Of a DNA stretch of 60,599 nucleotides, positions 1 to 60,599 are shown in pieces. Position numbers and translations under genes: made by a program. Within the stretch, counting starts at the first letter, position 1, and each line of letters opens with the position of its first letter. The stretch is from a virus: the IMG/VR virus record IMGVR_UViG_3300045988_080839, positions 1 to 60,599 of that record. One strand, given 5' to 3'. Below the pieces are notes generated by a model. That model was not told the DNA's origin, made no database searches, and saw only the letters and a program-made list of their open reading frames with translations.

Positions 1-55
1 CAGCAACCTTTGCCTGGTTATCATCGTCGAGTGACTCCGAATCATCAAGGAACAC
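1..55. repeat. Terminal direct repeat, identical to 60545..60599 (overlap of a circular assembly)
   Basis: Bases 1-55 (cagcaacctttgcctgg...caaggaacac) recur exactly as the last 55 bases. Joining the ends keeps a large ORF in frame. Confidence 0.95.
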
Positions 56-1879
56 TGGTGTGCTGATTCCACACATTTTCTGAATTGAATTGCAGATATC
101 CACTCTGCCTAAAATCCTGTTACCCTTATTACTCATAGTTGTAAGAATTGATTTACCCTCTACAGTAGGTATGCAAACAGATTTATAATTACCGTTCTTA
201 GCTGTGTCAAATAACTGCCATTTAACTAATGAGAAGTTGTTATTGACCGCATCTGTCAAGGCTTCATTCTTTGCTCTGTCTAACTGGTCTAACAGGGCAA
301 GTATCTTCTCACTGTTGGTCTTAGACTGCTCTAAGTCCTGCTTCTGGTTTCTCAATTCTTCCAGTCTGGCTTCATCCGCTTCTGTATTCGTAGCAGCTAT
401 CTTCTTTTCAACCTCTGCTAACTGCGATCTGATTTCAGATTCTTCCAGCTTCAAAGATTTCTTAATATCTGAAAGTGACGTTGACTGCTTCAATAATTCT
501 TCCTTACGGACAATTTCAGCCTGTACAGCCTTGTAATCTTCCCTGTCGTGGATATCAACGTACTCCGGTATCTCTGCAAGCTGTTTTACTAAGACTGAAT
601 ATTCATTGCTTAACTGCTCCAGATTAGATTTAAGGTCTGTAAGTGACTGTTCTGTATCTTTTAATAACTCCTGTTCTTTTTCGATATCTTCCTTGATTGC
701 AAAACCGTCTTTCTCAATCTTGCTGATTCTCTCTGCCTTGGAAGTCTCAAAGGATTCTGTAAGGTTCTTTACTTCTTCCTCTGGTAATTCTCTGTGACAG
801 GTAGGACAGATAGCCTTATTAGAATCGAATTTCTCTGCCTTAACAGTTCTCCATACATTACCTAACCTTGTCTTCTCTTCCGTAAGGTCTGTAATCTTCC
901 TGCGACAACTAGCCACCTGTGATTCAACAGAATTGATAGATGTTTTCAGCGTATTAATGGTATTTCCCTTACTCATCATAGTTGCCCTAAGTTCTGCCCT
1001 TTGCATTTCCAATTCAGAGTTGGCTTTATTCTGCATTTCAGACAGCTTCATTTGCAACTGCATGATATCCTGTGTAGCCTTATCGTACTCTGCCAATAAG
1101 TTTTCATTCCCGGTCTGCTTATAAAGGTTCTGTTCAAGCTGTTCTTGCAAGGCATTTTTCTGTAAGACAATTTCTGCTGTATCAATGTCGGATTTAATCT
1201 GAATATCTCTTTCCTTTTCCTTAATCTGACCGTCCAAAATTTTAGAATTTGTGTTGTAATCACTCTTTACTTTCTGATTCATAGCCCGAATTTCATCTGC
1301 TTTGTATTTTTCAAGCAAAGGAACAAGTTCATGTAATTCAGAATTACTACTTGCAAAATCAATGTCTGATATTTTACTGACAAATTGGAACAAAAATTCT
1401 CTCATTTCCGTAGGTTTCTGGTTAATAAAAGCATTGATATTGCTACACATTTTAAACAGCTTCATATTCACATCAAAGTACTCATTAAACGCCTTTAATG
1501 TTTTGGGAACGCTGTTAATGTAATATGAGTTAGTATCGCTTACGGTTTCAACAACAATGCCATCTTTTACTGCTTCACCATATGTACGCTTCTGCACTTT
1601 CTTGGCGGTCACTTCCTTACCGTCAATATCCAGTACTGCTGTGACTGCTGTGTCCATATCGTCTACGCTCTTTCCGTCAACTGTTCTTCTAACCACTGGA
1701 TTGTCATTTAATTCATAGTCACAGTTAAAAAGCAGCCATGTGTAGGAATTCACAATACTGGACTTGCCCTTGCCATTCTTTCCCATAATTCTTGTCAGTT
1801 CTGAGAAATTAAATTCTGCCTGTGCATACATCATGAAATTTTCCAAAATCATCTTCTTTAATCTGATTACCTTACACAT
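1..1879 (-). CDS. SbcC/Rad50-like AAA ATPase, codons 1-626; the C-terminus continues at 60480..60544 across the junction
   Basis: Missing from the ORF track because it crosses the window edge. ATG at 1879 follows GAAAGGAG. The translation shows Walker A GKNGKGKS, a long coiled coil with a CPTC zinc-hook-like motif, and Walker B-like VFLDDSESLD. 1879+65 nt gives exactly 648 codons. Confidence 0.8.
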   Translation of the reverse strand, partial: MCKVIRLKKMILENFMMYAQAEFNFSELTRIMGKNGKGKSSIVNSYTWLLFNCDYELNDNPVVRRTVDGKSVDDMDTAVTAVLDIDGKEVTAKKVQKRTYGEAVKDGIVVETVSDTNSYYINSVPKTLKAFNEYFDVNMKLFKMCSNINAFINQKPTEMREFLFQFVSKISDIDFASSNSELHELVPLLEKYKADEIRAMNQKVKSDYNTNSKILDGQIKEKERDIQIKSDIDTAEIVLQKNALQEQLEQNLYKQTGNENLLAEYDKATQDIMQLQMKLSEMQNKANSELEMQRAELRATMMSKGNTINTLKTSINSVESQVASCRRKITDLTEEKTRLGNVWRTVKAEKFDSNKAICPTCHRELPEEEVKNLTESFETSKAERISKIEKDGFAIKEDIEKEQELLKDTEQSLTDLKSNLEQLSNEYSVLVKQLAEIPEYVDIHDREDYKAVQAEIVRKEELLKQSTSLSDIKKSLKLEESEIRSQLAEVEKKIAATNTEADEARLEELRNQKQDLEQSKTNSEKILALLDQLDRAKNEALTDAVNNNFSLVKWQLFDTAKNGNYKSVCIPTVEGKSILTTMSNKGNRILGRVDICNSIQKMCGISTPVFLDDSESLDDDNQAKVA

Positions 1880-2114
1880 AGTCAAACTCCTTTCTTTCTG
1901 ATGAATCAAACAGTTTCTTTTCTTTCTCTGCCTGCTTGTTTGCTTCTTTATAAAATCCCATGATTCTTAATGCGGTCTTTACACTACAAAAGTCCGTATT
2001 AGCGATATAGTCAACCGCCGCATAAACTCTACTTTCTAAAGCAACTAACTGCTCATACCGTTCCTGCGAAATAGTGACTGTATCGCAAGATTTACTTTTA
2101 ATCAAATCTTCCAC
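1872..2114 (-). CDS. Hypothetical protein (80 aa)
   Basis: ORF track. GTG start. The stop overlaps the ATPase start (ATGTGTAA), which suggests translational coupling. Confidence 0.6.
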   Translation of the reverse strand: MEDLIKSKSCDTVTISQERYEQLVALESRVYAAVDYIANTDFCSVKTALRIMGFYKEANKQAEKEKKLFDSSERKEFDYV

Positions 2115-2136
2115 GTTCTCACTCTGCTACTAAAAA

Positions 2137-2154
2137 CATATACAAATGTATATG
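2137..2154. promoter_or_regulatory. 18-bp palindrome CATATACA-AA-TGTATATG, candidate operator
   Basis: Perfect 8-bp inverted repeat just upstream of the gene starting at 2114. A related motif TATACAAAATGTATA occurs at 35198..35214. Confidence 0.45.
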
Positions 2155-2551
2155 CTAGATGATTCGCTACAATCTCACAATTTGTAGTTACTGCTTCATC
2201 GTGTATGCTTTGGTGGTCGCAAGTGACACACTACTCACAAGTTCTTGTACACTCCACAGTCGTAAATTCCCGACTAAGCCATCGGTACATACCTATAAAT
2301 TCTTTTTTATTGATTAAATACAGGTTTTCATCTAAATAGCTTTTCCTTTCTTAATATTTTTTTGCTACTTGGTTTTCGTAGACTCACACCGTTACTCAAT
2401 CTTTACCATCAAGGTTCTACCCTATAGTTAACAAGACTTTTTCAACTTGTACTGGATTATATTTCCTAAGATTTCAGTGGTTTTAAGTTACCAACTAATA
2501 CTCTGGATTTTGAGTATCTTTGAGTACATTGACTCACATTTAATTCTGTTT

Positions 2552-3136
2552 TTAGTTACTTATATTTCCTCCTAACTTCAATTCATTTCCAGACAATTCG
2601 TAAACTGTCTTAGTCCGTCCGTCTTTCTCATACTGCCTTGACTGGAATCTTCCTTTTATAGTAACTGTCTGCCCTGTTGCTAAATTTTTTGCAAATAAAG
2701 CATTTACTGACCACACAATACACGGTATGCAATCCGTTTTTCCATTCTTCCTGGAAGATACCACTAGCAACTCTGCTATATATCTTCCACTTTGGGTCTG
2801 CCTGAACACTGGTTTTTTGACGATAACACCTGTTATTTCTGTGTGGTTTTCATCTGCTTCAAATACCATTGATATAGATTCTACATGGACAAATAACTCT
2901 AAGTGCGTCCGTTTCCCGTCAAACACCTGTCTACTATGTATAGCACCTGTTATTTTATGAACAGTTCCGTTTTGAATCTGATTTGCAATCCCTTGTTCTG
3001 CGATACATGGAATAATGTCCTCATATCCACTTAGCCGTCTAACAATCATTTGAAAGCTGTAGAATCGGATTTTGCCTACAGTGTGGCTGTATTTAGGTTT
3101 TTCATTCATTCTTCCGCATAGCGTTATCCTGTTCAT
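2552..3136 (-). CDS. Tandem OB-fold, SSB-like DNA-binding protein (195 aa)
   Basis: ORF track 2552..3244. Start moved to MNRITLCGRM, which has an AAGGGAG RBS 7 nt upstream. Two SSB-like repeats, e.g. EITGVIVKKPVFRQTQSGRYIAELLV...DCIPCIVW...TVTIKGRFQSRQYE. Confidence 0.5.
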   Translation of the reverse strand: MNRITLCGRMNEKPKYSHTVGKIRFYSFQMIVRRLSGYEDIIPCIAEQGIANQIQNGTVHKITGAIHSRQVFDGKRTHLELFVHVESISMVFEADENHTEITGVIVKKPVFRQTQSGRYIAELLVVSSRKNGKTDCIPCIVWSVNALFAKNLATGQTVTIKGRFQSRQYEKDGRTKTVYELSGNELKLGGNISN

Positions 3137-3452
3137 CTTCCAACTCCCTTCTGATGTTGAATGCCAGTAGGGAAACAAAACCGCTGTTCGTTTTGAACTC
3201 ACTCCCGATATACTTTTTGTAGGTAGGAGTTCTTGAGTCCGCAAGTTCTACTGTGCGTGTTACAACTTTATGGACTGAACCGCCTGTAATTCCATGTTCA
3301 GATGCAATTTCGTCATACATATCCTGTAGTTTCTTTGTCGGATTTATTATCTTTCCTACAGTCAGTTCCACGATATAGTAGAATCCACGCATACTGGGTT
3401 CTATTCCCATAGATATCAAGGCATTCTCAATTTTTCTTAGCCTGTTGTCCAT
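3102..3452 (-). CDS. Spo0A C-terminal (DNA-binding) domain-like protein with no receiver domain
   Basis: SMGIEPSMRGFYYIVELT, MYDEIASEHGITGGSVHKVVTRTVELA and FKTNSGFVSLLA line up with the Spo0A effector-domain blocks [46 protein letters not shown] and KPTNSEFIAMVA. Confidence 0.65.
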   Translation of the reverse strand: MDNRLRKIENALISMGIEPSMRGFYYIVELTVGKIINPTKKLQDMYDEIASEHGITGGSVHKVVTRTVELADSRTPTYKKYIGSEFKTNSGFVSLLAFNIRRELEDEQDNAMRKNE

Positions 3453-3454
3453 GA

Positions 3455-3562
3455 CTATCCCTCTTCTACTTCAAATCCGACTACATGACCGTCATTAATT
3501 AAGACTCCAACTCCTAAGTCGTCACACATTTTTTCTACTTCTGCAATTGTAAAATCTTCCAT
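3455..3562 (-). CDS. Small hypothetical protein (35 aa, MEDFTIAEVEKMCDDLGVGVLINDGHVVGFEVEEG)
   Basis: Below the ORF-track cutoff. ATG follows GAGAGGGAAAAAGAT. It exactly fills the gap between neighbours (TAGTCATG junction). Confidence 0.4.
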   Translation of the reverse strand: MEDFTIAEVEKMCDDLGVGVLINDGHVVGFEVEEG

Positions 3563-3584
3563 ATCTTTTTCCCTCTCTTCTTAT

Positions 3585-3830
3585 TTAAAATAGCATTGCT
3601 TTTGTCAGTCCTCTTGAAGCCGATTTCTGAAACTGCTTCATGTCCTCTATTACATCTGATTCTGTTCTTTTGGAATCCTCTACAGCCTGCGCAATCAGCA
3701 TTTCTGCTGTCTCTTCGTCAAAGTGCTGTTCAAATCTGAACCGTATTGCTCGGATGATATTCGCAAGGTCAAGGCACATTTCTGTATCTTTACCAATAAA
3801 ATCCACTCTTGAATCATTTGCTATAATCAT
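3585..3830 (-). CDS. Hypothetical protein (81 aa)
   Basis: ORF track. Co-directional, with a 4-nt overlap with the upstream gene. Confidence 0.6.
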   Translation of the reverse strand: MIIANDSRVDFIGKDTEMCLDLANIIRAIRFRFEQHFDEETAEMLIAQAVEDSKRTESDVIEDMKQFQKSASRGLTKAMLF

Positions 3831-4225
3831 GATTCCACCTCTTCTGCTAATTTAGCCATTTCCCAACCGATCATGGCACAAGCGTGTGAACTCCAAGATG
3901 TTCTTCCTGAACGCCATGTGTACACTTTTCTGTTCTCGTATTTTGCAAAATGTTTTTTTTCCCACACTTCTTTTTCACTATCTCTTACCAAAATCGGCGT
4001 ATCGACTGCAACCTTGCTCCAATCAACAGACGGTTCTTCATATTCCTTTTCTGCCCATTCTCTTAACAAAACTTTGCAATCCTTACCCTTTCCACCGAAA
4101 AGGCACTCGGAACATCTTATTTCTCTACAATCGCACGGCTCTCCTGACGTTAAATTTACAGCGATTTCATTTCTTTGCAGAGCAATATCAATAATCTGTT
4201 CTGCAAACTTCTCTCTATTCTTCAT
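3827..4225 (-). CDS. Hypothetical protein (132 aa)
   Basis: ORF track. Protein-like composition within a tightly packed array. Confidence 0.6.
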   Translation of the reverse strand: MKNREKFAEQIIDIALQRNEIAVNLTSGEPCDCREIRCSECLFGGKGKDCKVLLREWAEKEYEEPSVDWSKVAVDTPILVRDSEKEVWEKKHFAKYENRKVYTWRSGRTSWSSHACAMIGWEMAKLAEEVES

Positions 4226-4241
4226 TTCTCAAACCTCACTT

Positions 4242-4970
4242 TCAATTAGTATGATCTCGTCTATTACTGTCTCTATCAATTCGCATCTGACTGTTTTCAG
4301 CGTCTACGGAATCTTTCAAGAATACTGGAGGTTCATATGCATCAATAATTTTTAGAGCCTTATCTAACTGATTCCTTGACAGTGCTTTGTAAGACAGTAC
4401 ATTAAACTGGTACTTTATCTGACGGTATATGTCGCTGTACACCTGTTGTCTTAACGAATTGCTTCGGTATGCAAGGCTATCCTTGCCACCCATTACCTCA
4501 ACTCCCTTTGCTTTCACTGCATGAGTAACCTTATCCATATCCACGCCAAGCAACGGCATTTCCTGTTTAAAACTCTCAAAATCGTTTGTGAGATTGTCCA
4601 CTTTTTCATCAATCTCTATTACTGCCTGATTCTGTAGCTTAATCATTTCCAGTGCCGTCATCGGTTTCTGAACCGTAATGGATTCTTCCATTTCATGAAA
4701 ACGATTAATGTACTTTGCTGTGAACTCCGTACCCTTAACTCCTGTCAGTTTGTGGGCAATAAATTCACAGCCTTTCTTTGTGACATAATAGCAAGGTTGC
4801 GTTTTATTTTGGCTGTTTTGATATGTACCATCTATAAAGAAATCGGACTGTCCAATATTGGCTTGTCCTAATTGGTCTATATAAGTACGAATATCTCTCA
4901 ACAATTTGCTATGGTCTTTTCCGACCATTTCAGCTACTTCCATAGAAGTAATCTTCTGTTCAATATTCAT
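4242..4970 (-). CDS. Rha-family phage regulatory protein / antirepressor
   Basis: Start moved to MNIEQKITSMEVAEMVGKDHSKLLRDI (AAAGGAGAGCC RBS). N-terminal pattern ...QPCYYVTKKGCEFIAHKLTGVKGTEFTAKYINRFHEME is typical of Rha. Paralog of 40628..41302. Confidence 0.75.
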   Translation of the reverse strand: MNIEQKITSMEVAEMVGKDHSKLLRDIRTYIDQLGQANIGQSDFFIDGTYQNSQNKTQPCYYVTKKGCEFIAHKLTGVKGTEFTAKYINRFHEMEESITVQKPMTALEMIKLQNQAVIEIDEKVDNLTNDFESFKQEMPLLGVDMDKVTHAVKAKGVEVMGGKDSLAYRSNSLRQQVYSDIYRQIKYQFNVLSYKALSRNQLDKALKIIDAYEPPVFLKDSVDAENSQMRIDRDSNRRDHTN

Positions 4971-4985
4971 TGGCTCTCCTTTCTG

Positions 4986-4994
4986 TGTTATAAT
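4986..4994 (+). promoter_or_regulatory. Extended -10 element TGTTATAAT for the plus-strand ORF at 5016
   Basis: TGnTATAAT lies 22 nt upstream of the TTG start and 7 nt upstream of AAAGGAGGTG. Confidence 0.45.
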
Positions 4995-5015
4995 CACCTC
5001 AAAGGAGGTGATATT

Positions 5016-5231
5016 TTGAAAAATTTTGATGATTTCGTAGACTTTGTAAATAACTCTGACAAAATACAAAATGAATTATCGAATGTTAATCTGAAATTAG
5101 AAAAGAGGAATTATTCTCTTTCAAATACAGAAGATATTTCAGAGTTAATTGTTTCTGTTCAAAATAATACTTTACAGAAAACAATGAAATTGCTACGCTA
5201 TTATCATGAATGGCTTAATCAAAATGAATAG
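5016..5231 (+). CDS. Hypothetical 71-aa protein on the repressor-sense strand (TTG start)
   Basis: Lies inside ORF-track entry 4872..5231. Consensus RBS AAAGGAGGTG sits 5 nt before the TTG. The helical sequence KNFDDFVDFVNNSDKIQNEL...LLRYYHEWLNQNE is protein-like. Confidence 0.5.
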   Translation: MKNFDDFVDFVNNSDKIQNELSNVNLKLEKRNYSLSNTEDISELIVSVQNNTLQKTMKLLRYYHEWLNQNE

Positions 5232-5406
5232 GTTTTTTATTTTCTTCTAACGACCTTTTGATATCACTGCCATTCAGCGAATGAGAGACAACATTGCATA
5301 TGTTTTCCTGTTGTTTCTCTTTTTCAACAGACTTCTCAATTCGGTTCAAAGTACTCTCAATACTTTCTAACGTTTTGAGAAGTCTTTTTTTTAAACTAAA
5401 TAACAT
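5215..5406 (-). CDS. Hypothetical protein (63 aa)
   Basis: ORF track. GGAAAGGAGAAAT RBS before the ATG. Directly downstream of the cro-like gene. Confidence 0.6.
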   Translation of the reverse strand: MLFSLKKRLLKTLESIESTLNRIEKSVEKEKQQENICNVVSHSLNGSDIKRSLEENKKPIHFD

Positions 5407-5424
5407 ATTTCTCCTTTCCTAAAA

Positions 5425-5440
5425 GTTAAATGTTTTGAAC
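5425..5440. promoter_or_regulatory. Operator-like site GTTAAATGTTTTGAAC (15 of 16 match to 5677..5692)
   Basis: Near copy of the switch operator, at the 3' end of the cro-like gene. Confidence 0.4.
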
Positions 5441-5650
5441 TTCTAAGGTAAAAAAATAATCCTGTATATCTTCCTCAGATAATCCAAGAAGATTAATAGC
5501 TGTCAATATTTCGTTCTGCTTCCATGGTCTTTTTCCGTTCATTTTAAGAGATAAAGTCCTTTCAGAACAGCCAAGGGCATTGGCAAAATCATATTGACTA
5601 CCAAACTTTTCAACAATGCGACCTCGCAATTTGCTGTAATTAAAAGCCAT
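5426..5650 (-). CDS. Cro-like small HTH regulator (first gene of the lytic leftward operon)
   Basis: 74 aa with an HTH-like segment (DFANALGCSERTLSLKMNG). AAAGGAGAAATAAAAT RBS. Divergent from the CI-like gene. Confidence 0.7.
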   Translation of the reverse strand: MAFNYSKLRGRIVEKFGSQYDFANALGCSERTLSLKMNGKRPWKQNEILTAINLLGLSEEDIQDYFFTLEVQNI

Positions 5651-5676
5651 ATTTTATTTCTCCTTTCTTTTTTTTA

Positions 5677-5692
5677 GTTCAATGTTTTGAAC
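5677..5692. promoter_or_regulatory. Operator GTTCAA-TGTT-TTGAAC (inverted repeat)
   Basis: Perfect 6-bp half-sites just downstream of the leftward -10 element. Confidence 0.6.
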
Positions 5693-5699
5693 TATTTGT

Positions 5700-5728
5700 A
5701 TAATAGCATTATAGATTTCTTTTGTCAA
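5700..5728 (-). promoter_or_regulatory. Leftward (lytic, cro-like) promoter TTGACA-17-TATTAT with a TG extension
   Basis: Reverse complement of 5723..5728 is TTGACA; reverse complement of 5700..5705 is TATTAT; the spacer is exactly 17 nt. Confidence 0.6.
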
Positions 5729-5766
5729 TAAAAAGTTCAAATATTTTTACTTTTAAGTTTTTCATA

Positions 5767-5795
5767 TTGAACTTTTGTTCAAATAGTGATATATT
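5767..5795 (+). promoter_or_regulatory. Rightward (repressor) promoter TTGAAC-17-TATATT, overlapping operator TTGAAC-TTTT-GTTCAA (5767..5782)
   Basis: -35 at 5767..5772 and -10 at 5790..5795, with TG at 5787-5788. The palindromic operator shares half-sites with 5677..5692. Confidence 0.6.
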
Positions 5796-5820
5796 ATTTT
5801 TAGAAAGGAGGTTAATACAA

Positions 5821-6192
5821 ATGAAAGAAAATACGTCTGATAGGCTAAAAAAAATAATGGAAGAAAGAAAGATAAAACAAGTTGACATTTTGAATATGTC
5901 TTTGCCTTATTGTAGAAAGTACAATATTAAGATGAATAAATCAGATATTAGTCAATATGTATCTGGTAAGGTTGAGCCTAGTCAAGAAAAGCTAGTCATT
6001 CTAGGAATGGCATTAGATGTTTCAGAAGCATGGTTAATGGGTCTTGATGTTTCACCATTTCGAAGAGGAAAAACCGGAGAAGCTAAAGAAGATGTTGATT
6101 TGCTTTGGAAAATTTCATTGTTAGATCAAAGAGATAAAGAAACTATATTAGATATGATAAATGTTATGTTATCTCGAAAAGAAAAGAAGTGA
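5821..6192 (+). CDS. CI-like XRE-family HTH repressor (123 aa)
   Basis: Start moved to MKENTSDRLKKIMEERKIKQVDIL (GAAAGGAGG RBS). HTH followed by a C-terminal dimerisation-like tail. Divergent from the cro-like gene. Confidence 0.8.
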   Translation: MKENTSDRLKKIMEERKIKQVDILNMSLPYCRKYNIKMNKSDISQYVSGKVEPSQEKLVILGMALDVSEAWLMGLDVSPFRRGKTGEAKEDVDLLWKISLLDQRDKETILDMINVMLSRKEKK

Positions 6193-6193
6193 G

Positions 6194-6364
6194 TTATCCC
6201 CACTTCTTCAGAAAAAAAATTATGAATGAATGCAGGTACTCTAAAGTGCCTGCATTTTCTATTGTGCCAATAATTTTATTGATTTCTCTCTTGTAAAATT
6301 CTGCATCATTGCCATTATCCCCTGTCATATCCTTGCCCTCTCTACAACTATGTAACTCTCTCAT
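6194..6364 (-). CDS. Small hypothetical protein (56 aa, MRELHSC...IENAGTLEYLHSFIIFFLKKWG), convergent on the repressor gene
   Basis: Below the track cutoff. GAGAGGATGATTGC precedes the ATG. Driven by the consensus promoter at 6395..6423. The stop is 1 nt from the repressor stop. Confidence 0.55.
   Translation of the reverse strand: MRELHSCREGKDMTGDNGNDAEFYKREINKIIGTIENAGTLEYLHSFIIFFLKKWG
6230..6261 (+). terminator. Rho-independent terminator of the repressor gene
   Basis: ATGCAGGTAC-loop-GTGCCTGCAT stem followed by TTTCT. Confidence 0.6.
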
Positions 6365-6394
6365 GCAATCATCCTCTCTATAATGTTTTTACTA

Positions 6395-6423
6395 ATTATA
6401 GAATGTATGTTCGCATATGTCAA
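6395..6423 (-). promoter_or_regulatory. Perfect consensus promoter TTGACA-17-TATAAT
   Basis: Reverse complement of 6418..6423 is TTGACA; reverse complement of 6395..6400 is TATAAT; 17-nt spacer. About 30 nt upstream of the ORF starting at 6364. Confidence 0.7.
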
Positions 6424-6603
6424 TAAATAAATCAAACGTCTGTTTGCAACTTTTGGTAATTCGGGCGGCATGAAATGCCACTAACATACCGCCCCGACCA
6501 GAACTTGAAGCACCACATCACTGTGGACAAGTTTATTGTACGTCTGAAAGTGCAAGGATTCAAGAAAATACGTTCGACATATTCTGCGGTAAAATTCGAC
6601 AAA

Positions 6604-7047
6604 TTACAGCAATCTGTAGTGTGGCTTTTCTTCTTTGAATATCCAGTACCGCAAATAATCGTCAAGAATAATTGCAATCGTTCCTACAATTATCCATAAC
6701 AGGCTGAATGGTAGGCATATCTGCCCTAACAGATTCAACGGCATATTGCTGTAATCCCATACATTCCAACCTAACCATATATTAACGATAAGACCGCATA
6801 AGAACTCTAACAGGGTGATTACTGTAGCAACCTTTATTGATTGCAGGATAAGCGGATAATCCCAGTCTGTGCGTTCGTTCTGTTCTCCTGCATACAGGAA
6901 ACATAAACCGCCAAGAATGAACATTGTCCAATGGCTACGACCACGATATAACAGCTCTATGCACACATAAAGAAAGCCACCTATCGCAAATAGGATAAGT
7001 GGCTTGATAATCTTACGCAATACCTTTACTTGCGTAGATATCCGCAA
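6604..7047 (-). CDS. Polytopic membrane protein (about 4 TM segments); start uncertain (TTG at 7047 or 7020)
   Basis: ORF track. Hydrophobic helices (PLILFAIGGFLYVCIELLY, WTMFILGGLCFLYAG, VATVITLLEFLCGLIVNIWLGW, CLPFSLLWIIVGTIAIIL). Sits between the fibre genes and the immunity region. Confidence 0.65.
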   Translation of the reverse strand: MRISTQVKVLRKIIKPLILFAIGGFLYVCIELLYRGRSHWTMFILGGLCFLYAGEQNERTDWDYPLILQSIKVATVITLLEFLCGLIVNIWLGWNVWDYSNMPLNLLGQICLPFSLLWIIVGTIAIILDDYLRYWIFKEEKPHYRLL

Positions 7048-7729
7048 GCACTTCTGACCGATACTCTTTAGGGATTATCATGCCATAGGTTACGTTTTGG
7101 ACGGACGTAGAATCTTCCATTGAATTGATATAGATACGCAAATCTCTGAAATACGTTACCGCATACGTAACCGCCTGCATAGCTGTTTCCGTAATCAATC
7201 CCATGTCCGTGTTACTGTAGTATTTACATGGTTCATTCACATCTGATGTATGCCACGGTATCTGCGTTTCTCCCTGCGCAACCTTAGTCTGCAATCCCAT
7301 AAGGCTTGTCTGGTCATGGTCTGTCAACGTGAAATGTTCAACTGTTCCGTCTGATAAGGTAACGTCAACACCGTTCTGTATTGATTCCTGCTGTGCAGTG
7401 TTCATTTCTGATATTTTCTGTTCTTTCAGTTTGTCAAGAGTCGGTTCTTCTGGTGTCGGCTGTGGCTGTTTCTCATAAACAGAACCGTCATTGGAAAGCT
7501 GATAACCGTTATACTCTGCGGTTGTATCGTCATTCCTGTATACAGTATTATAGCTGTGGTAAGAATCACCGCCAATGTCAAGTTCTCCTTTTTCGTCTAA
7601 GAACAAATCAAATCCGCTTGTGTCAACGGTAACTGAATCTGAGAATTTCAATGTTACGACATGTTCCGATTCTGGAACTACCGTACATTTTATTAATTTT
7701 TGTGAATCTAAAAATCTTAAAAAAGCCAT
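7013..7729 (-). CDS. Tail-fibre-associated protein (238 aa)
   Basis: ORF track. Last gene of the fibre cluster. The central KEQKISEMNTAQQESIQNGVDVTLSDGTVEHFTLTDHDQTSL segment resembles fibre-accessory domains. Confidence 0.45.
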   Translation of the reverse strand: MAFLRFLDSQKLIKCTVVPESEHVVTLKFSDSVTVDTSGFDLFLDEKGELDIGGDSYHSYNTVYRNDDTTAEYNGYQLSNDGSVYEKQPQPTPEEPTLDKLKEQKISEMNTAQQESIQNGVDVTLSDGTVEHFTLTDHDQTSLMGLQTKVAQGETQIPWHTSDVNEPCKYYSNTDMGLITETAMQAVTYAVTYFRDLRIYINSMEDSTSVQNVTYGMIIPKEYRSEVLADIYASKGIA

Positions 7730-7770
7730 ATTAAGGACTCCTTTCTTTTATGAATTAAATAGTAATTTAG

Positions 7771-8646
7771 TTATTCTAACTTAATAATAACATCAGAATA
7801 ATTTCCACTTGTTTTTAAATTTCTTTCACTATCTTCTAACGCTTTAAGCACTGTTATATTCGCCATTTGATAATTAACAAAATAAGTAGTTGTATAAGGC
7901 ATGTCGTAATATTGATAAATAGCACCATAAAAATCATGATAAATTGCCCTATAGTCTACATTTCTCACTATTACATACAAGTTATTTTTTTCAAAACTTG
8001 TTTTTGCCATTGCAGTGGAGACATTGCTATTAATTGTTACATAACGGATATACAGATAATTATTAGTTCCCGTTGAGGTGAAATTGAAGTCAAGAGTAGC
8101 TCCAGCTCTTCCTGTAACTTTTACTACATAGTATCTGCATCTGTAATATGCACCTGTTGCACTTGTTATATCTGATAATAGCAACGTTGCACCCGTTGGT
8201 AGTTCTAACGTCGTAGTAGCTCTTGTATCTTCGGGGTGTGCAAGTATAATTACACAGTTATCAGATGGTATTTTTATTGATACTGTAGCTGTTGATTTAC
8301 CGTTGCCTATAGGTGTATCCGAATAACCACTAACGATATTGTTTGCTAAATTACTACTTAATGCCTTAACTGCCAATGCCCCTGCAATATATCCAGACTG
8401 CGTATTTGCCTTTATTGTGTCCAGATCATCTATAATCTTACTTGCATCTGCCGCATTGTTTACAGCTTCATTCGTGGCATTAATCTGTGCCGCTCCGAAT
8501 GTGCTCCCAACCTGTGTATAATCTGTCACATCATCAAAACTGACTGTACCGTCACTGTTCTGAATCATTTTGAATCTACGCTTGCCGTTCATATTTTCTT
8601 TTAATATATCATCTTTAAAATTGACAGGTAAATTTGCCTTAGCCAT
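7771..8646 (-). CDS. Tail fibre / receptor-binding protein candidate (291 aa)
   Basis: ORF track. The N-terminal 95 aa are paralogous to 12962..13261 (MAKA.LP.NFKDDIL...GTV...DVT.YTQVG). The C-terminus is beta-rich. Confidence 0.55.
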   Translation of the reverse strand: MAKANLPVNFKDDILKENMNGKRRFKMIQNSDGTVSFDDVTDYTQVGSTFGAAQINATNEAVNNAADASKIIDDLDTIKANTQSGYIAGALAVKALSSNLANNIVSGYSDTPIGNGKSTATVSIKIPSDNCVIILAHPEDTRATTTLELPTGATLLLSDITSATGAYYRCRYYVVKVTGRAGATLDFNFTSTGTNNYLYIRYVTINSNVSTAMAKTSFEKNNLYVIVRNVDYRAIYHDFYGAIYQYYDMPYTTTYFVNYQMANITVLKALEDSERNLKTSGNYSDVIIKLE

Positions 8647-8801
8647 TATTTTATACCTCCCTTGTCTTGTCCTAATCTCATGGGCAATCTATACATTATA
8701 GGTTCGGTCACTGTCTCCTTGACAGCAACCGATATTTTAAATGTTTCCTTAACATTTACTGGATTTTTTGAAATTGTAACATTTGTTATTACTACGCCCA
8801 T
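8646..8801 (-). CDS. Small hypothetical protein (51 aa, Ig-like fragment MGVVITNVTISKNPVNVKETFKISVAVKE...)
   Basis: Below the cutoff. Fills the gap between fibre genes. TAATG overlap with the downstream start. Confidence 0.4.
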   Translation of the reverse strand: MGVVITNVTISKNPVNVKETFKISVAVKETVTEPIMYRLPMRLGQDKGGIK

Positions 8802-8810
8802 AAGCACCGC

Positions 8811-9722
8811 CTAATCCGTAGCCTTAACGGTTACTGTAAATACTTCTCCTGTGCTTACTGGGTTCGGGCTGATTTCTACAGAATTAATAACAGGTGCTTC
8901 TGTATCTAATGTCACAATTCTTGTAACACTGGAAGAAAGACCACCGTTATCCGTGGCAGTGACAACAATTGTATTCGCTCCCTCTGCAAGAGTAATTGTC
9001 GTGTTAAAATTGCCACTTGAATCTACTGTGACATTAGTAGCTGTACCGCCATTTATACTAACTGTAACCGATTTGACTCCTGCTGTAACATCACTGGTCT
9101 TGCCTGTTACTGTGCATGATGCAACATTTGTGACAAGATTATTAGTCGGTTCAGATACAGATAATGTAGGCGGCGTTGCGTCCACTTTAAACGTTACTGT
9201 ACGCTGTGTGGCGGCATTTCCGTCATTGTCCTTGGCATTTACCTTGATAGTGTGGTTTCCGTCTGTAAGAGCCGTAGGAATCGCATAAGAGCATGAATAT
9301 CCATTTGTTATTGTGGTCTTCGTAATCCCACTTGTCACAGCACTTCCACTGTCAACTGTAATGCTGATACTGTTAGGATTAACTCCGCTGTCTGCATCCG
9401 TAACCGTGAAATTAACTGTAGGCTTTGTGTTATTAGTTACTTGGCTTTCTGTAGGCGAACTAATTACAATAGCTGGCGCAGTGGTTTCTTTTACTTTTAA
9501 TTTCAGCTTGTTTCCCAGTGTTGCGTTAGTATCATTGATTGTCGTACTGTTTCCTGCACTGTCTGTAGCTTTAATCGTGACAGGGAAGTAATGACCGCTG
9601 TTATTATTGTATGAACTGGTACTCGGTGCTGTAACACTTGCTTCATACAATCCAGTAGAGCTATTCAGAGTCAGATTGTAAGTAGTGCCTTTGATTGTTG
9701 CTTGTACGCTTGATATAGCCAT
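8811..9722 (-). CDS. Tail protein with tandem Ig-like domains (303 aa)
   Basis: ORF track. Repeated beta-strand modules (TVTDADSGVNPNSISITVD, TIKVNAKDNDGNAATQRTVTFKVD, TIVVTATDNGGLSSSVTRIVTLD). Confidence 0.65.
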   Translation of the reverse strand: MAISSVQATIKGTTYNLTLNSSTGLYEASVTAPSTSSYNNNSGHYFPVTIKATDSAGNSTTINDTNATLGNKLKLKVKETTAPAIVISSPTESQVTNNTKPTVNFTVTDADSGVNPNSISITVDSGSAVTSGITKTTITNGYSCSYAIPTALTDGNHTIKVNAKDNDGNAATQRTVTFKVDATPPTLSVSEPTNNLVTNVASCTVTGKTSDVTAGVKSVTVSINGGTATNVTVDSSGNFNTTITLAEGANTIVVTATDNGGLSSSVTRIVTLDTEAPVINSVEISPNPVSTGEVFTVTVKATD

Positions 9723-10313
9723 TTATATTCTTACCTCCCTAAATGCGCCCAGTCTGAATGGCAATTTCCGCAGATTAGCTTTCTGTCTCTCCAAAAGGTC
9801 ATTCATTTGCAACGTAGCCGACTCTATACGGTTCAATTCATCCCATTTAATGAACTGTCCGTTATCAAAGAACCTTTGCGATACGCCGTAGTCTTGCGTG
9901 AATATGTTCTTATTAATCGTTTCAAGGTTGCTTTCAAAAGCATTAAAAGCCGCCGCCGTAAACCATCCAGTATAATCTTCAATATCTGCGCCCATATCCA
10001 CGATTGAAAACTGCTTATATACTTCCTGTGCTAGTTCATACAGATAAGTCAAATTGTTTTTAATACGGTTATAGTCCACATAATTGAATCGGTCGGTTGC
10101 TTTCCAATTTGTCTTAGGAGTATGCCATAGGGTAACTTCTGCGACTGTAGAAGTATTAACAGTCACATTACCGCTATCGTCATAAGCAGATACCGTAACG
10201 GGATAATCACCCGATTCTTTAGGTGCTGTAAGGCTTCCAGTATACGTTGAATTGCTATGTTTTAAATCGGTTGTATCATCAGCAACCGTCGCTGTTACTT
10301 TAGTTATTGCCAA
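9723..10313 (-). CDS. Tail fibre-like protein (196 aa)
   Basis: ORF track. The N-terminal domain is paralogous to the N-terminus of 8811..9722 (MAI..V.AT...T..L......Y.GSLTAP...G.YPVT..A.D.SGN). Confidence 0.5.
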   Translation of the reverse strand: MAITKVTATVADDTTDLKHSNSTYTGSLTAPKESGDYPVTVSAYDDSGNVTVNTSTVAEVTLWHTPKTNWKATDRFNYVDYNRIKNNLTYLYELAQEVYKQFSIVDMGADIEDYTGWFTAAAFNAFESNLETINKNIFTQDYGVSQRFFDNGQFIKWDELNRIESATLQMNDLLERQKANLRKLPFRLGAFREVRI

Positions 10314-12569
10314 TTACAGCACCGCCTTTCTTGCTTTCATTGTTCCCGACCATGCACCATTAAATGTTATTTCATTTTGGTACGTCCTTATCATGGTTTC
10401 TCCACGGTCTTTTAATTCCATATAATATAAGTCGTTTGCATCCGTTCTGGGGTCTCCACGCCATTTTATCTGATAGTCAACATCCCCTAAATAATAGCTT
10501 GCAAGCCATTCTTCTAGGTCTTTTGCTAACTCTGTTGTACTGATTAACGGATTTTTCCATGTCTTAATATCCCCATTGTCATTATGTGTGACCGTGTAGC
10601 CGATTTCCTCGGTAACGTACTCATATCCTTTAATTACATACTTAACAATCGTTTCTTCCGTCATACCGCTAAACTGTAGAGTCGCATAATAACTACTACT
10701 GTCTGTAATCTGTACGGATATAGCGCTTGGAATCGGATTTCCACCGTCATCTGTTCCGTTATCAATTACTGCTGTCAGTTCGTAACATGGATTTTGGAAG
10801 TATACCGTATGCACATTTTTAGCAGGACTAATGGTAATCTCTTCTGTTGAGATATCCTTATTCTCGCTTGATTTACGGTATTGTGTCTTAATTACGCTGA
10901 TAGCCTTGATTTTATTTTGTCTTACTGCTGTAGGGCTTGCTGTCATGTCATTCCTTGTGATATGGTAATTCGTAACATCCCCAACAGTGATATTATCTAC
11001 CGTGATTCTGCTGTTCGGCTGTGCTTTGGTAAATTCTAACACTATTTTGTCAAATAGATTAAATTGATCAAATGTGGTGTATTCCAGTTCCCCACCCTGT
11101 TCTACCGTGTAGCTGTCCACTTCTAAATCTTGGTAATATGTCGTTACCTTAAACTGCTCTGGCGCAACGTTTCTGAACTCTATCTGCAATCCATAAGCTA
11201 CAAATGCCGCTTCAAGGTCAATGGTAATCTTTGGATTCTCTGTAAAAGTTCCGCTTGCATCTGCTATCTGCGAACTGATATAACCAGTCTTTAAGTAATT
11301 GCTGTCAGCAGGCATAAAAAATACAGTTCCGTCCACTTTTGAAAAATCAGAACTGCATATTGCATAGGCTTCTTTATCTTCTCCATTCAGTACGTCTGAT
11401 ACATGGCTGTATGCTGTTTCTCCATTTGATAATGCTGTCATGTCTGGTATGAATGAAGCCTGCATATGAATTTTACTGTTTCTATCCTCGAATAGAACAC
11501 AACGCCCTGCATTAGCAATAATCTGTAATGCTTCGCTGTGCTTTACCGCTGGCATAGGATTCTGCACTTTGATATTCTTTAAATATGGGTCAATGAAGTA
11601 TTCTCTTTCGTCCGTTATTTCTGCATCTGTCAGTACATCTATAGCAAGATCATATAGGCTTATCCCGTTTTCCCTGTAAAGTCCACGGTAGTACTTACCT
11701 GTCAGGTAATCGAATCTGTCAGTTGCCGTAAACTTGGCTTCCGTATCAGTTGCCGACCATGTTTTAAGGTAGGTTGTTTCCTCTGGTAGCCATTCTATTT
11801 CGTTATTTCCCAACACATCATAGCCGAACTGAATCTTTACTTCCTGTCCGACTTCCATGTAAGCAAGTGCGCTGTCTGGGTTGTCGGGTGAATAGTATTG
11901 ATTCTGATTATCTATCGTCAGTGATATATCGTTAGACGGTATAGTATCTGTTATGGAAGATACATACTGTTTACCGCTGTATTTTTTTACTTCCTTGTTG
12001 CTAAATGCATTGACGATACCGCAGTAAAACTGATATATCCTAAGTCTTCCCTGTCCGTTTATCATTTTTGTAGGAGTGATAATCAGATAGGAAGTGCCGT
12101 TGAATACATCTTCCGTCACCCAATAAGATTTATTATTTCCTGTATAAGTGCGTGTAACGCTGTCATTTTGGATTGTAAAGTCTACAGGGTAATATTCCCC
12201 AAAGTCTATCGTAAGACCTTTTATATCAAGTCCTGTGATTCCAGAAAAGGATATCTTCACAGCACCTAAAAGGTTTTCTGTAACAATTCCATTATTGTAA
12301 AGCTCCAATTTACTGTTCTTTGGTGGCAAGAAATACATTGTACCGTCCACCTTGGAAAAGTCCTGCTCTGCTGTGGCATATACATTATCTACGGTGTAAT
12401 TGTTAAATGGCTTTTTTATATCAGCAAAATAGGTAACTGCTGTCTGACTGTCTACTGCTACGTTCTTCTGTGCCTGTGAATTAATAACGCCTATCGTAGC
12501 CTTGATATATCCCCTGTTACGACCTATTCCTTTCATGGACTGCTTATAAGCCTTGGAAACGTTCTGCAT
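10314..12569 (-). CDS. Distal tail / tail-associated (Tal-like) protein (about 751 aa)
   Basis: ORF track 10314..12584. The ATG at 12569, 2 nt after the upstream stop, is preferred. Size and position are typical: downstream of the tape measure and the Dit-like gene. Confidence 0.6.
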   Translation of the reverse strand: MQNVSKAYKQSMKGIGRNRGYIKATIGVINSQAQKNVAVDSQTAVTYFADIKKPFNNYTVDNVYATAEQDFSKVDGTMYFLPPKNSKLELYNNGIVTENLLGAVKISFSGITGLDIKGLTIDFGEYYPVDFTIQNDSVTRTYTGNNKSYWVTEDVFNGTSYLIITPTKMINGQGRLRIYQFYCGIVNAFSNKEVKKYSGKQYVSSITDTIPSNDISLTIDNQNQYYSPDNPDSALAYMEVGQEVKIQFGYDVLGNNEIEWLPEETTYLKTWSATDTEAKFTATDRFDYLTGKYYRGLYRENGISLYDLAIDVLTDAEITDEREYFIDPYLKNIKVQNPMPAVKHSEALQIIANAGRCVLFEDRNSKIHMQASFIPDMTALSNGETAYSHVSDVLNGEDKEAYAICSSDFSKVDGTVFFMPADSNYLKTGYISSQIADASGTFTENPKITIDLEAAFVAYGLQIEFRNVAPEQFKVTTYYQDLEVDSYTVEQGGELEYTTFDQFNLFDKIVLEFTKAQPNSRITVDNITVGDVTNYHITRNDMTASPTAVRQNKIKAISVIKTQYRKSSENKDISTEEITISPAKNVHTVYFQNPCYELTAVIDNGTDDGGNPIPSAISVQITDSSSYYATLQFSGMTEETIVKYVIKGYEYVTEEIGYTVTHNDNGDIKTWKNPLISTTELAKDLEEWLASYYLGDVDYQIKWRGDPRTDANDLYYMELKDRGETMIRTYQNEITFNGAWSGTMKARKAVL

Positions 12570-12571
12570 AA

Positions 12572-12958
12572 CTACCACCCACAATCTATAAGGTTGAATG
12601 ATAAAGTCTCGTCTTTGGTTATCATGTGTGTAAGTCGATCAACAAATAGTGGTACGCCTTTTCTATCTCCAGGGTACATGGTAATTGTAATCGGATTGCC
12701 CGGATTCTTCATATCTTCAAACGTGACAGGTACATAAAATGGTTCGATTGCCTTTAACATCATTTGCCGCTGTTCTGGTGTAAGTCCTACCCATTTCAGA
12801 TTGTCCAACTTATATAAATCTCTTCCGACCCTTTGACCGATAACTGCATTATTTGCGTTTCTTCCTGCATTTACTGTAGTAGATATCGTCCATGAAAAGC
12901 CGACAGCGGGGCAAGGGAAGTCATACCCATTGACATTTAAGAATGAACTCATTGACAT
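12572..12958 (-). CDS. Distal tail protein-like (128 aa)
   Basis: ORF track. Position is immediately upstream of the Tal-like gene. Confidence 0.45.
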   Translation of the reverse strand: MSMSSFLNVNGYDFPCPAVGFSWTISTTVNAGRNANNAVIGQRVGRDLYKLDNLKWVGLTPEQRQMMLKAIEPFYVPVTFEDMKNPGNPITITMYPGDRKGVPLFVDRLTHMITKDETLSFNLIDCGW

Positions 12959-12961
12959 AGC

Positions 12962-13261
12962 TTATCCCTCCAGCATTGCTTTAATAACCAGACAGTCAAC
13001 CATATAGCCAGACTGTGTACAAGCTTTAACATCATCAAGACTTGTAAGAATCTTAGCTTTATCTGCCGCCGCATTGATAGCTTTGTTCGTGTCATTTATG
13101 TTAGATGCTTTAAATTCTCCACCGACCTGTGTATATGTTGTTACATCTTCCAGTGTCACCGTTCCGTCCGAATTGGTAGTCATTCGGTATCTGCGCCGAC
13201 CACCCATGTTTTTGTCTAAGATATCGTCTTTAAAATTTATTGGAAGTGTTGCTTTTGCCAT
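12962..13261 (-). CDS. Stand-alone copy of the fibre N-terminal module (99 aa)
   Basis: ORF track. Alignable over its full length with residues 1-99 of 7771..8646. AGGAGG RBS. Confidence 0.6.
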   Translation of the reverse strand: MAKATLPINFKDDILDKNMGGRRRYRMTTNSDGTVTLEDVTTYTQVGGEFKASNINDTNKAINAAADKAKILTSLDDVKACTQSGYMVDCLVIKAMLEG

Positions 13262-13337
13262 TTGTCAACCTCCTGTTCATTGCTATTACAAAGTGTATTG
13301 TGAAATGTATTACGTTTACATAATTAATAATTTATAT

Positions 13338-13366
13338 AAAAGAAAAACACCTACGTTATGTAGATG
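13338..13366 (-). terminator. Rho-independent terminator (third of three in tandem)
   Basis: Minus strand: CATCTAC-ATAAC-GTAGGTG, then TTTTTCTTTT. Confidence 0.55.
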
Positions 13367-13380
13367 CTTTTGGTTTTAAT

Positions 13381-13415
13381 TTTAAATAGCGCTAAAAAAT
13401 GAGCGCTACTTTTTA
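13381..13415. terminator. Bidirectional hairpin terminator
   Basis: TAGCGCT-loop-AGCGCTA perfect 7-bp stem, flanked by A/T runs on both sides. Confidence 0.55.
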
Positions 13416-13420
13416 TGCAT

Positions 13421-13447
13421 AAAAATAGGACGGTCAAGTGCCGCCCT
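13421..13447 (-). terminator. Rho-independent terminator right after the stop at 13446
   Basis: Minus strand: AGGGCGG-CACTTGA-CCGTCCT, then ATTTTT. Confidence 0.6.
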
Positions 13448-13736
13448 ACTTAATTTTCTTCTTTATTTCTTTTATTTCTGCTTCTATGCTATTCAGTTTG
13501 TCGATTACGTCTATATACCTATCATCTGCCACATGAGCATATTTTTGATTCTCTTTCATGAGAAAATCGTTTGATTTGTACTTGGATTCCAGTAATTTGC
13601 TGTTACTTTCCCTTGCCTGTATCACTTCTTCTGCCAGTCTTTGATATTCTCCAGCGCTGTCCAACTGTTCAAACTCAATCTTTTTAATACGTTTTTCTAG
13701 CTCTATAAGTTTCTGTTCAATCTCCATATTGTACAT
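13446..13736 (-). CDS. Coiled-coil protein (96 aa)
   Basis: ORF track. Heptad-like, charged sequence (IEQKLIELEKRIKKIEFEQL...IEAEIKEIKKKIK). Confidence 0.55.
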   Translation of the reverse strand: MYNMEIEQKLIELEKRIKKIEFEQLDSAGEYQRLAEEVIQARESNSKLLESKYKSNDFLMKENQKYAHVADDRYIDVIDKLNSIEAEIKEIKKKIK

Positions 13737-13742
13737 AGCCGC

Positions 13743-14555
13743 CTACTTTCCAGCTCTACCAGTGAAGTAAACTTCCACATGGTCATAGACTTTGTGGCAA
13801 TCTAACTGTACAGATAATGTGTCGTTTGGTTTTATTTTTAGTTCATCATCAGTAATATAATCTTCTGATTCCCATATCACATTGTTATTTTCATCAAAGA
13901 ATAACGCCTGTGCCATTACAAATTGAGCTTCTTTTTCTCCTTTATTTGTAGCAGATACTATAACATTTTTATCATTAGTGGTCTGCTCTACTTCGAGATT
14001 ATTTATCACTGGGTCGTACAAACTATCGCTATACTTTAAGCTATAGTCTACACTGTCAACACCAGTAACACCATCAAAATAAAAATATCCGAAAGATGTT
14101 TCTCCTGCTCCAACAACCGCAATATCCATATCATCAGCGCCGATTGAATTTCCAGAAGAATCCTTTGCTGTAGCATTTCCCGATACAGCTACATTTGCTT
14201 GGGAATTATTTGTAACAATCAAAAAGTAAAGCGTATCTCCTATGGTATTTTCGTAAAGATATTCTTTTACATCAAAGTCATTTTCTGAATATGTTTTTCC
14301 GTCTGCTTCATCTGTTTTATTCTCCACTACAGTAGTTTCTGCTTTTTCATTTTCTGCTGTATTTTCAGATTCAGCGTCCTTTGAACCGCTCTTACCAAAA
14401 ATATTAAGTAAAAGCAGTAATATAATTACTCCTAATATTATCCACCGTACAGTATGGCTCTGCTTCTTTTTGCAGTTCGGGCAGATTTTAGCTTTCTTTG
14501 GTATCTGCATCATGCAGTATTTACAAGTTTTCATTTCTGCGTTTTGGTTATCCAT
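13743..14555 (-). CDS. Zinc-ribbon, single-pass membrane protein with a 200-aa extracytoplasmic domain
   Basis: ORF track. CKYCMMQIPKKAKICPNCKKK, then TM segment WIILGVIILLLLLNIFG, then a beta-rich domain. Confidence 0.65.
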   Translation of the reverse strand: MDNQNAEMKTCKYCMMQIPKKAKICPNCKKKQSHTVRWIILGVIILLLLLNIFGKSGSKDAESENTAENEKAETTVVENKTDEADGKTYSENDFDVKEYLYENTIGDTLYFLIVTNNSQANVAVSGNATAKDSSGNSIGADDMDIAVVGAGETSFGYFYFDGVTGVDSVDYSLKYSDSLYDPVINNLEVEQTTNDKNVIVSATNKGEKEAQFVMAQALFFDENNNVIWESEDYITDDELKIKPNDTLSVQLDCHKVYDHVEVYFTGRAGK

Positions 14556-14627
14556 GTAGATATCCCCCTCTCTTTTCTGATAATTTTATCATACTAAGAG
14601 GGGAATTTCTACAAAAGTTTACATAAT

Positions 14628-17600
14628 TTACGCAAAACTAAATCCGTTACGGTTTCTTCTTTCGTCTGTTGCACTAACAAGTTCTCTTCCGTCTATATTG
14701 ACTGTAGAGTCTTTATCAGCAATAATTTGCAGTAGTTGTATTGCTGTGGATAGAAGTTGAGCAGTGTTTGCGCCACTATCGTACACAGCTTCTTTAATTC
14801 CTGTTATTTCTCCATTTGGTGCTACCGCTGTTTTACCGCCAATCGTTCCTACCAGTTCGGGACCTGCTTCATTTGCATAAAAAAGGCTTCCTGTTTCTGG
14901 GAAGCCACCAGTCGAAAATTTTGGGATTCTTGGAAGAGATACATTGGGTATATCAATACTAAAGCTAATCCCTGGTATTTTGCTTGCCGCTTCTGCCAAC
15001 TTTTTTAATCCGTCTATAGCATGATTAACAAGGCTTTCTACGCCACTGATTACACCGTTCAGGAATTCAATAGCGCCATTAGCCGCCGCCTTAAAAGCAT
15101 CTTTGAAAGCTGTAGGCACTTTAGCAAGCATATCATCCCATTTCTTCTTAGTAAACCACGGTGCAACATTAACAGTCCACCACTTAGTAAGATTGGCTAC
15201 CCATTGAGTAGATGTCTCTGTCCACTTTGTATTGAACGATTCCTTGATGTTATTAAGTACTTCCAACCACCTTTCTAATGAGAACCACGGTATAACGCTT
15301 TCTTCCCACCATGTGACAAGAGCTGTTCCATTCCACCATTCCACGATTTCATCCCATTTTGTCTGAAATGCAGTAGTAACATTGGTAAGAAGTTCTGACC
15401 ATTTTTCGATAGAAAACCATGGTGCTACGTAATTCTCCCAAAAATCCGTTACACTTTCCGTAAAAGAATCAAACATAGAGGAAAATCCCTCTACGATTCC
15501 TAAGAAGATATACTCTCCTAAAGGCTTCATGGTTTCAGCAGGGGAATGAATACCGAATACGTCACAGATTGCATTGTAGATAGCTGTAAACAGGTCTTTT
15601 ACTGGTTCTAAGATAAATGCTATTGCCCCTGCAAATCCGTCTAATATTCCCTCTAAGATGTATACGCCACCTTTTTTGAAGTTATCTTTTGCCTGTTCAA
15701 AAAGGCTCATTGTTTCATCCCAGTTGAACAATGTTGTCAGAGTTTCCCTCATAGCATTTACAAGGAAATTTCCAACCGAATCAATAGCATTGTCTATAGC
15801 GTCATTAACTTTTGCTGGAAATCCTGTCCATGTATTTGTATCGAAAATAGTTCCTTTTAAAAATTGGTCTTCTATGGTAGCCCATATTGCCGCAAGATTT
15901 GGAGAAAAAGCAACAGAAAAACTGGTTAAATTTATCAGTAAGTCAGAATATCCTATACCGCCTTTTAGTCCAAAGTCTATTGCTAACTTTATTGATTTTT
16001 TTAATGATTCCCATAAACCGCTTGCAATTCTTACCGCACCTATTTTTTTCAAAAGCAATGTTCCAACAATAAATTCTACAGTATCTATTTCTAAATTTGA
16101 GAAAAAGTCATATAGTCCGTTAAAAACTGTTTTCCAGTCTACTTTATCTAAGAATCCATTGATAGCATCTTTTATACCGTTTACCCATTTATTCAAGGTA
16201 TTAGCTAAAGCCGAAAAATCAAACGTAGCAAAGAAATTATTGATTGCATCTGCAATATTCACGCCAAACTGATAAAAGTCAAACGTTTCCGAAAAAGACT
16301 GTGCTGCATATACGATAGCATTCAAAGTATTTGCCAAAGTCTGCGCAACCTTACCGAATAATGTTCTGCCCTCTCCATCATAGTCAAGTAAACCATTCAA
16401 GAATTCTGCAAGTCCTGTACCGAAGTTTCTAGCCTTTTCGAAAACACTATCCCATTCTATAGAATCCATGGTTCCTATAAGGGTATCTCTTACCTTATTT
16501 CCTAACTGTTCAAGAGTCTTAATACTGCTCTCATAGTCCTTAAAAATGGTATCTACCTGTACAAGACCGCCTTGTGTCTTATCAACCTTGCTTGCTCCTG
16601 CACTGCCGCCACTGCCCTTACTGTCCTTATCCTCTGAAATAATATTTAATTCATCAATTCCAAGAAGATTATTTTTCAGTTTTTTAGCGTTCTTTGCCGC
16701 ATCACCAGTAGCATCTGAAAAATCGTCCATTCCGTCTGCCCAGTCCTTGGCTACACCGCCAGCAGATACCTCATACTTCCAACCGAATATTGAGCCTAAA
16801 GCATTGGTAACAGTCTCCGCAAATGCAATTACATACTGCATTGTCTGATTCAGTGTACGTACAAATGGCTTGAATGCGTTGATTAAAGCACCACCAATAA
16901 TAGATGCAAGCTGTTGGAATGACTGTGTAAGTACTACTAACTGATTATGCCATGTGTCCGCTGTACGTGCAAAGTCTCCTTGTGCGGCGGCTGTATTCTG
17001 CATAACATACTGATAACGTAACATAGCCTTTTGTGCCTGCGTCATTGATGTTATATCAGCATCTAACCCCTGTTTTAACGCCCATTCTTTTAGAGTTGCC
17101 TGCGTCAAATCAAGACCATATTTCCTTAAAGGCTCAGTTTCACCTGTGAAAATAGCCTGTAAATTCCTTGCAACATCCGTCTGTGACATATCATAGAAAG
17201 ATGCCATATCTGCGGTCAGTTTTGTTAATTCCAAAGACATATTCGCCATGTTTTTCTGTGAGAATCCCATGGCAACGCCCATAGCTTGAAATCGGCTTGC
17301 TACCTGTTTTGCCATCAGCTCTGACATACCAAAGTCCTGTATAGAGGTCTTTGAAAAGTCCTGTATCAGTTTTTCGTAATTTCCGAATGTCGTCCTTACA
17401 ACGTTTTCTACTTCCGTCAATGAGGATGATATGTCGATTGCATCCCCCAGCTTATGGAACGCTCTGAACAATAGCCAGTATGATGCATATAATTTTCCAA
17501 AGGCAGAAGCAAGGGAAAAGCTGTTTATCTTTGCACTTTTAGCAGACTTGCCAAAAACATTCAGACTGCTTGCAAGGGAATTAGCCGCACGACCACTAGA

Positions 17601-18125
17601 AGAACCTGTCCTTGCAAGTTTAGCCAGTGCATTTGTCATGTCAATAATGTTTCTATTGACTGTAGGTGCTTTGGAAAGTGTTGTCATAAGGCTGTTCATA
17701 GCTGTAGCAAGTTTAGGGATATTCTCAATAGCTTTGGTCGAGGACTTATAACCTAACTGTGAAATTCCTCTTGCCAGTTCTGATATCTGTGCAGTAGCAG
17801 AACTACTAGCCTTAATATTTCCAAACGCTTTACTAAGCTGGTTCATAGAGGATGCCGCACGGTTTATTTTTGCTGTGTCTACTGTGGATATCTTTTCTAT
17901 GCCCTTTGCAAGCCTTGTAAAGTCTGTTGTCTTAACATTATTCATGCTCTGCATGGCACTTGAAAGCCTATTTACACTATTCGCAAGACCATTCAAATTA
18001 CTGGTATTAATGCTGTTCAATGAAGTAGACAGTTTATCAAGTTTTGTAATCAGCTTGTCAATCGCATTATTCGCCTTTGTTGCCTGCGCTTTAATTTGAA
18101 TTTCCAGTGAATCAATCTCTGCCAT
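14628..18125 (-). CDS. Tail tape measure protein (1165 aa)
   Basis: ORF track. Size, helical N-terminus and the W/F-rich repeats (VAPWFSIEKWSELL, VIPWFSLERWLEVL, VAPWFTKKKWDDML) are typical of tape measure proteins. Confidence 0.85.
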   Translation of the reverse strand: MAEIDSLEIQIKAQATKANNAIDKLITKLDKLSTSLNSINTSNLNGLANSVNRLSSAMQSMNNVKTTDFTRLAKGIEKISTVDTAKINRAASSMNQLSKAFGNIKASSSATAQISELARGISQLGYKSSTKAIENIPKLATAMNSLMTTLSKAPTVNRNIIDMTNALAKLARTGSSSGRAANSLASSLNVFGKSAKSAKINSFSLASAFGKLYASYWLLFRAFHKLGDAIDISSSLTEVENVVRTTFGNYEKLIQDFSKTSIQDFGMSELMAKQVASRFQAMGVAMGFSQKNMANMSLELTKLTADMASFYDMSQTDVARNLQAIFTGETEPLRKYGLDLTQATLKEWALKQGLDADITSMTQAQKAMLRYQYVMQNTAAAQGDFARTADTWHNQLVVLTQSFQQLASIIGGALINAFKPFVRTLNQTMQYVIAFAETVTNALGSIFGWKYEVSAGGVAKDWADGMDDFSDATGDAAKNAKKLKNNLLGIDELNIISEDKDSKGSGGSAGASKVDKTQGGLVQVDTIFKDYESSIKTLEQLGNKVRDTLIGTMDSIEWDSVFEKARNFGTGLAEFLNGLLDYDGEGRTLFGKVAQTLANTLNAIVYAAQSFSETFDFYQFGVNIADAINNFFATFDFSALANTLNKWVNGIKDAINGFLDKVDWKTVFNGLYDFFSNLEIDTVEFIVGTLLLKKIGAVRIASGLWESLKKSIKLAIDFGLKGGIGYSDLLINLTSFSVAFSPNLAAIWATIEDQFLKGTIFDTNTWTGFPAKVNDAIDNAIDSVGNFLVNAMRETLTTLFNWDETMSLFEQAKDNFKKGGVYILEGILDGFAGAIAFILEPVKDLFTAIYNAICDVFGIHSPAETMKPLGEYIFLGIVEGFSSMFDSFTESVTDFWENYVAPWFSIEKWSELLTNVTTAFQTKWDEIVEWWNGTALVTWWEESVIPWFSLERWLEVLNNIKESFNTKWTETSTQWVANLTKWWTVNVAPWFTKKKWDDMLAKVPTAFKDAFKAAANGAIEFLNGVISGVESLVNHAIDGLKKLAEAASKIPGISFSIDIPNVSLPRIPKFSTGGFPETGSLFYANEAGPELVGTIGGKTAVAPNGEITGIKEAVYDSGANTAQLLSTAIQLLQIIADKDSTVNIDGRELVSATDERRNRNGFSFA

Positions 18126-18180
18126 ACTGCACCTACTTTCAACTGTTAAAGTGAGTGACTATCTCCAACCGATAGCCAGT

Positions 18181-18213
18181 AAAAAGGGCAGTAGACTATG
18201 ACCTCTACCGCCC
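18181..18213 (-). terminator. Rho-independent terminator between the lysin and tape measure genes
   Basis: Minus strand: GGGCGGTAGA-loop-TCTACTGCCC (one G-U pair), then TTTTT. Confidence 0.6.
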
Positions 18214-18218
18214 CTGTG

Positions 18219-19094
18219 TTATCTTTTCAGGTATTCTCTTGTTACTTTTCCTGCCTTGCAATCTACCGTTATTCCTACACGTTTTTGGAAAACTCCGATT
18301 GCACTGGCTGTATCATTTCCCAATATACCGTCAATATTGCTCTTGCCTTTTGCATTTGTGGCAGACAGGCACTTATGATAGATAAGTTCCGTCTGTAGCC
18401 ACTTCACATCATCCCCACGCATACAGGGTACTTTCTTATAAAGGATTCTCGTAGGCTCTGGATATGGGTTATTGTGCGTGTCGTAGACGTTCTGTAATTC
18501 GTTTAATTCACGATACCATACATTCATATCAACATTGCCATTAACGCCGCTTACAGCTCCTTTAGACGTGTACTGCCACCCTATCAAACTATCAATCTGT
18601 GGCTGATATTTCATGTCCATATTTCCAGTGTTCTTACCGTATGCCGCAATCCACAACGGACATTTAAGCGTACCATACGGTTTAATATAGGAATTGTAGA
18701 AAGACTTTCCAGTATACACACCGAATGCAAGACCATAACTTCTGATAACATCACCGTAAGCGTTGACAATGTCAATCAGCTTGCTTCTAAGTCCTTTCTG
18801 GCAGTTGTCCTCAACGTCTAGCCATACCATTGTCTCACGACCATTAAGCACTTCTGCTACTTTCCTTGCATCATTTCTAGCCTTTGTAACTGTTGTCGCA
18901 TAGCTGTAGTTGTAAACGCCCTGTATCGTCAATCCGTTTGCTTTACAGCCTGTCCAGTTAGCTTCAAACTGCTTATCACGGTTCAAATCTTTACGGATGA
19001 TTTTAAGGATGGCAAACTGGATGCCGCCTGCCTTGACTTTTGCCCAGTCAATAGTTCCCTGATATGCCGATACATCTATACCGATATAACTCAT
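18219..19094 (-). CDS. GH25 muramidase with a C-terminal peptidoglycan-binding domain (endolysin or tail-associated lysin)
   Basis: ORF track. YIGIDVSAYQGTIDW and GVYNYSYA/DVE blocks are typical of GH25. The C-terminal GDDVKWLQ...DGILGNDTASAIGVFQ is PG_binding_1-like. ATGA overlap with the chaperone T frame. Confidence 0.85.
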   Translation of the reverse strand: MSYIGIDVSAYQGTIDWAKVKAGGIQFAILKIIRKDLNRDKQFEANWTGCKANGLTIQGVYNYSYATTVTKARNDARKVAEVLNGRETMVWLDVEDNCQKGLRSKLIDIVNAYGDVIRSYGLAFGVYTGKSFYNSYIKPYGTLKCPLWIAAYGKNTGNMDMKYQPQIDSLIGWQYTSKGAVSGVNGNVDMNVWYRELNELQNVYDTHNNPYPEPTRILYKKVPCMRGDDVKWLQTELIYHKCLSATNAKGKSNIDGILGNDTASAIGVFQKRVGITVDCKAGKVTREYLKR

Positions 19095-19573
19095 TTTTTA
19101 TCAGCTTCTTTCTTTTTGTGATTCAATTCAAAATTAACTCTCATGGCTTCCAATTTTGCTACGAACAGTTCTCTCTGTCTGTCCATTTCTTCTTCCGATA
19201 ATGGCTTATTTTTTTCTTCAAGTTCCTGCATGATAGGCTTCTCAATGTACTTGCTACGTGCTTTACGTCCATTTAAGCAACGATCAATAGCAACCGTAAG
19301 GGCAGATATGCCATATGCGCCAAACATAAGCCATGCGTCACTGTCATTTTTCTGTTTTTCCAGTCTGTATGCCTGTTCATAAGGTCTTAAATCAGCAGGG
19401 CAAGACCAGTCTATATCATGCACTGTAAGTCCGTACCCCTTAGTGACAGTAAGCCAATAAGGACGTACTTCGTTACAGTATATTTCCCATGTTAATTCTC
19501 GGCTTTCTGCTTGCTGTTCGGAGTTGCCGCCTGTTCTTTCTGAACCTCCCTCTCGAACATCTTCTTTAAAAAA
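19091..19573 (-). CDS. T-extension of the tail assembly chaperone (GT fusion by -1 frameshift)
   Basis: ORF track shows only 19091..19423. The same frame stays open upstream to the slippery site (FFKEDVREGGSERTGGNSEQQAESRELTWEIY...). Confidence 0.65.
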   Translation of the reverse strand, partial: FFKEDVREGGSERTGGNSEQQAESRELTWEIYCNEVRPYWLTVTKGYGLTVHDIDWSCPADLRPYEQAYRLEKQKNDSDAWLMFGAYGISALTVAIDRCLNGRKARSKYIEKPIMQELEEKNKPLSEEEMDRQRELFVAKLEAMRVNFELNHKKKEADKK

Positions 19574-19923
19574 CCGTTAGAAGTCATTTCCTCCTGTAAA
19601 TCTGTAAAGAAGTCTGTTACGTCTACTTCACCATTATCTACATAATTTCCGACAAGCTCAAAAGCCTTATTTTTTGCCTCCTCGTAACCCTCTTTGGTAT
19701 CAAGGTTATAGCCGAACTCATCAGCGTGAAACTTCTGCAAGCCTACCAGAACCATTTCAGGTACAAATAAAAGCATATTTTCAATCTGCTCCATGTTATC
19801 CTGTGCGTTCTCTTTCATGGATACGGACATTTTTGCTACTCTTGAAAGCAATCTTGATTTCAGTGTCGGTTCATAACCGAATTTGATTGTGTATTCTTTT
19901 TCGTTTACTTTGATTTTTAACAT
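19492..19923 (-). CDS. Tail assembly chaperone (G-like, 143 aa)
   Basis: ORF track. Sits between the major tail and tape measure genes. Contains the slippery heptamer near its 3' end. Confidence 0.7.
   Translation of the reverse strand: MLKIKVNEKEYTIKFGYEPTLKSRLLSRVAKMSVSMKENAQDNMEQIENMLLFVPEMVLVGLQKFHADEFGYNLDTKEGYEEAKNKAFELVGNYVDNGEVDVTDFFTDLQEEMTSNGFLKKMFEREVQKEQAATPNSKQKAEN
19567..19573 (-). promoter_or_regulatory. -1 programmed ribosomal frameshift site T_TTT_TTA
   Basis: Zero frame reads GGT TTT TTA. The -1 frame is open from here through 19091, with no stop. Confidence 0.7.
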
Positions 19924-19954
19924 ATTATATCTACCCTTTCCCTTACTATTAGTA

Positions 19955-19990
19955 AGAAAGGGGGCAGTCCTAAGACCGCCCCTGTTTTTT
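19955..19990. terminator. GC-rich hairpin with flanking T runs, after the major tail gene
   Basis: GGGGC...GCCCC stem. TTTTTT on the plus strand and CTTTCTT on the minus strand. Confidence 0.45.
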
Positions 19991-19998
19991 AATCTAAC

Positions 19999-20472
19999 TT
20001 AGGTAAATGCTACCTTTGTTTCCATTCCCTTGTATTCCTCGATTGTAAGGTTCATTTCAACAACAAGTAACTCATTTTGTGTAAACTCTGGCTCAGGAAA
20101 TATTGTAGGTGGCTGTGCCACAACAAAGAAAGCATCTTCAAACTTAGGAATGATAGTCTCAAACCACATTCTCTTACCGCCTGTCAATGCTTTATAAGTA
20201 GAAATTACTGTTTCCCACTGTTCTCGCGTTTCTGTTGTAAAATTAACAGTAACTGCAAATGAACCGCCTGTATCTCCACGCCCCTGAACGTATCTTGATA
20301 CTGTATCTTCCAGTGCAGATGCATCAATCTGTTCATTCTCGATTGTGATACCACCGATAGCATTAATTCTGTCCAACTGGGTAAATGTATCTGGTTTTGT
20401 TCCTGCTGTATCTTCTACGCCATAACCAAACGTAATGCCCAGACTGGATAAGCCAGCTATAGTTGCCGCCAT
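19999..20472 (-). CDS. Major tail protein (157 aa)
   Basis: ORF track. Position upstream of the G/GT chaperones; typical size and beta-rich sequence. Confidence 0.7.
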   Translation of the reverse strand: MAATIAGLSSLGITFGYGVEDTAGTKPDTFTQLDRINAIGGITIENEQIDASALEDTVSRYVQGRGDTGGSFAVTVNFTTETREQWETVISTYKALTGGKRMWFETIIPKFEDAFFVVAQPPTIFPEPEFTQNELLVVEMNLTIEEYKGMETKVAFT

Positions 20473-20540
20473 ATATTACCGTCCTTTCTACCGCTAATTA
20501 ATGCGGTCAGTGACACACCCTTTTGTGTGCCAGTTAATAG

Positions 20541-20963
20541 TTATTGTAATGGGTCAAGCGAACCGATTGTTCGTGTAGCCCTAAATGTAGCAGTCCTTAT
20601 TTTATTCGTAATCGTATAAACAGGATTGCTTATTTCAAACCGCTTCCATTTGAAAAAATTGATTGCAGTTGCGGTCATATTAACTAATGCTTCTCTATCA
20701 GACTGGCTTTCGCCTTGATAGTTTATCGTTATCTGAAACGTGGGTCTTATAGCATTGATAGTATCTCCTGCAATATCCTGTCCTACCTCAACTGCGCCTA
20801 TCTGACGCATAAGAACTGTTGGAAACTTTGGTGTTCCTGTGACTGCTTCATCCTGCGTGATGTACAGATTTTTGTACTTACTGCCATATGCAAGTTTCAT
20901 TTCATGAGAGAACATATTGAAAATCTGGTCTGGCAATCGTAACGCCCATGAATTATCAATCAC
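20541..20963 (-). CDS. Tail completion / tail terminator-like protein
   Basis: ORF track 20541..20990. The GTG at 20963, 7 nt after AAGGAGGTG, is preferred. Position is just before the major tail gene. Confidence 0.45.
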   Translation of the reverse strand: MIDNSWALRLPDQIFNMFSHEMKLAYGSKYKNLYITQDEAVTGTPKFPTVLMRQIGAVEVGQDIAGDTINAIRPTFQITINYQGESQSDREALVNMTATAINFFKWKRFEISNPVYTITNKIRTATFRATRTIGSLDPLQ

Positions 20964-21489
20964 TGCCGAACACCTCCTTTGCAGTTTCAAGAATTATTTT
21001 CCTAAGTTCAATAGCTGTGTAGTACATAAATGGTCTGCTAGGCATACCTTCCGTAAACCACCATTGACCGTTATCGTCACGGTAAAACCAACCGTAGCGT
21101 CCGTCTGCCAACTGTCTTATGGTCTTACCGCTTGCATATTCCCATGTAACACCGTCTGGTAGTTCTCCCGGATATGGGGATTCCTGTCCTACAATTCCTG
21201 TTCCGAACTCAACGAACAATGCATGATCTGTTCCTGCCACAACCGCATATATCCCACCGCCTTGCACATCTTTTATGTGTTCGGCGTGTATACTCGAATT
21301 AAGTTCGTATGTGAATATTGCATCGAGCGAAGCAACATATGTCTGTGCAATCTCTACGCCCTTTTCAGAAAGTTTTTCAGCTAACAGCCTACATTTATAC
21401 TCTGATGAATTTTGATAGATTCTAAGCTCTTGTATAGCGTTCTGTATGGATTTCTGTGATAATGTCATGGGGATAACTTTCTTTGCCAT
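20956..21489 (-). CDS. Head-tail joining protein (HK97 gp10-like position)
   Basis: ORF track. Called from position in the connector block and from size. Confidence 0.45.
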   Translation of the reverse strand: MAKKVIPMTLSQKSIQNAIQELRIYQNSSEYKCRLLAEKLSEKGVEIAQTYVASLDAIFTYELNSSIHAEHIKDVQGGGIYAVVAGTDHALFVEFGTGIVGQESPYPGELPDGVTWEYASGKTIRQLADGRYGWFYRDDNGQWWFTEGMPSRPFMYYTAIELRKIILETAKEVFGSD

Positions 21490-21497
21490 ACATTCAC

Positions 21498-21815
21498 CTA
21501 TATTGCTTCAAGCTCTTTGAATACTTGCAACATTTTAGGAAACTGAATTGCGATCCAGTTAACCAGTTCTTCATTAGATGAATAATTATCTAATCCAGAC
21601 TCACTAAAAAAAGCATGAATTACTTCATGCCTTAAAACTTCGTTAAATCTTTTTTTCTTTGTTTCCGTGAAATCATCATCACACAGCATTGCTCCTACAT
21701 TTCTAACTGTAATTTTTTTGTCGTATTCTTTACAAAGTCCGTCACAATTAGTTTTTTCTAATGTATCGTCAATATCAATGCTATATTCAGTTCCCAAAAT
21801 ATTTACATTCTTCAT
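21498..21815 (-). CDS. Small HExxH zinc-metallopeptidase-like protein (105 aa)
   Basis: ORF track. HEVIH motif. Same layout as the second small HExxH protein at 39537..39860. Confidence 0.55.
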   Translation of the reverse strand: MKNVNILGTEYSIDIDDTLEKTNCDGLCKEYDKKITVRNVGAMLCDDDFTETKKKRFNEVLRHEVIHAFFSESGLDNYSSNEELVNWIAIQFPKMLQVFKELEAI

Positions 21816-22282
21816 GTTACCACCTGCTTAACAACTTTCTGCAATAAAAAAAGGTCTGCGGTCAGACCCTCATCAGCTACGCCCTTTACAACATAGTCTG
21901 CGCTATCTTCGTCTGAAAGTCCGTTATCTTTCAATGTGACTTCGGACTTTTTCCAGATAACGTCTCCTGCTTTAATTGGCAGATAGCCTTTATCTGTGCA
22001 AATCTGTACATAGGACGTGCTATCATCAATACCGAACTGCTTTACCAGTGCTTCCGATAGCTTATTGCTAATGTTGGCGTAAAAAGTAACTGGCTCTGCG
22101 AATCCGCTGACTTCCTGAATCTTAGGAATCAAATTGCCCTGTGAATCAAGATATGGAATAAAAGTACCACTGGAATCCGTATATCCCTCATACACTGGGT
22201 TTCCATATTCGTCAGTTTCCTCAATGGTCACGGTCTGACCCTGCAAGGCGTATTTCATTTTCTGCTTATTGATATCAAGCAT
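21812..22282 (-). CDS. Hypothetical structural-module protein (156 aa)
   Basis: ORF track. 4-nt overlap with the downstream gene. Confidence 0.5.
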   Translation of the reverse strand: MLDINKQKMKYALQGQTVTIEETDEYGNPVYEGYTDSSGTFIPYLDSQGNLIPKIQEVSGFAEPVTFYANISNKLSEALVKQFGIDDSTSYVQICTDKGYLPIKAGDVIWKKSEVTLKDNGLSDEDSADYVVKGVADEGLTADLFLLQKVVKQVVT

Positions 22283-22562
22283 TTTTCTTTACCTGTTTAT
22301 AAATCTGATTGACGCCTGTGCTTGATAATCCGGACACAATTCCTACTGCGATTGCATTAAGAATGTCATTTGCCGGAAAATCTGGAATTACATACATTCC
22401 AACAATACCTAAGATACCGCCTGCAATGCCTACGATTATAGGAATGTAATTATCCTTAATGTGTGGGATTGCTTTAGCTCCTAAGCCTATCAGATATGTA
22501 ATTACAACGATTGCAACTACTGTTGATACTGATGTTATATCCATTTTAATCCTTACCTCCAT
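22275..22562 (-). CDS. Holin-like membrane protein (95 aa)
   Basis: ORF track. Three hydrophobic segments and a charged C-terminus (VNQIYKQVKKNA). Confidence 0.6.
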   Translation of the reverse strand: MEVRIKMDITSVSTVVAIVVITYLIGLGAKAIPHIKDNYIPIIVGIAGGILGIVGMYVIPDFPANDILNAIAVGIVSGLSSTGVNQIYKQVKKNA

Positions 22563-22851
22563 TCTTTAAGTGAATTTCCTGTATTTCGTTATACATTTTG
22601 GTTACCATACCATTACCGCCCAATGCGTGATATGCGTTATACATTTCAACAAAATTGTCATACGCATAAGATGGTATTTCGCCGAGTTTCATATACTTAT
22701 CGTGATATTCGATAAGCTGTACTCGCAAAAGTAACATTGTACCTTTACTATTGGCGTCTTTGTCTTTTTTCTGTTGCTTCAGAAGCCAAACTATATAACC
22801 AAGCAATATTGGTAACGCTATGGTGTAAGTCTGTAATAAAATTTCTTTCAT
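22546..22851 (-). CDS. Single-TM protein (101 aa), possible holin partner
   Basis: ORF track 22546..22893. Start moved to MKEILLQTYTIALPILLGYIVWLL (AGGAGATATAAA RBS). Confidence 0.5.
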   Translation of the reverse strand: MKEILLQTYTIALPILLGYIVWLLKQQKKDKDANSKGTMLLLRVQLIEYHDKYMKLGEIPSYAYDNFVEMYNAYHALGGNGMVTKMYNEIQEIHLKNGGKD

Positions 22852-22957
22852 TTTATATCTCCTGCAATTTAATACAGGCACACTGCCCTCCACCTCTTAC
22901 TGTGTGCCGCCTACAACCATATTGCCGACATCAGCAATATGGTCATGCACAATCTTC

Positions 22958-23344
22958 TTATATAATCTTAACAAACGGATATACACCAGTAAGAAGCGTA
23001 CTTCTGTCTACCCATTTACGGCTTACTGCACCGTTTTCTGTATAAGACTCCATGTACGCTTCTCCTGCCTGTGAACGGTCATAAACCGTTAGGTTAATGA
23101 TTGTGTCCTCAAATTGCTTCAAGTCGTTGTCAATCTGTTCCTGCGTATAGGTCTTAGGGTACATCCGCTTGTTGATTACCTCATTGGTACACTGCTTTAT
23201 AAGAAGCTCTAACCTTGGGTTATCTTCCTTATGGTCGAATACAGTAACATCAGACGTAACGCCTGTATCTGGGTCTGTGACCTCTTCAATATGAAATTGT
23301 CCTAATCTGATTTTTACTTGTTGTAAAATACTGTATTCTTCCAT
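22958..23344 (-). CDS. Head-tail connector/adaptor-like protein (128 aa)
   Basis: ORF track. Called from position after the capsid genes. Confidence 0.5.
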   Translation of the reverse strand: MEEYSILQQVKIRLGQFHIEEVTDPDTGVTSDVTVFDHKEDNPRLELLIKQCTNEVINKRMYPKTYTQEQIDNDLKQFEDTIINLTVYDRSQAGEAYMESYTENGAVSRKWVDRSTLLTGVYPFVKII

Positions 23345-23353
23345 GGCAACCCC

Positions 23354-23593
23354 TTATAAGCTCATCAATTCAATAAGCATTTTCTTTAAATCCTCACCGC
23401 TAAAGGAATCGGCATTTTGAATTCCTTTTTCTCCTGCTAACTTCTGCAAGTCTGCAGTTCTCATGCGGTTAATGTCTGTCTTTGTATATGGCTGATTTTC
23501 TGTTTTAACTTCCTTATCAGCATTTCCGTCTGGCACTTCTGTTCCTGCTGGATACCAAACACCGTTTTTATTTACGATATACGGATACTTCAT
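23354..23593 (-). CDS. Small protein with a HeH/SAP-like motif (79 aa)
   Basis: ORF track. The INRMRTADLQKLAGEKGI...GEDLKKMLIE pattern resembles a Rho-N/HeH motif. Confidence 0.45.
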   Translation of the reverse strand: MKYPYIVNKNGVWYPAGTEVPDGNADKEVKTENQPYTKTDINRMRTADLQKLAGEKGIQNADSFSGEDLKKMLIELMSL

Positions 23594-23608
23594 CCCAGAT
23601 ACCTCCTA

Positions 23609-24679
23609 CTAAGCAGAATGTACTTCGATCACAAATGTTGAATCCATATTCTCATAAGAAGGAAGCACGATTTCTGAAGCTGTAACAGATGTGATTGCAG
23701 GAGGACCGTATTCAACTTTCTTAGCAACTGCAATTCCCATACCATACATAGAAACATCTACATCAGCAACCTGTGAAGCTGTTCTTTCTTCTGGAGTAGT
23801 TCCAAACCAAGTATTGCCAAGAGAACCACTTGGTAGTAACGTAACCTTATTGTCAGGGTAGAAATACTGTTCGTTTCCCTCATCGTCAATGTACATCTTG
23901 TCGTAAAGAACAATAGTAAGTTTTGTTCTTGATTTTGTGATAGAGACAACATTATCATCTGTAAGCTCAATGTTTGCCGTTAAGTTCTGCGCAAGAATAG
24001 CATTTTTGACCTGTGCATTTTCTAACAGATAATTAAATGTGTTAGAGTTCATAAGCGCATAGGAAGCAATCTTTCCTAATTTTGCAAGTTCTTTTCTTGC
24101 ATTATTAAGATCAGTGAGTGGCTTAGAATTTGTAGTATCGCTCCACATAGCCGTGTCCTGCAATTTTAAGTAATGCTTCTTTGTGTATTCTCCGTTAGGG
24201 TCATAATCATACTCATACTTAACACCGTCAGATTCAATACCGATTGTAGGATGTCCATTTGTTGTTGAGAGAAGAGACATTCTCATTCTTTCTGGCACGA
24301 CTTCCGCTCCGCTCACAAGAGTATTAGTGTCATCATAAATACTCTGCAATACACCCTGCAAATACGGATCGTTTTCATCTTTGATTCTATCAATTTCCTG
24401 TGCATCCTCTTCTGTGACAATCATCTGTTCACGGAAAAATGCCATCTGTGTTTTTTCTGTCTTTAATCCGCCCCTTGCTCTGATTGTTGGCAGCGCATCA
24501 AAATTAGACGGTTTCAGTGATACAGGAAGTCCCTTGTGTGTCTTAATCCACTTTAAATCAAGACCTGACTTTTTCTTCTCTGGAAACCACTGTAAACCAA
24601 GATAAGGAATTGTATTGCTTGCGTTTTCTGTAGCCGCAAGTGCAATAGCCTTTGTATTTACTACTTCATTTACTAGCAT
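23609..24679 (-). CDS. Major capsid protein (gpE-like family, 356 aa)
   Basis: ORF track. N-terminal block LGLQWFPEKKKSGLDLKWIKTHKGLPVSLKPSNFDA and position after the scaffold and decoration genes. Confidence 0.8.
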   Translation of the reverse strand: MLVNEVVNTKAIALAATENASNTIPYLGLQWFPEKKKSGLDLKWIKTHKGLPVSLKPSNFDALPTIRARGGLKTEKTQMAFFREQMIVTEEDAQEIDRIKDENDPYLQGVLQSIYDDTNTLVSGAEVVPERMRMSLLSTTNGHPTIGIESDGVKYEYDYDPNGEYTKKHYLKLQDTAMWSDTTNSKPLTDLNNARKELAKLGKIASYALMNSNTFNYLLENAQVKNAILAQNLTANIELTDDNVVSITKSRTKLTIVLYDKMYIDDEGNEQYFYPDNKVTLLPSGSLGNTWFGTTPEERTASQVADVDVSMYGMGIAVAKKVEYGPPAITSVTASEIVLPSYENMDSTFVIEVHSA

Positions 24680-24698
24680 TATTTTTACCTCCTGTTAA

Positions 24699-25037
24699 TT
24701 ATTCAAAAACAATCATTGGCAATGCCGCTTTTGCAACTGCCGCAATTTCAACGCCTGAATGTGTCTGCGCAATTGTTTTGTCAATATATGCCTTTTTAAG
24801 CAACGTTCCCTGTGGTCTATCTTCTGTAACGTCATGTAATAAGATTCCCACTACTGTAGCCGTGTTATCTGCTACTCCTGTAGAACCGATAGGGGTTCCT
24901 GCTTTTACAACCTTTTTACCGTTTGCCAGTTTTGTATCAACGCTTGTAAAATCAAGTGTCATAGGGATTCCTTCAAACGGCTTTCTTTTTAAGATTTCAA
25001 CATCGCCAGCGTATGTTGTCTGCTCAAACTGCATCAT
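24699..25037 (-). CDS. Head decoration / capsid accessory protein candidate (112 aa)
   Basis: ORF track. Lies between the scaffold and capsid genes. Confidence 0.45.
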   Translation of the reverse strand: MMQFEQTTYAGDVEILKRKPFEGIPMTLDFTSVDTKLANGKKVVKAGTPIGSTGVADNTATVVGILLHDVTEDRPQGTLLKKAYIDKTIAQTHSGVEIAAVAKAALPMIVFE

Positions 25038-25038
25038 C

Positions 25039-25593
25039 TTAGTTACCTCCTACATAGTGTGATAAAATATCATTGTTCTGTTTCTGACCGCCGTATAACT
25101 TTTCAACAAGTTTTTCAGCAGTAGTCTTATTTTCATTTTCTTTGCCAGCAGTACCGCCACCAGGATTAGTAGTATTATTTGCAATCTCCTGTTCCTTAGC
25201 CTGTGCCGCCGCAGTTTCTTTGTCAGAAATAATCTTTCCAAGAGCGTCAAAATCAAAGCTGCCATCATCCTTAACAACCTGTGTCGCCTGTTCAGCAGTG
25301 ATTTTAAATTTTTCCGCTGCGATTGTGCGCTGTAAAGATAAGGACTGCGCCTTTTCAAGTTCTGCAATACGATTCTGTGCTTTTTCAAGTTCCTTTGCGG
25401 TCTTTTCCTGTTCTGAAAGATTCTGGTCTTTTAAGGTATTAAATTCCTTTTCAATCCCCTGTAATCTTTCCAGTTCCGCGTTGTTCTTTGTTGCCTTTGC
25501 ATTTGCAGACTGGATATCCTTACTGTTTTCTGCAATGATCTTTTCTACCTGTTCATCAGTCAGACCCATTGCTGTTAAATCTTCTCTTTTCAT
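25039..25593 (-). CDS. Capsid scaffolding protein (184 aa)
   Basis: ORF track. Highly charged helical sequence. MKREDLTAMGLTDEQVEKIIAENSKDI resembles GP20-type scaffolds. Confidence 0.7.
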   Translation of the reverse strand: MKREDLTAMGLTDEQVEKIIAENSKDIQSANAKATKNNAELERLQGIEKEFNTLKDQNLSEQEKTAKELEKAQNRIAELEKAQSLSLQRTIAAEKFKITAEQATQVVKDDGSFDFDALGKIISDKETAAAQAKEQEIANNTTNPGGGTAGKENENKTTAEKLVEKLYGGQKQNNDILSHYVGGN

Positions 25594-25706
25594 GATTACC
25601 TCCGTTATGTCCTACGAATTTTTATACGGTGCAACGACACCGATTGACATTGCCGATTTTTACGCTCACGACATTGCGAATTTTATAAAATAAAAGCAAC
25701 TGCCGA

Positions 25707-27143
25707 TTATTCCTCGGTAGTTGCCTTATTCTGCTGATTGTTTAATTTTTCCATAAGTTCCTGTGCTTTCTTTTCTTCTGCTTCGACATTATCAATGGTT
25801 TTCCATAATGCATCAAAGTACGGTTTAGAAACTAAATAAGTTTTTTCCGCATCTCCCCAGAGTCCAACTGTTTTAACTGCTACAAGCGGGTGTATGCCTG
25901 CCTGTAATAACTGATATAAGGTCTGTGCCTTGGTGTACATATTATCCTGTGGGCTATGGTTAATTTGTACTTCAAAATCCCTCATAGAAAGACCCAAATC
26001 ATGGTCTTTTATGCGTATAGCATTTAAAACCAGCTTTGCAAGTCTTTTTTCTGCCGACTTTACAAGCGGGTCTTTTAGCTTCGCTCTGGATTTTGAAAAA
26101 TCCCATCCGTTTCTAAGTTGCACCGCCCCTTGTGTATCGCCGCCTGTATTGCTCTGTTTATTTGGAATTGCCAAAATAGACAAGGCATTATCAATCAAAT
26201 CTTCTTTAGCGACTTGACATTGTGTCTGGTTCAATTCCTGTGTCATTACATCTACATCACTCTTGTTATCCTTGTTAATGGATTTTACTACAAGAGCACG
26301 GTTCATTTTCATTTTCTGAAATTCTTCTTCGTCAATCTCGCAATTTATAAATTTTACCCATGCTTGTACAAAGTCCTCTATATTGTCCATTCTATTAGAC
26401 TGCATATTGTTTACTGCGTCCATTATATCTATTACCAATTCGATATCTGATAATCTGGATGGGTTATTTGGGTATTCCACTATAGGAATACTTCCAAAAG
26501 CGTGTACTTTCCAGTCCTTCACATTGCTATTTACAATCTTGCATTCATAGGAATCTGTGTAGCATTGTTTATACCAGTTCCCCTCAATATCTTTCAATTC
26601 CTGCACTGCAAGAATCGGCTCTCTCGTTGAACGGTTGTAAATAATAAAAGTATTCATAGGGCTGGGTGCTACAATTCTGAATGGTATATCTCCATTAGCA
26701 AACTGCACAGCTTTAAATGATGTTCCAGTTGCCGACTGCCACTCTCCAGCTTCTATATCTTTTTCCTGCTTATTAGCATCCACAAGATAATCATTCAACT
26801 CATCAACTGCATTGTTGGTTTTATCATCATCTTTGCGACTGATATACTGGACAGGCTCGCCATATGTCTGACCAACCTTAAACTGTACCCATTCATAAGC
26901 GTGGTTCTCGCAAATTTTATTGATAATATCCTCGTTGGATATCTTTACACGGTATCTGATAGGTTGGTCACCTTTGTAATAATTCCAAAGGTACTCTATA
27001 GCCATTTTGTTAAAGTAAAAGACTCCTATGCACTGACCAATGACTTGTACAATGTTGTCTGGCGTGATAGTCTCAACATCCGTATATGCAATTTTCCGAC
27101 CATAACATCCCTTGACCAGCTCTTGAAAAGTCCTGTTGTTCAT
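25707..27143 (-). CDS. Portal protein (SPP1 gp6-like, 478 aa)
   Basis: ORF track. YYKGDQPIRYRVKISNEDIINKICENHAYEWVQFKVGQTYGEPVQY block; typical size and position. Confidence 0.8.
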   Translation of the reverse strand: MNNRTFQELVKGCYGRKIAYTDVETITPDNIVQVIGQCIGVFYFNKMAIEYLWNYYKGDQPIRYRVKISNEDIINKICENHAYEWVQFKVGQTYGEPVQYISRKDDDKTNNAVDELNDYLVDANKQEKDIEAGEWQSATGTSFKAVQFANGDIPFRIVAPSPMNTFIIYNRSTREPILAVQELKDIEGNWYKQCYTDSYECKIVNSNVKDWKVHAFGSIPIVEYPNNPSRLSDIELVIDIMDAVNNMQSNRMDNIEDFVQAWVKFINCEIDEEEFQKMKMNRALVVKSINKDNKSDVDVMTQELNQTQCQVAKEDLIDNALSILAIPNKQSNTGGDTQGAVQLRNGWDFSKSRAKLKDPLVKSAEKRLAKLVLNAIRIKDHDLGLSMRDFEVQINHSPQDNMYTKAQTLYQLLQAGIHPLVAVKTVGLWGDAEKTYLVSKPYFDALWKTIDNVEAEEKKAQELMEKLNNQQNKATTEE

Positions 27144-27152
27144 TGCTTCTCC

Positions 27153-27347
27153 TTATACAAAACAAACGCCGCTAGAAGTGGCTCTTTGTGGTAATCTCTT
27201 CGCTTCTGTCTCTCCTGTGTCATAGTGGTATATGATTCTCTTTTCACATTTGCGGCACTTACAGATTGTATTCGTCTGTGACCGCATATCATGCCTGCCT
27301 ACTGTTCTATGACATATTGGACAGTATATTGTTTTTGATTCTGTCAA
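27153..27347 (-). CDS. Small zinc-ribbon protein (64 aa, TTG start)
   Basis: ORF track. CPICH...CKCRKC. AAGGGGGATTTATT precedes the TTG. Confidence 0.5.
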   Translation of the reverse strand: MTESKTIYCPICHRTVGRHDMRSQTNTICKCRKCEKRIIYHYDTGETEAKRLPQRATSSGVCFV

Positions 27348-27370
27348 AATAAATCCCCCTTTTATGCATT

Positions 27371-27403
27371 AAAAAAGCACCGTCATGAAAACGATGCCTT
27401 TTT
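27371..27403. terminator. Hairpin terminator between the sigma-like gene and the portal operon
   Basis: Minus strand: GCATCGT-TTTCATG-ACGGTGC, then TTTTTT. An A-run on the other side makes it bidirectional. Confidence 0.6.
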
Positions 27404-27485
27404 GAGAGAGGTGTGAAAACTTATTGATTTGGTCTTTAACCATTTTAATGATACCACGCTGTATATAGGACATTCTAGGACAACA

Positions 27486-27914
27486 TCATGATTCAATATA
27501 CTGTTCACCGTATTTTTTTTCAAATTCCTTTAATGCCCTGCCGTGAAGCCTTGTAATATTCCTAAAAGAGTAATTCATTTCAGTTGCTATTACTTCAAAA
27601 GTCTTTTTCTCAATATATCTGGCAAACAGAATATTATATACATTTTCATCATCCATGCTGTCAATTTGACTTATGATTACATTTTTCTTTTCAACGTAAC
27701 CGTCTATCATTCTATCCAGTTCTTTTTCCATTTCATCTATTTTAGAAAATGTAACTCCCATTCTGTCTGGGTCAGGGGAAGTTTTTACACGTTCATCATT
27801 CTGTATAGCAGTAACATTGCACGCCATTTCCCTTAATTGCTGTATTTCCACTAACTTATTATTAATCATCCTGTTAAGTCTGCTTATTTGATTAAGATAC
27901 TCTCTTGTCTGCAT
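27486..27914 (-). CDS. Sigma-70 region-4-like transcriptional regulator (142 aa), candidate late activator
   Basis: ORF track. The C-terminal NILFARYIEKKTFEVIATEMNYSFRNITRLHGRALKEF fits a region-4 HTH. Confidence 0.55.
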   Translation of the reverse strand: MQTREYLNQISRLNRMINNKLVEIQQLREMACNVTAIQNDERVKTSPDPDRMGVTFSKIDEMEKELDRMIDGYVEKKNVIISQIDSMDDENVYNILFARYIEKKTFEVIATEMNYSFRNITRLHGRALKEFEKKYGEQYIES

Positions 27915-27916
27915 CC

Positions 27917-29698
27917 TTAATACCTCCTAAATGGGTTGTGGACTGCTTCAGCTTTTGCTGATACTCCTGTACGCATTTCATTTTCAAATAATGCAACTGA
28001 ATCCGGTGCATCATCATGCTTTACTTTTCCGCTTCGTGTTATTGTGGTAAGTTCTTTCATAAACTTGTAATACTGACTCTGCCTGTCCATTTTCTTAAAA
28101 TCTCTGAAATAATAGTCACGAATAATATTGTCTCTGGCGTTTTCCATTCTGGTTATCTTGTTAGTACAGTTGAATTTAAACCTTGCACTGCATCTTCCAC
28201 CCAGTTCTTTTACAATCTCCATTACATCACGTCCGAAATATTCTCCTGCACTGTTGCTTTCAAATGTGACAGTCTTTACATTGTGTTTAACAAGCATATT
28301 TGCGCACTCTGGCTTTGTAAATTGCGTTCCTGCGTTGTCAAATACAACATCTACTATGTAAACCTCATTTCCGTATACATAACCAATAGGCATTGAGCAA
28401 CTGTCTTCTCCCTTATCTGCGCTATCGCAAGCCGCCATGATCGCATCTGGTTCTCTGTCAATTGGTAATTCTTCAAAGTAATTAAGCTCTTTTTCAGCAA
28501 ACATACGCCCTTTTGCTTCAAATGGGGATTGTTGGAACTCTGATTCCCATGTTTCCTCTGAAACAAGTTTACGCTCTTTACGGTAATATTCTGTCGTGAA
28601 TATTTTTCTGATTCCTCGCTTATCTTTTCTTGGAATCTCCCAATTGCTCTCATCCGTAACAGGGTCTAATGCAGGAACGGCTACTTCACGCCACCGCCAT
28701 TCCAGTTCATCAGCTTTATTCTGTAGTGCTGTAATCGGGTCATACAGACTGTATTTAGTTCCCTGTATAATAATAGGCGTACCCTCTAATCTACGTCCAA
28801 GTACATCATCCGTAACTTTTTCGCAAAGGAACTCCAGGCGGTCACGATTCCTTGCTTCTTCGTGGTTTTTTACGCAGTCGTCAATGTATACAAGAACATT
28901 TGCTTCGGTACATCCTACGATTGCGCCATCAATCGGACGGCATGTAAATGTCGGGAAGATATTTTTCTTTTTAAGGTCAATTGAAAGATTTTCAGCACTC
29001 TTGTAATTTTCTCCTATCTTTGTCGCTTCTGGAAATACGCTTAAAAATCGTTGATAAGTACTTTCTGTCTCAAATCCCTGCAGCAATCCACCATAGAATC
29101 TTTTAACAAGTCCTTCTCCTTTACCAACGCCAAATATACTGCCATCCGGGTCACGCCCACCCATCATCATAGCAAGTCTCAATCCGCCTGTAGTTTTTCC
29201 AGTACGTTTAGGCTGTGATACAGACAGAAAATCAAGTTTACCGTCATATATTTCTTGGTAAGCACCTACAACTGGCTGTAATACTTTCTTTCTTGGAAAA
29301 TAAAATCTCTTGTATGGGTCTTTTTCGTCAATCTCAATATATCGGAAAAAGCTGTCTACCAGGTATGCGGATTCCAGTCTTAATACCTCATAGTAGTTAT
29401 TTAAGACTAAAAATTCGGCGTTATTATCTCCGCAGTATATCTCTAAATCGTCAATATGACCGCCGCCTGTGCTTTCCGCAACTATGCTGTCTATTAAGTT
29501 CTTTGTTTTCTTGGAAATTTCCAGTGAGAATGGTATGTCTTTGTCATTATACATACCCCACTGTATAGAATTGACATAGGCATTTATTACTTCTTCGGAT
29601 TCCCCATTTTTAACAATGTTATGGATTCCTTTTCGCTCTATGTAATTGTCATTACCTTTTAACTGGTTTATTAAATCCTTACTTGCCAAAAAGGACAC
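27917..29698 (-). CDS. terL: Terminase large subunit
   Basis: ORF track. Walker A-like SQPKRTGKTTGG. C-terminal nuclease-like half. Immediately upstream of the portal block. The true start may be the TTG at 29689. Confidence 0.85.
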   Translation of the reverse strand: MSFLASKDLINQLKGNDNYIERKGIHNIVKNGESEEVINAYVNSIQWGMYNDKDIPFSLEISKKTKNLIDSIVAESTGGGHIDDLEIYCGDNNAEFLVLNNYYEVLRLESAYLVDSFFRYIEIDEKDPYKRFYFPRKKVLQPVVGAYQEIYDGKLDFLSVSQPKRTGKTTGGLRLAMMMGGRDPDGSIFGVGKGEGLVKRFYGGLLQGFETESTYQRFLSVFPEATKIGENYKSAENLSIDLKKKNIFPTFTCRPIDGAIVGCTEANVLVYIDDCVKNHEEARNRDRLEFLCEKVTDDVLGRRLEGTPIIIQGTKYSLYDPITALQNKADELEWRWREVAVPALDPVTDESNWEIPRKDKRGIRKIFTTEYYRKERKLVSEETWESEFQQSPFEAKGRMFAEKELNYFEELPIDREPDAIMAACDSADKGEDSCSMPIGYVYGNEVYIVDVVFDNAGTQFTKPECANMLVKHNVKTVTFESNSAGEYFGRDVMEIVKELGGRCSARFKFNCTNKITRMENARDNIIRDYYFRDFKKMDRQSQYYKFMKELTTITRSGKVKHDDAPDSVALFENEMRTGVSAKAEAVHNPFRRY

Positions 29699-29784
29699 CT
29701 CCGCAAAAGCAGAAGTGCCTTGACCTCTGCCTATAATTTTTATAGGTTAGCGACTAACTCCATTTGTTAGCCGGTAATATTTTG

Positions 29785-30171
29785 TTAGATTGTTGGCATT
29801 GCGTCATCGCAAACCGGATGCAATCTATTCAAAAGTGCATTATAATCATCAATTACATACCGTGCTGGAATCGTATATGCTTTAATGCCATAGTTTTCTG
29901 CTGTTTCACTTTCAATGCTACAGTTGTTCCAATCGTAGCTCTCACATATTCCCATAAATACATCAGCCTGTGCCAGCTTCTTAATGCTCTCGCCTAAATA
30001 CCATACAGCTTCTTTGCTGTCTTTAGGCGGGTTATCCTCAATGTAGCTGTCGATAAGTTCTAATTCTTCGCCCTCGTATATTTCAGCAATCTTTTTCATC
30101 TTCTGAATACTTGCTTTGATTTCTTCCTCTGTTCTGCCTTTCATCGGCACGCTTACAAATAATTTTTTCAT
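29785..30171 (-). CDS. DUF4406 / nucleoside deoxyribosyltransferase-like protein (128 aa)
   Basis: ORF track. VSVPMKGRTEEE and LAQADVFMGICESYDWNNCSIESETAENYGIKAY fit that fold pattern. Confidence 0.4.
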   Translation of the reverse strand: MKKLFVSVPMKGRTEEEIKASIQKMKKIAEIYEGEELELIDSYIEDNPPKDSKEAVWYLGESIKKLAQADVFMGICESYDWNNCSIESETAENYGIKAYTIPARYVIDDYNALLNRLHPVCDDAMPTI

Positions 30172-30200
30172 AAAAATTCCTTTCCGCTGATAATCAGCAA

Positions 30201-30392
30201 CTAAACATTTACTAATTCATCTGCACGCCTTGTCATTTCAATTGTTGTCCCATTTTCATCTCTTGTACTAACACAAACACACTTGTCATCATGGCTTATC
30301 ATATCTGTAAGTCTAATTTCTGTTTCATCATCTTTAAAATTGTAGCATTTTCGCATTTCTTCAATGCAATTGTTCATTTCTGATATTTTCAT
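30201..30392 (-). CDS. Hypothetical protein (63 aa)
   Basis: ORF track. Co-directional packed array. Confidence 0.5.
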   Translation of the reverse strand: MKISEMNNCIEEMRKCYNFKDDETEIRLTDMISHDDKCVCVSTRDENGTTIEMTRRADELVNV

Positions 30393-30404
30393 AATCTCGC
30401 CCCC

Positions 30405-30632
30405 TCAACAATTTATTTTTATACCCTCTGTCAATACCGCAGTCTTATCCTCATTCAGAATTGCATTTCCGTTTTCATCCGTTTTATGCCATCTTGCATC
30501 AACTTTAATCATTGGACTTTGGTTTGAATGACCGATAAAATGCAACTCCATGTCCGTGCAGTTTACTTTTTTGCCGTCAATAAACACTTGTGCGGTTTCC
30601 CCATCGGATATTATCTTAATTTTTTCATTCAT
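30405..30632 (-). CDS. Hypothetical protein (75 aa)
   Basis: ORF track 30405..30641. The ATG at 30632 overlaps the upstream stop (ATGAATGA). Confidence 0.5.
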   Translation of the reverse strand: MNEKIKIISDGETAQVFIDGKKVNCTDMELHFIGHSNQSPMIKVDARWHKTDENGNAILNEDKTAVLTEGIKINC

Positions 30633-31017
30633 TCTTTCCACCGTCCATTAAAACAACATGTGTTACTTTCCCAGTTTTTGTTACTTGGTCTACTTCCAGT
30701 ACTGTCTGAAACTTATCAATATGCATATCAATATTTGTCATATGCCTAATTTGCCTATCCCCGACACACAAGCTTGTACTGCCGTCCTCATACTGTAAAA
30801 GTAATAATTTAATCTTTTTGCTTTCCTGCATTTTTGACTTTATCGTTATATCTCTGATAATCACAAGCAAAATAACCGCTATCCAATAGCACGCATATGC
30901 TGTTTTGCCTAACAAAATATAAAAAATTGCTCCTATTACGCAAGCCACAAAGCAAATAGCAATTATTCTGGCATATTCAATTAATGTCTTTGCTACAATT
31001 TTAAGTATTCTTTTCAT
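30625..31017 (-). CDS. Membrane protein (130 aa, two N-terminal TM segments)
   Basis: ORF track. IAICFVACVIGAIFYILLG and ACYWIAVILLVIIRDI. Confidence 0.5.
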   Translation of the reverse strand: MKRILKIVAKTLIEYARIIAICFVACVIGAIFYILLGKTAYACYWIAVILLVIIRDITIKSKMQESKKIKLLLLQYEDGSTSLCVGDRQIRHMTNIDMHIDKFQTVLEVDQVTKTGKVTHVVLMDGGKNE

Positions 31018-31174
31018 TCCTCATAAACCTCTCAAAATCTTCCATACATTCAGGGCACAAGTCGTATGTGACATTAAAAATACCATTCTTTGTAATGGAA
31101 TTTCCGCACAGTATTCCTTTTTTAATTTCAGCACCGCACCTGTCACAAGTGCGCCATTCTTTTTGATGTTTCAT
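31001..31174 (-). CDS. Zinc-ribbon protein (57 aa)
   Basis: ORF track 31001..31210. Start moved to MKHQKEW (GGCGGTGGAAGA RBS). CDRCG...CPEC. Confidence 0.5.
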   Translation of the reverse strand: MKHQKEWRTCDRCGAEIKKGILCGNSITKNGIFNVTYDLCPECMEDFERFMRNEKNT

Positions 31175-31188
31175 TCTTCCACCGCCTT

Positions 31189-31536
31189 TTAAACTAATCC
31201 TAGCATACATAAAATATCAAGTCCTGTTATTCTCTCTGCACCCTCTCTTGTGTGCATAAGAATATCTTTAAGTTTTTCATTTTCTGCATTGCTGTATTTA
31301 TTTCTATCATACGCTCCCGAAAAACAATAATATTTGCAATATCCATAGCCTACCCCAAGTCTGTTGCCGTGAATGTTCTTTCCGACAATATCGTAATATT
31401 TTGGCACTTTTAAAATATTGTGTTCTTCATCTAGGGTACATTCCTTTTCCTCTGCTTTTAGCTTTGATTGAAGATATTTTAAAAAACTAACAATATCTTT
31501 TTCTGATTTGGAAATGTATAAAATAGTTTCATTCAT
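31189..31536 (-). CDS. Hypothetical protein (115 aa)
   Basis: ORF track. ATGA overlap with the upstream gene. Confidence 0.55.
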   Translation of the reverse strand: MNETILYISKSEKDIVSFLKYLQSKLKAEEKECTLDEEHNILKVPKYYDIVGKNIHGNRLGVGYGYCKYYCFSGAYDRNKYSNAENEKLKDILMHTREGAERITGLDILCMLGLV

Positions 31537-31718
31537 TTCTCCACCTCTGACAAATCAACAACAATTAGCACAGAACCATAACAGTTCCATAAATCACATC
31601 TTTCTTCTTCGGCTGTTTTTCTATCAACATAAAGTGAATGCGGTTTGTTGCTTTTTACACTAACAAGTGCGTATTTGTATTCTGGATAAAACTTTTCTTT
31701 TGCTTCTGCAAGATTCAC
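31533..31718 (-). CDS. Hypothetical protein (61 aa)
   Basis: ORF track. GTG start. Confidence 0.45.
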   Translation of the reverse strand: MNLAEAKEKFYPEYKYALVSVKSNKPHSLYVDRKTAEEERCDLWNCYGSVLIVVDLSEVEK

Positions 31719-31733
31719 CGCTTCACCAGCTTT

Positions 31734-31943
31734 CTACATTTCTGATATATCCTTTATTTCACCATTCGGCAGTTTTACCTTAACTTCGCTCGCAACTACC
31801 TTTATTGTAATTTCCTTTGCCATGTCTTTTGAGTAGATACCTGATATGTTATCAATACTTACCACTCCTTTTACAATTTCGCCATCAAGTGATAATGTAA
31901 TAAATTTTCCACTTGAGTTGTCAAGCAATGCTTCTTTAACCAT
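31734..31943 (-). CDS. Hypothetical protein (69 aa)
   Basis: ORF track 31734..32084. Start moved to MVKEALL, which overlaps the upstream stop (ATGGTTAA). Confidence 0.5.
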   Translation of the reverse strand: MVKEALLDNSSGKFITLSLDGEIVKGVVSIDNISGIYSKDMAKEITIKVVASEVKVKLPNGEIKDISEM

Positions 31944-32160
31944 CTTCCACCAACTTTCTACCGCACATAGGACAATAGTTGATATCAAAATATCCACCTG
32001 CCTTACATTGCTTAAAAATGATAATCCCTGCCTTTTCATCATTGGCGTTCTTGATAATCTTCGCATATGATAAATCCGTAGCACTAGCGCATTGATTGAT
32101 TTTTATATCTTTACCGTAAATAGTATTTTCGTCTTTCCTTTGTCTGCAAAATTCACACAT
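31936..32160 (-). CDS. Zinc-ribbon protein (74 aa)
   Basis: ORF track. CEFC...CPMCG. GAGAGGAGAGAGTGAT RBS. Confidence 0.55.
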   Translation of the reverse strand: MCEFCRQRKDENTIYGKDIKINQCASATDLSYAKIIKNANDEKAGIIIFKQCKAGGYFDINYCPMCGRKLVEDG

Positions 32161-32186
32161 ATCACTCTCTCCTCTCTATGCAGTTT

Positions 32187-32221
32187 CCGTAGGCGGTTCG
32201 GACTCCAAACAACGCCTACGG
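32187..32221 (-). other. Perfect 9-bp hairpin CCGTAGGCG/CGCCTACGG just downstream of the tRNA
   Basis: Read directly from the sequence. There is no U-run after it, so it is more likely a processing or stability element than a terminator. Confidence 0.5.
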
Positions 32222-32233
32222 TACTTGCAAAAA

Positions 32234-32307
32234 TCAGAATGGCAGGAATCGAACCTGCGACCGCCTGTATATAAGACAGGTGCTCTAACCGACTGCGCTA
32301 CATTCTG
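32234..32307 (-). tRNA. tRNA-Ile with anticodon UAU (74 nt, no encoded CCA)
   Basis: Hand-folded cloverleaf: CAGAATG-TA-GCGC-AGTCGGTTA-GAGC-A-CCTGT-CTTATAT-ACAGG-CGGTC-GCAGG-TTCGATT-CCTGC-CATTCTG-A. One G-A mismatch in the D stem. Confidence 0.8.
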
Positions 32308-33340
32308 CGGCGTTAGGTTCAAGTTTTTTACTTGCTCCACACCTAACTAAGTGCAAGGTTGTGTTAGTCAGAGGTTCATCAAAACCACTCTAGGGGATTC
32401 GTTTGCCGCAAAACTGCGCATTTTCACGGTTTACAAAGAATCAGCAATAACATTACATGATCATAAAATTGTACACAAGACGAACTGAAATGATATTAAC
32501 AATTCTTCTGCACTTCTCATAAACTGCTACGCTGATGCACCAGCGCAAACTTCCAAAGTGCCACTTGCTACCCACTGGCTATTGCTGTCACAGTGTCGCT
32601 TATCTCCGCAAGTGTAGTTTTTTAAGATACCTCAAAGCAAACTCTTGATATCTCTTAGCAGATACGGTAATTACTTGAATTACCGATAGTGGCACAGGGA
32701 ATCGAACCCTGTCAGATCAAACCATGCCAACCGCTTTCAAATCTGCAATTTCTAATCACGGAAGGGTTTTCTGTTACCAATAATACCGCTACCATCCATA
32801 AGTCTCCCATCGACCGGAACTATTGCAGTAGCACCCGACTAAGTGGAGATAAGGAATTGATGTGGTGAGGATTTGAACCTCACATGATTGATTTCTGAAA
32901 GCTGCTTGTTGCTAATTACGGACAGTCTCCGCTTATTACTCGGCAAACATGCTATCAATCAGTTTCTTTGCTTGCGTTTACCCATTCCGCCACACATCTA
33001 CTACTCGCGTAGTAACTATTTAAGCTATTACCACTAAGAATTATTAAGTAAAGGGGAATCCGACTGTAACGGTCATATCTGCGTAAGCTATGGTTCGGGG
33101 TTTCACCAAGCGGTCAAGTGTTGTGGAATTTCACTCGACCGATACCAGTCGGACGGTCTCTCACCGCCCTTAACAGTAGTCCTAACTGGTGTAGAGGAAA
33201 TTACATACCTATCTCGGAAGAAAAGGTAAATAGTGTGTGCGTCCTGTCCAAAATGCTGAAAACAGGACTAATAGCAACGGTAGGAGTCGAACCTACTCTG
33301 CCCGTTTTCGTTGCTTGATAAGTTGTAATAGCTTGGATGG
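32308..33340 (-). ncRNA. Candidate large structured non-coding RNA region with three tRNA-like modules
   Basis: 1 kb with no credible ORF. Acceptor/T-arm minihelix at 33272..33315, a 142-nt tRNA-like element at 32858..32999, and an orphan T-arm at 32687..32711. Several perfect 7-9 bp stems. Confidence 0.45.
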
Positions 33341-33356
33341 TTTACATTGTCCATAA

Positions 33357-33641
33357 TTACTCCTTTGGAATTTCGTATATATTTCTGTTTAAGACCTGTA
33401 ACTCTCTTTTTGTGGCGCTCATAGTTTGCATAAGTCCTATTGCATCAAGAGATCGAATGTCAATAGGATTATAAAAATCGTTAATCTCGTCAAATACTTC
33501 CCTTGCACGTTCTGGCGTTTCATACTGCCCTATAACACGTTCCTTATCTCCTACAAGTGCCAATAAATGATTGTAATTTACGGATATAGGCGTACTCTCA
33601 AAATCTACCGACAAATCTCTTTTCTGGCTAATTATTCGCAT
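33357..33641 (-). CDS. Hypothetical protein (94 aa), paralog of 58806..59186
   Basis: ORF track 33357..33737. Start moved to MRIISQKRDL, matching the MRVISQDGTI start of the paralog. Confidence 0.5.
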   Translation of the reverse strand: MRIISQKRDLSVDFESTPISVNYNHLLALVGDKERVIGQYETPERAREVFDEINDFYNPIDIRSLDAIGLMQTMSATKRELQVLNRNIYEIPKE

Positions 33642-33798
33642 TTTCTCTCTTCTCCCTGTGTTCAAATTGGCATTCCAGCATCTTTGATATGTTCTGCCTG
33701 TCGCATTTAATGCCATGACCTTGTCTGAATAACTCACATTCTAAGACTTGACCGCATCTGGAGCACTCGTCTGTAATTTGCTTGCCGAAGATTAACAT
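33625..33798 (-). CDS. Small hypothetical protein (57 aa)
   Basis: Below the cutoff. AAGGAGTCATAGCC precedes the ATG. MLIFGKQITDECSRCGQVLECELFRQGHGIKCDRQ... Confidence 0.45.
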
Positions 33799-33800
33799 GG

Positions 33801-33941
33801 CTATGACTCCTTACCTGTTTTGTAAACGAACATAAGTATTTCAAAAACTGACCATGCCATTTTCACGCCTGCTAACCAGAATAACAATGTTGGCGCCTGT
33901 AACTTAATCAAAATCCATATAAGAATAATTCCTGTGACCAT
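33801..33941 (-). CDS. Small membrane peptide (46 aa)
   Basis: Below the cutoff. AAAAAGGAGTCAAT precedes the ATG. MVTGIILIWILIKLQAPTLLFWLAGVKMAWSVFEILMFVY. Confidence 0.5.
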   Translation of the reverse strand: MVTGIILIWILIKLQAPTLLFWLAGVKMAWSVFEILMFVYKTGKES

Positions 33942-34208
33942 ATTGACTCCTTTTTTTATTTTTGAAAAATTTTTAGAAATAGTGTGTCTGGATAATTAAT
34001 ATCTGCGTGTTGGATAATGGCTTTTTGTTTATCGGGTAGTTTTTCTGACTTAGTAGGGGCTGTCTCGTCCGTTCTTCCGACCCCCTCCCCCTGCCTGCCA
34101 GATTCATGCCATCAATCGAACATACGTTAACTATTCGCAAAATATTAATTTTCCGCACTCTTTAATGCCATTACAAAAACCCTTGAAACCCTTGTAAATA
34201 CTGCATTT

Positions 34209-34817
34209 CTAGCCATTTGTATTACTGTCAACAATATTATTATTGTCTTCTAACTGTTGGAAACTGCCATTATTTGCACCTAACTGTAGTAATTCTGACA
34301 TTGGTAGAGCTGTATTATTGGCTTTCTCTCGGCTCACGCCAGGCAGATTCCATCCATGTTTTTTATTTAGTGACGGTAATACTTTCATGGGATTTATACG
34401 CTTGTCATGTAACATAGCTTCCAACGATTGCTCGTTATCGTCCATGATTTTTTCGTGCAAGTCGAATCGGGCGTTACTTGATTTCCAGTTATAGATAGTC
34501 TGTTTATCTATCCCTGTCATGTCTATAAATCCCTTTAATGTAACTTCTTGACAATGATTATTACATATCCTCTTGTATATATAATTATATATATATAATA
34601 CCTTATCTTGATTATATTGGTTATATGGACTAGGTATATCTTTAAGCAGTATAGTGTTATCCTTAAAGACATTTATATAAATCTCGTCTATAATATCATT
34701 CCAGATTTGTGGCGGTATGTCATGCTCGTCCAGATCGTTTGAAATACAATAATCAGCTATAATATCTTTAACAACTGCTATTACATTGTCTTGATTTATA
34801 ACTTTAATATCTGGCAT
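34209..34817 (-). CDS. Terminase small subunit candidate (202 aa)
   Basis: ORF track. HTH-like VTLKGFIDMTGIDKQTIYNWK and LNKKHGWNLPG. First gene after a long repeat-rich intergenic region. Confidence 0.4.
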   Translation of the reverse strand: MPDIKVINQDNVIAVVKDIIADYCISNDLDEHDIPPQIWNDIIDEIYINVFKDNTILLKDIPSPYNQYNQDKVLYIYNYIYKRICNNHCQEVTLKGFIDMTGIDKQTIYNWKSSNARFDLHEKIMDDNEQSLEAMLHDKRINPMKVLPSLNKKHGWNLPGVSREKANNTALPMSELLQLGANNGSFQQLEDNNNIVDSNTNG

Positions 34818-35160
34818 GTTTTATACCTCCTTTGGGTAAAAATAAAAGCAACTAATAAAACTACTAGGATTTACTAATAGTCTATTAATTGCTTTATGAG
34901 CCGACGTATGGCTTGTAATCTTTAACTTAATCGTGTAAAGCTCTCGTATGAGCTTATTGTTAGAATAAAACACATTTTATAAAAATGCAATAGGTTTTTA
35001 AAAAAATTATCAGGTAGGTAATCGGTTGGATAAACGGTTAGATATATTCGCAAATGGAAATTTAAGCCGATAATAAAAATCTGTCTTTAAATCCAAAATT
35101 TAAAACTGTTTTGCTCTTAACAGGAAAATTTTTGTTGTCTCGCGCGTATACGTGATATAT

Positions 35161-35221
35161 AACCTATACTAACCTTACCTAACCTATACTATACTACGTA
35201 TACAAAATGTATACAAAATGG
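35161..35221. repeat. Cluster of short direct and inverted repeats (AACCTATACT x2, GTATACAAAAT x2)
   Basis: aacctatactaaccttacctaacctatact...cgtatacaaaatgtatacaaaatgg, read directly from the sequence. Confidence 0.7.
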
Positions 35222-35255
35222 AAACAACGGTTAAAATTTGGAAACATTTATAGGT

Positions 35256-35813
35256 TTAAAACGGCGGTTGCTCTTCCTGCTTAGCAGATTCTTTCTTTTG
35301 CTCCAGTTCCTGCGCCAGTTTATGCGCCATTTCCGCAAGTGTCGGCTCATGCTCTACAGGCTTATTAATGCTTGCACTTCTTGCATCTATGTCATTTTGG
35401 ATATTCTGTAAACCAAAGTCGTGCGTTTTGACCTTGCCTGTTAGTGGTATATCTGCCAGCATTGCATTAATTTCTTCTTGTGACATGTCCTTATATGCCT
35501 TTCTGCACTCATTATTTGCCCCAGAATCAATTTTAATATCATTGTCGATAATTTTACCGTCAAAGTCATTTTCATTCGTGCTAGACGATTCTGTGACGTT
35601 TGAAAGGTATTCTGTATTGTTACGTAAACCATAATTAGCAATCCTATCATCAATACAGCTATTAATAAATTCTGTTATAGTTCTATATCCATGTTCTTTT
35701 GCTATATTATTAATATATTCCTTATCCCCTGTCTTACGTAATATAGTTATTCTATCATATCTTTCTTTTTGGTAATCATTGATATAGTTATAAACGGCTT
35801 TCTTTTTATCCAT
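35256..35813 (-). CDS. RHH/Arc-like DNA-binding protein with a long acidic C-terminal extension (185 aa)
   Basis: ORF track. The N-terminus YINDYQKERYDRITILRKTGDKEYINNIAKEHGYRTITEFINSCI is paralogous to 37721..37915. Confidence 0.55.
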   Translation of the reverse strand: MDKKKAVYNYINDYQKERYDRITILRKTGDKEYINNIAKEHGYRTITEFINSCIDDRIANYGLRNNTEYLSNVTESSSTNENDFDGKIIDNDIKIDSGANNECRKAYKDMSQEEINAMLADIPLTGKVKTHDFGLQNIQNDIDARSASINKPVEHEPTLAEMAHKLAQELEQKKESAKQEEQPPF

Positions 35814-35831
35814 AATCTAACCACTCCTTTA

Positions 35832-35939
35832 TATAGTTATAACTTAGTTGTAACTATATATAATTATAGCGTATATTACGCTAAAATACAATGCTTTTGA
35901 ATATAGTTATAAATTATTTATAAATTAGTTATAACTATA
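35832..35939. promoter_or_regulatory. Two inverted-repeat operators built from TATAGTTATAAC half-sites
   Basis: 35832..35858 is TATAGTTATAAC-TTA-GTTGTAACTATA. 35902..35939 is TATAGTTATAA...TTATAACTATA. Both lie upstream of the RHH gene. Confidence 0.55.
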
Positions 35940-35976
35940 TATGCACGTTATATATGCACACTATGCATAATGTAAA

Positions 35977-36000
35977 CAAAAAGCACCCTGTCGGATGCTC
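35977..36000 (-). terminator. Rho-independent terminator after the AP2-domain gene
   Basis: Minus strand: AGCATCC-GACA-GGGTGCT, then TTTTTG. Confidence 0.55.
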
Positions 36001-36705
36001 TTATTCTTCCTTATCTTCTTTTTCCAGTCCTTTTAAGTATTCGCCGTGATACCATTCCAAAAAATCTCCATGCAGTTTATTCTCTGCAATTCTGCGTGCT
36101 TTTGCGGCATCCTCTAATTTGTCGTATCTGCCTAAATAATAGCTTTTCCCTTTAAATCCGATCTTTGCAAGCCATTTGCTCCTACTGTTATCCCAAGATA
36201 TGCCGTTAATACCGCTATGGTTGTTAGATTTTAAATGCTTTGGTTCTAATAAATACACATTAGTATTTTCGATAAATTTATATTTTTTGTTGTATTTATA
36301 AGCATGCTTGGAATTTTCCCTTGTCTGCTCTTTTCTTATGCATCCACAACTTTTTACCCTACCAGTTTTTAAATTATCAGCACTTACATCTGTATAATTT
36401 CCACATTTGCATAAGCAGTGCCAAATAATAGAGCCGTTGCTGTCCTTTTTACCTGTCTTTTTAATAACTTTTAAATTGCCAAACTCTCTGCCTTTTAAAT
36501 CCTCTGCTTTAAATAAATTATCTTTGTTTGCGCATCCACATCCTACAGTTAGCGGATTATCTAACGTATCTTTGCGCATCCATTTAGCAGATCCGCACAA
36601 GGGACATTTAACAAGTAAATAGCTTCTTTTATTTTCCCTTTTGTAATCCATTACATAAAAATTTGCATAATATGTACCGACAAGATCGGGCAGTTTTATC
36701 CCCAT
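36001..36705 (-). CDS. AP2-domain DNA-binding protein with Cys-rich N-terminal repeats (234 aa)
   Basis: ORF track. The C-terminal SGINGISWDNSRSKWLAKIGFKGKSYYLGRYDKLEDAAKARRIAE fits the AP2 pattern. Repeated C.C.CG...(S/G)CGC motifs. Confidence 0.6.
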   Translation of the reverse strand: MGIKLPDLVGTYYANFYVMDYKRENKRSYLLVKCPLCGSAKWMRKDTLDNPLTVGCGCANKDNLFKAEDLKGREFGNLKVIKKTGKKDSNGSIIWHCLCKCGNYTDVSADNLKTGRVKSCGCIRKEQTRENSKHAYKYNKKYKFIENTNVYLLEPKHLKSNNHSGINGISWDNSRSKWLAKIGFKGKSYYLGRYDKLEDAAKARRIAENKLHGDFLEWYHGEYLKGLEKEDKEE

Positions 36706-36725
36706 TTTATCCTCTCCTTAATCAC

Positions 36726-36752
36726 AAAAAGACCGCCAAAAGCGGTCTTTTC
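36726..36752. terminator. Bidirectional terminator hairpin AGACCGC/GCGGTCT
   Basis: Perfect 7-bp stem flanked by AAAAA and TTTTC. Confidence 0.6.
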
Positions 36753-36753
36753 T

Positions 36754-36990
36754 TTATACCATCCAAACGTCTGTTATAACGTTTTCTTCGTCTACGCTAA
36801 ACAGAAACTGCGTAGATTCTGCACTGTTGATATATGCTATATAATCATATCCATTGTTTTCCGATTCCTTGGCGATTACTTCCGTTTCCCCGTCTTCTTC
36901 AAAATCACCAAACGCACATATTACCTCTTCTGCATCCCATTCTGAACCGATAAGCTCTGTTAAGTTTTCTAATACGTTTTCTGCTGTCAT
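36754..36990 (-). CDS. Hypothetical acidic protein (78 aa)
   Basis: ORF track. Confidence 0.55.
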   Translation of the reverse strand: MTAENVLENLTELIGSEWDAEEVICAFGDFEEDGETEVIAKESENNGYDYIAYINSAESTQFLFSVDEENVITDVWMV

Positions 36991-37013
36991 TTCTTTTTCC
37001 TCCTAATTTGTTT

Positions 37014-37421
37014 TTACAAAATAATCTCTCCGTTGCACTCTATGTGCAGCTCGTTACTGTAATTCCAGTAATCATAAGCATCTTTTAAGTTGTCAAAAGT
37101 TGCAACTTTATCAAAACTGTTGTTATCAACAACATCAAACACCATTTCGGACGTTGCCCATGTGTCTTTATACTCACCGTCTCCGTCCTCATCGTATTCA
37201 TATTCCTCTATAACATATTCTGTTACGAGGAATAAATGTGGATACTGGTGTACAGTTGATTTGTACTCTTTTAGAGCTTCTCTTGCTTCTTCCAGAGTAG
37301 CGAAAGAAGCTACGTTTTCACTACCTACAGAATCATAATCAAATGTAATGTCCTGTTTGATCTTAAACCTGTCTTTAAATGGTACTTCTATCTCTCTACT
37401 ATTAATTTCATATTTCTTCAT
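37014..37421 (-). CDS. Hypothetical acidic protein (135 aa)
   Basis: ORF track 37014..37472. Start moved to MKKYEINS (GAGAGGAGAATGGAAAC RBS). Confidence 0.55.
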   Translation of the reverse strand: MKKYEINSREIEVPFKDRFKIKQDITFDYDSVGSENVASFATLEEAREALKEYKSTVHQYPHLFLVTEYVIEEYEYDEDGDGEYKDTWATSEMVFDVVDNNSFDKVATFDNLKDAYDYWNYSNELHIECNGEIIL

Positions 37422-37438
37422 GTTTCCATTCTCCTCTC

Positions 37439-37633
37439 TTATTCTTCCTCTCCCTGCGTCATGGAATCCCACGCTACAGGGTTTCCGTCTTCATCCCACT
37501 CGGATTCAATCTCGCCACCATCTAGCAGGATGGCAAGCTCTTCTGCTGTGTAATCTTCGCTGCTTTTTACAGCGTTGTTTTTATAAAGACACCCATCTTT
37601 GTAGGTGTCAATTGAAAAATTAAAAACTGTCAT
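37439..37633 (-). CDS. Hypothetical protein (64 aa)
   Basis: ORF track. First gene downstream of the iteron-controlled promoter at 37679..37707. Confidence 0.55.
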   Translation of the reverse strand: MTVFNFSIDTYKDGCLYKNNAVKSSEDYTAEELAILLDGGEIESEWDEDGNPVAWDSMTQGEEE

Positions 37634-37678
37634 AGTTTCCTGTCTCCTCTCCTGGTTTGTTTCCTGTTCCTTGACTAT

Positions 37679-37707
37679 AATATAACATTATTAAACTATG
37701 CTGTCAA
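37679..37707 (-). promoter_or_regulatory. Promoter TTGACA-17-TATATT with an iteron in the spacer
   Basis: Reverse complement of 37702..37707 is TTGACA; reverse complement of 37679..37684 is TATATT. The spacer contains AGCATAGTTTAATAA (37688..37702). Confidence 0.6.
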
Positions 37708-37720
37708 GTACTTTATTAAA

Positions 37721-37915
37721 CTATTCTTGCATTTTTTTGAGTTGTTCATCCACGCAAGACATGACAAACGCCGATAGGCTCAAACCTTTTATTTTGGCGG
37801 CGGCTTGATACTTCTCTTTCTTGCCCTTATCTGCCATTACTGTTATACGGTCGTAGTTATCTTTCTGATATTTCGCTATATAAGATAACTCATTCTCTTT
37901 TTTACTGTATGCCAT
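37721..37915 (-). CDS. RHH/Arc-like repressor candidate (64 aa)
   Basis: ORF track 37721..37954. Start moved to MAYSKKENELSYIAKYQKDNYDRITVMADKGKKEKYQAAAKIKGLSLSAFVMSCV. Confidence 0.6.
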   Translation of the reverse strand: MAYSKKENELSYIAKYQKDNYDRITVMADKGKKEKYQAAAKIKGLSLSAFVMSCVDEQLKKMQE

Positions 37916-37944
37916 TTGTTTGCACTTCCTTTCTTTATATAAGC

Positions 37945-37973
37945 ATAGTATCATATTAAACTATGCTAGTCAA
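37945..37973 (-). promoter_or_regulatory. Promoter TTGACT-17-TACTAT of the RHH gene, with an iteron in the spacer
   Basis: Reverse complement of 37968..37973 is TTGACT; reverse complement of 37945..37950 is TACTAT. The spacer holds AGCATAGTTTAATA. Inverted pair AGCATAGT/ACTATGCT at 37942..37967. Confidence 0.55.
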
Positions 37974-38037
37974 TTATTATTTTAAAACGCATATAATAGG
38001 AAGAAACAAATATTTTAAAAATTATTAAACTATGCTA

Positions 38038-38066
38038 TTGACTATATTATTAAACTATGCTATAGT
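38038..38066 (+). promoter_or_regulatory. Plus-strand promoter TTGACT-17-TATAGT with an iteron in the spacer
   Basis: -35 at 38038..38043, -10 at 38061..38066. The iteron at 38047..38061 fills the spacer. Confidence 0.55.
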
Positions 38067-38097
38067 TATATCAACAACAAAACAAGGAGGAAACACC

Positions 38098-38313
38098 ATG
38101 GAAAAGAGAATACAGGAACTTGAAACACTGCTTACAGAGCAGTGCGGAAAATATGACAGTGATTGTACTAACTGTCCGTACTCTAAGGAGTGCGAAGAGT
38201 ACGCAAGGTTGGAGCAATTAAATACAATGTGCCTTACTTGTAAAAAGCTCGGCACAGATTGCAAAGGCACAACTTGCCAAACATGGACAGGTTGCGCAAT
38301 GAAAACTATGTAA
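38098..38313 (+). CDS. Cys-rich small protein (71 aa)
   Basis: ORF track 38032..38313. Start moved to MEKRIQELE (CAAGGAGGAAACACC RBS). 11 Cys in CxxC-like spacing. Confidence 0.6.
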   Translation: MEKRIQELETLLTEQCGKYDSDCTNCPYSKECEEYARLEQLNTMCLTCKKLGTDCKGTTCQTWTGCAMKTM

Positions 38314-38320
38314 GCCGTGG

Positions 38321-38352
38321 AGGTCTTTCGGGGTTCGATTCCCCGACTTGCT
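38321..38352 (+). other. tRNA 3'-fragment-like element (variable loop, T-arm, acceptor strand) in an intergenic spacer
   Basis: AGGTCTTT-CGGGG-TTCGATT-CCCCG-ACTTGCT. There is no matching 5' acceptor strand, D-arm or anticodon arm. Confidence 0.4.
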
Positions 38353-38394
38353 TTTACCCGATAGGGAATAAAAAAATTTAAGGAGGATAAAAAA

Positions 38395-38751
38395 ATGGGT
38401 GTATTAGCAAATGAAGAAAAGGAAGTTTACAGTGCATACGGCATGACCGTATATTGCATTGAAAATGAAAACATATGGTTGAAAACCCATGATACAGTGT
38501 ATACTGCTATCAGAATTGAAAAAGCGGGAGAAGATATAGTTGATATTGGTCTGGATATTAACTATATAGACAAGCGCAATTTTGACAGTTCAATAGATAA
38601 TTTCCTTTGGTGGATTAATGAGGATAAACCGGGGAAAAGCTATACAGAAAGTGCCGTTTATGCGTGGCTCACGGAATGTAATAATTTTCTGAACTATCGC
38701 ATAGAATCACGTAAGAAATACGGTAACAAGTCAATCTATAGCCCCATGTAA
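38395..38751 (+). CDS. Hypothetical protein (118 aa)
   Basis: ORF track. TAAGGAGGATAAAAAA RBS. Confidence 0.65.
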   Translation: MGVLANEEKEVYSAYGMTVYCIENENIWLKTHDTVYTAIRIEKAGEDIVDIGLDINYIDKRNFDSSIDNFLWWINEDKPGKSYTESAVYAWLTECNNFLNYRIESRKKYGNKSIYSPM

Positions 38752-38785
38752 TAGTGGGGATTTTGCCATATAAGGAGGTGTGCGA

Positions 38786-38953
38786 ATGACAGCAAAAGAC
38801 TTTTATTTGTACCATAAATCGCTTTTTGATAACTGGATTTATGGGGATATCGTGCAAGTATGGACGGATGCAGTGGGTTACACTTGCATCAAATACCAGT
38901 CTGGGAACTGGTTTCACTACAAGGTTGCAAATGGTCATATAATGTTTTGGTAA
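38786..38953 (+). CDS. Small hypothetical protein (55 aa)
   Basis: Below the cutoff. TAAGGAGGTGTGCGA RBS. MTAKDFYLYHKSLFDNWIYGDIVQVWTDAVGYTCIKYQSGNWFHYKVANGHIMFW. Confidence 0.55.
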   Translation: MTAKDFYLYHKSLFDNWIYGDIVQVWTDAVGYTCIKYQSGNWFHYKVANGHIMFW

Positions 38954-38954
38954 A

Positions 38955-38979
38955 GGGTGGGAAATTTCCATCCTTTTTC
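38955..38979 (+). terminator. Terminator of the plus-strand island
   Basis: GGTGGGAAA/TTTCCATCC imperfect stem, then TTTTT, right after the stop at 38953. Confidence 0.5.
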
Positions 38980-39311
38980 CAGCACCCTGTTACCGTAAAG
39001 GGCTATGTGTGCGTTATCCGTCCATGTAGCCGTATGCAGTAACCGTACCTTGACAAGAACATAAAATAGGCGTAGAGTGTTTATAACTATATCCGTGATA
39101 TAAATGTACCCTGTTAGCTTTAAACTTCCTTACAGTGGCTTACAGTGCGTTCTGTTGCCATATCCGTTATGTGTCTATGCTCTATAGAAAACAGATACAG
39201 CCTGTGCGCATATAGTCCGCACTTTAGCATTGTAAAGTTTTGCATCCATTTTCTGGTCACAATCTTCCAAATATCGCACATAAAGCTGGTCACGTTTCCA
39301 AAATGGTTTAT

Positions 39312-39440
39312 CCAGTCCAAAAACCACCATAGGGGGGCATCAAAATTTTTCCGAATGTTGCGGAAAATCCGAACAAAATTTTGCTTCAAAACCGTTTTGA
39401 AAATTCCAGTCAGAAAAGTACCCCAGGGGCAGTCAAATTT
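39312..39440. repeat. Two degenerate direct repeats with 94-nt period
   Basis: 39312..39348 is CCAGTCCAAAAACCACCATAGGGGGGCATCAAAATTT. 39406..39440 is CCAGTCAGAAAAGTACCCCAGGGGCAGTCAAATTT. The flanks are also similar. Confidence 0.6.
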
Positions 39441-39536
39441 GTTTCAGAATATTTTTTTCTCACAGAGTTTTTTAGGTACACATCTTTTTTCAACATTTTT
39501 CTGTGTAAATTTGAAATTTCTTTGCAAAAATCAATC

Positions 39537-39860
39537 TTAAATTGAATTAGTACGCAACTTTGCCAGCAAATCATCTAGCAGATATATTATCTCTTTCCCA
39601 TAATCAGCCATGAAATTACACAATCGTTCTTCCAAATCTATAGGTATAGACATATCATGCTCAAAGCACATGACATGAGTTAGTTCATGACAGATTACAC
39701 GTTCTGTCATATATGCAGACATACCGCTTGCTATTGATACTGTCTTAGTGTTGTTGTCTGTAACTCCAAATGTGTACGCTCCGTCACTGCGCTGTAAGTC
39801 TTGGCTATTGGCAGGAACAAAAGCTAATTGCCATGTCTGACCGTTTACCATAAAATACAT
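39537..39860 (-). CDS. Small HExxH zinc-metallopeptidase-like protein (107 aa)
   Basis: ORF track. HELTH motif. Same architecture as 21498..21815. Lies downstream of the antirepressor genes. Confidence 0.55.
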   Translation of the reverse strand: MYFMVNGQTWQLAFVPANSQDLQRSDGAYTFGVTDNNTKTVSIASGMSAYMTERVICHELTHVMCFEHDMSIPIDLEERLCNFMADYGKEIIYLLDDLLAKLRTNSI

Positions 39861-39877
39861 AAAATCAACTCCTATCC

Positions 39878-39914
39878 AAAAACCGCCAGCTTTTTACGGT
39901 TGGCGGTTTCTTTT
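39878..39914. terminator. Bidirectional terminator ACCGCCA/TGGCGGT
   Basis: Perfect 7-bp stem with T-runs on both strands, just after the stop at 39921. Confidence 0.6.
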
Positions 39915-39920
39915 GCACTA

Positions 39921-40613
39921 TTATAATTTTCCACTTTCCTTTAAGGATTTTTCGGCACATTCCAAATATTTGTCTGCGCACTCTGATAATTCAGGGAAGT
40001 AACTAATCATGTCCATGGAATATCTTGGTGGATATCCCTTTTCCTGTTCATAGATAGCGGCGGCTTCATCAAGGTCGTATTCTTCTCCAACAAACAACAG
40101 GATTCTATGATACAACTGTGATTTTTTACCGTGTATTGCCTGGACTATCCTTTCAATCCTGCGCTGATTCCTTGCATACCATGTAGGTGTCTTTGGCACA
40201 GGTGTCATGCTGACATGATAGTTGCAATCCTCTATCTTTGTTTCTGCTGTTTCCATCTGATTCTTGACCGCAAAGTAAGAGTTTACCAGTTGACGCTGTA
40301 CTTCCCATGCTAAATCATCCGTAAAAACTTTTACTATCATGAGATATCCGCTTTCTGTAAAGAGATATGTTTTCATATTGGGATTTCCGACTATTTTTTC
40401 GTTGGGGGAATATCGTTCCCCTAACTCTTTTCTTGTAATTTCAAAGTAATCCGTTCCAAGTATAAAATGACTCTTATGCTTTTGAAATGACTTCTTTGCC
40501 GTATCGGATTTTTTATGATGAACCCTGTCAATATCTTTCATAGTGACAACTCTCATACCGTTATATTCTTTGATTGCCATTTCTGTATTTTCAATCTTTA
40601 CAAGTTCTGCCAT
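39921..40613 (-). CDS. Antirepressor-like protein with an ORF6N/KilA-N-type N-terminal domain (230 aa)
   Basis: ORF track. IKEYNGMRVVTMKDIDRVHHKKSDTAKKSF.KHKSHFILGTDYFEI...YLFTESGYLMIVKVFTDDLAWEVQRQLVNSYF. Confidence 0.65.
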   Translation of the reverse strand: MAELVKIENTEMAIKEYNGMRVVTMKDIDRVHHKKSDTAKKSFQKHKSHFILGTDYFEITRKELGERYSPNEKIVGNPNMKTYLFTESGYLMIVKVFTDDLAWEVQRQLVNSYFAVKNQMETAETKIEDCNYHVSMTPVPKTPTWYARNQRRIERIVQAIHGKKSQLYHRILLFVGEEYDLDEAAAIYEQEKGYPPRYSMDMISYFPELSECADKYLECAEKSLKESGKL

Positions 40614-40627
40614 ATCAGTTCCCCCTA

Positions 40628-41302
40628 TTATTCTTCATCAAGGCAACATTTCATATCATTGTAGAGTATTTCATCAGCCATTTTTCTTAGTTGTGGGAAA
40701 TAAGATATAACTTCTGAATTACTCCACGGTAACCTATCATTCAATGCTATAAACTTTTTCCTTGCGCTGTCAAAATTGTAATACTCATTAATGCCCTCTA
40801 ATATATGGTGCATATACTCTCTTTTTGTCATGTCAAACTTATCTCTGACATAATTAATCTTTGATTTTCTGGTGGAGTACCAATCAGTTTCCCTTTCAAG
40901 TAGCAAATTTTCCGGGATTTTTCCAAGTGTGTTGTTCTGTTCCTGCTGTACTTGCTTTAAAGTATCTTCCATTTCGTGGAAACGCTTAATGTATTTTGCT
41001 GTGAACAAAACTCCTTTTTCTCCTGTAAATTTGTTTGCTAAAAATTCACAGCCCATCTTAGTTACTTCGTAGCATGGCATTGTTTTATTTTGTTCATTAA
41101 CATAAGACGATTTAATAAAAAATTCGGACGAACCCATTTGGGCTTCACCTAAAATTTCTATATATCCCTTAATGTGTTTCCCTTTTTCTGTTCTTCCCTC
41201 TAACTTTCTTAAAATTTTAGAGTGTGATGTTTCCATCATATCTGCAATATCTAAAGTAGATATTGTGTATTCTTCGTTGCTAACCTTGATTTCTTTATTC
41301 AT
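40628..41302 (-). CDS. Rha-family regulatory protein / antirepressor (second copy)
   Basis: ORF track 40628..41344. Start moved to MNKEIKVSN. MPCYEVTKMGCEFLANKFTGEKGVLFTAKYIKRFHEME parallels 4242..4970. Confidence 0.7.
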   Translation of the reverse strand: MNKEIKVSNEEYTISTLDIADMMETSHSKILRKLEGRTEKGKHIKGYIEILGEAQMGSSEFFIKSSYVNEQNKTMPCYEVTKMGCEFLANKFTGEKGVLFTAKYIKRFHEMEDTLKQVQQEQNNTLGKIPENLLLERETDWYSTRKSKINYVRDKFDMTKREYMHHILEGINEYYNFDSARKKFIALNDRLPWSNSEVISYFPQLRKMADEILYNDMKCCLDEE

Positions 41303-41315
41303 AAATGCGCCCCCA

Positions 41316-41558
41316 TTAAACAAATGGAATATAAGTTCCGTCAATTATGCCAATAGCCAGTTTCATACCTTCAACCGCATAAAATCTGTTAGAATCAACA
41401 GCATTGTCAATAAACTCTTGCTCTATTGTCTCGTAAAGTTCAGGGCTTAAAATTCCTTTTAGCTTATCAAGAGTAGGCTTAAAAAATTCCATATACTTGT
41501 CTGTCATTTTTCTTTCTTCAAACTGTCCTTCATAAACGATTTCTAAAAATTTGTCCAT
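41316..41558 (-). CDS. Hypothetical protein (80 aa)
   Basis: ORF track. GTGAGGTTTTAATA RBS. Confidence 0.55.
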   Translation of the reverse strand: MDKFLEIVYEGQFEERKMTDKYMEFFKPTLDKLKGILSPELYETIEQEFIDNAVDSNRFYAVEGMKLAIGIIDGTYIPFV

Positions 41559-41587
41559 TATTAAAACCTCACTTTCAAAATAATACT

Positions 41588-41636
41588 TGTGTGAGATTCC
41601 CTTATGTGATAGAATATTTCACATGAGAGATATCTC
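41588..41636. promoter_or_regulatory. Operator-like palindromes (TGTGA-N9-TCACA and GAGATATCTC)
   Basis: 41604..41622 and 41626..41635, upstream of the gene starting at 41558. Confidence 0.4.
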
Positions 41637-41644
41637 ACTTGGAT

Positions 41645-41689
41645 AGAACGTTGTACAGATTTCCAGTCGTGACAACGTTCTATTTTTTT
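41645..41689 (+). terminator. 10-bp hairpin AGAACGTTGT/ACAACGTTCT followed by T7 (terminator-like in the plus sense)
   Basis: Read directly. The T-run overlaps the 3' end of the minus-strand gene 41680..41862. Confidence 0.4.
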
Positions 41690-41862
41690 AATTCATTGTA
41701 GACCTTATCAATTCCTTTTCTGACAATTTCTGTTTTGCTTTCCCCTGTTTTTTCAACACAGAAATTTAATTTTTCCATGTCAGAATTAGACAATCTAAAA
41801 CTTTCTCTGTTAGTTTTAGGGCTATCTGTCGGTCTACCTTTCTTTTTATTCACTTGCATCAC
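41680..41862 (-). CDS. RHH (CopG/Arc-type) DNA-binding protein (60 aa)
   Basis: ORF track. SFRLSNSDMEKLNFCVEKTGESKTEIVRKGIDKV fits a strand-helix-helix pattern. Confidence 0.55.
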   Translation of the reverse strand: MMQVNKKKGRPTDSPKTNRESFRLSNSDMEKLNFCVEKTGESKTEIVRKGIDKVYNELKK

Positions 41863-41871
41863 CTACCTTTA

Positions 41872-41904
41872 TGTCATGACATAATAATATAACTTGTCAT
41901 GACA
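41872..41904. promoter_or_regulatory. Two copies of the perfect palindrome TGTCATGACA
   Basis: 41872..41881 and 41895..41904, immediately upstream of the RHH gene. Confidence 0.6.
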
Positions 41905-41962
41905 AAAGTCAAGTATTATTTCAAAAGTTTTTAGCCATTATTTTATTTTCAAGGTTCTATTT

Positions 41963-41992
41963 AAAAAAGGCTAGAGTTATTAGCCCTAGCCT
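41963..41992 (-). terminator. Strong rho-independent terminator closing the cargo operon
   Basis: Minus strand: AGGCTAG-loop-CTAGCCT, then TTTTTT, 7 nt after the stop at 41999. Confidence 0.7.
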
Positions 41993-41998
41993 ATTTCC

Positions 41999-42670
41999 TT
42001 ACATCTTAGCCGCAAGTGTGGTAATCTTTGTCTTTGCCATTTGCCGCTCTTCTGGTGTCATATCTGCCAGTAATCCTGTCAAATCCTCTGACAGTTCTTT
42101 CAGATATTCTTCCAGACTGTGCATATTGGCTTCTTTGTCCTGCGGGGTAGTTCCCTTATGCATTTCTTTTGTTTCCATGTAGCCCTTACGCATCATGCCA
42201 GCTCTGCCCTCTCTGCTGTCTCTCATGTCGCCGTCTTTGTGCATGGGTTCTGTCTCGGTATAGTACATACGTCCCCTTGATGCCCTGTCAAGGTCACGCA
42301 TACGCTCACGTTCAGACATGGAATCCCAGTCTTGTAAATCTTCCCTGTTCATCATGTGCATATAAGGCGGTTCTTCATAGCCACGTCTGCCTACATAAGT
42401 TCCTCTGCCCTTTGGTGCATATCTGCCAGTGGTCTTATAACGGTAATCGTCATAAAATCTGCGGTCAAGCATTCCCAACACATCTTCTACGTCAGATTCT
42501 TCCATGATGTTTGTCAATGTGCGGTAATACATGGCTTCCGCAAGGTCTTTAAGCATATCTGTGACTTTTCCCATCTCATCCGTATTCACGTTCTCAATGC
42601 CTTTGTCAAATTCGGACTTTGCACATTCAGACAGTTTTTCAATCATATCATGCATTCTTTTGATATCCAT
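41999..42670 (-). CDS. Met/Arg/Asp/Tyr-rich protein (223 aa), cargo operon gene 5
   Basis: ORF track. Low-complexity middle (RRGYEEPPYMHMMNREDLQDWDSMSERERMRDLDRASRGRMYY). Confidence 0.6.
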   Translation of the reverse strand: MDIKRMHDMIEKLSECAKSEFDKGIENVNTDEMGKVTDMLKDLAEAMYYRTLTNIMEESDVEDVLGMLDRRFYDDYRYKTTGRYAPKGRGTYVGRRGYEEPPYMHMMNREDLQDWDSMSERERMRDLDRASRGRMYYTETEPMHKDGDMRDSREGRAGMMRKGYMETKEMHKGTTPQDKEANMHSLEEYLKELSEDLTGLLADMTPEERQMAKTKITTLAAKM

Positions 42671-42683
42671 AATATACGCCCCC

Positions 42684-43118
42684 TTATGCTTCCCTTGTTG
42701 CGATTAAGTTACTGTTCTGAACCTGTATTGTCTGTGCAGAAGTATTTTCAACAGATACTGTGCTACAGCATCCCCTTGGAACATCAATGTATGCCTGTGC
42801 GCTTACGTTGAAAAGATTCTCGACAGCCGCAGGGGTAACTATCATTTTTGTTGACTGCAACGGTTCTCCGTCTACAGAAATAGCAAGTGATATGGCATCC
42901 ACTGTACCGCCTGTCGGTATCTGTATATTCCCCGAATATCCCACAAGATATCTTGCCCTGCACTGGTTTGTAATTCCTCTTAATTTAATAATTCCACTGC
43001 CCTGTCTATGAACGATGCAATTTGTACCGTTTACCGCTGTTTCCGTAAAAGCTACATCCTGTCCAGCTTCTACTGTTTGTAATGCAATTGCTGTAATTTC
43101 CATAAAATTTACCTCCAT
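42684..43118 (-). CDS. Beta-rich protein resembling the C-terminal (TNF/C1q-like) domain of BclA-type exosporium proteins, cargo gene 4
   Basis: ORF track. Pattern V.F....V.G.....H..GSG.I.L.......Y.V.Y...I......D.I.L.I.V.G.....T........ENLFNVS....I.V....STV.V.N.S...I.V. Confidence 0.45.
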   Translation of the reverse strand: MEVNFMEITAIALQTVEAGQDVAFTETAVNGTNCIVHRQGSGIIKLRGITNQCRARYLVGYSGNIQIPTGGTVDAISLAISVDGEPLQSTKMIVTPAAVENLFNVSAQAYIDVPRGCCSTVSVENTSAQTIQVQNSNLIATREA

Positions 43119-43216
43119 AAAATTGAAAAGGGCAGACTATACTGTCTGCCCTTTAGTTTCCTGTAACACTGCTATGCGCAGACATAATCTTTGATTAAGT
43201 TACCGATATTCTGTTG

Positions 43217-43993
43217 TTAGCATCCACAGCCTGTATTACATCCACATCCGTTGTATGCATAACCGTAGAGGTTAGATGCAGGAAATGCTGGTACAGGTGT
43301 CGGTCTTACAGCATCAATAATCTGATTCGTCTGCGTAGCCATAGCGGTTGTCAGAAGTGCATTCTGTCTATCCTGTGAAGCGGCTCTGCGTAAATCATTA
43401 TTCTCTGCCTGTAAGGATGCGATCTTGTCATTGGTCAAGAAGTCAAGAATTGCTCTTGTTCCTGCCTGCTGGCTGTCGATAATGTCTCTTGTATTGCTGT
43501 TCATGGTGTTCTGCAAAGCACAGGTGTTAGTTGCTAAATTGTAATTAATTCCCTGGATAGCTTCACGGGTTTCACAGCAACAGTTAGCAAGCTGTGACTG
43601 CAAAGCATTGGTATTCTGCATATTAGCGACCGTATCAGCGTTGATCGCCTGCTGAATGCCGAATCCGGTCTGCAAAATGTTTGTGTTGATGCCATTCATG
43701 CCGTTTTGCACTGCATAAAATCCGTCACAAAGTCCGTTTGTAATGCCATCAAGTTTTGACACAACCGCCTGATTATCAAATCCGCGCTGAATTTCGCTTC
43801 CGACACCGCCATTCATTCCGTTTCCTCCAAATCCGTTACCGAATCCACCCCATCCAAAGATAGCGAAGATAACGATAATGAACCATAACCATGAGCCTTC
43901 TGCGCCCCATCCGTTGTTATTTCCATTACCGTCAATATTCGCGACTAATGGAACGGATGCACAATTGTTTGAAAACATACTTTTTACCTCCAT
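43217..43993 (-). CDS. Gly/Asn-rich single-TM protein with an Asn/Gln-rich helical region and a Cys-rich C-terminus, cargo gene 3
   Basis: ORF track. GSWLWFIIVIFAIFGWGGFGNGFGGNGMNGG, an internal CCC, and a C-terminal NGCGCNTGCGC. Confidence 0.6.
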   Translation of the reverse strand: MEVKSMFSNNCASVPLVANIDGNGNNNGWGAEGSWLWFIIVIFAIFGWGGFGNGFGGNGMNGGVGSEIQRGFDNQAVVSKLDGITNGLCDGFYAVQNGMNGINTNILQTGFGIQQAINADTVANMQNTNALQSQLANCCCETREAIQGINYNLATNTCALQNTMNSNTRDIIDSQQAGTRAILDFLTNDKIASLQAENNDLRRAASQDRQNALLTTAMATQTNQIIDAVRPTPVPAFPASNLYGYAYNGCGCNTGCGC

Positions 43994-44026
43994 TAAATTT
44001 ATTTCTAATCTTGCAAGAATTAGCTT

Positions 44027-44263
44027 TTATAAATTAAACTGTTTTTTAATTTGGTTCATTGCTTCATCAGGATTCAATCCCTTTTCTTTGCACAGATTCC
44101 TAGCCATCTGCTCAATGCCCTTGGAGTCTCCGTTCTGCGCCATCTGTATGGCATTCTTGGCTATTGGATTCTGCATTAATTGGCTGTTACCCATAAGCTG
44201 TTGTACCATCTGCTGTGGATTTCCACTTTTCATCATTTGCATTAACTGCATTGGATTAAACAT
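44027..44263 (-). CDS. Met/Gln-rich small protein (78 aa), cargo gene 2
   Basis: ORF track. MFNPMQLMQMMKSGNPQQMVQQLMGNSQLMQNP. Confidence 0.55.
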   Translation of the reverse strand: MFNPMQLMQMMKSGNPQQMVQQLMGNSQLMQNPIAKNAIQMAQNGDSKGIEQMARNLCKEKGLNPDEAMNQIKKQFNL

Positions 44264-44265
44264 AC

Positions 44266-44754
44266 TTAATCATCCTTTCTTTGCGTCTGTGAAGTTTTTC
44301 TTTGGGATTGCAAAGATTTTTCTAACTGCCCCAGCCTGTCAGATATTTCATCAAACTTGCTCATAATACCCTCTGTAGCTTCGTCAGAAAGCTCACATTT
44401 CAATTTTTCTGTATCGGTCGGTACATTTTTAAGCTCATTGTCCAAAACAGGCTTATAAGTAACTGTGCGGATTGTACCGTCTGCATTCCAGCTCTTGGCG
44501 TATACTTCTGACAGGTCCTGCTTTGGAAAAAACGCAACACTACCGTCCATAGGTACATCATTTGCTGTTATCTGACTCATCTCTGTAATTATTTTTCCGT
44601 TAATTCCCTGTACAATCTGATTCTGCTGGTAATTGTTTGGTGTGTTCTGCTGATAATCTATTGCTCTATTTTGCACCTGTGCCAGTGGGTTATAATACTG
44701 CGGATAGACCTGCTGGTTCTGCTGTAGGTAATATGGATTCACATACGGTTGCAT
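44266..44754 (-). CDS. Protein with a Gln/Asn/Tyr/Pro-rich N-terminus (162 aa), cargo gene 1
   Basis: ORF track. MQPYVNPYYLQQNQQVYPQYYNPLAQVQNRAIDYQQNTPNNYQQNQ followed by a globular domain. Confidence 0.6.
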   Translation of the reverse strand: MQPYVNPYYLQQNQQVYPQYYNPLAQVQNRAIDYQQNTPNNYQQNQIVQGINGKIITEMSQITANDVPMDGSVAFFPKQDLSEVYAKSWNADGTIRTVTYKPVLDNELKNVPTDTEKLKCELSDEATEGIMSKFDEISDRLGQLEKSLQSQRKTSQTQRKDD

Positions 44755-45180
44755 ATTGGTTCTCCTTTTTCAACTTTTCAGTCTCATATAATATGTTCGT
44801 ATCATCATAAGATAGGTATTTAGTGATCTGTTCCTGCTGGTTGCATATTCTCATTAACATCTTTTAATACTTCCTGTATCGCATGTGTCATGGCTACTTG
44901 ATAGATTGTCGGTATCGCCTGTACATCTTCCCTTGCGCATAACTTCTCTATGATTTCGTCCGTTTCAATATTCATGGGTTCTATTCCTCCCTTTGATTTA
45001 AGTGTAAAATAAAAAAAGCCACTATAAGTGACAAATAAATGCCATTATAGTGACTCTAAAGTGTAGTAAATATGCGCATTAGCACTAACCCCATTCCATG
45101 GGTATGGCGTTACGTTACTGATAATAAAAGTTTCCTATATTAGCAGTAACAATATTCCATCGGATAGCATTATGTATGTG

Positions 45181-46542
45181 CTAAAAATCTTTCAATCTTA
45201 TTTCAATATTTCCATTGCTAACTATTATTTTTTCGATTATACTTTTCAGTAAAGTGTTTTTCTGTTTCTTGTCGATATCAGCCCAGATATCGGCGAGATT
45301 TTTTATGTTCTTAAATACATTTTGTCTAGTTTTATTTGTTTCTATTGCAGATTCTTCCTTGATCTGTTCACGGATATCTTCTATTACTTTCTCAATTTCT
45401 TTAATCATGCTGATAACATCATCATTGCCCTCTGCATACAGGTTATATAACCTTTTACGCTTAGTCTGCTCTTTTTCTAATTGCCCTTGCAATATTTCCA
45501 ACTTGGACTCTTTTACTCTTGGCTTATATTCTGATATATTAGCAGATATTAAAAGTATTTCGTCCTCTACAGCTTTTTCAATATCCGAAGCCCATTCCAA
45601 TGTATTATTACAATTTGGATTGTGGTTAGGAAGATAATGCAAGTCCTTATTTCTGGAACAGCAGTAAATCTTATGCTTTCCATGCGTCCACTTCTGATAT
45701 CTCATAGCGCATCCGCACACGCCGCAATAGCATAAGCCTGTAAGAAGATTAGTTTGTAAGTTGTTGCAATTTACCCTCTTTTTGCTCCTGTTTCTTCTGA
45801 ACTGTTGTGCTTTTTCAAAGGTTTCTTTATCAAAAATAGGTTCATGCAATCCTTGATATAGTTTACCCTTATACGGTATCATTCCAATGTTTACAGGGCT
45901 TGTGAGTACCTGCTTCACAACAAATTCGCTTTTAAATCCTAACATATCACGGATTTTTACGTCTGAATACCCCTGCAAGAATAAGTCCATAGCCCTGTTA
46001 GCCTGTTCTTTTCTCTCCGGAATCGGTATAAGCGTTCCTGTTTCCTTGCTGTAGTTATAGCAGTAAGGTGTATTGCCACCGCCCATCCAGTAACCTTTTT
46101 TGACACGTTCTAACATACCGCCACGCATTCTAAGTAACATGGTATTCTTGTCTAGTTGTGCGAATACCGCCATCATTTGAGTGTACGCCTGCTCCATTGG
46201 GTTATCATAGCTGATACTATCATGTACACATTTAAACTCTACGTTATTCTTTAAAAACACACGCTCAATCAGATAGATACCGTCTACCATGCTACGTGAT
46301 ATTCTGTCAAGCTTAAACGCAACAACATAGTTTACACGCTTACGATCACAGTCTGATACAAGCCTTTGCAATTCTGGTCTGTCCATATTTGCGCCTGTAT
46401 ACCCATCATCAATGTACCAATCTGTAATTACCAGTTCATTTTTTCTGCAATAGTTTTCAATATCTCTCCTTTGGCTGTCTAATCCGTTTCCTTCTTCTGC
46501 CTGTTTCTCCGTAGAAACACGCATGTATGCGACACATTCCAT
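45181..46542 (-). CDS. Large serine recombinase (integrase)
   Basis: ORF track 45181..46596. Start moved to MECVAYMRVSTEKQ (GGAGGAATAAGA RBS). Resolvase catalytic block YMRVSTEKQ...LDSQ...DDGYTGANMDRPELQRL, a Cys-rich recombinase/zinc domain and a coiled coil. Confidence 0.85.
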   Translation of the reverse strand: MECVAYMRVSTEKQAEEGNGLDSQRRDIENYCRKNELVITDWYIDDGYTGANMDRPELQRLVSDCDRKRVNYVVAFKLDRISRSMVDGIYLIERVFLKNNVEFKCVHDSISYDNPMEQAYTQMMAVFAQLDKNTMLLRMRGGMLERVKKGYWMGGGNTPYCYNYSKETGTLIPIPERKEQANRAMDLFLQGYSDVKIRDMLGFKSEFVVKQVLTSPVNIGMIPYKGKLYQGLHEPIFDKETFEKAQQFRRNRSKKRVNCNNLQTNLLTGLCYCGVCGCAMRYQKWTHGKHKIYCCSRNKDLHYLPNHNPNCNNTLEWASDIEKAVEDEILLISANISEYKPRVKESKLEILQGQLEKEQTKRKRLYNLYAEGNDDVISMIKEIEKVIEDIREQIKEESAIETNKTRQNVFKNIKNLADIWADIDKKQKNTLLKSIIEKIIVSNGNIEIRLKDF

Positions 46543-46619
46543 TCTTATTCCTCCATCAGATATAAAAGAATGCGCCATATTTACTACATGACGCATTCTA
46601 CACTATTATATTTTTTTCG

Positions 46620-46718
46620 TCAATTAATCAGCTCCGCAATAAGCTTTAGTACTTCTGGTGGAAGAACTACGTCCTCTGGATTAATTTCTTTCCCATTCTG
46701 CGTAAGCACAACTGTCAT
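46620..46718 (-). CDS. Small protein (32 aa) just upstream of the recombinase gene
   Basis: Below the cutoff. CGGAGGTTTGTCTAT RBS. ATGA overlap with the upstream stop. MTVVLTQNGKEINPEDVVLPPEVLKLIAELIN. Confidence 0.45.
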   Translation of the reverse strand: MTVVLTQNGKEINPEDVVLPPEVLKLIAELIN

Positions 46719-46927
46719 ATAGACAAACCTCCGATTCTATTTATTTTTGATTTTATTTTTTCAATTCTTCGGCTAACTGTGCGATTACACGCATTTGTCT
46801 TTTGCGCTATTTCTGTAATAGTCTTTCCTTTTGTCAACATTTTAAACACTAACAGCTCTTCTTCTGTAAAATTTGCGTTTTCAGTGATGCTTTCAAGTTC
46901 TGGTCTTGTAAACTCTGAAAAACGCAC
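46715..46927 (-). CDS. Sigma-70 region-4 / LuxR-type HTH protein (70 aa)
   Basis: ORF track. EEELLVFKMLTKGKTITEIAQKTNACNRTVSRRIEKIKSKI. Confidence 0.6.
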   Translation of the reverse strand: MRFSEFTRPELESITENANFTEEELLVFKMLTKGKTITEIAQKTNACNRTVSRRIEKIKSKINRIGGLSI

Positions 46928-46946
46928 TTATTAGTTCACTCCTTTT

Positions 46947-47117
46947 CTATTTTATTTTTGCACATTCATTACAGTAAAATGCATCCTCAATACCATAATA
47001 AACGCCATTTTCATAACTTCCTTTAATGCAACGTATTTTTCCGTCCTGACCTCTCTGCTCTGTCAAAATGTATTTCCCACACTTCTTGCAATTAATATCC
47101 TGTTTTTCTGATTTCAT
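46947..47117 (-). CDS. Zinc-ribbon protein (56 aa)
   Basis: Below the cutoff. GGAGATAATTTT RBS. CKKCG...CNEC. Confidence 0.5.
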   Translation of the reverse strand: MKSEKQDINCKKCGKYILTEQRGQDGKIRCIKGSYENGVYYGIEDAFYCNECAKIK

Positions 47118-47140
47118 AAAATTATCTCCTAAATCTCAGT

Positions 47141-47560
47141 TTAATACCAAATCATCATTCTTCGTTTTTTATAACATTCTTTAAGAAAAAGTTTTAAATG
47201 TTCATAATCTTTTCCATCTGAATATGCTGCATACGTAAATATTTTACCAGTAAAATCAATGTCTTTGATAAGGTTATATATCTTTCCACAAGTCTTATAT
47301 CCGCACTTTCCTTCACAATCAGATTGAAATAGAAAGTCAGCAATATCTTTATCCTCATTTTTAAAGCGATCATCTGCTAAAATACTATTTATTCGATCGT
47401 TGTATTTTTTTGAATCTAATATAGCCATGCTCGTATTGGCATACACTTCTCCTAATTCTTTATCCCAAGCACTTGCGATATTGGCTCTTAAATTATTAAA
47501 ACCGATATATCCCATATCAAATGAATAATCAGATTTTTTACTTGTTAAACACACTCCCAT
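47141..47560 (-). CDS. Hypothetical protein (139 aa)
   Basis: ORF track 47141..47686. Start moved to MGVCLTSKKSDY. Confidence 0.5.
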   Translation of the reverse strand: MGVCLTSKKSDYSFDMGYIGFNNLRANIASAWDKELGEVYANTSMAILDSKKYNDRINSILADDRFKNEDKDIADFLFQSDCEGKCGYKTCGKIYNLIKDIDFTGKIFTYAAYSDGKDYEHLKLFLKECYKKRRMMIWY

Positions 47561-47606
47561 TTCATTGTTCCTTTCTGTGCCAAATCCATATTCTATGACG
47601 AATCCA

Positions 47607-47990
47607 CTAATTACCTCTTGTCCAACCCTGTATATGTACAGGATCAAACGCTTGCATGCACTTGGGACACATTGGAAACAAACCATTACGATACTTACTT
47701 TCCATATCCCTAAAAACTTTATTCCTTCTCATTCTTTGAAATTCCTCGTCTGCCAACTTAGCATAACTCTGTGCCTTAGATAACATTCGTTGTTGCGTTT
47801 TCTCAATCTCTTCATACCTTCCTGCCAAGGATACAAGCGCATCAAATGCGTTCACGATAGCTCCGCAATCTTGGCAAGTAACTATCCGGTTCGTAGTATC
47901 TACTTCATAATGTGCCGGATTGCATTTGCAAATTTTACCTCTGGCACGATTGATTCTTACAAACTCAAAAGATACTATGTCACTCTTCAT
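47607..47990 (-). CDS. Hypothetical zinc-finger protein (127 aa)
   Basis: ORF track. CKC...CQDCG...CPKC. Confidence 0.55.
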   Translation of the reverse strand: MKSDIVSFEFVRINRARGKICKCNPAHYEVDTTNRIVTCQDCGAIVNAFDALVSLAGRYEEIEKTQQRMLSKAQSYAKLADEEFQRMRRNKVFRDMESKYRNGLFPMCPKCMQAFDPVHIQGWTRGN

Positions 47991-48002
47991 AAGCGTTACT
48001 CC

Positions 48003-48200
48003 TTAAATTTCAATTCTATTTACCAAGTATTTAATTTCCTTTTCATACATTACTTTACCAATGTCTGTAGCTGCACAATAAGGATTATTAAAATGATTAT
48101 CAATTGCATTTAAGATTTTTGATTTATATTCCTCCATTTCCTTATTAACAATTGCGGTAATCATCACATCTAAACTAGGATTATCCATATATTTACCCAT
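48003..48200 (-). CDS. Hypothetical protein (65 aa)
   Basis: ORF track. Confidence 0.5.
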   Translation of the reverse strand: MGKYMDNPSLDVMITAIVNKEMEEYKSKILNAIDNHFNNPYCAATDIGKVMYEKEIKYLVNRIEI

Positions 48201-48244
48201 AATAATATTCTCCTTTCAATTCCGCATAAAAACTTGGTTTCTTG

Positions 48245-48454
48245 TTACTCTATATCCCGACAATATTCATACTTTCCATTTTCAAAATCATTAACAAAAG
48301 TAGCCGTAATGTCGTTACCATAATTTAATTCATCAAGCGTTGTTCCATCACCACTACGAAGTTCATCAACATCATATCCTTTACTTTCAAAATAATTATT
48401 GATTTCTCTATCAAGCATAGCTGCTTGTAAAGTCAGTTGTGCTAATTTATGCAT
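48245..48454 (-). CDS. Hypothetical protein (69 aa)
   Basis: ORF track. Confidence 0.5.
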   Translation of the reverse strand: MHKLAQLTLQAAMLDREINNYFESKGYDVDELRSGDGTTLDELNYGNDITATFVNDFENGKYEYCRDIE

Positions 48455-48605
48455 TTTCCTTGTATATCTTTAGATATCCTCATAATTTCTCAACTCCAAT
48501 CTTCCAATGAAACTATTATTTATTCTTCAATACTCACTATCATATCTACTTTCAATCACCATACCAACAAGCAGAACAATCACAGTCAGTACAGCTTTCC
48601 ATGCA

Positions 48606-49013
48606 TCATTCATTTTTCACAACCTCCCAGTCGATTCTCTGACCGCACATTCTACAATAGTTAAACAGAAAATCACCGATTTTTAAATTTCCACTGCAAA
48701 TAGGGCAATGATAGTATCTAGTATGAAATAACTTATTTTCTTCTACCACTGGTTTTCTTGCTTCCATTTTACTTCTAGCCGATAATAGGGAATCGAAAGT
48801 AAATCCCATCTCCACGCATTCATCCTCAAACTGTATATATTCTCTAATATGGTCGATTGTCAGATTGCGTTTAGATAGTTCAGCTTCAAGGTCTTTGTAT
48901 TTCTGTACTGTTTCAAGCGCCTGTATTGCCATATCTAATGCTTCGTTCAAAATATAATAACCGCTTGTAGGCTTGTTATCTTTTATTGCCTTGATTGCTT
49001 CATTCTCCGTCAT
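48606..49013 (-). CDS. Hypothetical protein with a C-terminal zinc ribbon (135 aa)
   Basis: ORF track. CPICSG...CRMCG. Confidence 0.55.
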   Translation of the reverse strand: MTENEAIKAIKDNKPTSGYYILNEALDMAIQALETVQKYKDLEAELSKRNLTIDHIREYIQFEDECVEMGFTFDSLLSARSKMEARKPVVEENKLFHTRYYHCPICSGNLKIGDFLFNYCRMCGQRIDWEVVKNE

Positions 49014-49296
49014 TCATTCCACCGCCTTTCACAATCTCGATTGCTTCTTTCAGCACTTCAACAGCTTTTCTTTGCTGAAATTCTTCTGTTATCGTTCCGT
49101 TTTTCTTTTCATATTCAATACAACGTTCATGCGTCTGTATTCTCTTCTCCAACTGTTCCACAACCTTTTCTGCATCATAAGCCGTCGGATATTCTTCTAG
49201 TAAATACAATACTGCATTTGTATTTACTAAAGTTCCATTGCTTAAAGTAACCGATTTTAAATCTTTCTTTAGTGCATCTACATCAATCAGTCTCAT
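49000..49296 (-). CDS. Hypothetical protein (98 aa)
   Basis: ORF track. Confidence 0.55.
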   Translation of the reverse strand: MRLIDVDALKKDLKSVTLSNGTLVNTNAVLYLLEEYPTAYDAEKVVEQLEKRIQTHERCIEYEKKNGTITEEFQQRKAVEVLKEAIEIVKGGGMNDGE

Positions 49297-49302
49297 TGTT
49301 TT

Positions 49303-49830
49303 TCATCTCCTCTTACTCTCCAAATACGCCGCCGCATCTTCATGTCCTGCCAGTCTAAGCGCATTAATGATACCTGTTACCTTGTCCACATTTCCAGCTC
49401 TTGCATTCTGTTTATCTGCCATATCCGTTGCAAGTGTTGCCTTGATTACGTCCAGCCCCAAGTTATACTTCTGTTTTAACTCAACCGCATAATCTTCCAG
49501 TGTCACATAATGCTCACCCATGTAGTCAAGGCTCATAAGATTAGCTGTAGCCTTGTCAAATTCGGTCATAAACTGCTGTAACCTCTTCTGTCCAAATCCA
49601 AAAGTATCATGTAACACCCATACAACCGTAGTAAGCATGTTCTGTCCGATATTATCAGACAGTGCGCCCCACATATCAGCTAGTTGTTTATCGGATGCAG
49701 TTATGTCTACCTTTGTCACACCACGTTGTTTTACGGTCTTTACAAGTGCTTCTACACCCTGCTCCTGGGCAAGTCTGCAAGCGTAGACCATGCCCTGCAT
49801 ACGCTGTTCAAATCCTTTATCTCTTGCCAT
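49303..49830 (-). CDS. Hypothetical protein (175 aa)
   Basis: ORF track. Confidence 0.55.
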   Translation of the reverse strand: MARDKGFEQRMQGMVYACRLAQEQGVEALVKTVKQRGVTKVDITASDKQLADMWGALSDNIGQNMLTTVVWVLHDTFGFGQKRLQQFMTEFDKATANLMSLDYMGEHYVTLEDYAVELKQKYNLGLDVIKATLATDMADKQNARAGNVDKVTGIINALRLAGHEDAAAYLESKRR

Positions 49831-49856
49831 TTTATCAACTACTTACTCACTCTGAA

Positions 49857-50132
49857 TCACTCGATTTCTTTTCTCTTAAAATCCTCACAAGACACATTAA
49901 GCAAGCAACCGCACTGCTCAATTTCTGTCGTTCCCCAATACGTCTTGTATCTGTAAGAGTTTCCACATTTAAAGCAGAAATCCTTACCATTGTTCAATTT
50001 GCAACTTGTCTTTTTATCTTCCAACTTTTTCCCGATACTCTCGTTTATCCTTTTGAGTTCTTCGACCTTTTTCTGCATTTCCTCAAAATCGTCAATGAGT
50101 TTATTGTATTTCTTCTTGCTTAAAATCTTCAC
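49857..50132 (-). CDS. Hypothetical protein (91 aa)
   Basis: ORF track. Confidence 0.5.
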   Translation of the reverse strand: MKILSKKKYNKLIDDFEEMQKKVEELKRINESIGKKLEDKKTSCKLNNGKDFCFKCGNSYRYKTYWGTTEIEQCGCLLNVSCEDFKRKEIE

Positions 50133-50147
50133 CCTGTTTCGCTCCTT

Positions 50148-50891
50148 TCAATTCAAACTCAAATAACACATAATTCCACAATCCGGCATAATCTCTGTAT
50201 TCATATCTCCCCTGTTCGGGTCTAATTCATCCAGATATACCGGACCGTTTTTGTCTTTCAACATGGAGTGTCCTACTTCTCTTTCCAACTTCGCCCGACT
50301 TTCGAATACCTCCGGGAAATCTTTTCGAATCCGATTCCAATATCCCATACCGCCCTTGACGCATCCGATACAGTTATTGTTCGGATAGCCAAGGTCATAC
50401 ATCAAAGGTCGGGCAAAATCAAAAGTCCGTTCAAATAGTCCATGCACTTCTTCCTTAGACAAGCATTTGTCAATAAGTGGAAACTCATGATTTGCTTGCG
50501 GATTGGCTTCGATGGTTCGTTCTGCTCGGTTCTTCTCTTTCAAGTCAAATCCCCACACATAAGTCAATTCACAATCTTTGTGCTGTTCTTCCCACTCCTT
50601 GCGGACACGCTTTTTTAACCAGTTTGTGCACGGTGCAAAGTTGTTACTAGGATTTCTAAAACCACCAAAAACCTTTACACAATCTTCGACACTCTTATAT
50701 TCTGTACTACTTAAAATTTCAATTTTCTTTCCGATTGCTTTCTCACAATCTTTGATAAATCTGATACTGTCGGGATGTTGGTCGGCAATGTCAATATAAA
50801 TCCATTTATCAACATCCCCTGCTAAATATCCCGCCATAAAACTTGATATTCCTGCACTTATCCAACATACCTTTAGTTTATTTTTTGCCAT
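50148..50891 (-). CDS. PP-loop / PAPS-reductase-like (adenine nucleotide alpha-hydrolase superfamily) protein
   Basis: ORF track. N-terminal KVCWISAGISSFMAGY resembles a degenerate SGGxDS PP-loop. A conserved-looking NNCIGCVKGGMGYW block. Confidence 0.5.
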   Translation of the reverse strand: MAKNKLKVCWISAGISSFMAGYLAGDVDKWIYIDIADQHPDSIRFIKDCEKAIGKKIEILSSTEYKSVEDCVKVFGGFRNPSNNFAPCTNWLKKRVRKEWEEQHKDCELTYVWGFDLKEKNRAERTIEANPQANHEFPLIDKCLSKEEVHGLFERTFDFARPLMYDLGYPNNNCIGCVKGGMGYWNRIRKDFPEVFESRAKLEREVGHSMLKDKNGPVYLDELDPNRGDMNTEIMPDCGIMCYLSLN

Positions 50892-51091
50892 AACACCACG
50901 CTACAAATCCATATATCGAGGATAAGGAATATAGGCTTACCATGCTGACGGTCTGAAACTCACATAAGTCAAATATGCTATATGTGCGCTACTTCAAATT
51001 CCACCTTATCGAATCATCAACGCTACTATTATTCCCTTTATGCAAAATCTTTGACACCTTTAAGTTGCAACCTCGGTTTACCGAGGATTCG

Positions 51092-51394
51092 TTATTCCTT
51101 TCTTTCTTCTAAACAATCGCTCGTAAGCATATTTTCCTTGATTAGTTCATAAATAATATCAAGATATGTCCTGTTGTCTCTATATCTGCAATTTGCGTCT
51201 TTATGTATTCTTGGGTCATTATTATCCCAATTATTAACATCAAAAATCACATTGCTCACAAAAAGCATTTTTACACCTCTTGCAACGCAAAGGTAATAGC
51301 AACCACTCTTACCATATTCGCCCTTGCATTTCTTAAATCCGAATTTTTCAAACTCTTTGGCTTTAACTTTCGGAATTAGCATTGTTCTCACCAA
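51092..51394 (-). CDS. Hypothetical protein (100 aa)
   Basis: ORF track. Confidence 0.5.
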   Translation of the reverse strand: MVRTMLIPKVKAKEFEKFGFKKCKGEYGKSGCYYLCVARGVKMLFVSNVIFDVNNWDNNDPRIHKDANCRYRDNRTYLDIIYELIKENMLTSDCLEERKE

Positions 51395-51731
51395 CTTTCT
51401 TAAAGGGAACTCCTCTTAAATGCTTGTCAAGGTCTAATTCTATTCCGTCAATGTTTCCATTCAGTTTGTTTTGACAGTGACACAATAGCGTTTCAAGGTC
51501 GCAAATTCTGCCTACCCTATATTCACTTCTTATGAAGTCAAGAACTCTGTTTGCGCTTTCCATCCTATACTTTACTATCTTTGAATTGTAATCAAGTAGT
51601 ATATCTGAAATTTCTTTTTCACGCTGTCTGATTTTAGCTAAATTACACTTGCAAACTTCATAATCGCTAATAAGTCTTTGCTTTTCATATAGTGCGATTT
51701 TTTCCGCTCTATAGCCTTTAATTCTGCTCAT
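51363..51731 (-). CDS. Hypothetical protein (122 aa)
   Basis: ORF track. Confidence 0.5.
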   Translation of the reverse strand: MSRIKGYRAEKIALYEKQRLISDYEVCKCNLAKIRQREKEISDILLDYNSKIVKYRMESANRVLDFIRSEYRVGRICDLETLLCHCQNKLNGNIDGIELDLDKHLRGVPFKKVGENNANSES

Positions 51732-51785
51732 TAACTTCTACCTCCCTTTATCTTTTTTCTTCTTCATCCGTAAAATTTATCAGTT

Positions 51786-52277
51786 TTATGTTATTCCCAA
51801 GCCTTTCTCTATCTTGCCATAATCGTAATTATTTTGCTCTTTACAATTAAAGCTGTTCCTGTTATAAGCAGTCTTTTTCTCTTTCTTCTTGGAATCCTGT
51901 ATGCACCTTGTAACCATTTTAGATTCATCAAACGTGTATGCTTTATTCTTTTTCAAACCCAACATGGATTTTTCCTCAACGTAATCAGTCGGCACGTATC
52001 GGTCAGATTGTATGTAATTATGCATCTTCCAGTGCTTTATCACGATGATTCCGCTGTCAAATGTCAGTACAAATGACTTAGCAATCAACAATCTAAAATC
52101 ATCATCAGAAGCACCGCACATTCGTTGAATCTTCTTCGGGTTGTTCACAAATCCGTCATCATCCGCATTCATGCAAAAGTGAAAGTATAACATCTGCGTA
52201 CTGCTTGGCATTTCCAGAAACGCATCACTTTCTGTTATCTTTTTGGTGAACATTCGTCTTTCTGCCGTGCTAATCAC
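51786..52277 (-). CDS. Phage replisome organizer (N-terminal domain type)
   Basis: ORF track. RRMFTKKITESDAFLEMPSSTQMLYFHFCMNADDDGFVNNPKKIQRMCGASDDDFRLLIAKSFV...IVIKHWKMHNY. Confidence 0.65.
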   Translation of the reverse strand: MISTAERRMFTKKITESDAFLEMPSSTQMLYFHFCMNADDDGFVNNPKKIQRMCGASDDDFRLLIAKSFVLTFDSGIIVIKHWKMHNYIQSDRYVPTDYVEEKSMLGLKKNKAYTFDESKMVTRCIQDSKKKEKKTAYNRNSFNCKEQNNYDYGKIEKGLGIT

Positions 52278-52304
52278 TTCCTTACTTCAAGTTCTTTGTC
52301 TTAA

Positions 52305-52736
52305 TTATTTCAAAAGTTCCGGATTGTCAAATATGTTGCCGATAACTTCAATTTTAAAACTCTCAAAGCTCCATAAATCCCACTTTGCACCGATTGAAAA
52401 TACATCTGTTTTGACGCAAATCCAAGAGAACTGATAATAGTTATTCTGCCAAAAAGCTTTATAAAGATTTCCATGTTTATCTTTTACAATGTCATTCTCC
52501 CAGATCAGATTGCCGTTCTTGTCCTTTAATCCTGTGCATTGGCAGATTGTATCTGGAATTACTTCGTGCATCACAATTATTCTTCCGATCTCATTCTTAA
52601 CATTTACAACATTGCCCACAGGATGTATGTAATACTTTCCATTGGAAACAATAAGATTTCCAGTAACCCAAACATTGTTAAATTCTCCTTTTTCTTTTGG
52701 AGTTGTCTTAGCTTTATACAGATATCTGTCTTCCAT
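52305..52736 (-). CDS. YopX-family protein
   Basis: ORF track. YIHPVGN...CTGLKDKNGNLIWENDIV...EVIGNIFDNPELLK is the typical YopX signature. Confidence 0.7.
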   Translation of the reverse strand: MEDRYLYKAKTTPKEKGEFNNVWVTGNLIVSNGKYYIHPVGNVVNVKNEIGRIIVMHEVIPDTICQCTGLKDKNGNLIWENDIVKDKHGNLYKAFWQNNYYQFSWICVKTDVFSIGAKWDLWSFESFKIEVIGNIFDNPELLK

Positions 52737-52749
52737 ATTCTCTCCTACT

Positions 52750-53067
52750 CTAATACCTTGATATTTCTATCTTGCTATTCAATATGGTATTAAGTTCATT
52801 GCTAAGTAAATCAAACTCACGCTTCACTAATGATTGCGCTTCATTTATCGCAGCTATTACAGATGTACTGTTTAATTTTCTATCCACAATACCTAGTGTT
52901 TGACAATTCATGTATAATGTTTCCCCGCAACCGCATAGTGTGTGAACACATATATATAATCTTTTGTTGTCACCTCTGTAGATAGTTCCTGTTTCAACTG
53001 GCTCTCCATATTTTGCATTGCTTATGTATTTCATATTTTCTCCTATTCTGCTTCTGATTGAAGCCAT
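52750..53067 (-). CDS. Hypothetical protein (105 aa)
   Basis: ORF track. Confidence 0.5.
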   Translation of the reverse strand: MASIRSRIGENMKYISNAKYGEPVETGTIYRGDNKRLYICVHTLCGCGETLYMNCQTLGIVDRKLNSTSVIAAINEAQSLVKREFDLLSNELNTILNSKIEISRY

Positions 53068-53249
53068 TTCTCTATTTCTGTTACCGAACGCATTGCAATG
53101 CCGTTCCTAATAATCTTAACGCTACCCTCTTCATAAGTTTCTATTGAACATATAAAATCAAGCAACTCTTCATCCGACATATTCCTTATCCTGTCGGCAT
53201 TGGTCGCTTTCACATCAACAAGTTCAAAACACTCATCACGCCATTTCAA
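53043..53249 (-). CDS. Hypothetical protein (68 aa from a TTG); possibly the 3' part of a gene disturbed by the IS
   Basis: ORF track. The reading frame stays open a further 29 codons upstream with no start codon, up to a TGA about 11 nt outside the IS end. Confidence 0.4.
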   Translation of the reverse strand: MKWRDECFELVDVKATNADRIRNMSDEELLDFICSIETYEEGSVKIIRNGIAMRSVTEIEKWLQSEAE

Positions 53250-53376
53250 TACATTATCAATATTTAATGAACTGTAACCTACATGGTAATAATCTTCGCC
53301 GACTTTTTTGTACTTGATTTCGTAATACTGATATTGTCAATATTGGTTTACACTTTATTCTCAAGAATGTTCGACC

Positions 53377-54282
53377 TTACGCAGCCTCCTGTAGTGAAGC
53401 ATAGTATTGCTGTCGCTTAACCATCGGAGGTAACCCCCCGTTAGCAGAGCAAATCCTCCGGTTATTCCAATAGCTGATGAAGTATCTCCAGATGAGGGTT
53501 TTTAACTGTTCTACAGTCATTGTGGTGGTGTCATAACGCCCATAAAGTAATTCCTCTTTGAAGCGTGCCCACATGCTTTCACATCTGGCATTGTCATGGC
53601 ATCTGCCACCGGCACTGTTCATGCTCTGAAGAATACCATATTTATTGATTGCTTTACGATATAACTCGCTTGTGTACTGTGTGCCTCTGTCACTGTGAAG
53701 AACAGCTCCACGAAGCATAGGATATGCCTTGTAAGCATTATCTAAAGTTTGCTCACAAAGGGTAGCCTTCATATTTGTATCCATAGCAAGCCCCAGCACT
53801 GCCAGATCGTAGCAGTCAAAGATAGCTGAAACATACAGTTTTCCATCGGAAGCTTTTATTTCGGTCATGTCTGTAATACATTTTTCAAGAGGTTTTTGGG
53901 CTGAGAAATCTCGTTTGATTAAATCATCTGATTTACGGGCTTCTTTATCAGCTTTTGTAATGCCGTTGGGTTTGCGTTTCGGCTTATGATTAAGACCAAG
54001 TTCTTCCATGACACGATAAACAGTTCTTTCACCGGGAATGTGTACATCTTCAGGATGTTTTAGCTGTAATGCCTGATACATACGGATTCTTCCATACGTG
54101 TCGTTGCATTCATCCTCACTACATATATCAATCATCGCATCTGCCAGTGCCTGATATTTCCAAGGAGCATCTTTTGTTTTTAGGTATTTGTTAAATGCCT
54201 GTCTGGAAACATGAAGCACTTTACAATAAAAAGAAATTTTGCCCTTAATCCTGCCGTCATCCGTTTTAATTGCAATAAACAT
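53377..54282 (-). CDS. IS3-family transposase OrfB (DDE/rve core)
   Basis: ORF track. ...ITDMTEIKASDGKLYVSAIFDCYD...VLHSDRGTQYTS...NARCESMWARFKEE is a DDE pattern. Confidence 0.85.
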   Translation of the reverse strand: MFIAIKTDDGRIKGKISFYCKVLHVSRQAFNKYLKTKDAPWKYQALADAMIDICSEDECNDTYGRIRMYQALQLKHPEDVHIPGERTVYRVMEELGLNHKPKRKPNGITKADKEARKSDDLIKRDFSAQKPLEKCITDMTEIKASDGKLYVSAIFDCYDLAVLGLAMDTNMKATLCEQTLDNAYKAYPMLRGAVLHSDRGTQYTSELYRKAINKYGILQSMNSAGGRCHDNARCESMWARFKEELLYGRYDTTTMTVEQLKTLIWRYFISYWNNRRICSANGGLPPMVKRQQYYASLQEAA

Positions 54283-54623
54283 TAATCTCTGTTTTTTGCT
54301 GACTTCCGACGGCTGGCTGCGAAAAAAGCACTTGCTTCCTCAAGAAATTCGTTTTCTTCCTTTAAACGGCGTATTTCCTTATCCTGCTCTTTAACACGCT
54401 TCCTGAGTTCGATAAGCTCATCATTAAGGGATAAAGCATTCTTGGGGGTATGAACTGCTTCATTTGCACTGAGGCGGCCTTCCTTAAATGCTTTGATCCA
54501 TGTGTACATAGTACCTTTAGGGATACCTAATTCGTTAGCTGCTTTATGCCCGCCAATTTCCTGTGCAAGCTTTACCGCCTGTGCTTTAAATTCGTTGTCA
54601 TAAGATTTTTGGTTCTGTGCCAT
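54282..54623 (-). CDS. IS3-family transposase OrfA (HTH plus leucine zipper)
   Basis: ORF track. YDNEFKAQAVKLAQEIGGHKAANELGIPKGTMYTWIK and LRKRVKEQDKEIRRLKEENEFLEEASAFFA. Confidence 0.85.
   Translation of the reverse strand: MAQNQKSYDNEFKAQAVKLAQEIGGHKAANELGIPKGTMYTWIKAFKEGRLSANEAVHTPKNALSLNDELIELRKRVKEQDKEIRRLKEENEFLEEASAFFAASRRKSAKNRD
54291..54297 (-). promoter_or_regulatory. IS3 frameshift heptamer A_AAA_AAC
   Basis: The zero frame reads GCA AAA AAC. The -1 frame continues KKQRLMFIAIKTDD into OrfB. Confidence 0.65.
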
Positions 54624-54693
54624 AGGTTGTTTCTCCTGTTCTCGTATTGATTATGATTATATATCAAAATCCTTGAGAATAGGCTGTCAACTT

Positions 54694-55017
54694 TTATGAT
54701 ACAACATCATACGGCTTGTTTTCTATCATCCTTACAATAATTTCCAGAGATGTAACTTTGTTTTTTGTATCATCATTTTCTGAAACTTTGCTATCACATC
54801 TGCAACAATGCTCATTATCTCTTGAATTGCTGTTATGCTGGCAGTTACAAGTGTGCGCCTTTTCTTTTGTAGCTAAGTCAAGGTAATATTTCAAATCTTT
54901 TATCAAACTAATAGTTCCGTAAAGCTGTTTTATCTCAAGCATTTCAACAACTTCCGATATTCTTCTATCAAAGTCACGTTCGCTTACGCTTTTAAGAAAT
55001 TTATCCATTTTCTCCAC
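54694..55017 (-). CDS. Hypothetical protein (107 aa)
   Basis: ORF track. Confidence 0.5.
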   Translation of the reverse strand: MEKMDKFLKSVSERDFDRRISEVVEMLEIKQLYGTISLIKDLKYYLDLATKEKAHTCNCQHNSNSRDNEHCCRCDSKVSENDDTKNKVTSLEIIVRMIENKPYDVVS

Positions 55018-55029
55018 CTCTCAATTCTT

Positions 55030-55260
55030 TCAACTTCTTAAATTAAGTCCGCCGCACCTAATACAATAAAACTTTTTATATCCTCTGGCATATTCACACA
55101 AATAACCACAATGTCCGCAATATTCTCTTCCGTTACTACCAAATGATGTTTTTTTAGGTTCTGACACATTTTTTCTCTCGAACAACTCTCCATGTTTGCA
55201 ATCTATACAATAACCATAATCTTCTTTATACTTGCAAATATTACAATCAATCATTGTCAT
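55030..55260 (-). CDS. Cys-rich zinc-finger protein (76 aa)
   Basis: ORF track. CNIC...CIDC...CGHCG...CIRCG. Confidence 0.55.
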   Translation of the reverse strand: MTMIDCNICKYKEDYGYCIDCKHGELFERKNVSEPKKTSFGSNGREYCGHCGYLCEYARGYKKFYCIRCGGLNLRS

Positions 55261-55687
55261 ACCTCAATTCTTTCAGTTTTTCTTCGGCTTCGGATTTTGT
55301 GAGAAATACGGTTTTACCAAAATTCTTCAAATTTGTTACAATCCAATCAAGGCTATATGCTCTCATATCTTGTACATAATTTTCTTTTTCGCTGTCACAC
55401 TCATACTCGCACACTCGGCAACTATATTCGTCAAATTCCTTATTGCTAAATTTGCATTTAGTGTATCTGTTGAAAATACAATAAACTGTATCTCCCACCT
55501 TGCAAGGCAACTTGATAAGTCTGCCCTGCTCCTCTAAATTCTCATAATCAGCAAGTTTTTTAACCATATCTTCAACAATCCCGCAATTGCAACCGCTGGT
55601 AATGCATCCAATGCAATACGTGCTATATGGAATTTTTACTCCTGCGCAAGAATTTTCTCCATATTTTCTGTTTGTTAATCTCTCCAT
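55247..55687 (-). CDS. Hypothetical protein, paralog of 60063..60479
   Basis: ORF track 55247..55723. Start moved to MERLTNRKY (AAAGGAGCAGTA RBS). Shared block KLADYENLEEQGRLIKLPCKVGDTVY. Confidence 0.55.
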   Translation of the reverse strand: MERLTNRKYGENSCAGVKIPYSTYCIGCITSGCNCGIVEDMVKKLADYENLEEQGRLIKLPCKVGDTVYCIFNRYTKCKFSNKEFDEYSCRVCEYECDSEKENYVQDMRAYSLDWIVTNLKNFGKTVFLTKSEAEEKLKELRYDND

Positions 55688-55706
55688 TACTGCTCCTTTC
55701 TGCCAT

Positions 55707-56303
55707 TTAATCGTTCTCCTCATATGTATTTTCAGAAATCAAAGTCATAAACTTCTCATACTGCTTTTCAGAAACTTTGTTACCCTGTTTCTCCGGCTTC
55801 AAGCGGATTTCAAGGTGCTTTTCTGCAATACTGGATAATTCCCTTGCAAGATTGATTTTCCCTTGTCTAATGCCGTCACGATAACCCTTAGTAGGTCTGT
55901 ATTCATCAATCTTTGCTTTTCCCTCTCCCTGGCTACCGCTTGTCTTGTTACGCAACTGATAGCCATAATCGGCATAGGTTTTAATATAGTGCTGTTCCTG
56001 TTTATCCAATTCTGATATTGGGAAATTAAGAAACCCGATTTTCCAACCGTTAGGGTTATCATCAGCGTATAACCCATGTTTTTTTAGACTAAGGTCTATA
56101 TGCTGATACCCTACAAGATGTTGTGCAAGTCTTTGCAAAATATGTACCGCCTGTCCGATATAAGCGTATCGAAAGCCGTTTTCATCAGTTCTTGTCAGAA
56201 AATAGATACCGCTTTCATCCGTAAGTCTAGGGTTTACTTCCAGTAACCGTTTACGGTTCTTTGATTCTATTGCTTTTGCCTGCCGTATGTTTTGATAACT
56301 CAC
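55707..56303 (-). CDS. GIY-YIG nuclease domain protein (198 aa)
   Basis: ORF track. SGIYFLTRTDENGFRYAYIGQAVHILQRLAQH contains the GIY and YIG blocks. Confidence 0.65.
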   Translation of the reverse strand: MSYQNIRQAKAIESKNRKRLLEVNPRLTDESGIYFLTRTDENGFRYAYIGQAVHILQRLAQHLVGYQHIDLSLKKHGLYADDNPNGWKIGFLNFPISELDKQEQHYIKTYADYGYQLRNKTSGSQGEGKAKIDEYRPTKGYRDGIRQGKINLARELSSIAEKHLEIRLKPEKQGNKVSEKQYEKFMTLISENTYEEND

Positions 56304-56977
56304 TCTTTATCACTCCTATCATTAAAAGTATCATTGAAAATGCTTCTTCTTTTTGGTAAAAGTATCGAGGTACTCTTTACTTTATTATAAAAATCACCAT
56401 ACATTTTGAAGTAATCCCACCTATCAGCATATGCGTCCCACTTGCTTAAACCACCCATTCCTACTTGCGTTTTTCCTGCAAGTATGCAAGATGGAATAAT
56501 TACAGTTCTTTCAATATCGCACTCATAATCAAGGCAATAGAAAACAAAAATATCACATGTAGGCTCTCTCTTTTCAAGATTAAAAGAATGATACGGAAAA
56601 GATGAATTTTTTGGTTTTATTTTCTTTGAAGACTTTACATCAACCTTTATGTTTCCATTTGTAAGTAAGTCATAAGGATATTTAACATCTGTATGAACAC
56701 TTGCAAATCCTGTTTTTTCAAATATGTCATCAATAGCAAATTCTTCATAAAAATTCCCGAAATCAGATTCATTTGATGCTATTTCCAAATTTAGCAATGA
56801 AGCATAATATCTGCTTCCTCCGCTTTTTGAAACTTTATTTGATAATGCCATATCACCATAGAAATCCATCATTTCTGATTTTGTTGGAAAGTGGTCTAAC
56901 TTTAATGTATTTACAATATTCATAATTGCATTTTCAACATCTCCGTCTTCCCACTTTCTTCCATGCGCATAACCCAT
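56300..56977 (-). CDS. PD-(D/E)xK-type nuclease-like protein (225 aa)
   Basis: ORF track. PYDLLTNGNIKVDVKSSK fits D...(D/E)xK. Confidence 0.45.
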   Translation of the reverse strand: MGYAHGRKWEDGDVENAIMNIVNTLKLDHFPTKSEMMDFYGDMALSNKVSKSGGSRYYASLLNLEIASNESDFGNFYEEFAIDDIFEKTGFASVHTDVKYPYDLLTNGNIKVDVKSSKKIKPKNSSFPYHSFNLEKREPTCDIFVFYCLDYECDIERTVIIPSCILAGKTQVGMGGLSKWDAYADRWDYFKMYGDFYNKVKSTSILLPKRRSIFNDTFNDRSDKE

Positions 56978-56992
56978 GAAATCACCTCACAA

Positions 56993-57421
56993 TCAATTAA
57001 ATGGAAGACCTTCTGAAATTTCATCTGGAATATTCATCCAAGAATTATCAGAAGACTGTTGATTGCTTTCCTGCACATTGTCCTGTCTGCTCTTACTTTC
57101 TGCAAACTCGATTGACTCAACCATACAGTCGTTTGTATAAACAGTGTTACCGTCCTTGTTCTTATAGCTTCCAGTCTGCCATCTGCCATGAACTTCAAAC
57201 TTTACGCCTTTTCTTCCGTACTTCTCGACAAATTCAGCAGTTTTACCAAATGCCACGCAATTAATAAAATCTGCATTTGCCTGTCCATCACGCTTGAACG
57301 GTCTGTTTACGGCTACATTGAATTTTGCAACTGCCATGTTATTTGCGGTCGCATATCTTATCTCTGGCTCTCTTGTCATTCTTCCTGATATATCTACACT
57401 GTTCACTGTATTAATCCTCAC
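56993..57421 (-). CDS. ssb: Single-stranded DNA-binding protein
   Basis: ORF track. OB-fold block ISGRMTREPEIRYATANNMAVAKFNVAVNR...DFINCVAFGKTAEFVEKY...KFEVHGRWQTGSYKNKDG and an acidic tail ending LPF. Confidence 0.85.
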   Translation of the reverse strand: MRINTVNSVDISGRMTREPEIRYATANNMAVAKFNVAVNRPFKRDGQANADFINCVAFGKTAEFVEKYGRKGVKFEVHGRWQTGSYKNKDGNTVYTNDCMVESIEFAESKSRQDNVQESNQQSSDNSWMNIPDEISEGLPFN

Positions 57422-57430
57422 TTTCTTCTT

Positions 57431-57919
57431 TCAGCCGCCCAAGTTAGGCATTACGCAATCCCACACATAATCATTATATTTATCTTCCCTATCTTCTTTT
57501 AAGTTGCCATTCTCGATAAGAATATATCTGCTAAATTCCATGCCTCTTTCAAATACTTCTATTTTTATATCTACATTGTATGCCTTGGATAATTCAACGT
57601 ATGGTTCACTTTCTACATCCCAAGCCGATTTGAATTCAACAGCAACACAAGCGTTTCCGTCTTTTCTTTTCCATACATTTATATCATTTGGCTCAACAAA
57701 GTTTCTATGAGTACCTTTTATATGCGCAGTGCCATTAACATATATAGTTCCGTCCTCTCTGTTTATCTCGATTGCTTCTCTGTCAAGTTCTTCTCGTATA
57801 TCAATTTTTGGCTCTTTAACAATAATTGTTTTCCAAACTTGCAGATTATCAGCTAAAAGATTAAATACATCTTCCTGTTTTCCTCTTATCTTTAACATTC
57901 CCTTGCACCAATTTGGCAT
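57431..57919 (-). CDS. DUF1281-like protein (MPNWC... family)
   Basis: ORF track 57431..57952. Start moved to MPNWCKGMLKIRGK (GTGAGGAGAAATAT RBS). Confidence 0.5.
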   Translation of the reverse strand: MPNWCKGMLKIRGKQEDVFNLLADNLQVWKTIIVKEPKIDIREELDREAIEINREDGTIYVNGTAHIKGTHRNFVEPNDINVWKRKDGNACVAVEFKSAWDVESEPYVELSKAYNVDIKIEVFERGMEFSRYILIENGNLKEDREDKYNDYVWDCVMPNLGG

Positions 57920-57939
57920 ATATTTCTCCTCACTTTCTC

Positions 57940-58637
57940 CTAAAACGGACATTCATCCGCATTTCTAAGTTCCCATTCCATACCGCCCTGTGCAACGCTC
58001 ACATTTGCACTAGGAACGATTTTCTTAATCTCTTCAATAATTCTATCCTTATCGCAAGTTTCTTTCGCTGTGTGGCATAATATGACGTTCTGCAATGCAT
58101 CTGACTTATTTGTTTCTACAATCCCTTTGCAAGTTTCCAGCTCGCAATGCCCTAGAATCTTATGTTCGTAATTTGGAATATCCCTGTCCACCATATCAGC
58201 TATGTAGTTGCACTCAATCAGCATGTGATCTACCGCCTGTTTCCTAAAACTGTAAGGACAATACTCCATGTCGGTCATGTATAATAGCTTCTGTCCGTCT
58301 ACCTTGATGTAAAATCCGTAATTGGTAGTTCCGTTATGTGGCAACTGGAAACACTGGATTGTGAAACTACCGTATTTCCGCATCTTCGGATTTTCTTCTT
58401 CATATGGTTTCCATACTGGGATTCCCATTTTCTCTATTAAGTCTGCGCTTTTGCTGTGGTCGCCTAACCATGGGAGTGACTTATAATCACTCCCGATATC
58501 CCCCTTATGTTCCAATTCAAACCTTTCTTAATCTCCTTAATCGGTATTCCACAATCAAGGATAAGTGTTTCTCCGCTGTTGGAAGTTAAGGTGTAGCAAT
58601 TGCCTGTACTTCCTGTGGCTATACATTTAAGTTTCAT
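57940..58637 (-). pseudogene. MBL-fold metallo-hydrolase split into two frames (58464..58637 and 57940..58515)
   Basis: The N-terminal ORF MKLKCIATGSTGNCYTL...LILDCG...GVIISHSHG stops at a TAG. The -1 frame continues LGDHSKS.... Removing 5 nt (TTAGG) would restore a canonical HSHGDH motif. Confidence 0.55.
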
Positions 58638-58803
58638 TCCTTAATTTCTCCGCGTCTTCTCTTAACATTATTTTGAATTTTCCACCACACTCACAGACAG
58701 CTTTTGTGTCGTAAACATTCCAATTCTCATTAGAACGTGATTCATCTTTTTTCTGTGGTTTTCCGCACAATTCGCACGCACATATTATTGGATTTTGTTT
58801 CAT
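58627..58803 (-). CDS. Zinc-ribbon protein (58 aa)
   Basis: Below the cutoff. AGAGGTGTAAAT RBS. CACELCG...CECGG. Confidence 0.5.
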   Translation of the reverse strand: MKQNPIICACELCGKPQKKDESRSNENWNVYDTKAVCECGGKFKIMLREDAEKLRNET

Positions 58804-58805
58804 AT

Positions 58806-59186
58806 TTACACCTCTATTTCTTCATCCTGTGGAAACTGAAAGACAGCATTGTTAATATATTCTACTTTTGACGGTTGATTATCTGCTTGCACCACAATAC
58901 CGCATTTCTTCAATCTTTCAAATTCCCTTGCCATATTTTCTGAAACATCAACATTCTGCATTACGATAGGCATACCGATATATGCATCTCTAAGCATTTC
59001 CATAGCTTTCTTTGCTTTTTCCTCCGAACTATAAAGTGCTATACATTTAGGTCTCTCATGTAAAGCAAAGTATGCTACGATCTCCCATCTGTCTAATCCA
59101 TCTCCATATATTCCAACATATGATTCTTCTAAAGTAACAGAATCATAAGGAATATCTATTGTTCCGTCCTGACTAATTACTCTCAT
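58806..59186 (-). CDS. Hypothetical protein (126 aa), paralog of 33357..33641
   Basis: ORF track. Confidence 0.55.
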   Translation of the reverse strand: MRVISQDGTIDIPYDSVTLEESYVGIYGDGLDRWEIVAYFALHERPKCIALYSSEEKAKKAMEMLRDAYIGMPIVMQNVDVSENMAREFERLKKCGIVVQADNQPSKVEYINNAVFQFPQDEEIEV

Positions 59187-60060
59187 CCTGTACCTCCGTT
59201 GCCTGTGCTTCTATAGCTTCGTCAAAGTCTACTGAATTAGCGTTCTCGGCGATCTCTTCCTGTGCCAATTCAGCCGCATCAATTTGGTTATCAACATAAT
59301 GCGCATTTCCGTTTTCATCAATAACTGCCATGTCATTTTCATAAGCTATTTTCATTTCAATGCTCATTATTCCCCATTTCCCGATAAGCTGTCTGATAAG
59401 TGTCTTTTTAGCCATTGCATCAAAATTCTTATACCAAAATGTATATGCCGTTTTCTTCCGCAAATCGTTTCTATAACCGCTTGAATATGTTCTTGCGTGT
59501 TCTTCCATGGTTTCTTTTGTCCAGTAGATTTCTTTTCTGAACCCATTTATAAGCTCAAACATTGCATAATATCCAACCGTTTTTGATGTTGCTCTATTTA
59601 CTCCACTTATCGGGTTCGCATTAAGAACAATTTCTTCTGTGATTGGGTTAAAATAAGAAACTTCCCCCTCTTTAACCTCTGAAACTGTGATTTTCCGATA
59701 TTGACCGCTTCTGATTGCCAACTGAATATATCCTTTGTATCCAATCTGAAATTGGGCTTCCTTAACTCCTGCCTTGGTATTATCATAGGGAACCATGTAA
59801 TACTGACCTAATTGTGGACTAGGAGTAAGCTGTAATGCTTCTCCTAATAATGCAGACGATAGAATACTGCTGTTTGTGCATTGCGCTAATGTAGGATTAG
59901 TCTGAACTGCTGAAACTACACTGGAAATAAATCTTGTTGTATTTTTTTCCCCAACAACGCTCATAATATTTTTTTTAACTGCATCATTCGATAAGTAAGA
60001 AGCAATACCTGCTTTCTGTTTCTTCCCTGTCTCTGTTAATGCCTGCTTTGTATCTGCCAT
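59173..60060 (-). CDS. recT: RecT-family single-strand annealing recombinase
   Basis: ORF track. ...SILSSALLGEALQLTPSPQLGQYYMVPY...AQFQIGYKGYIQLAIRSGQY... is a typical RecT core. Confidence 0.8.
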   Translation of the reverse strand: MADTKQALTETGKKQKAGIASYLSNDAVKKNIMSVVGEKNTTRFISSVVSAVQTNPTLAQCTNSSILSSALLGEALQLTPSPQLGQYYMVPYDNTKAGVKEAQFQIGYKGYIQLAIRSGQYRKITVSEVKEGEVSYFNPITEEIVLNANPISGVNRATSKTVGYYAMFELINGFRKEIYWTKETMEEHARTYSSGYRNDLRKKTAYTFWYKNFDAMAKKTLIRQLIGKWGIMSIEMKIAYENDMAVIDENGNAHYVDNQIDAAELAQEEIAENANSVDFDEAIEAQATEVQDESN

Positions 60061-60062
60061 AA

Positions 60063-60479
60063 TTATTCCTCACTTTCATTCTTCTTCATTTCTGCTAACA
60101 TCTTATTTGCATCTTCCAGTGTGAGAAGTGCATATTGAGAACCGATTGTATCTGGAGCTGTAAAAAATTCATCAATTCCAAGCATTACAAAAATGTCACC
60201 GTCTTTGTCAATTCCAATAGCTTGTACTTTTTCGTCCTCATTGTACTGCTTAATGCAAAGTCCTTTGTTCCCATCATCGTCCTCATCAATCCAATACAGC
60301 CTGTCTCCAATTTTGCACGGAATAACTAATAATCTGCCCTGTTCCTCTAAGTCCTCATAATATTTTAATTTTTCTGCAAGGCGCAAAATTTTTACCATTT
60401 CCTGCGGTGTAGCTTCTACTTCTAAATCAAAAGTAAATGCCACACCGCCTTTATCACTTGTCGTTGTAAGTCTTTCCAT
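60063..60479 (-). CDS. Hypothetical protein (138 aa), paralog of 55247..55687
   Basis: ORF track. MERLT... and YYEDLEEQGRLLVIPCKIGDRLY. Confidence 0.55.
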   Translation of the reverse strand: MERLTTTSDKGGVAFTFDLEVEATPQEMVKILRLAEKLKYYEDLEEQGRLLVIPCKIGDRLYWIDEDDDGNKGLCIKQYNEDEKVQAIGIDKDGDIFVMLGIDEFFTAPDTIGSQYALLTLEDANKMLAEMKKNESEE

Positions 60480-60599
60480 TTAACCCACCTCTAATTTTTC
60501 ATTTTCGTTCACAATCAGCATAATCAACTGTGAATCAACCATTTCAGCAACCTTTGCCTGGTTATCATCGTCGAGTGACTCCGAATCATCAAGGAACAC
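60480..60599 (-). CDS. C-terminal end of the SbcC/Rad50-like ATPase that wraps from 1..1879
   Basis: Same frame as 1..1879 once the 55-nt overlap is removed. Ends ...IMLIVNENEKLEVG, and the TAA at 60480-60482 abuts the ATG of the next gene. Confidence 0.8.
   Translation of the reverse strand: MFLDDSESLDDDNQAKVAEMVDSQLIMLIVNENEKLEVG
60545..60599. repeat. Second copy of the 55-nt terminal repeat
   Basis: Exact match to 1..55. Confidence 0.95.

Follow-up and report, generated by a model that had tools for sequence, protein, structure and literature searches.

The question raised by this locus is what is encoded by a stretch of about 1 kb that is devoid of ORFs and lies beside a tRNA gene in a phage genome. 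The window, that is the whole stretch of DNA analysed (60,599 nt, positions 1 to 60,599 of IMG/VR record IMGVR_UViG_3300045988_080839), comes from a temperate, siphovirus-like phage of gut Clostridia with a genome of about 60 kb, and the phage genes identified in it include those for terminase, portal, RecT, Rha and a serine recombinase. The region has early and regulatory genes on one side and packaging genes on the other, and lies on the same strand as its neighbours. A sequence-only reading had proposed that it forms one giant structured non-coding RNA, either a member of the GOLLD or ROOL classes or the first of a new class, with a decayed or highly non-canonical tRNA array as the alternative. 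The present analysis suggests instead that positions 32187-33315 are probably an accessory 'tRNA island', a mosaic of separately exchangeable RNA modules and not a single RNA, which would be co-transcribed and then cut by RNase P and RNase Z. On reading the sequence, every element listed by the earlier reading was found on the minus strand where it had been placed, and the features of the island, in the order of that strand, are as follows.

33272..33315, minus strand: module (a), an acceptor/T-arm minihelix, AGCAACG-12 nt-GTAGG-TTCGACT-CCTAC-CGTTGCT-A, with A as discriminator.
33241..33268, minus strand: hairpin GTCCTGT...ACAGGAC directly 3' of the (a) minihelix, present in the MFE fold and kept in all close relatives.
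33019..33271, minus strand: structured spacer S2, found at full length in close relatives only (90-100% identity).
33144..33190, minus strand: the S2 core of about 47 nt, with stem Pa (ACCAG/CTGGT), conserved internal loop TTAGGACTACTGTTAA and hairpin Pb (GGGCGGT-GAGAG-ACCGTCC).
33029..33035, minus strand: orphan 5' acceptor strand AGTGGTA, complementary to 32688-32694.
32998..33015, minus strand: GNRA-capped hairpin TTACTAC-GCGA-GTAGTAG, abutting (b).
32857..32999, minus strand: module (b), a tRNA-shaped RNA with acceptor AGATGTG/CACATCA, an A1:A72 mismatch and discriminator A.
32791..32856, minus strand: HP1 leader of the 171-nt element, a 17-bp hairpin (32849..32803) followed by a 12-nt linker.
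32687..32790, minus strand: module (c), a 104-nt tRNA-shaped RNA with acceptor AGCGGTA/TGCCACT, T arm at 32711..32695, which with the 3' acceptor strand reaches to 32688, and discriminator A at 32687.
32665..32685, minus strand: perfect 8-bp hairpin CGGTAATT-CAAGT-AATTACCG 3' of (c), kept in close relatives with some mismatches.
32308..32664, minus strand: spacer S5, not detectably structured.
32234..32307, minus strand: canonical tRNA-Ile(UAU), called by ARAGORN and by Rfam (66.9 bits).
32187..32221, minus strand: 9-bp hairpin CCGTAGGCG...CGCCTACGG 3' of tRNA-Ile, without a U tract.

The description of the stretch as ORF-free holds in that the minus strand has no ORF of at least 60 aa between 32340 and 33357, the sole ORF above 60 aa being one of 66 aa on the plus strand (33118-33318), and the indels of 1, 3 and 10 nt that relatives carry within the region likewise argue against coding. 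The tRNA-likeness of the three modules so described is furthermore beyond chance, since the T-loop motif GGTTCRANTCC occurs six times in the window against 0.10 expected, four of the six lying on the minus strand within 32245-33293. RNase P, RNase Z and the CCA-adding enzyme act on substrates in which an acceptor stem is stacked on a T arm, and (a) and (c) both present a 12-bp stack of this kind (7+5) with a TTCRANT loop and an unpaired discriminator, while the stack of (b) is 7+6. When a cloverleaf with a 5-bp anticodon stem and a 7-nt loop (U33, purine 37) is asked for together with either a score above the 29-bit Rfam threshold or a default ARAGORN call, 32234-32307 alone passes as a canonical tRNA, as had been claimed for it, and only one in four of the T-arm-bearing units of the window is a decoding tRNA. 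This tRNA-Ile(UAU) matches the heavy use that the phage makes of AUA, which accounts for 35% of the Ile codons in 32 phage ORFs. Neither (b) nor (c) is called as a tRNA by ARAGORN at default settings or with -i, and both are called solely at -ps90 with forced introns.

The notion of a giant RNA, be it a divergent GOLLD or ROOL or a new ornate RNA of 0.5-1 kb with embedded tRNA-like domains, draws on the ORF-free stretch of about 1 kb and on its surroundings. ROOL and GOLLD have been reported near phage tRNA islands (bioRxiv 10.1101/2024.12.08.627333), and the lead was apt inasmuch as ROOL does sit in the homologous island of some relatives (L047, L025, L026, L027 and L216). However, the window yields no ROOL or GOLLD match in Rfam at the gathering threshold, and when 32100-33500 was compared with Rfam 15 by cmscan, no match to GOLLD, ROOL or tmRNA appeared even at E<=10; HEARO, OLE and ribozymes are likewise absent from the region, where at either cut-off Rfam returns nothing but tRNA and noise. 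The negative result for ROOL (RF03087; gathering score 99.1 bits, with a conserved fold that spans about 580 nt and has multiple pseudoknots) is meaningful because the same tool detects ROOL in relatives, with positive controls of 371.6 bits in L047 and 341.4 bits in L216; for the GOLLD model (RF01998; over 800 nt in all, with a conserved 3' domain) the scanned loci gave ROOL, and no GOLLD, as positive control. Blastn of the L047 ROOL against the window produced chance matches of 12-25 nt only. The description of the region as rich in stems is borne out for (b) (fold z = -3.07) and for 33271..33010 (z = -2.74), which fold better than shuffled sequence and to that extent favour a giant RNA, but it fails for the 170-nt element made up of HP1 and (c) (z = +0.31) and for 32686..32308, that is S5 (z = -0.56), which fold no better than shuffles.

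The behaviour of the region was followed in relatives, where blocks, as defined by blastn against 94 related loci and by alignment of relatives, are gained and lost independently among phages with 94-99% identical terminases, and where the phylogenetic spread differs from one conserved module to the next. A single conserved global fold is incompatible with blocks that are independently present or absent in near-identical phages. Thus the 310-nt block 33018..32709 is swapped for 32 nt in L004, L005, L006, L012 and L017, phages of the L001 type are devoid of block 32697..32256 together with tRNA-Ile, the junction falling within GGTTCGATTCC, and L011 is 99% identical to the window as far as the T loop of (b), where it joins the gene at about 31.0 kb. 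Such swaps and deletions are shown by the aligned loci to be the product of recombination, with right-hand junctions inside the common T-loop sequence GGTTCGATTCC. Since L011 and the L001-type phages do without large parts of the island it is dispensable, and any function it has would be accessory. At the homologous site relatives furthermore carry ordinary arrays of 3-6 tRNAs (Gln, Glu, Ile, Phe, Ser, Tyr, Trp, Asn, Met, Pro and suppressors), and an intact tRNA-Ser(GCU) occupies the position of (a), a finding that the sequence-only reading had named beforehand as one that would count against its own proposal. Taken together this makes a giant RNA very improbable.

Module (a) had been taken for a self-contained minihelix, and although its sequence and pairing stand, it is no free-standing design: alignment shows it to be a tRNA-Ser(GCU) with an internal deletion that has removed its D and anticodon arms together with half of the variable arm. 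With the Rfam tRNA model it reaches 23.2 bits, short of the 29-bit threshold, and acceptor and T arm alone are aligned. The intact 85-nt tRNA-Ser(gct) is found at this position in L005, L006, L012, L017 and L018, a different internal deletion of it in L001, L009, L010, L014 and L089, and the acceptor is paired in every form, the intact one and both deletions. It may here be argued that the non-canonical modules are altogether dead pseudo-tRNAs and recombination scars without function, and a deletion derivative such as (a), junctions in T loops and the dispensability of the island in L011 and the L001-type phages all agree with pure decay. However, two independent deletions of the same tRNA-Ser have both left the acceptor/T minihelix perfectly paired, which speaks against decay.

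Module (c) had been described as a T arm and 3' acceptor strand without a 5' partner, but AGCGGTA at 32790..32784 pairs with that strand, the only flaw being a C3:A70 mismatch peculiar to the window copy, as relatives pair perfectly. In phages of the L009 type the 3' strand is exchanged and the pairing restored (AGTGG/CCACT). The acceptor is followed by a D-loop-like linker with an invariant GG and by a long arm consisting of P2, P3 and a tip stem, whose loop TTGCAG (32748..32743) is invariant, and the T loop is TTCGATT. Preceding (c) is HP1, which always starts no more than about 10 nt beyond the point where an upstream tRNA or tRNA-like gene ends; its helix is 99.4% paired, with two compensatory and five one-sided pairs, and its apical loop CTGCAA (32828..32823) is invariant. 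Over 38 distinct sequences of the 171-nt element 97.2% of cells are paired, and compensatory change is seen in 17 of 45 pairs against 0-3 in slid controls, including all four P3 pairs and four of the five T-stem pairs in (c), even if this covariation reflects few independent events in three or four lineages. A covariance model, R1, gives 204.7 bits over 32686-32856. The core 16-mer of the element occurs in at least 120 viral contigs, and (c) with HP1 is 93-99% identical among phages whose terminases are only 82-86% identical. We can conclude that at least one module of the island is a well-supported RNA family missing from catalogues. When 50,697 phage records were searched by blastn in 'distant' mode, tRNA-Ile alone gave a match, a pattern scan of 185,579 species genomes for a prophage copy of the 171-nt element gave no matches, and the element is absent from the terminase relatives in Eubacterium, Lachnospiraceae and Acutalibacteraceae MAGs.

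Several other interpretations of this element were considered and set aside. HP1 does not appear to be an HDV-like 'theta' ribozyme trimming the upstream tRNA, since it is a nested, covarying 17-bp hairpin with no strand for a double pseudoknot, and it has no ribozyme match in Rfam. That the window contains the element a second time in diverged form, for instance as S2 plus the 72-nt tRNA-like gene, is not supported by R1, which scores just 15.8 bits at 33271-33360. The L031-type unit of a hairpin and a tRNA-like gene was considered as a variant that might inform on pairing between the loops of HP1 and (c), but it reaches 24.8 bits only, differs in architecture and is uninformative in this respect. 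An attP core, for which a T arm with a 3' acceptor strand would be typical where integrases target tRNAs, was rejected here, the serine recombinase being 12 kb away and (c) having its own 5' strand.

Module (b) combines its acceptor with a D arm of class II type (GCG-GAATGGGTAAA-CGC) and a 6-bp T stem (GTGAGG/CCTCAC; hence a 13-bp stack) that bears the T loop TTCAAAT, and the place of its anticodon and variable arms is taken by a centre of 89 nt that the stem GATTGAT/ATCAATC closes. Across 90 copies the frame is conserved while the centre is hypervariable both in sequence and in length (57-147 nt), and the T stem is 100% paired with three covarying pairs. Short ORFs in the centres (in the window ATG TTT GCC GAG TAA TAA) are not conserved between centre types and were rejected as genes.

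The spacers are of unequal character. The core of S2 is present in at least 85 loci at about 85% identity, usually just 3' of tRNA-Gln, with 96.9% of cells paired and both-sided change in four of the five pairs of stem Pa against 0-1 in slid controls, a covariation that likewise comes from a small number of independent events in three or four lineages. The orphan strand AGTGGTA at 33029..33035 is, judging from the alignment, what remains of a tRNA-like gene of 72 nt still intact in phages of the L004 type, for in L004, L005, L006, L012 and L017 the sequence AGTGGCAA-38 nt-GGTGG TTCGATT CCACC-TTGCCACT-A stands opposite 33018..32709 of the window. The neighbouring GNRA hairpin has a GCAA loop in L001-type phages and its stem is still paired there. 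S5, at full length, is confined to close relatives and has a 1-nt indel among them; the 46 nt at its end (32353..32308) make up the CACTTAGT-hairpin leader that immediately precedes tRNA-Ile, and its terminal ~52 nt are about 85% conserved in 29 other loci, where they precede tRNA-Phe. CACTTAGT was also considered as a phage promoter and rejected, as it occurs on the sense strand only twice, both times within the island, and three times in the window against 1.9 expected. The stem of the hairpin at 32187..32221 is largely kept in L009 and L089 despite substitutions, and the hairpin received no terminator call.

Returning to pure decay, the absence of structure in S5 and its narrow distribution are in agreement with it, and so are the acceptor defects of the window copies (C3:A70 in (c), A1:A72 in (b)), by which the copies of this particular phage could indeed be decaying. 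It is however in poor agreement with the compensatory changes that keep the helices of (c), of HP1, of the T stem of (b) and of stem Pa, with the conservation of the 171-nt element above that of the terminase protein across the family, and with the invariance of both loops and of the elbow GG. Functionless decay is therefore a rather unlikely account of the island as a whole. The alternative entertained originally, a decayed or highly non-canonical tRNA array, was thus essentially right, save that the array is not only decayed, the helices of (b), (c) and the S2 core being compensated.

A further possibility is that (b) and (c) are real tRNA genes with short inserts, other than group I introns, that are excised by some phage or host activity. 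Removal of 34 nt at 37/38 would turn (c) into a tRNA without a D stem but with a 9-bp anticodon helix, in which a 5-bp stem (AAACC/GGUUU) carries the 7-nt loop CUUCCGU with anticodon UCC (UCU and UUG in other lineages); in (b) the insert would lie at 31/32, with 11-59 nt in the family, beside the loop UUCAGAA (anticodon CAG), and the invariant HP1 and insert loops would form the recognition structure. ARAGORN in intron mode at lowered threshold does call (c) as a tRNA-Gly(UCC) with a 34-nt intron and (b) with a 58-nt intron, and canonical-looking loops (Y32 U33 NNN R37) adjoin one strand of the closing stem in both modules as well as in (b) types 57 and 60 (UUGAAAC) and in L215 (UUUGGAA). Moreover, acceptor type and loop type are mostly coupled in (c), its insert keeps a constant length of 34-35 nt, P3 is reminiscent of the pairing between anticodon and intron in eukaryotic pre-tRNAs, and 'enigmatic introns', of which one is in turn predicted to resemble a tRNA, have been described in the tRNAs of Lak megaphages (Devoto et al. 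2019, PMC6784885). On the other hand, position 33 of (c) is not conserved and may be U, C, A or G, one loop has 8 nt, and the UUG class has C37; no bulge-helix-bulge motif is found, and 34-59 nt is far below the size of group I introns. In addition, the single frame of (b) comes with differing supposed anticodons, the ARAGORN calls appear at lowered thresholds only, a scan of 20 window ORFs revealed neither a splicing endonuclease nor a ligase, and an insert-free allele of (b) or (c) was found in none of 218 loci. We consider splicing improbable for these reasons, but if true it would mean that a bacterial virus has tRNA splicing assisted by protein or RNA.

The layout of (c), with an acceptor, an unpaired D-loop analogue containing GG, a long helix at the site of the anticodon arm and 1 nt before the T arm, is also that of the tRNA-like domain of tmRNA, and a tmRNA or another known tRNA mimic such as YrlA/Y RNA has therefore to be weighed. 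The tmRNA mode of ARAGORN finds none, however, and Rfam has no match to tmRNA or Y-RNA-like models at E<=10. The G3:U70 pair is missing, position 3:70 being C-G or U-A in (c) and A-U in (b), the 45-nt arm of (c) has no tag frame, and the inserts of 45-89 nt have no consistent one. In YrlA and bacterial Y RNA, which are encoded near rsr (TROVE), the 5' and 3' ends of the tRNA-like domain form the Ro-binding stem, so that the ends lie in the long stem, whereas (b) and (c) end in the acceptor stem and close their long arm with a loop. The scan of 20 window ORFs also revealed neither an SmpB nor a Ro (TROVE) gene, and membership in any of these classes seems exceedingly improbable.

For the mosaic of modules that we favour, expression may be envisaged as follows. 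On the minus strand of 31900-33900 the search turned up neither a sigma-70-type promoter nor an intrinsic terminator, apart from T arms scored as stems, and transcription of the island by read-through from the upstream operon is inferred from this lack of sense-strand signals. RNase P and RNase Z accept acceptor/T-arm minihelices as substrates, and the host enzymes would thus cleave at each acceptor/T-arm module in a manner of 'tRNA punctuation', the predicted products being tRNA-Ile, about 44 nt of (a), about 143 nt of (b), an HP1 leader of about 66 nt and about 104 nt of (c) plus CCA. The tRNA-shaped parts would then provide processing signals and stability, with the selected function residing in the inserts. 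For (c) this function may be placed in the loops CUGCAA and UUGCAG, both of them invariant and each complementary to the other. A loop-loop complex is one candidate role; as another, a factor reading a GCA (Cys-type) anticodon loop might be mimicked or titrated. It should be mentioned that covariation is uninformative on the pairing of the two loops because both are invariant, and that the palindrome UGCA by itself accounts for four of the six pairs.

The island of this abundant family of human-gut Clostridia phages hence appears to be an exchange site for structured RNAs, among them tRNAs, suppressors and, in some members, ROOL. At least three of its conserved modules are absent from Rfam 15, namely the 171-nt unit, the class II frame of (b) and the S2 core of about 47 nt, and a search of the literature on phage tRNA-like RNAs without anticodons found no description of them. 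Phage tRNA islands are usually annotated as lists of tRNAs and the remainder ignored; the modules offer small, testable objects for asking what the non-tRNA RNAs of such islands do, ROOL and GOLLD included, and whether the 'enigmatic introns' of phage tRNAs are spliced. A practical warning is that a stem-rich kilobase next to a tRNA need not be one RNA.

Compared with known systems, the island shares with ROOL and GOLLD a phage genome and a position abutting a tRNA, although location does not define membership, and both of its invariant loops contain the palindrome UGCA, reminiscent of the palindromic kissing loops of those RNAs; in contrast to them its modules are of 44-260 nt, independently mobile and without a conserved global fold. 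From tmRNA, (c) differs in having 104 nt against about 350 nt and neither an mRNA-like segment nor pseudoknots. Non-decoding tRNA shapes that serve as RNase P/Z signals or are co-processed with tRNAs to give stable small RNAs are known from the mascRNA of MALAT1, the tRNA-miRNA units (TMERs) of murid herpesvirus 68 and 'species 1 and 2' of the T4 tRNA cluster, and the likeness to these is a functional analogy only, their sequences being unrelated; the mascRNA model is the sole, weak match of (c) in Rfam (17.3 bits, E = 2.3). As in the Lak tRNAs, compared here by description only, tRNA frames are broken by conserved inserts, and the tRNA-like Lak intron has a counterpart in the T-arm pieces nested in some centres of (b) and in the nested layout of 33035..32688. 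The hosts are however different, a siphovirus-like phage of Clostridia against a megaphage of Prevotella, and in the present island removal of the insert leaves no clean anticodon stem-loop and no insert-free alleles were found. A further parallel is offered by phage tRNA gene arrays, those with non-functional or odd tRNA-like genes included, with which the island has in common the niche upstream of packaging genes and on the strand of the neighbours, a canonical tRNA that fits the codon use, and the 3-6 tRNAs of its relatives. It departs from them in that the other T-arm units are conserved in shape without an anticodon arm, and in that conserved, structured modules that are not tRNAs are interleaved among them.

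The tRNA-like, stem-rich island described in the sequence-only reading is confirmed, every motif and position quoted there being recovered on the minus strand, and its canonical tRNA-Ile is found by both ARAGORN and Rfam. As to the claim that 32308-33340 is free of ORFs, the minus strand has none of at least 60 aa in 32340-33357. With 0.10 expected, the window has six occurrences of the T-loop motif GGTTCRANTCC, four of them on the minus strand within 32245-33293. Module (b) (z = -3.07) and 33271..33010 (z = -2.74) have better folding energies than shuffled sequence, whereas a 170-nt element (z = +0.31) and 32686..32308 (z = -0.56) do no better than shuffles. The island is located some 2.6 kb upstream of the gene for the terminase in a phage genome whose minus strand carries nearly all genes and which also encodes RecT, Rha and an HNH endonuclease. 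The terminase is without close relatives in 50,697 deposited phages, where the top match (48% identical) is from a human faecal contig; relatives are encoded by 256 IMG/VR contigs, and prophage relatives with 71-79% identity are found in MAGs of Eubacterium, Lachnospiraceae and Acutalibacteraceae.

Features of the window
2188-2260, minus: RAGATH-18 RNA (RF03064), 73.4 bits (gathering score 44.9); close to the end of the late region, far from the island and unrelated to it
27917-29698: large terminase
32234-32307, minus: tRNA-Ile(UAU)
32664..32308, minus: spacer S5
32856..32686, minus: module (c) with its leader hairpin HP1
32999..32857, minus: module (b)
33271..33019, minus: spacer S2, core at 33190..33144
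33315..33272, minus: module (a)
38326-38353, plus: orphan T arm and 3' acceptor strand (CGGGG TTCGATT CCCCG ACTTGCT) just upstream of the plus-strand gene 38395-38751, with a 5' partner no longer than 3 nt; possibly the remnant of a tRNA or a core of att-like type
45181-46596, minus: large serine recombinase, likely the integrase
53377-54623, minus: IS3-family transposase pair (rve and HTH_21 domains), within the phage genome

The notion that the island belongs to the GOLLD or ROOL class finds no support in covariance-model searches. At gathering thresholds cmscan of the whole window returned only tRNA and RAGATH-18, and with permissive filters at E<=10 the scan of 32100-33500 added a tRNA match of 23.2 bits on minihelix (a), a mascRNA match of 17.3 bits on the T arm of (c) and noise, with no Rfam match to GOLLD, ROOL or tmRNA; ARAGORN, relaxed settings included, likewise found no tmRNA. 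The negative ROOL result is informative, since the same tool detects ROOL in the related loci L047 and L216, and the L047 copy has only chance 12-25-mers in common with the window. The window phage thus carries neither ROOL nor GOLLD, nor tmRNA. The contextual lead was nonetheless sound, in that ROOL and GOLLD lie by phage tRNA islands (bioRxiv 10.1101/2024.12.08.627333) and ROOL copies of 341-372 bits sit between tRNA genes in the homologous island of relatives.

Features of related loci
L047:6423-6980: ROOL RNA, 371.6 bits, flanked by tRNA-Phe and tRNA-Ser in the homologous island
L216:2744-3324: ROOL RNA in a Lachnospiraceae prophage, 341.4 bits
L025:5084-5633, L026:6228-6777, L027:2833-3382: the same ROOL RNA, 97% identity
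L047:1892-1960, L057:2578-2647, L024:537-605, L031:2727-2795, L033:2046-2114 and others, minus strand of the loci: hammerhead ribozymes of type II with 46-69 bits, present in most of the scanned relatives at some 7-9 kb upstream of the terminase; the window has none at threshold
L217:719-788: int-alpA RNA (RF02996, 49.6 bits), directly 3' of a tRNA in a Lachnospiraceae prophage relative
L063:6367-6449, L065:5260-5342, L066:2667-2749: 'tRNA-Leu(caa)' of ARAGORN, in which the acceptor stem has 8 bp and the anticodon arm is replaced by ACTGC/GCAGT, a 5-bp stem capped by the tetraloop AATA; a further non-decoding tRNA-shaped type of the phage family
L031:7147-7279 (also L032): another hairpin and tRNA-like unit (Rfam tRNA, 42.7 bits at 7208-7278), in which the 5' leader (CCUC..UGUGCGC) and the unstructured centre of the tRNA-like part (GCGCACA..GAGG) are complementary, so that the two may pair
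L215:4202-4332: tRNA frame of a Eubacterium sp. MAG prophage (Rfam tRNA, 35.6 bits, above threshold)

Blocks were defined by blastn of 33800..31901 against 94 related loci and by multiple alignment of the closest loci, in which 1-, 3- and 10-nt indels distinguish relatives within the stretch. Block 33018..32709, comprising a GNRA hairpin, (b), HP1 and most of (c), is swapped for 32 nt in L004, L005, L006, L012 and L017, where its flanks form a 72-nt tRNA-like gene, AGTGGCAA-38 nt-GGTGG TTCGATT CCACC-TTGCCACT-A. Block 32697..32256 (S5, with the end of (c) on one side and most of tRNA-Ile on the other) is missing in L001-type phages, with the junction within GGTTCGATTCC, common to two T loops, and L011 is 99% identical to the window as far as the T loop of (b) and then jumps to the gene at about 31.0 kb. 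The terminases of these phages are 94-99% identical. A conserved global fold of a single RNA could not tolerate such swaps; judged by its alignments the stretch is a mosaic of blocks with independent histories in near-identical phages, not one RNA, and its interpretation as a giant RNA finds no support. At the same site, phages that are more distant (82-86% terminase identity) carry ordinary arrays of 3-6 tRNAs, with Gln, Glu, Ile, Phe, Ser, Tyr, Trp, Asn, Met and Pro tRNAs and UAA and UAG suppressors, an outcome that the sequence-only reading had itself named as refuting its proposal; tRNA-Cys is absent from every array in the phage family. The suppressors (anticodon tta in L042, L045, L051 and L053, cta in L064, none in the window) hint at stop-codon recoding in part of this family. 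The alternative of a non-canonical tRNA array is supported, in a refined form. Three conserved structured modules absent from Rfam 15 are a modest but real addition; one shows strong covariation, and all three sit in the island where sister phages carry ROOL.

The best-supported element of the island is (c) with its leader. This 171-nt element is found directly 3' of tRNA-Ser, tRNA-Trp or a (b)-type gene and is 93-99% identical in phages with 82-86% identical terminases; at least 120 viral contigs contain its core 16-mer, and R1, a covariance model of the element, finds exactly one copy per phage and no diverged second copy in the window. Around a core 14-mer 169 candidate stretches were taken (96 distinct; a few turned out non-homologous), and covariation was measured on 38 distinct sequences. 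The proposed structure, made up of HP1 (17 bp), the acceptor (7 bp), the long-arm helices P2 (8 bp) and P3 (4 bp), a tip stem (4 bp) and the T stem (5 bp), is 97.2% paired, and 17 of its 45 pairs (139 cells) change on both sides, compared with 0-3 pairs and 32-46% pairing when slid by 1-3 columns, while none of 500 shuffles reached the observed value. Within (c), covariation is seen at every one of the four P3 pairs and at four of the five pairs of the T stem. This T arm had been taken as partnerless, which is incorrect, since a 5' partner exists (AGCGGTA at 32790..32784). In the window copy the acceptor has a C3:A70 mismatch as a consequence of T-loop exchange, through which the 72-nt gene supplied the 3' strand CCACT; the L009-type copy has AGTGG and a perfectly paired acceptor, and this restored pairing points to selection on the stem.

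Module (a) corresponds to an intact 85-nt tRNA-Ser(GCU) in L005, L006, L012, L017 and L018, whose D and anticodon arms, together with half of the variable arm, are deleted in the window, L004 and L011, and L001, L009, L010, L014 and L089 show a different internal deletion; in both forms a fully paired acceptor stands on the T arm (AGCAACG/CGTTGCT and GGTAACG/CGTTACC). The 90 copies of (b) have two conserved frames in common, a 5' frame TGATGTG-TG-GCGGAATGGGTAAACGC with a class II (Leu/Tyr-like) D arm and a 3' frame of a 6-bp T stem followed by CACATCA and A; the window type has an A1:A72 mismatch. Across 14 distinct frames the T stem (GTGAGG, GCGAGG, GTGTGG, GCGTGG or GCATGG) is 100% paired; three of its pairs show changes of both bases, slid controls giving 0-1. 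The centres differ wholly in sequence and length between types (57, 60, 74, 89, 101-104 and 147 nt), some hold additional T-arm-like pieces, and an anticodon arm is absent from all of them. ARAGORN calls the window (b) only with -ps90 and a forced 58-nt intron, and that (b) and (c) are intron-bearing tRNAs is indeed conceivable, inasmuch as removal of 34 nt from (c) leaves AAACC-CUUCCGU-GGUUU, a loop Y-U-NNN-R lies beside one closing-stem strand in (b), in its 57- and 60-nt variants and in the L215 frame, and tRNAs of Lak megaphages have similar 'enigmatic introns' (PMC6784885). In L215, 74 nt replace the anticodon arm; the stem there is CUGUC/GACAG, its 3' strand immediately preceded by a loop-like UUUGGAA, which is the same layout as in the window copy of (b). 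Introns are however made very improbable by the facts that position 33 of (c) is variable and one class has C37, that P3 pairs its supposed anticodon loop, that the bulge-helix-bulge motif is absent, and that no splicing enzyme was seen in the 20 window ORFs scanned and no insert-free allele in 218 loci.

The core of S2 combines stem Pa and hairpin Pb (GGRCGGU-GMGAG-ACCGUCC) with the conserved internal loop U(U)AGGAC..UCUGUUAA, and is common to at least 85 loci at about 85% identity, usually just 3' of tRNA-Gln and with otherwise unrelated flanks. It is paired in 96.9% of cells, and in four of five Pa pairs (CCAG/CUGG, CCAC/GUGG, CCAAC/GUUGG) both bases change, as they do in only 0-1 pairs of slid controls, with about three lineages behind this. 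S5 occurs only in close relatives, with a 1-nt indel and no fold signal, and its last 46 nt are a CACUUAGU-hairpin leader upstream of tRNA-Ile that recurs upstream of tRNA-Phe in 29 loci.

The island is probably transcribed by read-through from upstream genes, since the sense strand of 31900-33900 has no sigma-70-type promoter and no intrinsic terminator. The acceptor/T-arm stack is recognised by RNase P, RNase Z and the CCA-adding enzyme, and because every unit of the island keeps this stack, cleavage of the precursor would yield tRNA-Ile along with several small stable RNAs, the tRNA shape presumably providing ends and stability and the inserts function. AUA makes up 35% of Ile codons, in keeping with a need for tRNA-Ile(UAU). 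Large parts of the island are missing from natural variants, and it is therefore accessory.

The apical loops CUGCAA of HP1 (32828..32823) and UUGCAG at the arm tip of (c) (32748..32743) are exact complements, so that a 6-bp kissing contact is possible, four of its six pairs following from the palindrome UGCA and both loops being invariant and hence without covariation signal. Both loops furthermore contain GCA, and the acceptor of (c) presumably resembles that of Firmicute tRNA-Cys; the element might be entertained as a candidate Cys mimic. Module (c) is without the G3:U70 pair and the coding part of tmRNA, but in its order of acceptor stem, 10-nt D-loop-like linker with an invariant GG, long arm, 1 nt and T arm it has the same layout as the tRNA-like domain of that molecule.

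Follow-up and report, generated by a model that had tools for sequence, protein, structure and literature searches.

The gene block that adjoins the serine integrase of this phage represents a portable accessory cassette whose copies circulate in phages of gut Clostridia (Lachnospiraceae, Oscillospiraceae, and C. perfringens). We tentatively favor the reading that the block is an accessory module acting at the host envelope, in which P3 would supply a membrane-anchored stalk and P4 a TNF-like knob. A role in the spore coat, which the first-pass annotation of this DNA had proposed, is unlikely because relatives of the cassette sit in phages of non-sporulating bacteria.

In the window, by which we mean the whole 60,599-nucleotide stretch of IMG/VR record IMGVR_UViG_3300045988_080839, minus-strand ORFs are present for all five genes that the annotation had described as co-directional and lying between the integrase and regulatory genes, at the positions it had given them. 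The neighbors are also as described, with the serine recombinase ORF (45181-46596) on one side and, downstream of the block, genes for Rha, ORF6N, and an HExxH protein. With a 51-aa protein, P0s, the co-directional genes number six. The features are as follows:

44820..44975, minus strand: P0s, 51-aa acidic protein, first in the block (strong ribosome-binding site AAAGGGAGG and homologs at the same position)
44266..44754, minus strand: P1, 162 aa (phrog_21718, E = 1e-11)
44027..44263, minus strand: P2, 78-aa Met/Gln/Asn-rich protein (composition and homologs)
43217..43978, minus strand: P3, 253 aa (phrog_16490, E = 1e-57; the ORF reaches 43993)
43127..43154, no strand assigned: palindromic hairpin between P3 and P4, perfect 11-bp stem with 6 G-C pairs (terminator scan)
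42684..43103, minus strand: P4, 139 aa (phrog_20016, E = 3e-65; the ORF reaches 43118)
41999..42670, minus strand: P5, 223 aa (alignment of homologs)
41968..41992, minus strand: intrinsic terminator at the block end, 9-bp stem with 5 G-C pairs, then TTTTTT
45006..45034, minus strand: weak integrase terminator (45018-45032) and overlapping promoter-like site TTGTCA-17-TATTTT (consensus scan and reading of the sequence only)
45085..45125, no strand assigned: attP region with core CCCATGG at 45096-45102 (integrated relatives)
45181..46542, minus strand: large serine recombinase (integrase), 453 aa from Met19 (domains; the ORF reaches 46596)
39537..39860, minus strand: 107-aa HExxH protein, weakly IrrE/ImmA-like (Pfam Peptidase_M78, E = 0.004)

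The true starts of P3 and P4 are at the sixth codon (43978 and 43103) and not at the ORF ends, because GGAGG stands 8 nt before that ATG and the homologs are 253 and 139 aa long. The single terminator reported to close the block was recovered, its 9-bp stem and T-run reading from 41992 to 41968, and a promoter-like site, by consensus match, lies immediately upstream of P0s. The hairpin at 43127-43154 reads as terminator-like on either strand and might serve in attenuation within the block or in RNA stability. Residue counts agree with the unusual compositions noted for the five proteins, and every PHROGs match of the block genes is annotated as unknown function. The genes are real rather than chance ORFs: P3 and P4 have thousands of homologs and the gene order is kept in many genomes. 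The annotation's view of the block as cargo outside the virion module also holds: in this window the block is separate from the structural region and adjoins attP and the integrase, a typical moron site. Like a phage moron, it is a discrete unit that has its own terminator, lies against attP, and varies in position among phages, its promoter being a consensus match.

A survey for co-occurrence of the genes as a block, which the annotation had suggested, showed that their order is indeed conserved in many genomes. The invariant core is P3 directly upstream of P4 (~75 of 80 genome loci), around which P1, P2, P5, and the HExxH gene are found repeatedly and in fixed order, even in very divergent form. 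In relatives the HExxH homolog is ~105 aa long and lies directly 3′ of P5, as observed in L001, L002, L089, L094, and ~19 genome loci; its counterpart in the window has been pushed ~2.1 kb away by the inserted Rha/ORF6N genes. The location of the cassette within the phage genome varies. Six of the 80 loci, and Dulem virus 39 as well, have it next to an integrase; in L096 and at least 11 of the 80, it separates an SPP1-gp7-like minor head gene from the scaffold gene. The large virulent-type phage L094, which is stop-codon-recoded and encodes a DNA polymerase III alpha and an NrdD of its own, carries the complete cassette at the end of its late operon. Butyrivibrio phage Ceridwen, whose growth is lytic only, as far as seen, has P1 to P4 after its lysis genes. 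In crAss-like phages a P3 homolog is found among structural genes and, in cr52_1, near a LysB/FtsL-like gene; these crAss homologs were labeled spike or fiber by their depositors. The cassette is found in siphovirus-type phages and P3 also in crAss-like podoviruses, and P3 connects phages of Firmicutes with crAss-like phages. Terminators or hairpins also occur inside the cassette, and in L096 the internal terminators interrupt the late operon.

The AF2 model of P4 (pLDDT 93.9, pTM 0.86) is a standalone beta-jelly-roll with a TNF/C1q/BclA-C-like fold, as Foldseek comparison with the PDB indicates. The best PDB match is F-BclA (9h38; E = 5e-8, TM 0.71-0.74), and further matches include BxpB (8d02), ExsFA (7r1m), and BclA (1wck/2r6q). 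Indeed, the top 22 matches are all BclA, F-BclA, BxpB, ExsFA, and EDA-A1 (TM 0.63-0.74); after BclA, ExsFA, and BxpB (TM 0.70-0.74) the PDB matches continue with TNF and C1q family members, and the short tail fiber of cyanophage A-1(L) (8ke9) is among them. The annotation's assignment of this all-beta protein, which it had taken as 144 aa, to the BclA-C/TNF/C1q-like class was therefore borne out by the model, BclA C-terminal domains and ExsFA/BxpB being placed first. Sequence identity to BclA, ExsFA, and BxpB is 12-15% only. At E ≤ 1, P4 had no match among Pfam and NCBIfam families, and neither phmmer nor a 71-sequence profile run against all PDB chains returned a BclA, ExsF, or TNF chain. The protein has no collagen-like GXX stalk and no N-terminal exosporium-targeting region, its 139 aa being the domain only. 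Matches of the model in BFVD show that the fold is frequent in viruses as a fiber knob. In a 90%-identity protein collection P4 has 5112 homologs, and at 50% identity the family counts 666 clusters; among 150 representatives listed from these clusters, nearly all are ~135-160 aa long and match across the whole protein. One identical P4 sequence is carried by 143 contigs.

P3, which has 7781 homologs in the same collection and no relative in the PDB, consists of 14% Asn and 12% Gly and contains 10 Cys, a CCC motif, and a C-terminal NGCGCNTGCGC. Its single hydrophobic segment (Kyte-Doolittle 1.78) is predicted as one TM helix between Gly/Asn-rich stretches. Next comes a helical rod of ~150 residues, in which the motif CCC-[ED]-x-R is invariant, and beyond it lie an RPxPVPA[FY] motif and a tail rich in Gly and Cys. 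The AF2 model, which is of low confidence (pLDDT 47.7), places the TM helix at residues 29-41 and further helices at 71-101 and 109-224. Lys and Arg are almost absent from the TM flanks, which therefore give no topology call. Both P3 and P4 are strongly conserved, with 55-65% identity across host families. The full P3 architecture is present in ~12 crAss-like (Crassvirales) genomes, the cr52_1 homolog being detected by BLASTP at E = 2e-15. P4 is absent in crAss cr52_1 and in XP41-N3, where P3 precedes another small protein of like size. Some other loci of the cassette encode a 125-aa protein, absent from the window, that accompanies both P3 N-terminal types (13 of 16 loci and 33 of 58). The pairing of P3 as a double-glycine leader substrate with this protein as its C39 peptidase was considered and rejected, as the protein is not tied to one N-terminal type of P3 and a profile of 26 members found no C39 chain and no Pfam family.

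The remaining products are of low complexity or small. A ~50-aa homolog of P0s lies upstream of P1 in Dulem virus 39, a R. faecis prophage, and other loci. P1 begins with a low-complexity region rich in Q/N/Y/P, contains a small conserved domain (ANDVPMDG...FPK.D.SEIY.K.W.ADGTI), and ends in a coiled-coil helix; it has homologs in Ceridwen and C. perfringens phage XP41-N3, and searches of Pfam and the PDB gave only coiled-coil noise. P2 (17% Gln, 14% Met, 13% Asn) has a clear homolog (NPMQLMQMM...) in XP41-N3, Dulem virus 39, and L094 and no family match in Pfam, PHROGs, or NCBIfam. P5, in which Glu, Met, Asp, and Arg are abundant, has helical segments at both ends that enclose a variable Arg/Asp/Tyr/Gly/Met-rich center; alignment shows conserved RRxYDxYRY, GRMYY, RDSREGRSG, and LExYMxELS motifs, a center that varies in length and is probably disordered, and nothing meaningful was matched in Pfam or the PDB. 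P1, P2, P4, and P5 contain no signal peptide and no TM segment.

Jelly-rolls of the TNF/C1q/BclA type are normally trimeric and normally form the distal knob of a fiber. The long Cys-bearing helical rod of P3 would probably form a coiled-coil stalk, and P3 together with P4 may form a membrane-anchored stalk-and-knob assembly, conceivably trimeric, in the infected or lysogenic cell; such an assembly would amount to a two-gene form of the type-II TNF ligand or BclA design, with the low-complexity P1, P2, and P5 as putative assembly or accessory factors. The cassette lies beside attP in this phage and therefore at the prophage edge, where a promoter-like site of its own could drive its expression as a moron. 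The likeliest role would then be at the host cell envelope, for example in excluding or masking against other phages or in envelope remodeling, and would not be spore-specific. This envelope reading, possible but tentative, is consistent with the conservation, the P3-P4 linkage, the variable position, the boundaries of its own, the independence of morphotype, the P4 fold, and the P3 architecture, as well as with the location of the phage's own GH25 endolysin elsewhere. The replacement of P4 by another small protein after P3 accords with a stalk that is conserved and a head that can be exchanged, and a terminator of its own together with internal terminators or hairpins is as expected for morons. 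However, since P1, P2, P4, and P5 have no signal peptide or TM segment, an extracellular knob would require a further export route. Receptor-masking and exclusion proteins moreover tend to diversify, so that conservation as strong as that of P3 and P4 is out of the ordinary for them, and the frequent late- or head-operon position equally fits a virion or egress role.

It is unlikely, though not implausible, that the products are virion-associated, either with P3 and P4 as a head or tail fiber (coiled-coil shaft and TNF-like knob) or as packaged ejection proteins, with the P3 segment entering the target membrane at infection. The placement of the cassette between portal/minor head and scaffold/capsid genes in many phages, and of P3 among structural genes in crAss-like phages, speaks for a virion part; many viral fibers are capped by TNF-like knobs, and Cys-rich motifs could cross-link an extracellular fiber. 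Yet here the block stands outside the structural region, adjoining attP and bounded by terminators, and structural parts are not usually shared, as this block is, by phages of unrelated morphotypes. Fibers also do not typically contain a strongly hydrophobic TM segment flanked by Gly-rich sequence, and cassette-internal terminators break the late operon of L096. The spike labels on the crAss homologs, which taken at face value would favor a fiber, are probably due to coiled-coil similarity.

We regard it as quite unlikely that the cassette is a lysis or egress accessory in which P3 is a large single-TM holin-like or fusogen-like disruptor (compare T4 holin T and i-spanin) regulated by the other proteins. 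P3 has the corresponding layout, in which a short N terminus is followed by a single TM segment and the large C-terminal domain contains Cys, and the cassette lies directly 3′ of the lysin genes in Ceridwen and at the late-operon end in L094, with a P3 homolog near the LysB/FtsL-like gene of cr52_1. Against this, the canonical GH25 endolysin of the phage (18219-19094) is ~24 kb from the block with small genes alongside, and the cassette is often distant from lysins in other phages, its position being variable. The block proteins have no holin or spanin family homology in Pfam, PHROGs, or NCBIfam, and Gram-positive hosts do not need a spanin.

The first-pass annotation had inferred that the module alters the host spore surface. 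Deposition of the products on the host spore by lysogenic conversion, with P4 as a BclA/ExsF-like protein and Cys-, Tyr-, and Gln-rich coat-like partners, is very improbable, although several observations are in its favor. The top structural matches of P4 are exactly BclA C-terminal domains and ExsFA/BxpB; signal peptides are lacking, as they are from coat proteins of mother-cell origin; spoIIGA, sigE, sigG, and spo0A are present in the host; and the phage lineage integrates in sigG, with the block of L090 directly downstream of the truncated sigG and in the same direction. The Spo0A DNA-binding-domain homolog reported at 3102..3452 was likewise confirmed as a Spo0A_C-like gene, and such genes are a known feature of gut phages (PMC10294663). 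The distribution nevertheless does not support the claim. The annotation had named homologs in non-sporulating hosts as the finding that would count against it, and such homologs exist, P1 to P4 in Ceridwen and P3 in crAss-like phages of Bacteroidales. Bacteroidales and Butyrivibrio are non-spore-forming, and the lineage that includes Butyrivibrio is reported to have lost sporulation genes. The cassette is portable, occurring in a lytic phage, a large virulent-type phage, and head modules; none of the five proteins resembles in sequence a coat or exosporium family in Pfam or NCBIfam, Cys-rich coat and basal-layer proteins of CotY/ExsY/CdeC type included; and P4, whose fold is a common viral knob, lacks the collagen-like stalk and N-terminal targeting region of BclA. 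Furthermore, the block does not keep one orientation relative to sigG, being divergent in L011 and L027, and a prophage that splits sigG would stop spore maturation unless excised. A three-level takeover of sporulation by a temperate Roseburia-type phage (a split sigG, an effector-only Spo0A homolog, and a BclA/ExsF-like protein with Cys-/Tyr-/Gln-rich partners expressed from the prophage edge into the outer spore layers, the same cassette being co-opted elsewhere for another envelope role) is highly improbable.

Separately, we observed a near-identical prophage inside sigG of a Roseburia-type host, and related phages at the same codon in two other genomes. SigG is the forespore sigma factor. 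The junctions lie within sigG in L090, L011, and L027, and against the SigG equivalog the rejoined sigG halves reach 441 bits (cut-off 372). Similarity to the integrated relative L090 begins at window position 45110, with host sigG sequence to the left of the core CCCATGG, and in L011 the same phage arm is attached to the other sigG half; insertion is seen in both orientations. These alignments place the crossover in or next to CCCATGG (45096-45102), with the block on one side and the integrase stop codon on the other. The integrase, recorded in its 453-aa form, contains Resolvase, Recombinase, and Zn_ribbon_recom domains, and its best NCBIfam matches are XisF and Ccr, both under cut-off. The element is a complete 60-kb phage that also occurs as free phage-length contigs.

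The cassette is among the more abundant conserved gene sets without an assigned role in human-gut phages, with thousands of 90%-identity clusters. The P4 fold and P3 architecture together yield a concrete model of a membrane stalk and a TNF-like knob, for which Ceridwen on Butyrivibrio fibrisolvens DSM 3071 offers a cultured system. The fold match to spore proteins was right, and yet function was not carried along with it. The sigG-splitting prophages of common gut Lachnospiraceae may matter more than the cassette, as sporulation, and therefore between-host transmission, would depend on phage excision.

Comparison with known systems places the block near several of them. Intervening elements in sporulation genes include skin in sigK, SPbeta in spsM, and gin in gerE (PMC5595907). 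Like these, the phage has a large serine recombinase and interrupts the coding sequence of a sporulation gene, but its target, sigG, is forespore-specific, whereas the described elements lie in mother-cell genes, and the mother-cell genome is discarded. P4 shares its fold with BclA-C and ExsFA/BxpB of the B. cereus-group exosporium (TM 0.70-0.74), and ExsFA/BxpB are also standalone domains of ~140 aa. In contrast to these proteins, with which its identity of 12-15% is missed by single-sequence and profile searches, the P4 family is carried by phages, occurs in gut Clostridia, and comes with the membrane protein P3 (~75 of 80 loci). Viral TNF/C1q-like knobs, which occur in collagen-repeat proteins of Caudovirales and giant viruses and in some tail fibers, have the same fold, and P4 likewise stands beside a possible shaft, P3. 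Here, however, shaft and knob are separate genes, P3 has a TM segment, and the genes lie outside the structural module. Membrane-anchored exclusion proteins are encoded near att in other phages, as with Sie of lactococcal phages and Ltp of a Streptococcus thermophilus phage. The block resembles such morons in adjoining attP and the integrase at the prophage edge, in its own terminator, in a predicted membrane-anchored product, and in its variable presence and position. It differs from them in being a five- to seven-gene unit with no known Sie protein among its Pfam, PHROGs, and NCBIfam matches, in also occurring in virulent-type phages and late operons, and in the unusual conservation of its sequences.

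The cassette is a phage accessory module of the moron type that includes a TNF-like knob protein, and it is abundant. Among 90%-identity clusters, 5112 are homologous to P4 and 7781 to P3, most of them carried by window-sized contigs (57-62 kb), and an exhaustive search returned 666 P4 clusters at 50% identity, almost all standalone proteins of ~140 aa. In PHROGs, P1, P3 and P4 belong to families 21718, 16490 and 20016, respectively, every one labelled 'unknown function'. Pfam, NCBIfam and PDB-sequence searches with all five proteins gave no significant match, and profiles of P4 (A1), P1 (A5), P5 (A6) and a cassette-associated 125-aa protein (A4) returned only coiled-coil or chance matches against PDB chains and Pfam. 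By Megablast, the window phage has no close relative among annotated sequences, and no description of the cassette was found in the open-access literature.

The gene block itself is as the first-pass annotation had it: the five minus-strand ORFs match its coordinates exactly, residue counts bear out the unusual compositions of P1, P2, P3 and P5, and the block, which a good intrinsic terminator (41992-41968) closes, lies between the gene for a large serine recombinase (45181-46596) and those for Rha, ORF6N and small HExxH proteins. The true starts of P3 and P4 are at the sixth codon (43978 and 43103), as indicated by a GGAGG 8 nt upstream of that ATG and by homologues of 253 and 139 aa.

Genes of the block in the window
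44820-44975: sixth gene, 51 aa, first in the block and conserved along with it
44266-44754, minus strand: P1, N-terminus rich in Q/N/Y/P
44027-44263, minus strand: P2, Gln 17%, Met 14%, Asn 13%
43217-43978, minus strand: P3, 253 aa, single TM segment
42684-43103, minus strand: P4, 139 aa, predicted beta-jelly-roll
41999-42670, minus strand: P5, Glu-, Met-, Asp-, Arg-rich

A perfect palindromic hairpin of 11-bp sits between P3 and P4. The HExxH gene lies at 39537-39860 in the window and directly after P5 in relatives; judged from this gene order, the Rha/ORF6N pair at 39921-41344 seems to be an insertion that separates the two. The window has two Rha-family regulator genes, at 4242-5069 and 40628-41344 (minus strand), one Rha+ORF6C and one Rha alone, in addition to the ORF6N protein. 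That P2 might be an STI1/Sgt2-like chaperone of TM segments is speculation from its composition, with no Pfam family match.

The AlphaFold model of P4, computed from a 129-sequence homologue alignment, is all-beta (pLDDT 93.9, pTM 0.86). Its top Foldseek match in the PDB is the F-BclA C-terminal domain (9h38, E = 5e-8, TM 0.71-0.74), followed by BxpB (8d02) and ExsFA (7r1m, 7r5i), then BclA (1wck, 2r6q, 2z5w, 3tyj; TM ~0.72), and last by EDA-A1, 4-1BBL and C1q/cerebellin. Thus, the likeness to BclA, first proposed from the hydrophobic pattern of P4, holds at the level of fold but does not extend to family membership: identity to the structural matches is just 12-15%, and a 71-sequence P4 profile searched against PDB chains matched no BclA, ExsF or TNF chain. 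In contrast to BclA, moreover, P4 has neither a collagen-like stalk nor an N-terminal targeting region. Against BFVD, other standalone gut-phage proteins, 135-142 aa long, score best (TM 0.8-0.87; one of them bears the name 'BclA protein'), followed by the knobs at the C termini of collagen-repeat proteins and tail fibres. The predicted P4 fold is, as judged by these models, common among viruses.

P3 contains a single strongly hydrophobic segment between Gly/Asn-rich stretches, 10 Cys residues including a CCC motif, and the tail NGCGCNTGCGC. Its AlphaFold model places the TM helix at residues 29-41 and further helices at 71-101 and 109-224, but is poor (pLDDT 47.7) because the alignment is shallow, and at this quality a fold search is not informative. 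Across about 75 homologues, the TM flanks are ~60% Gly+Asn and almost devoid of Lys/Arg, and hence do not fix the topology. Family motifs are QRGFDNQ, CCC-[ED]-x-R-x-AI-x-GVNYN, NTRDIID, RAILD, RPxPVPAY and a Gly/Cys tail. The idea that P3 carries a double-glycine leader cut by a C39-like peptidase was also considered; neither homology nor co-occurrence bears it out.

A position survey of 80 loci from species-representative genomes found P3 immediately upstream of P4 in ~75, and P3 followed by P4 is the core of the cassette. The order of P1, P2, P5 and the HExxH gene is likewise repeated from locus to locus, and manual reading (e.g., of L017 and L096) showed that they are often present yet too divergent for simple search. 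The genomic position of the cassette varies.

Positions of the cassette
Next to the integrase: Dulem virus 39 and 6 of the 80 loci
At a prophage edge adjoining host genes: Roseburia faecis
Flanked by an SPP1-gp7-like minor head gene and the scaffold gene: L096 and no fewer than 11 of the 80 loci
Closing the late operon: a phage with recoded stop codons that encodes a DNA polymerase III alpha and an NrdD of its own and carries the full P1-P5-HExxH set
Behind the lysin genes: Butyrivibrio phage Ceridwen (host B. fibrisolvens DSM 3071; cassette homologues QHJ73766 to QHJ73769), for which only lytic growth was seen and which its authors judged virulent (PMC7372960)

Genes like P1, P2 and P3 are also found in C. 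perfringens phages (XP41-N3, CPD1 and others), and ~12 crAss-like genomes encode a P3 homologue with the entire architecture. Indeed, gp23 of crAss cr52_1 matches P3 from the TM segment through the C terminus (BLASTP E = 2e-15), including the motifs SCCCDVRESIAGVNNN and RPCPVPAY. In both cr52_1 and XP41-N3, the gene after P3 encodes another small protein, with no detectable relation to P4; these proteins (gp24 and a 125-aa protein, respectively) were rejected as remote P4 relatives at an hhalign probability of <1%, as was crAss gp22 as a relative of P5 (BLASTP E = 4.2).

Several features accompany the cassette in some of these phages. In-frame stop codons in conserved genes of the recoded phage L094 (its P1, P3 and P5 homologues) and of crAss cr52_1 (gp23, L008) indicate stop-codon reassignment in both. 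Further genes of L094, a 168-kb scaffold (ena:ERZ28654221 scaffold_181), encode a 2086-aa LRR protein as well as DNA polymerase III alpha and NrdD/NrdG. In roughly half of the cassettes (L006:7716-8093, L017:2139-2507, L096:7015-7392 and some 45 further loci), though not in that of the window, a ~125-aa protein (phrog_3754, unknown function) is encoded 1-2 kb upstream of P3. Its invariant residues, Asp17-Cys18, His98 and Asp109, give it the look of a small thiol hydrolase, and profile searches tie it to no known family. An extra 66-76-aa protein, absent in the window, occurs in the P3-P4 gap or just past the P4-position gene in Dulem virus 39 (L001:6550-6780), XP41-N3 (L007:7839-8039) and one other locus (L021:6690-6923); its N terminus has a short hydrophobic segment and its tail is a coiled coil, a layout that recalls small holin-like proteins. 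The R. faecis edge prophage (L002:18198-20762, GCA_046997445.1) has a TniB/AAA_22-like ATPase beside a >628-aa protein and no serine integrase near that end, and may be a transposable (Mu-like) phage. If so, the cassette is common to phages with different integration systems.

The exact integrase of the window phage was found only on phage-length contigs of ~60.7 kb with an intact attP, which indicates that the window represents a free or circular form. The host contig that carries an integrated relative (90-95% DNA identity) measures 385 kb and comes from a Roseburia-type member of the Lachnospiraceae (L090). There, the host genes run murD, ftsW, murA, ftsQ, ftsZ, spoIIGA, sigE and then a 100-aa sigma fragment whose last residues read KFSTYAVPM|ACG before the stop; phage DNA starts at the core CCCATGG.

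Attachment site and sigG junctions
Window 45085-45125: attP, core CCCATGG at 45096-45102
L090:7672-8000: sigG 5' half after spoIIGA-sigE, abutting the prophage's cassette end
L011:4421-4998 (Lachnospira intestinalis CLA-AA-H89B isolate): inverted sigG 3' half abutting the same phage arm
L027:1553-4140 (MAG, spoIIGA-sigE adjacent): inverted sigG 3' half abutting the same phage arm

The 3' half, which adjoins the cassette in L011 and L027, begins MIIGEI[KR]RYLRD. Against the NCBIfam SigG equivalog (cut-off 372), the rejoined halves reach 441 bits, and the gene upstream of the fragment passes the SigE equivalog. The integration site of the lineage, as read from these junctions, is within sigG (spoIIIG), between the codons for YAVPM and IIGEI in sigma region 2. 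Since one and the same phage arm meets the 5' half in L090 and the inverted 3' half in L011 and L027, both orientations occur, consistent with the palindromic core. Placement of the cassette downstream of the sigG promoter is therefore not conserved, and read-through from that promoter was rejected as a conserved means of expressing the block, given the differing orientations and a weak terminator between. In L027 (2418-4085) the sigG 3' half and a downstream ylmC/ymxH-like gene are inverted relative to spoIIGA-sigE, an arrangement not accounted for by a simple insertion; candidate causes are inversion mediated by the prophage and an artefact of assembly. Described sporulation-gene intervening elements interrupt mother-cell genes such as sigK, spsM and gerE (PMC5595907), whereas the target here is sigG. 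Our searches of the open-access literature turned up no earlier description of a prophage that splits sigG.

The cassette looks like an autonomous accessory module, since its internal order is kept while genomic position and morphotype change; the terminators at its end and inside it are consistent with this. P3 would form a membrane-anchored helical stalk and P4 its TNF-like head, presumably trimeric; that distant phages apparently have unrelated small proteins in place of P4 is consistent with an exchangeable head. We tentatively favor assembly of P3-P4 at the host envelope, where exclusion, masking or envelope remodelling would be the most plausible roles. The cassettes located inside head modules point instead to a virion fibre or ejection function, which we consider unlikely; published C. 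perfringens phage proteomes are of phages other than the P3 carriers.

Slightly less probable is a role in lysis or egress, against which stands the phage's own GH25 endolysin (18219-19094, minus strand; GH25 muramidase plus PG_binding_1), encoded elsewhere; because of this enzyme the cassette was rejected as the main lysis system. The endolysin gene lies upstream of a 1165-aa gene and distant from the tail-fibre end, and past the fibre genes there is only a 4-TM protein (6604-7047, PF06541), so that the site of the lysis genes is unusual in this phage.

The least probable of the rival readings is the spore-surface module that the first-pass annotation had proposed, which is unsupported as stated: crAss-like and Butyrivibrio phages show that homologues of its proteins are not restricted to sporulating hosts, one of three findings named beforehand as refuting it, and virulent-type phages that carry it would gain nothing from spore remodelling. 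The hosts of crAss-like phages are Bacteroidales, and Butyrivibrio is a non-spore-former whose lineage is reported to have lost sporulation genes. The window phage also has a Spo0A_C-like gene (3102-3452, minus strand; 116 aa) that matches only Pfam Spo0A_C, just above the cut-off (E = 2.9e-6), and lacks a receiver domain, a truncated type known from gut phages (PMC10294663). An IS3-family insertion sequence (53377-54623, minus strand; rve core plus HTH_21, 301 aa, preceded by a 113-aa ORF) lies within its early region.

Ceridwen provides a cultured system in which the cassette is testable. In the envelope assembly that we favor, the proposed P3-P4 design would equal that of a type-II TNF ligand or of BclA, but split over two genes.
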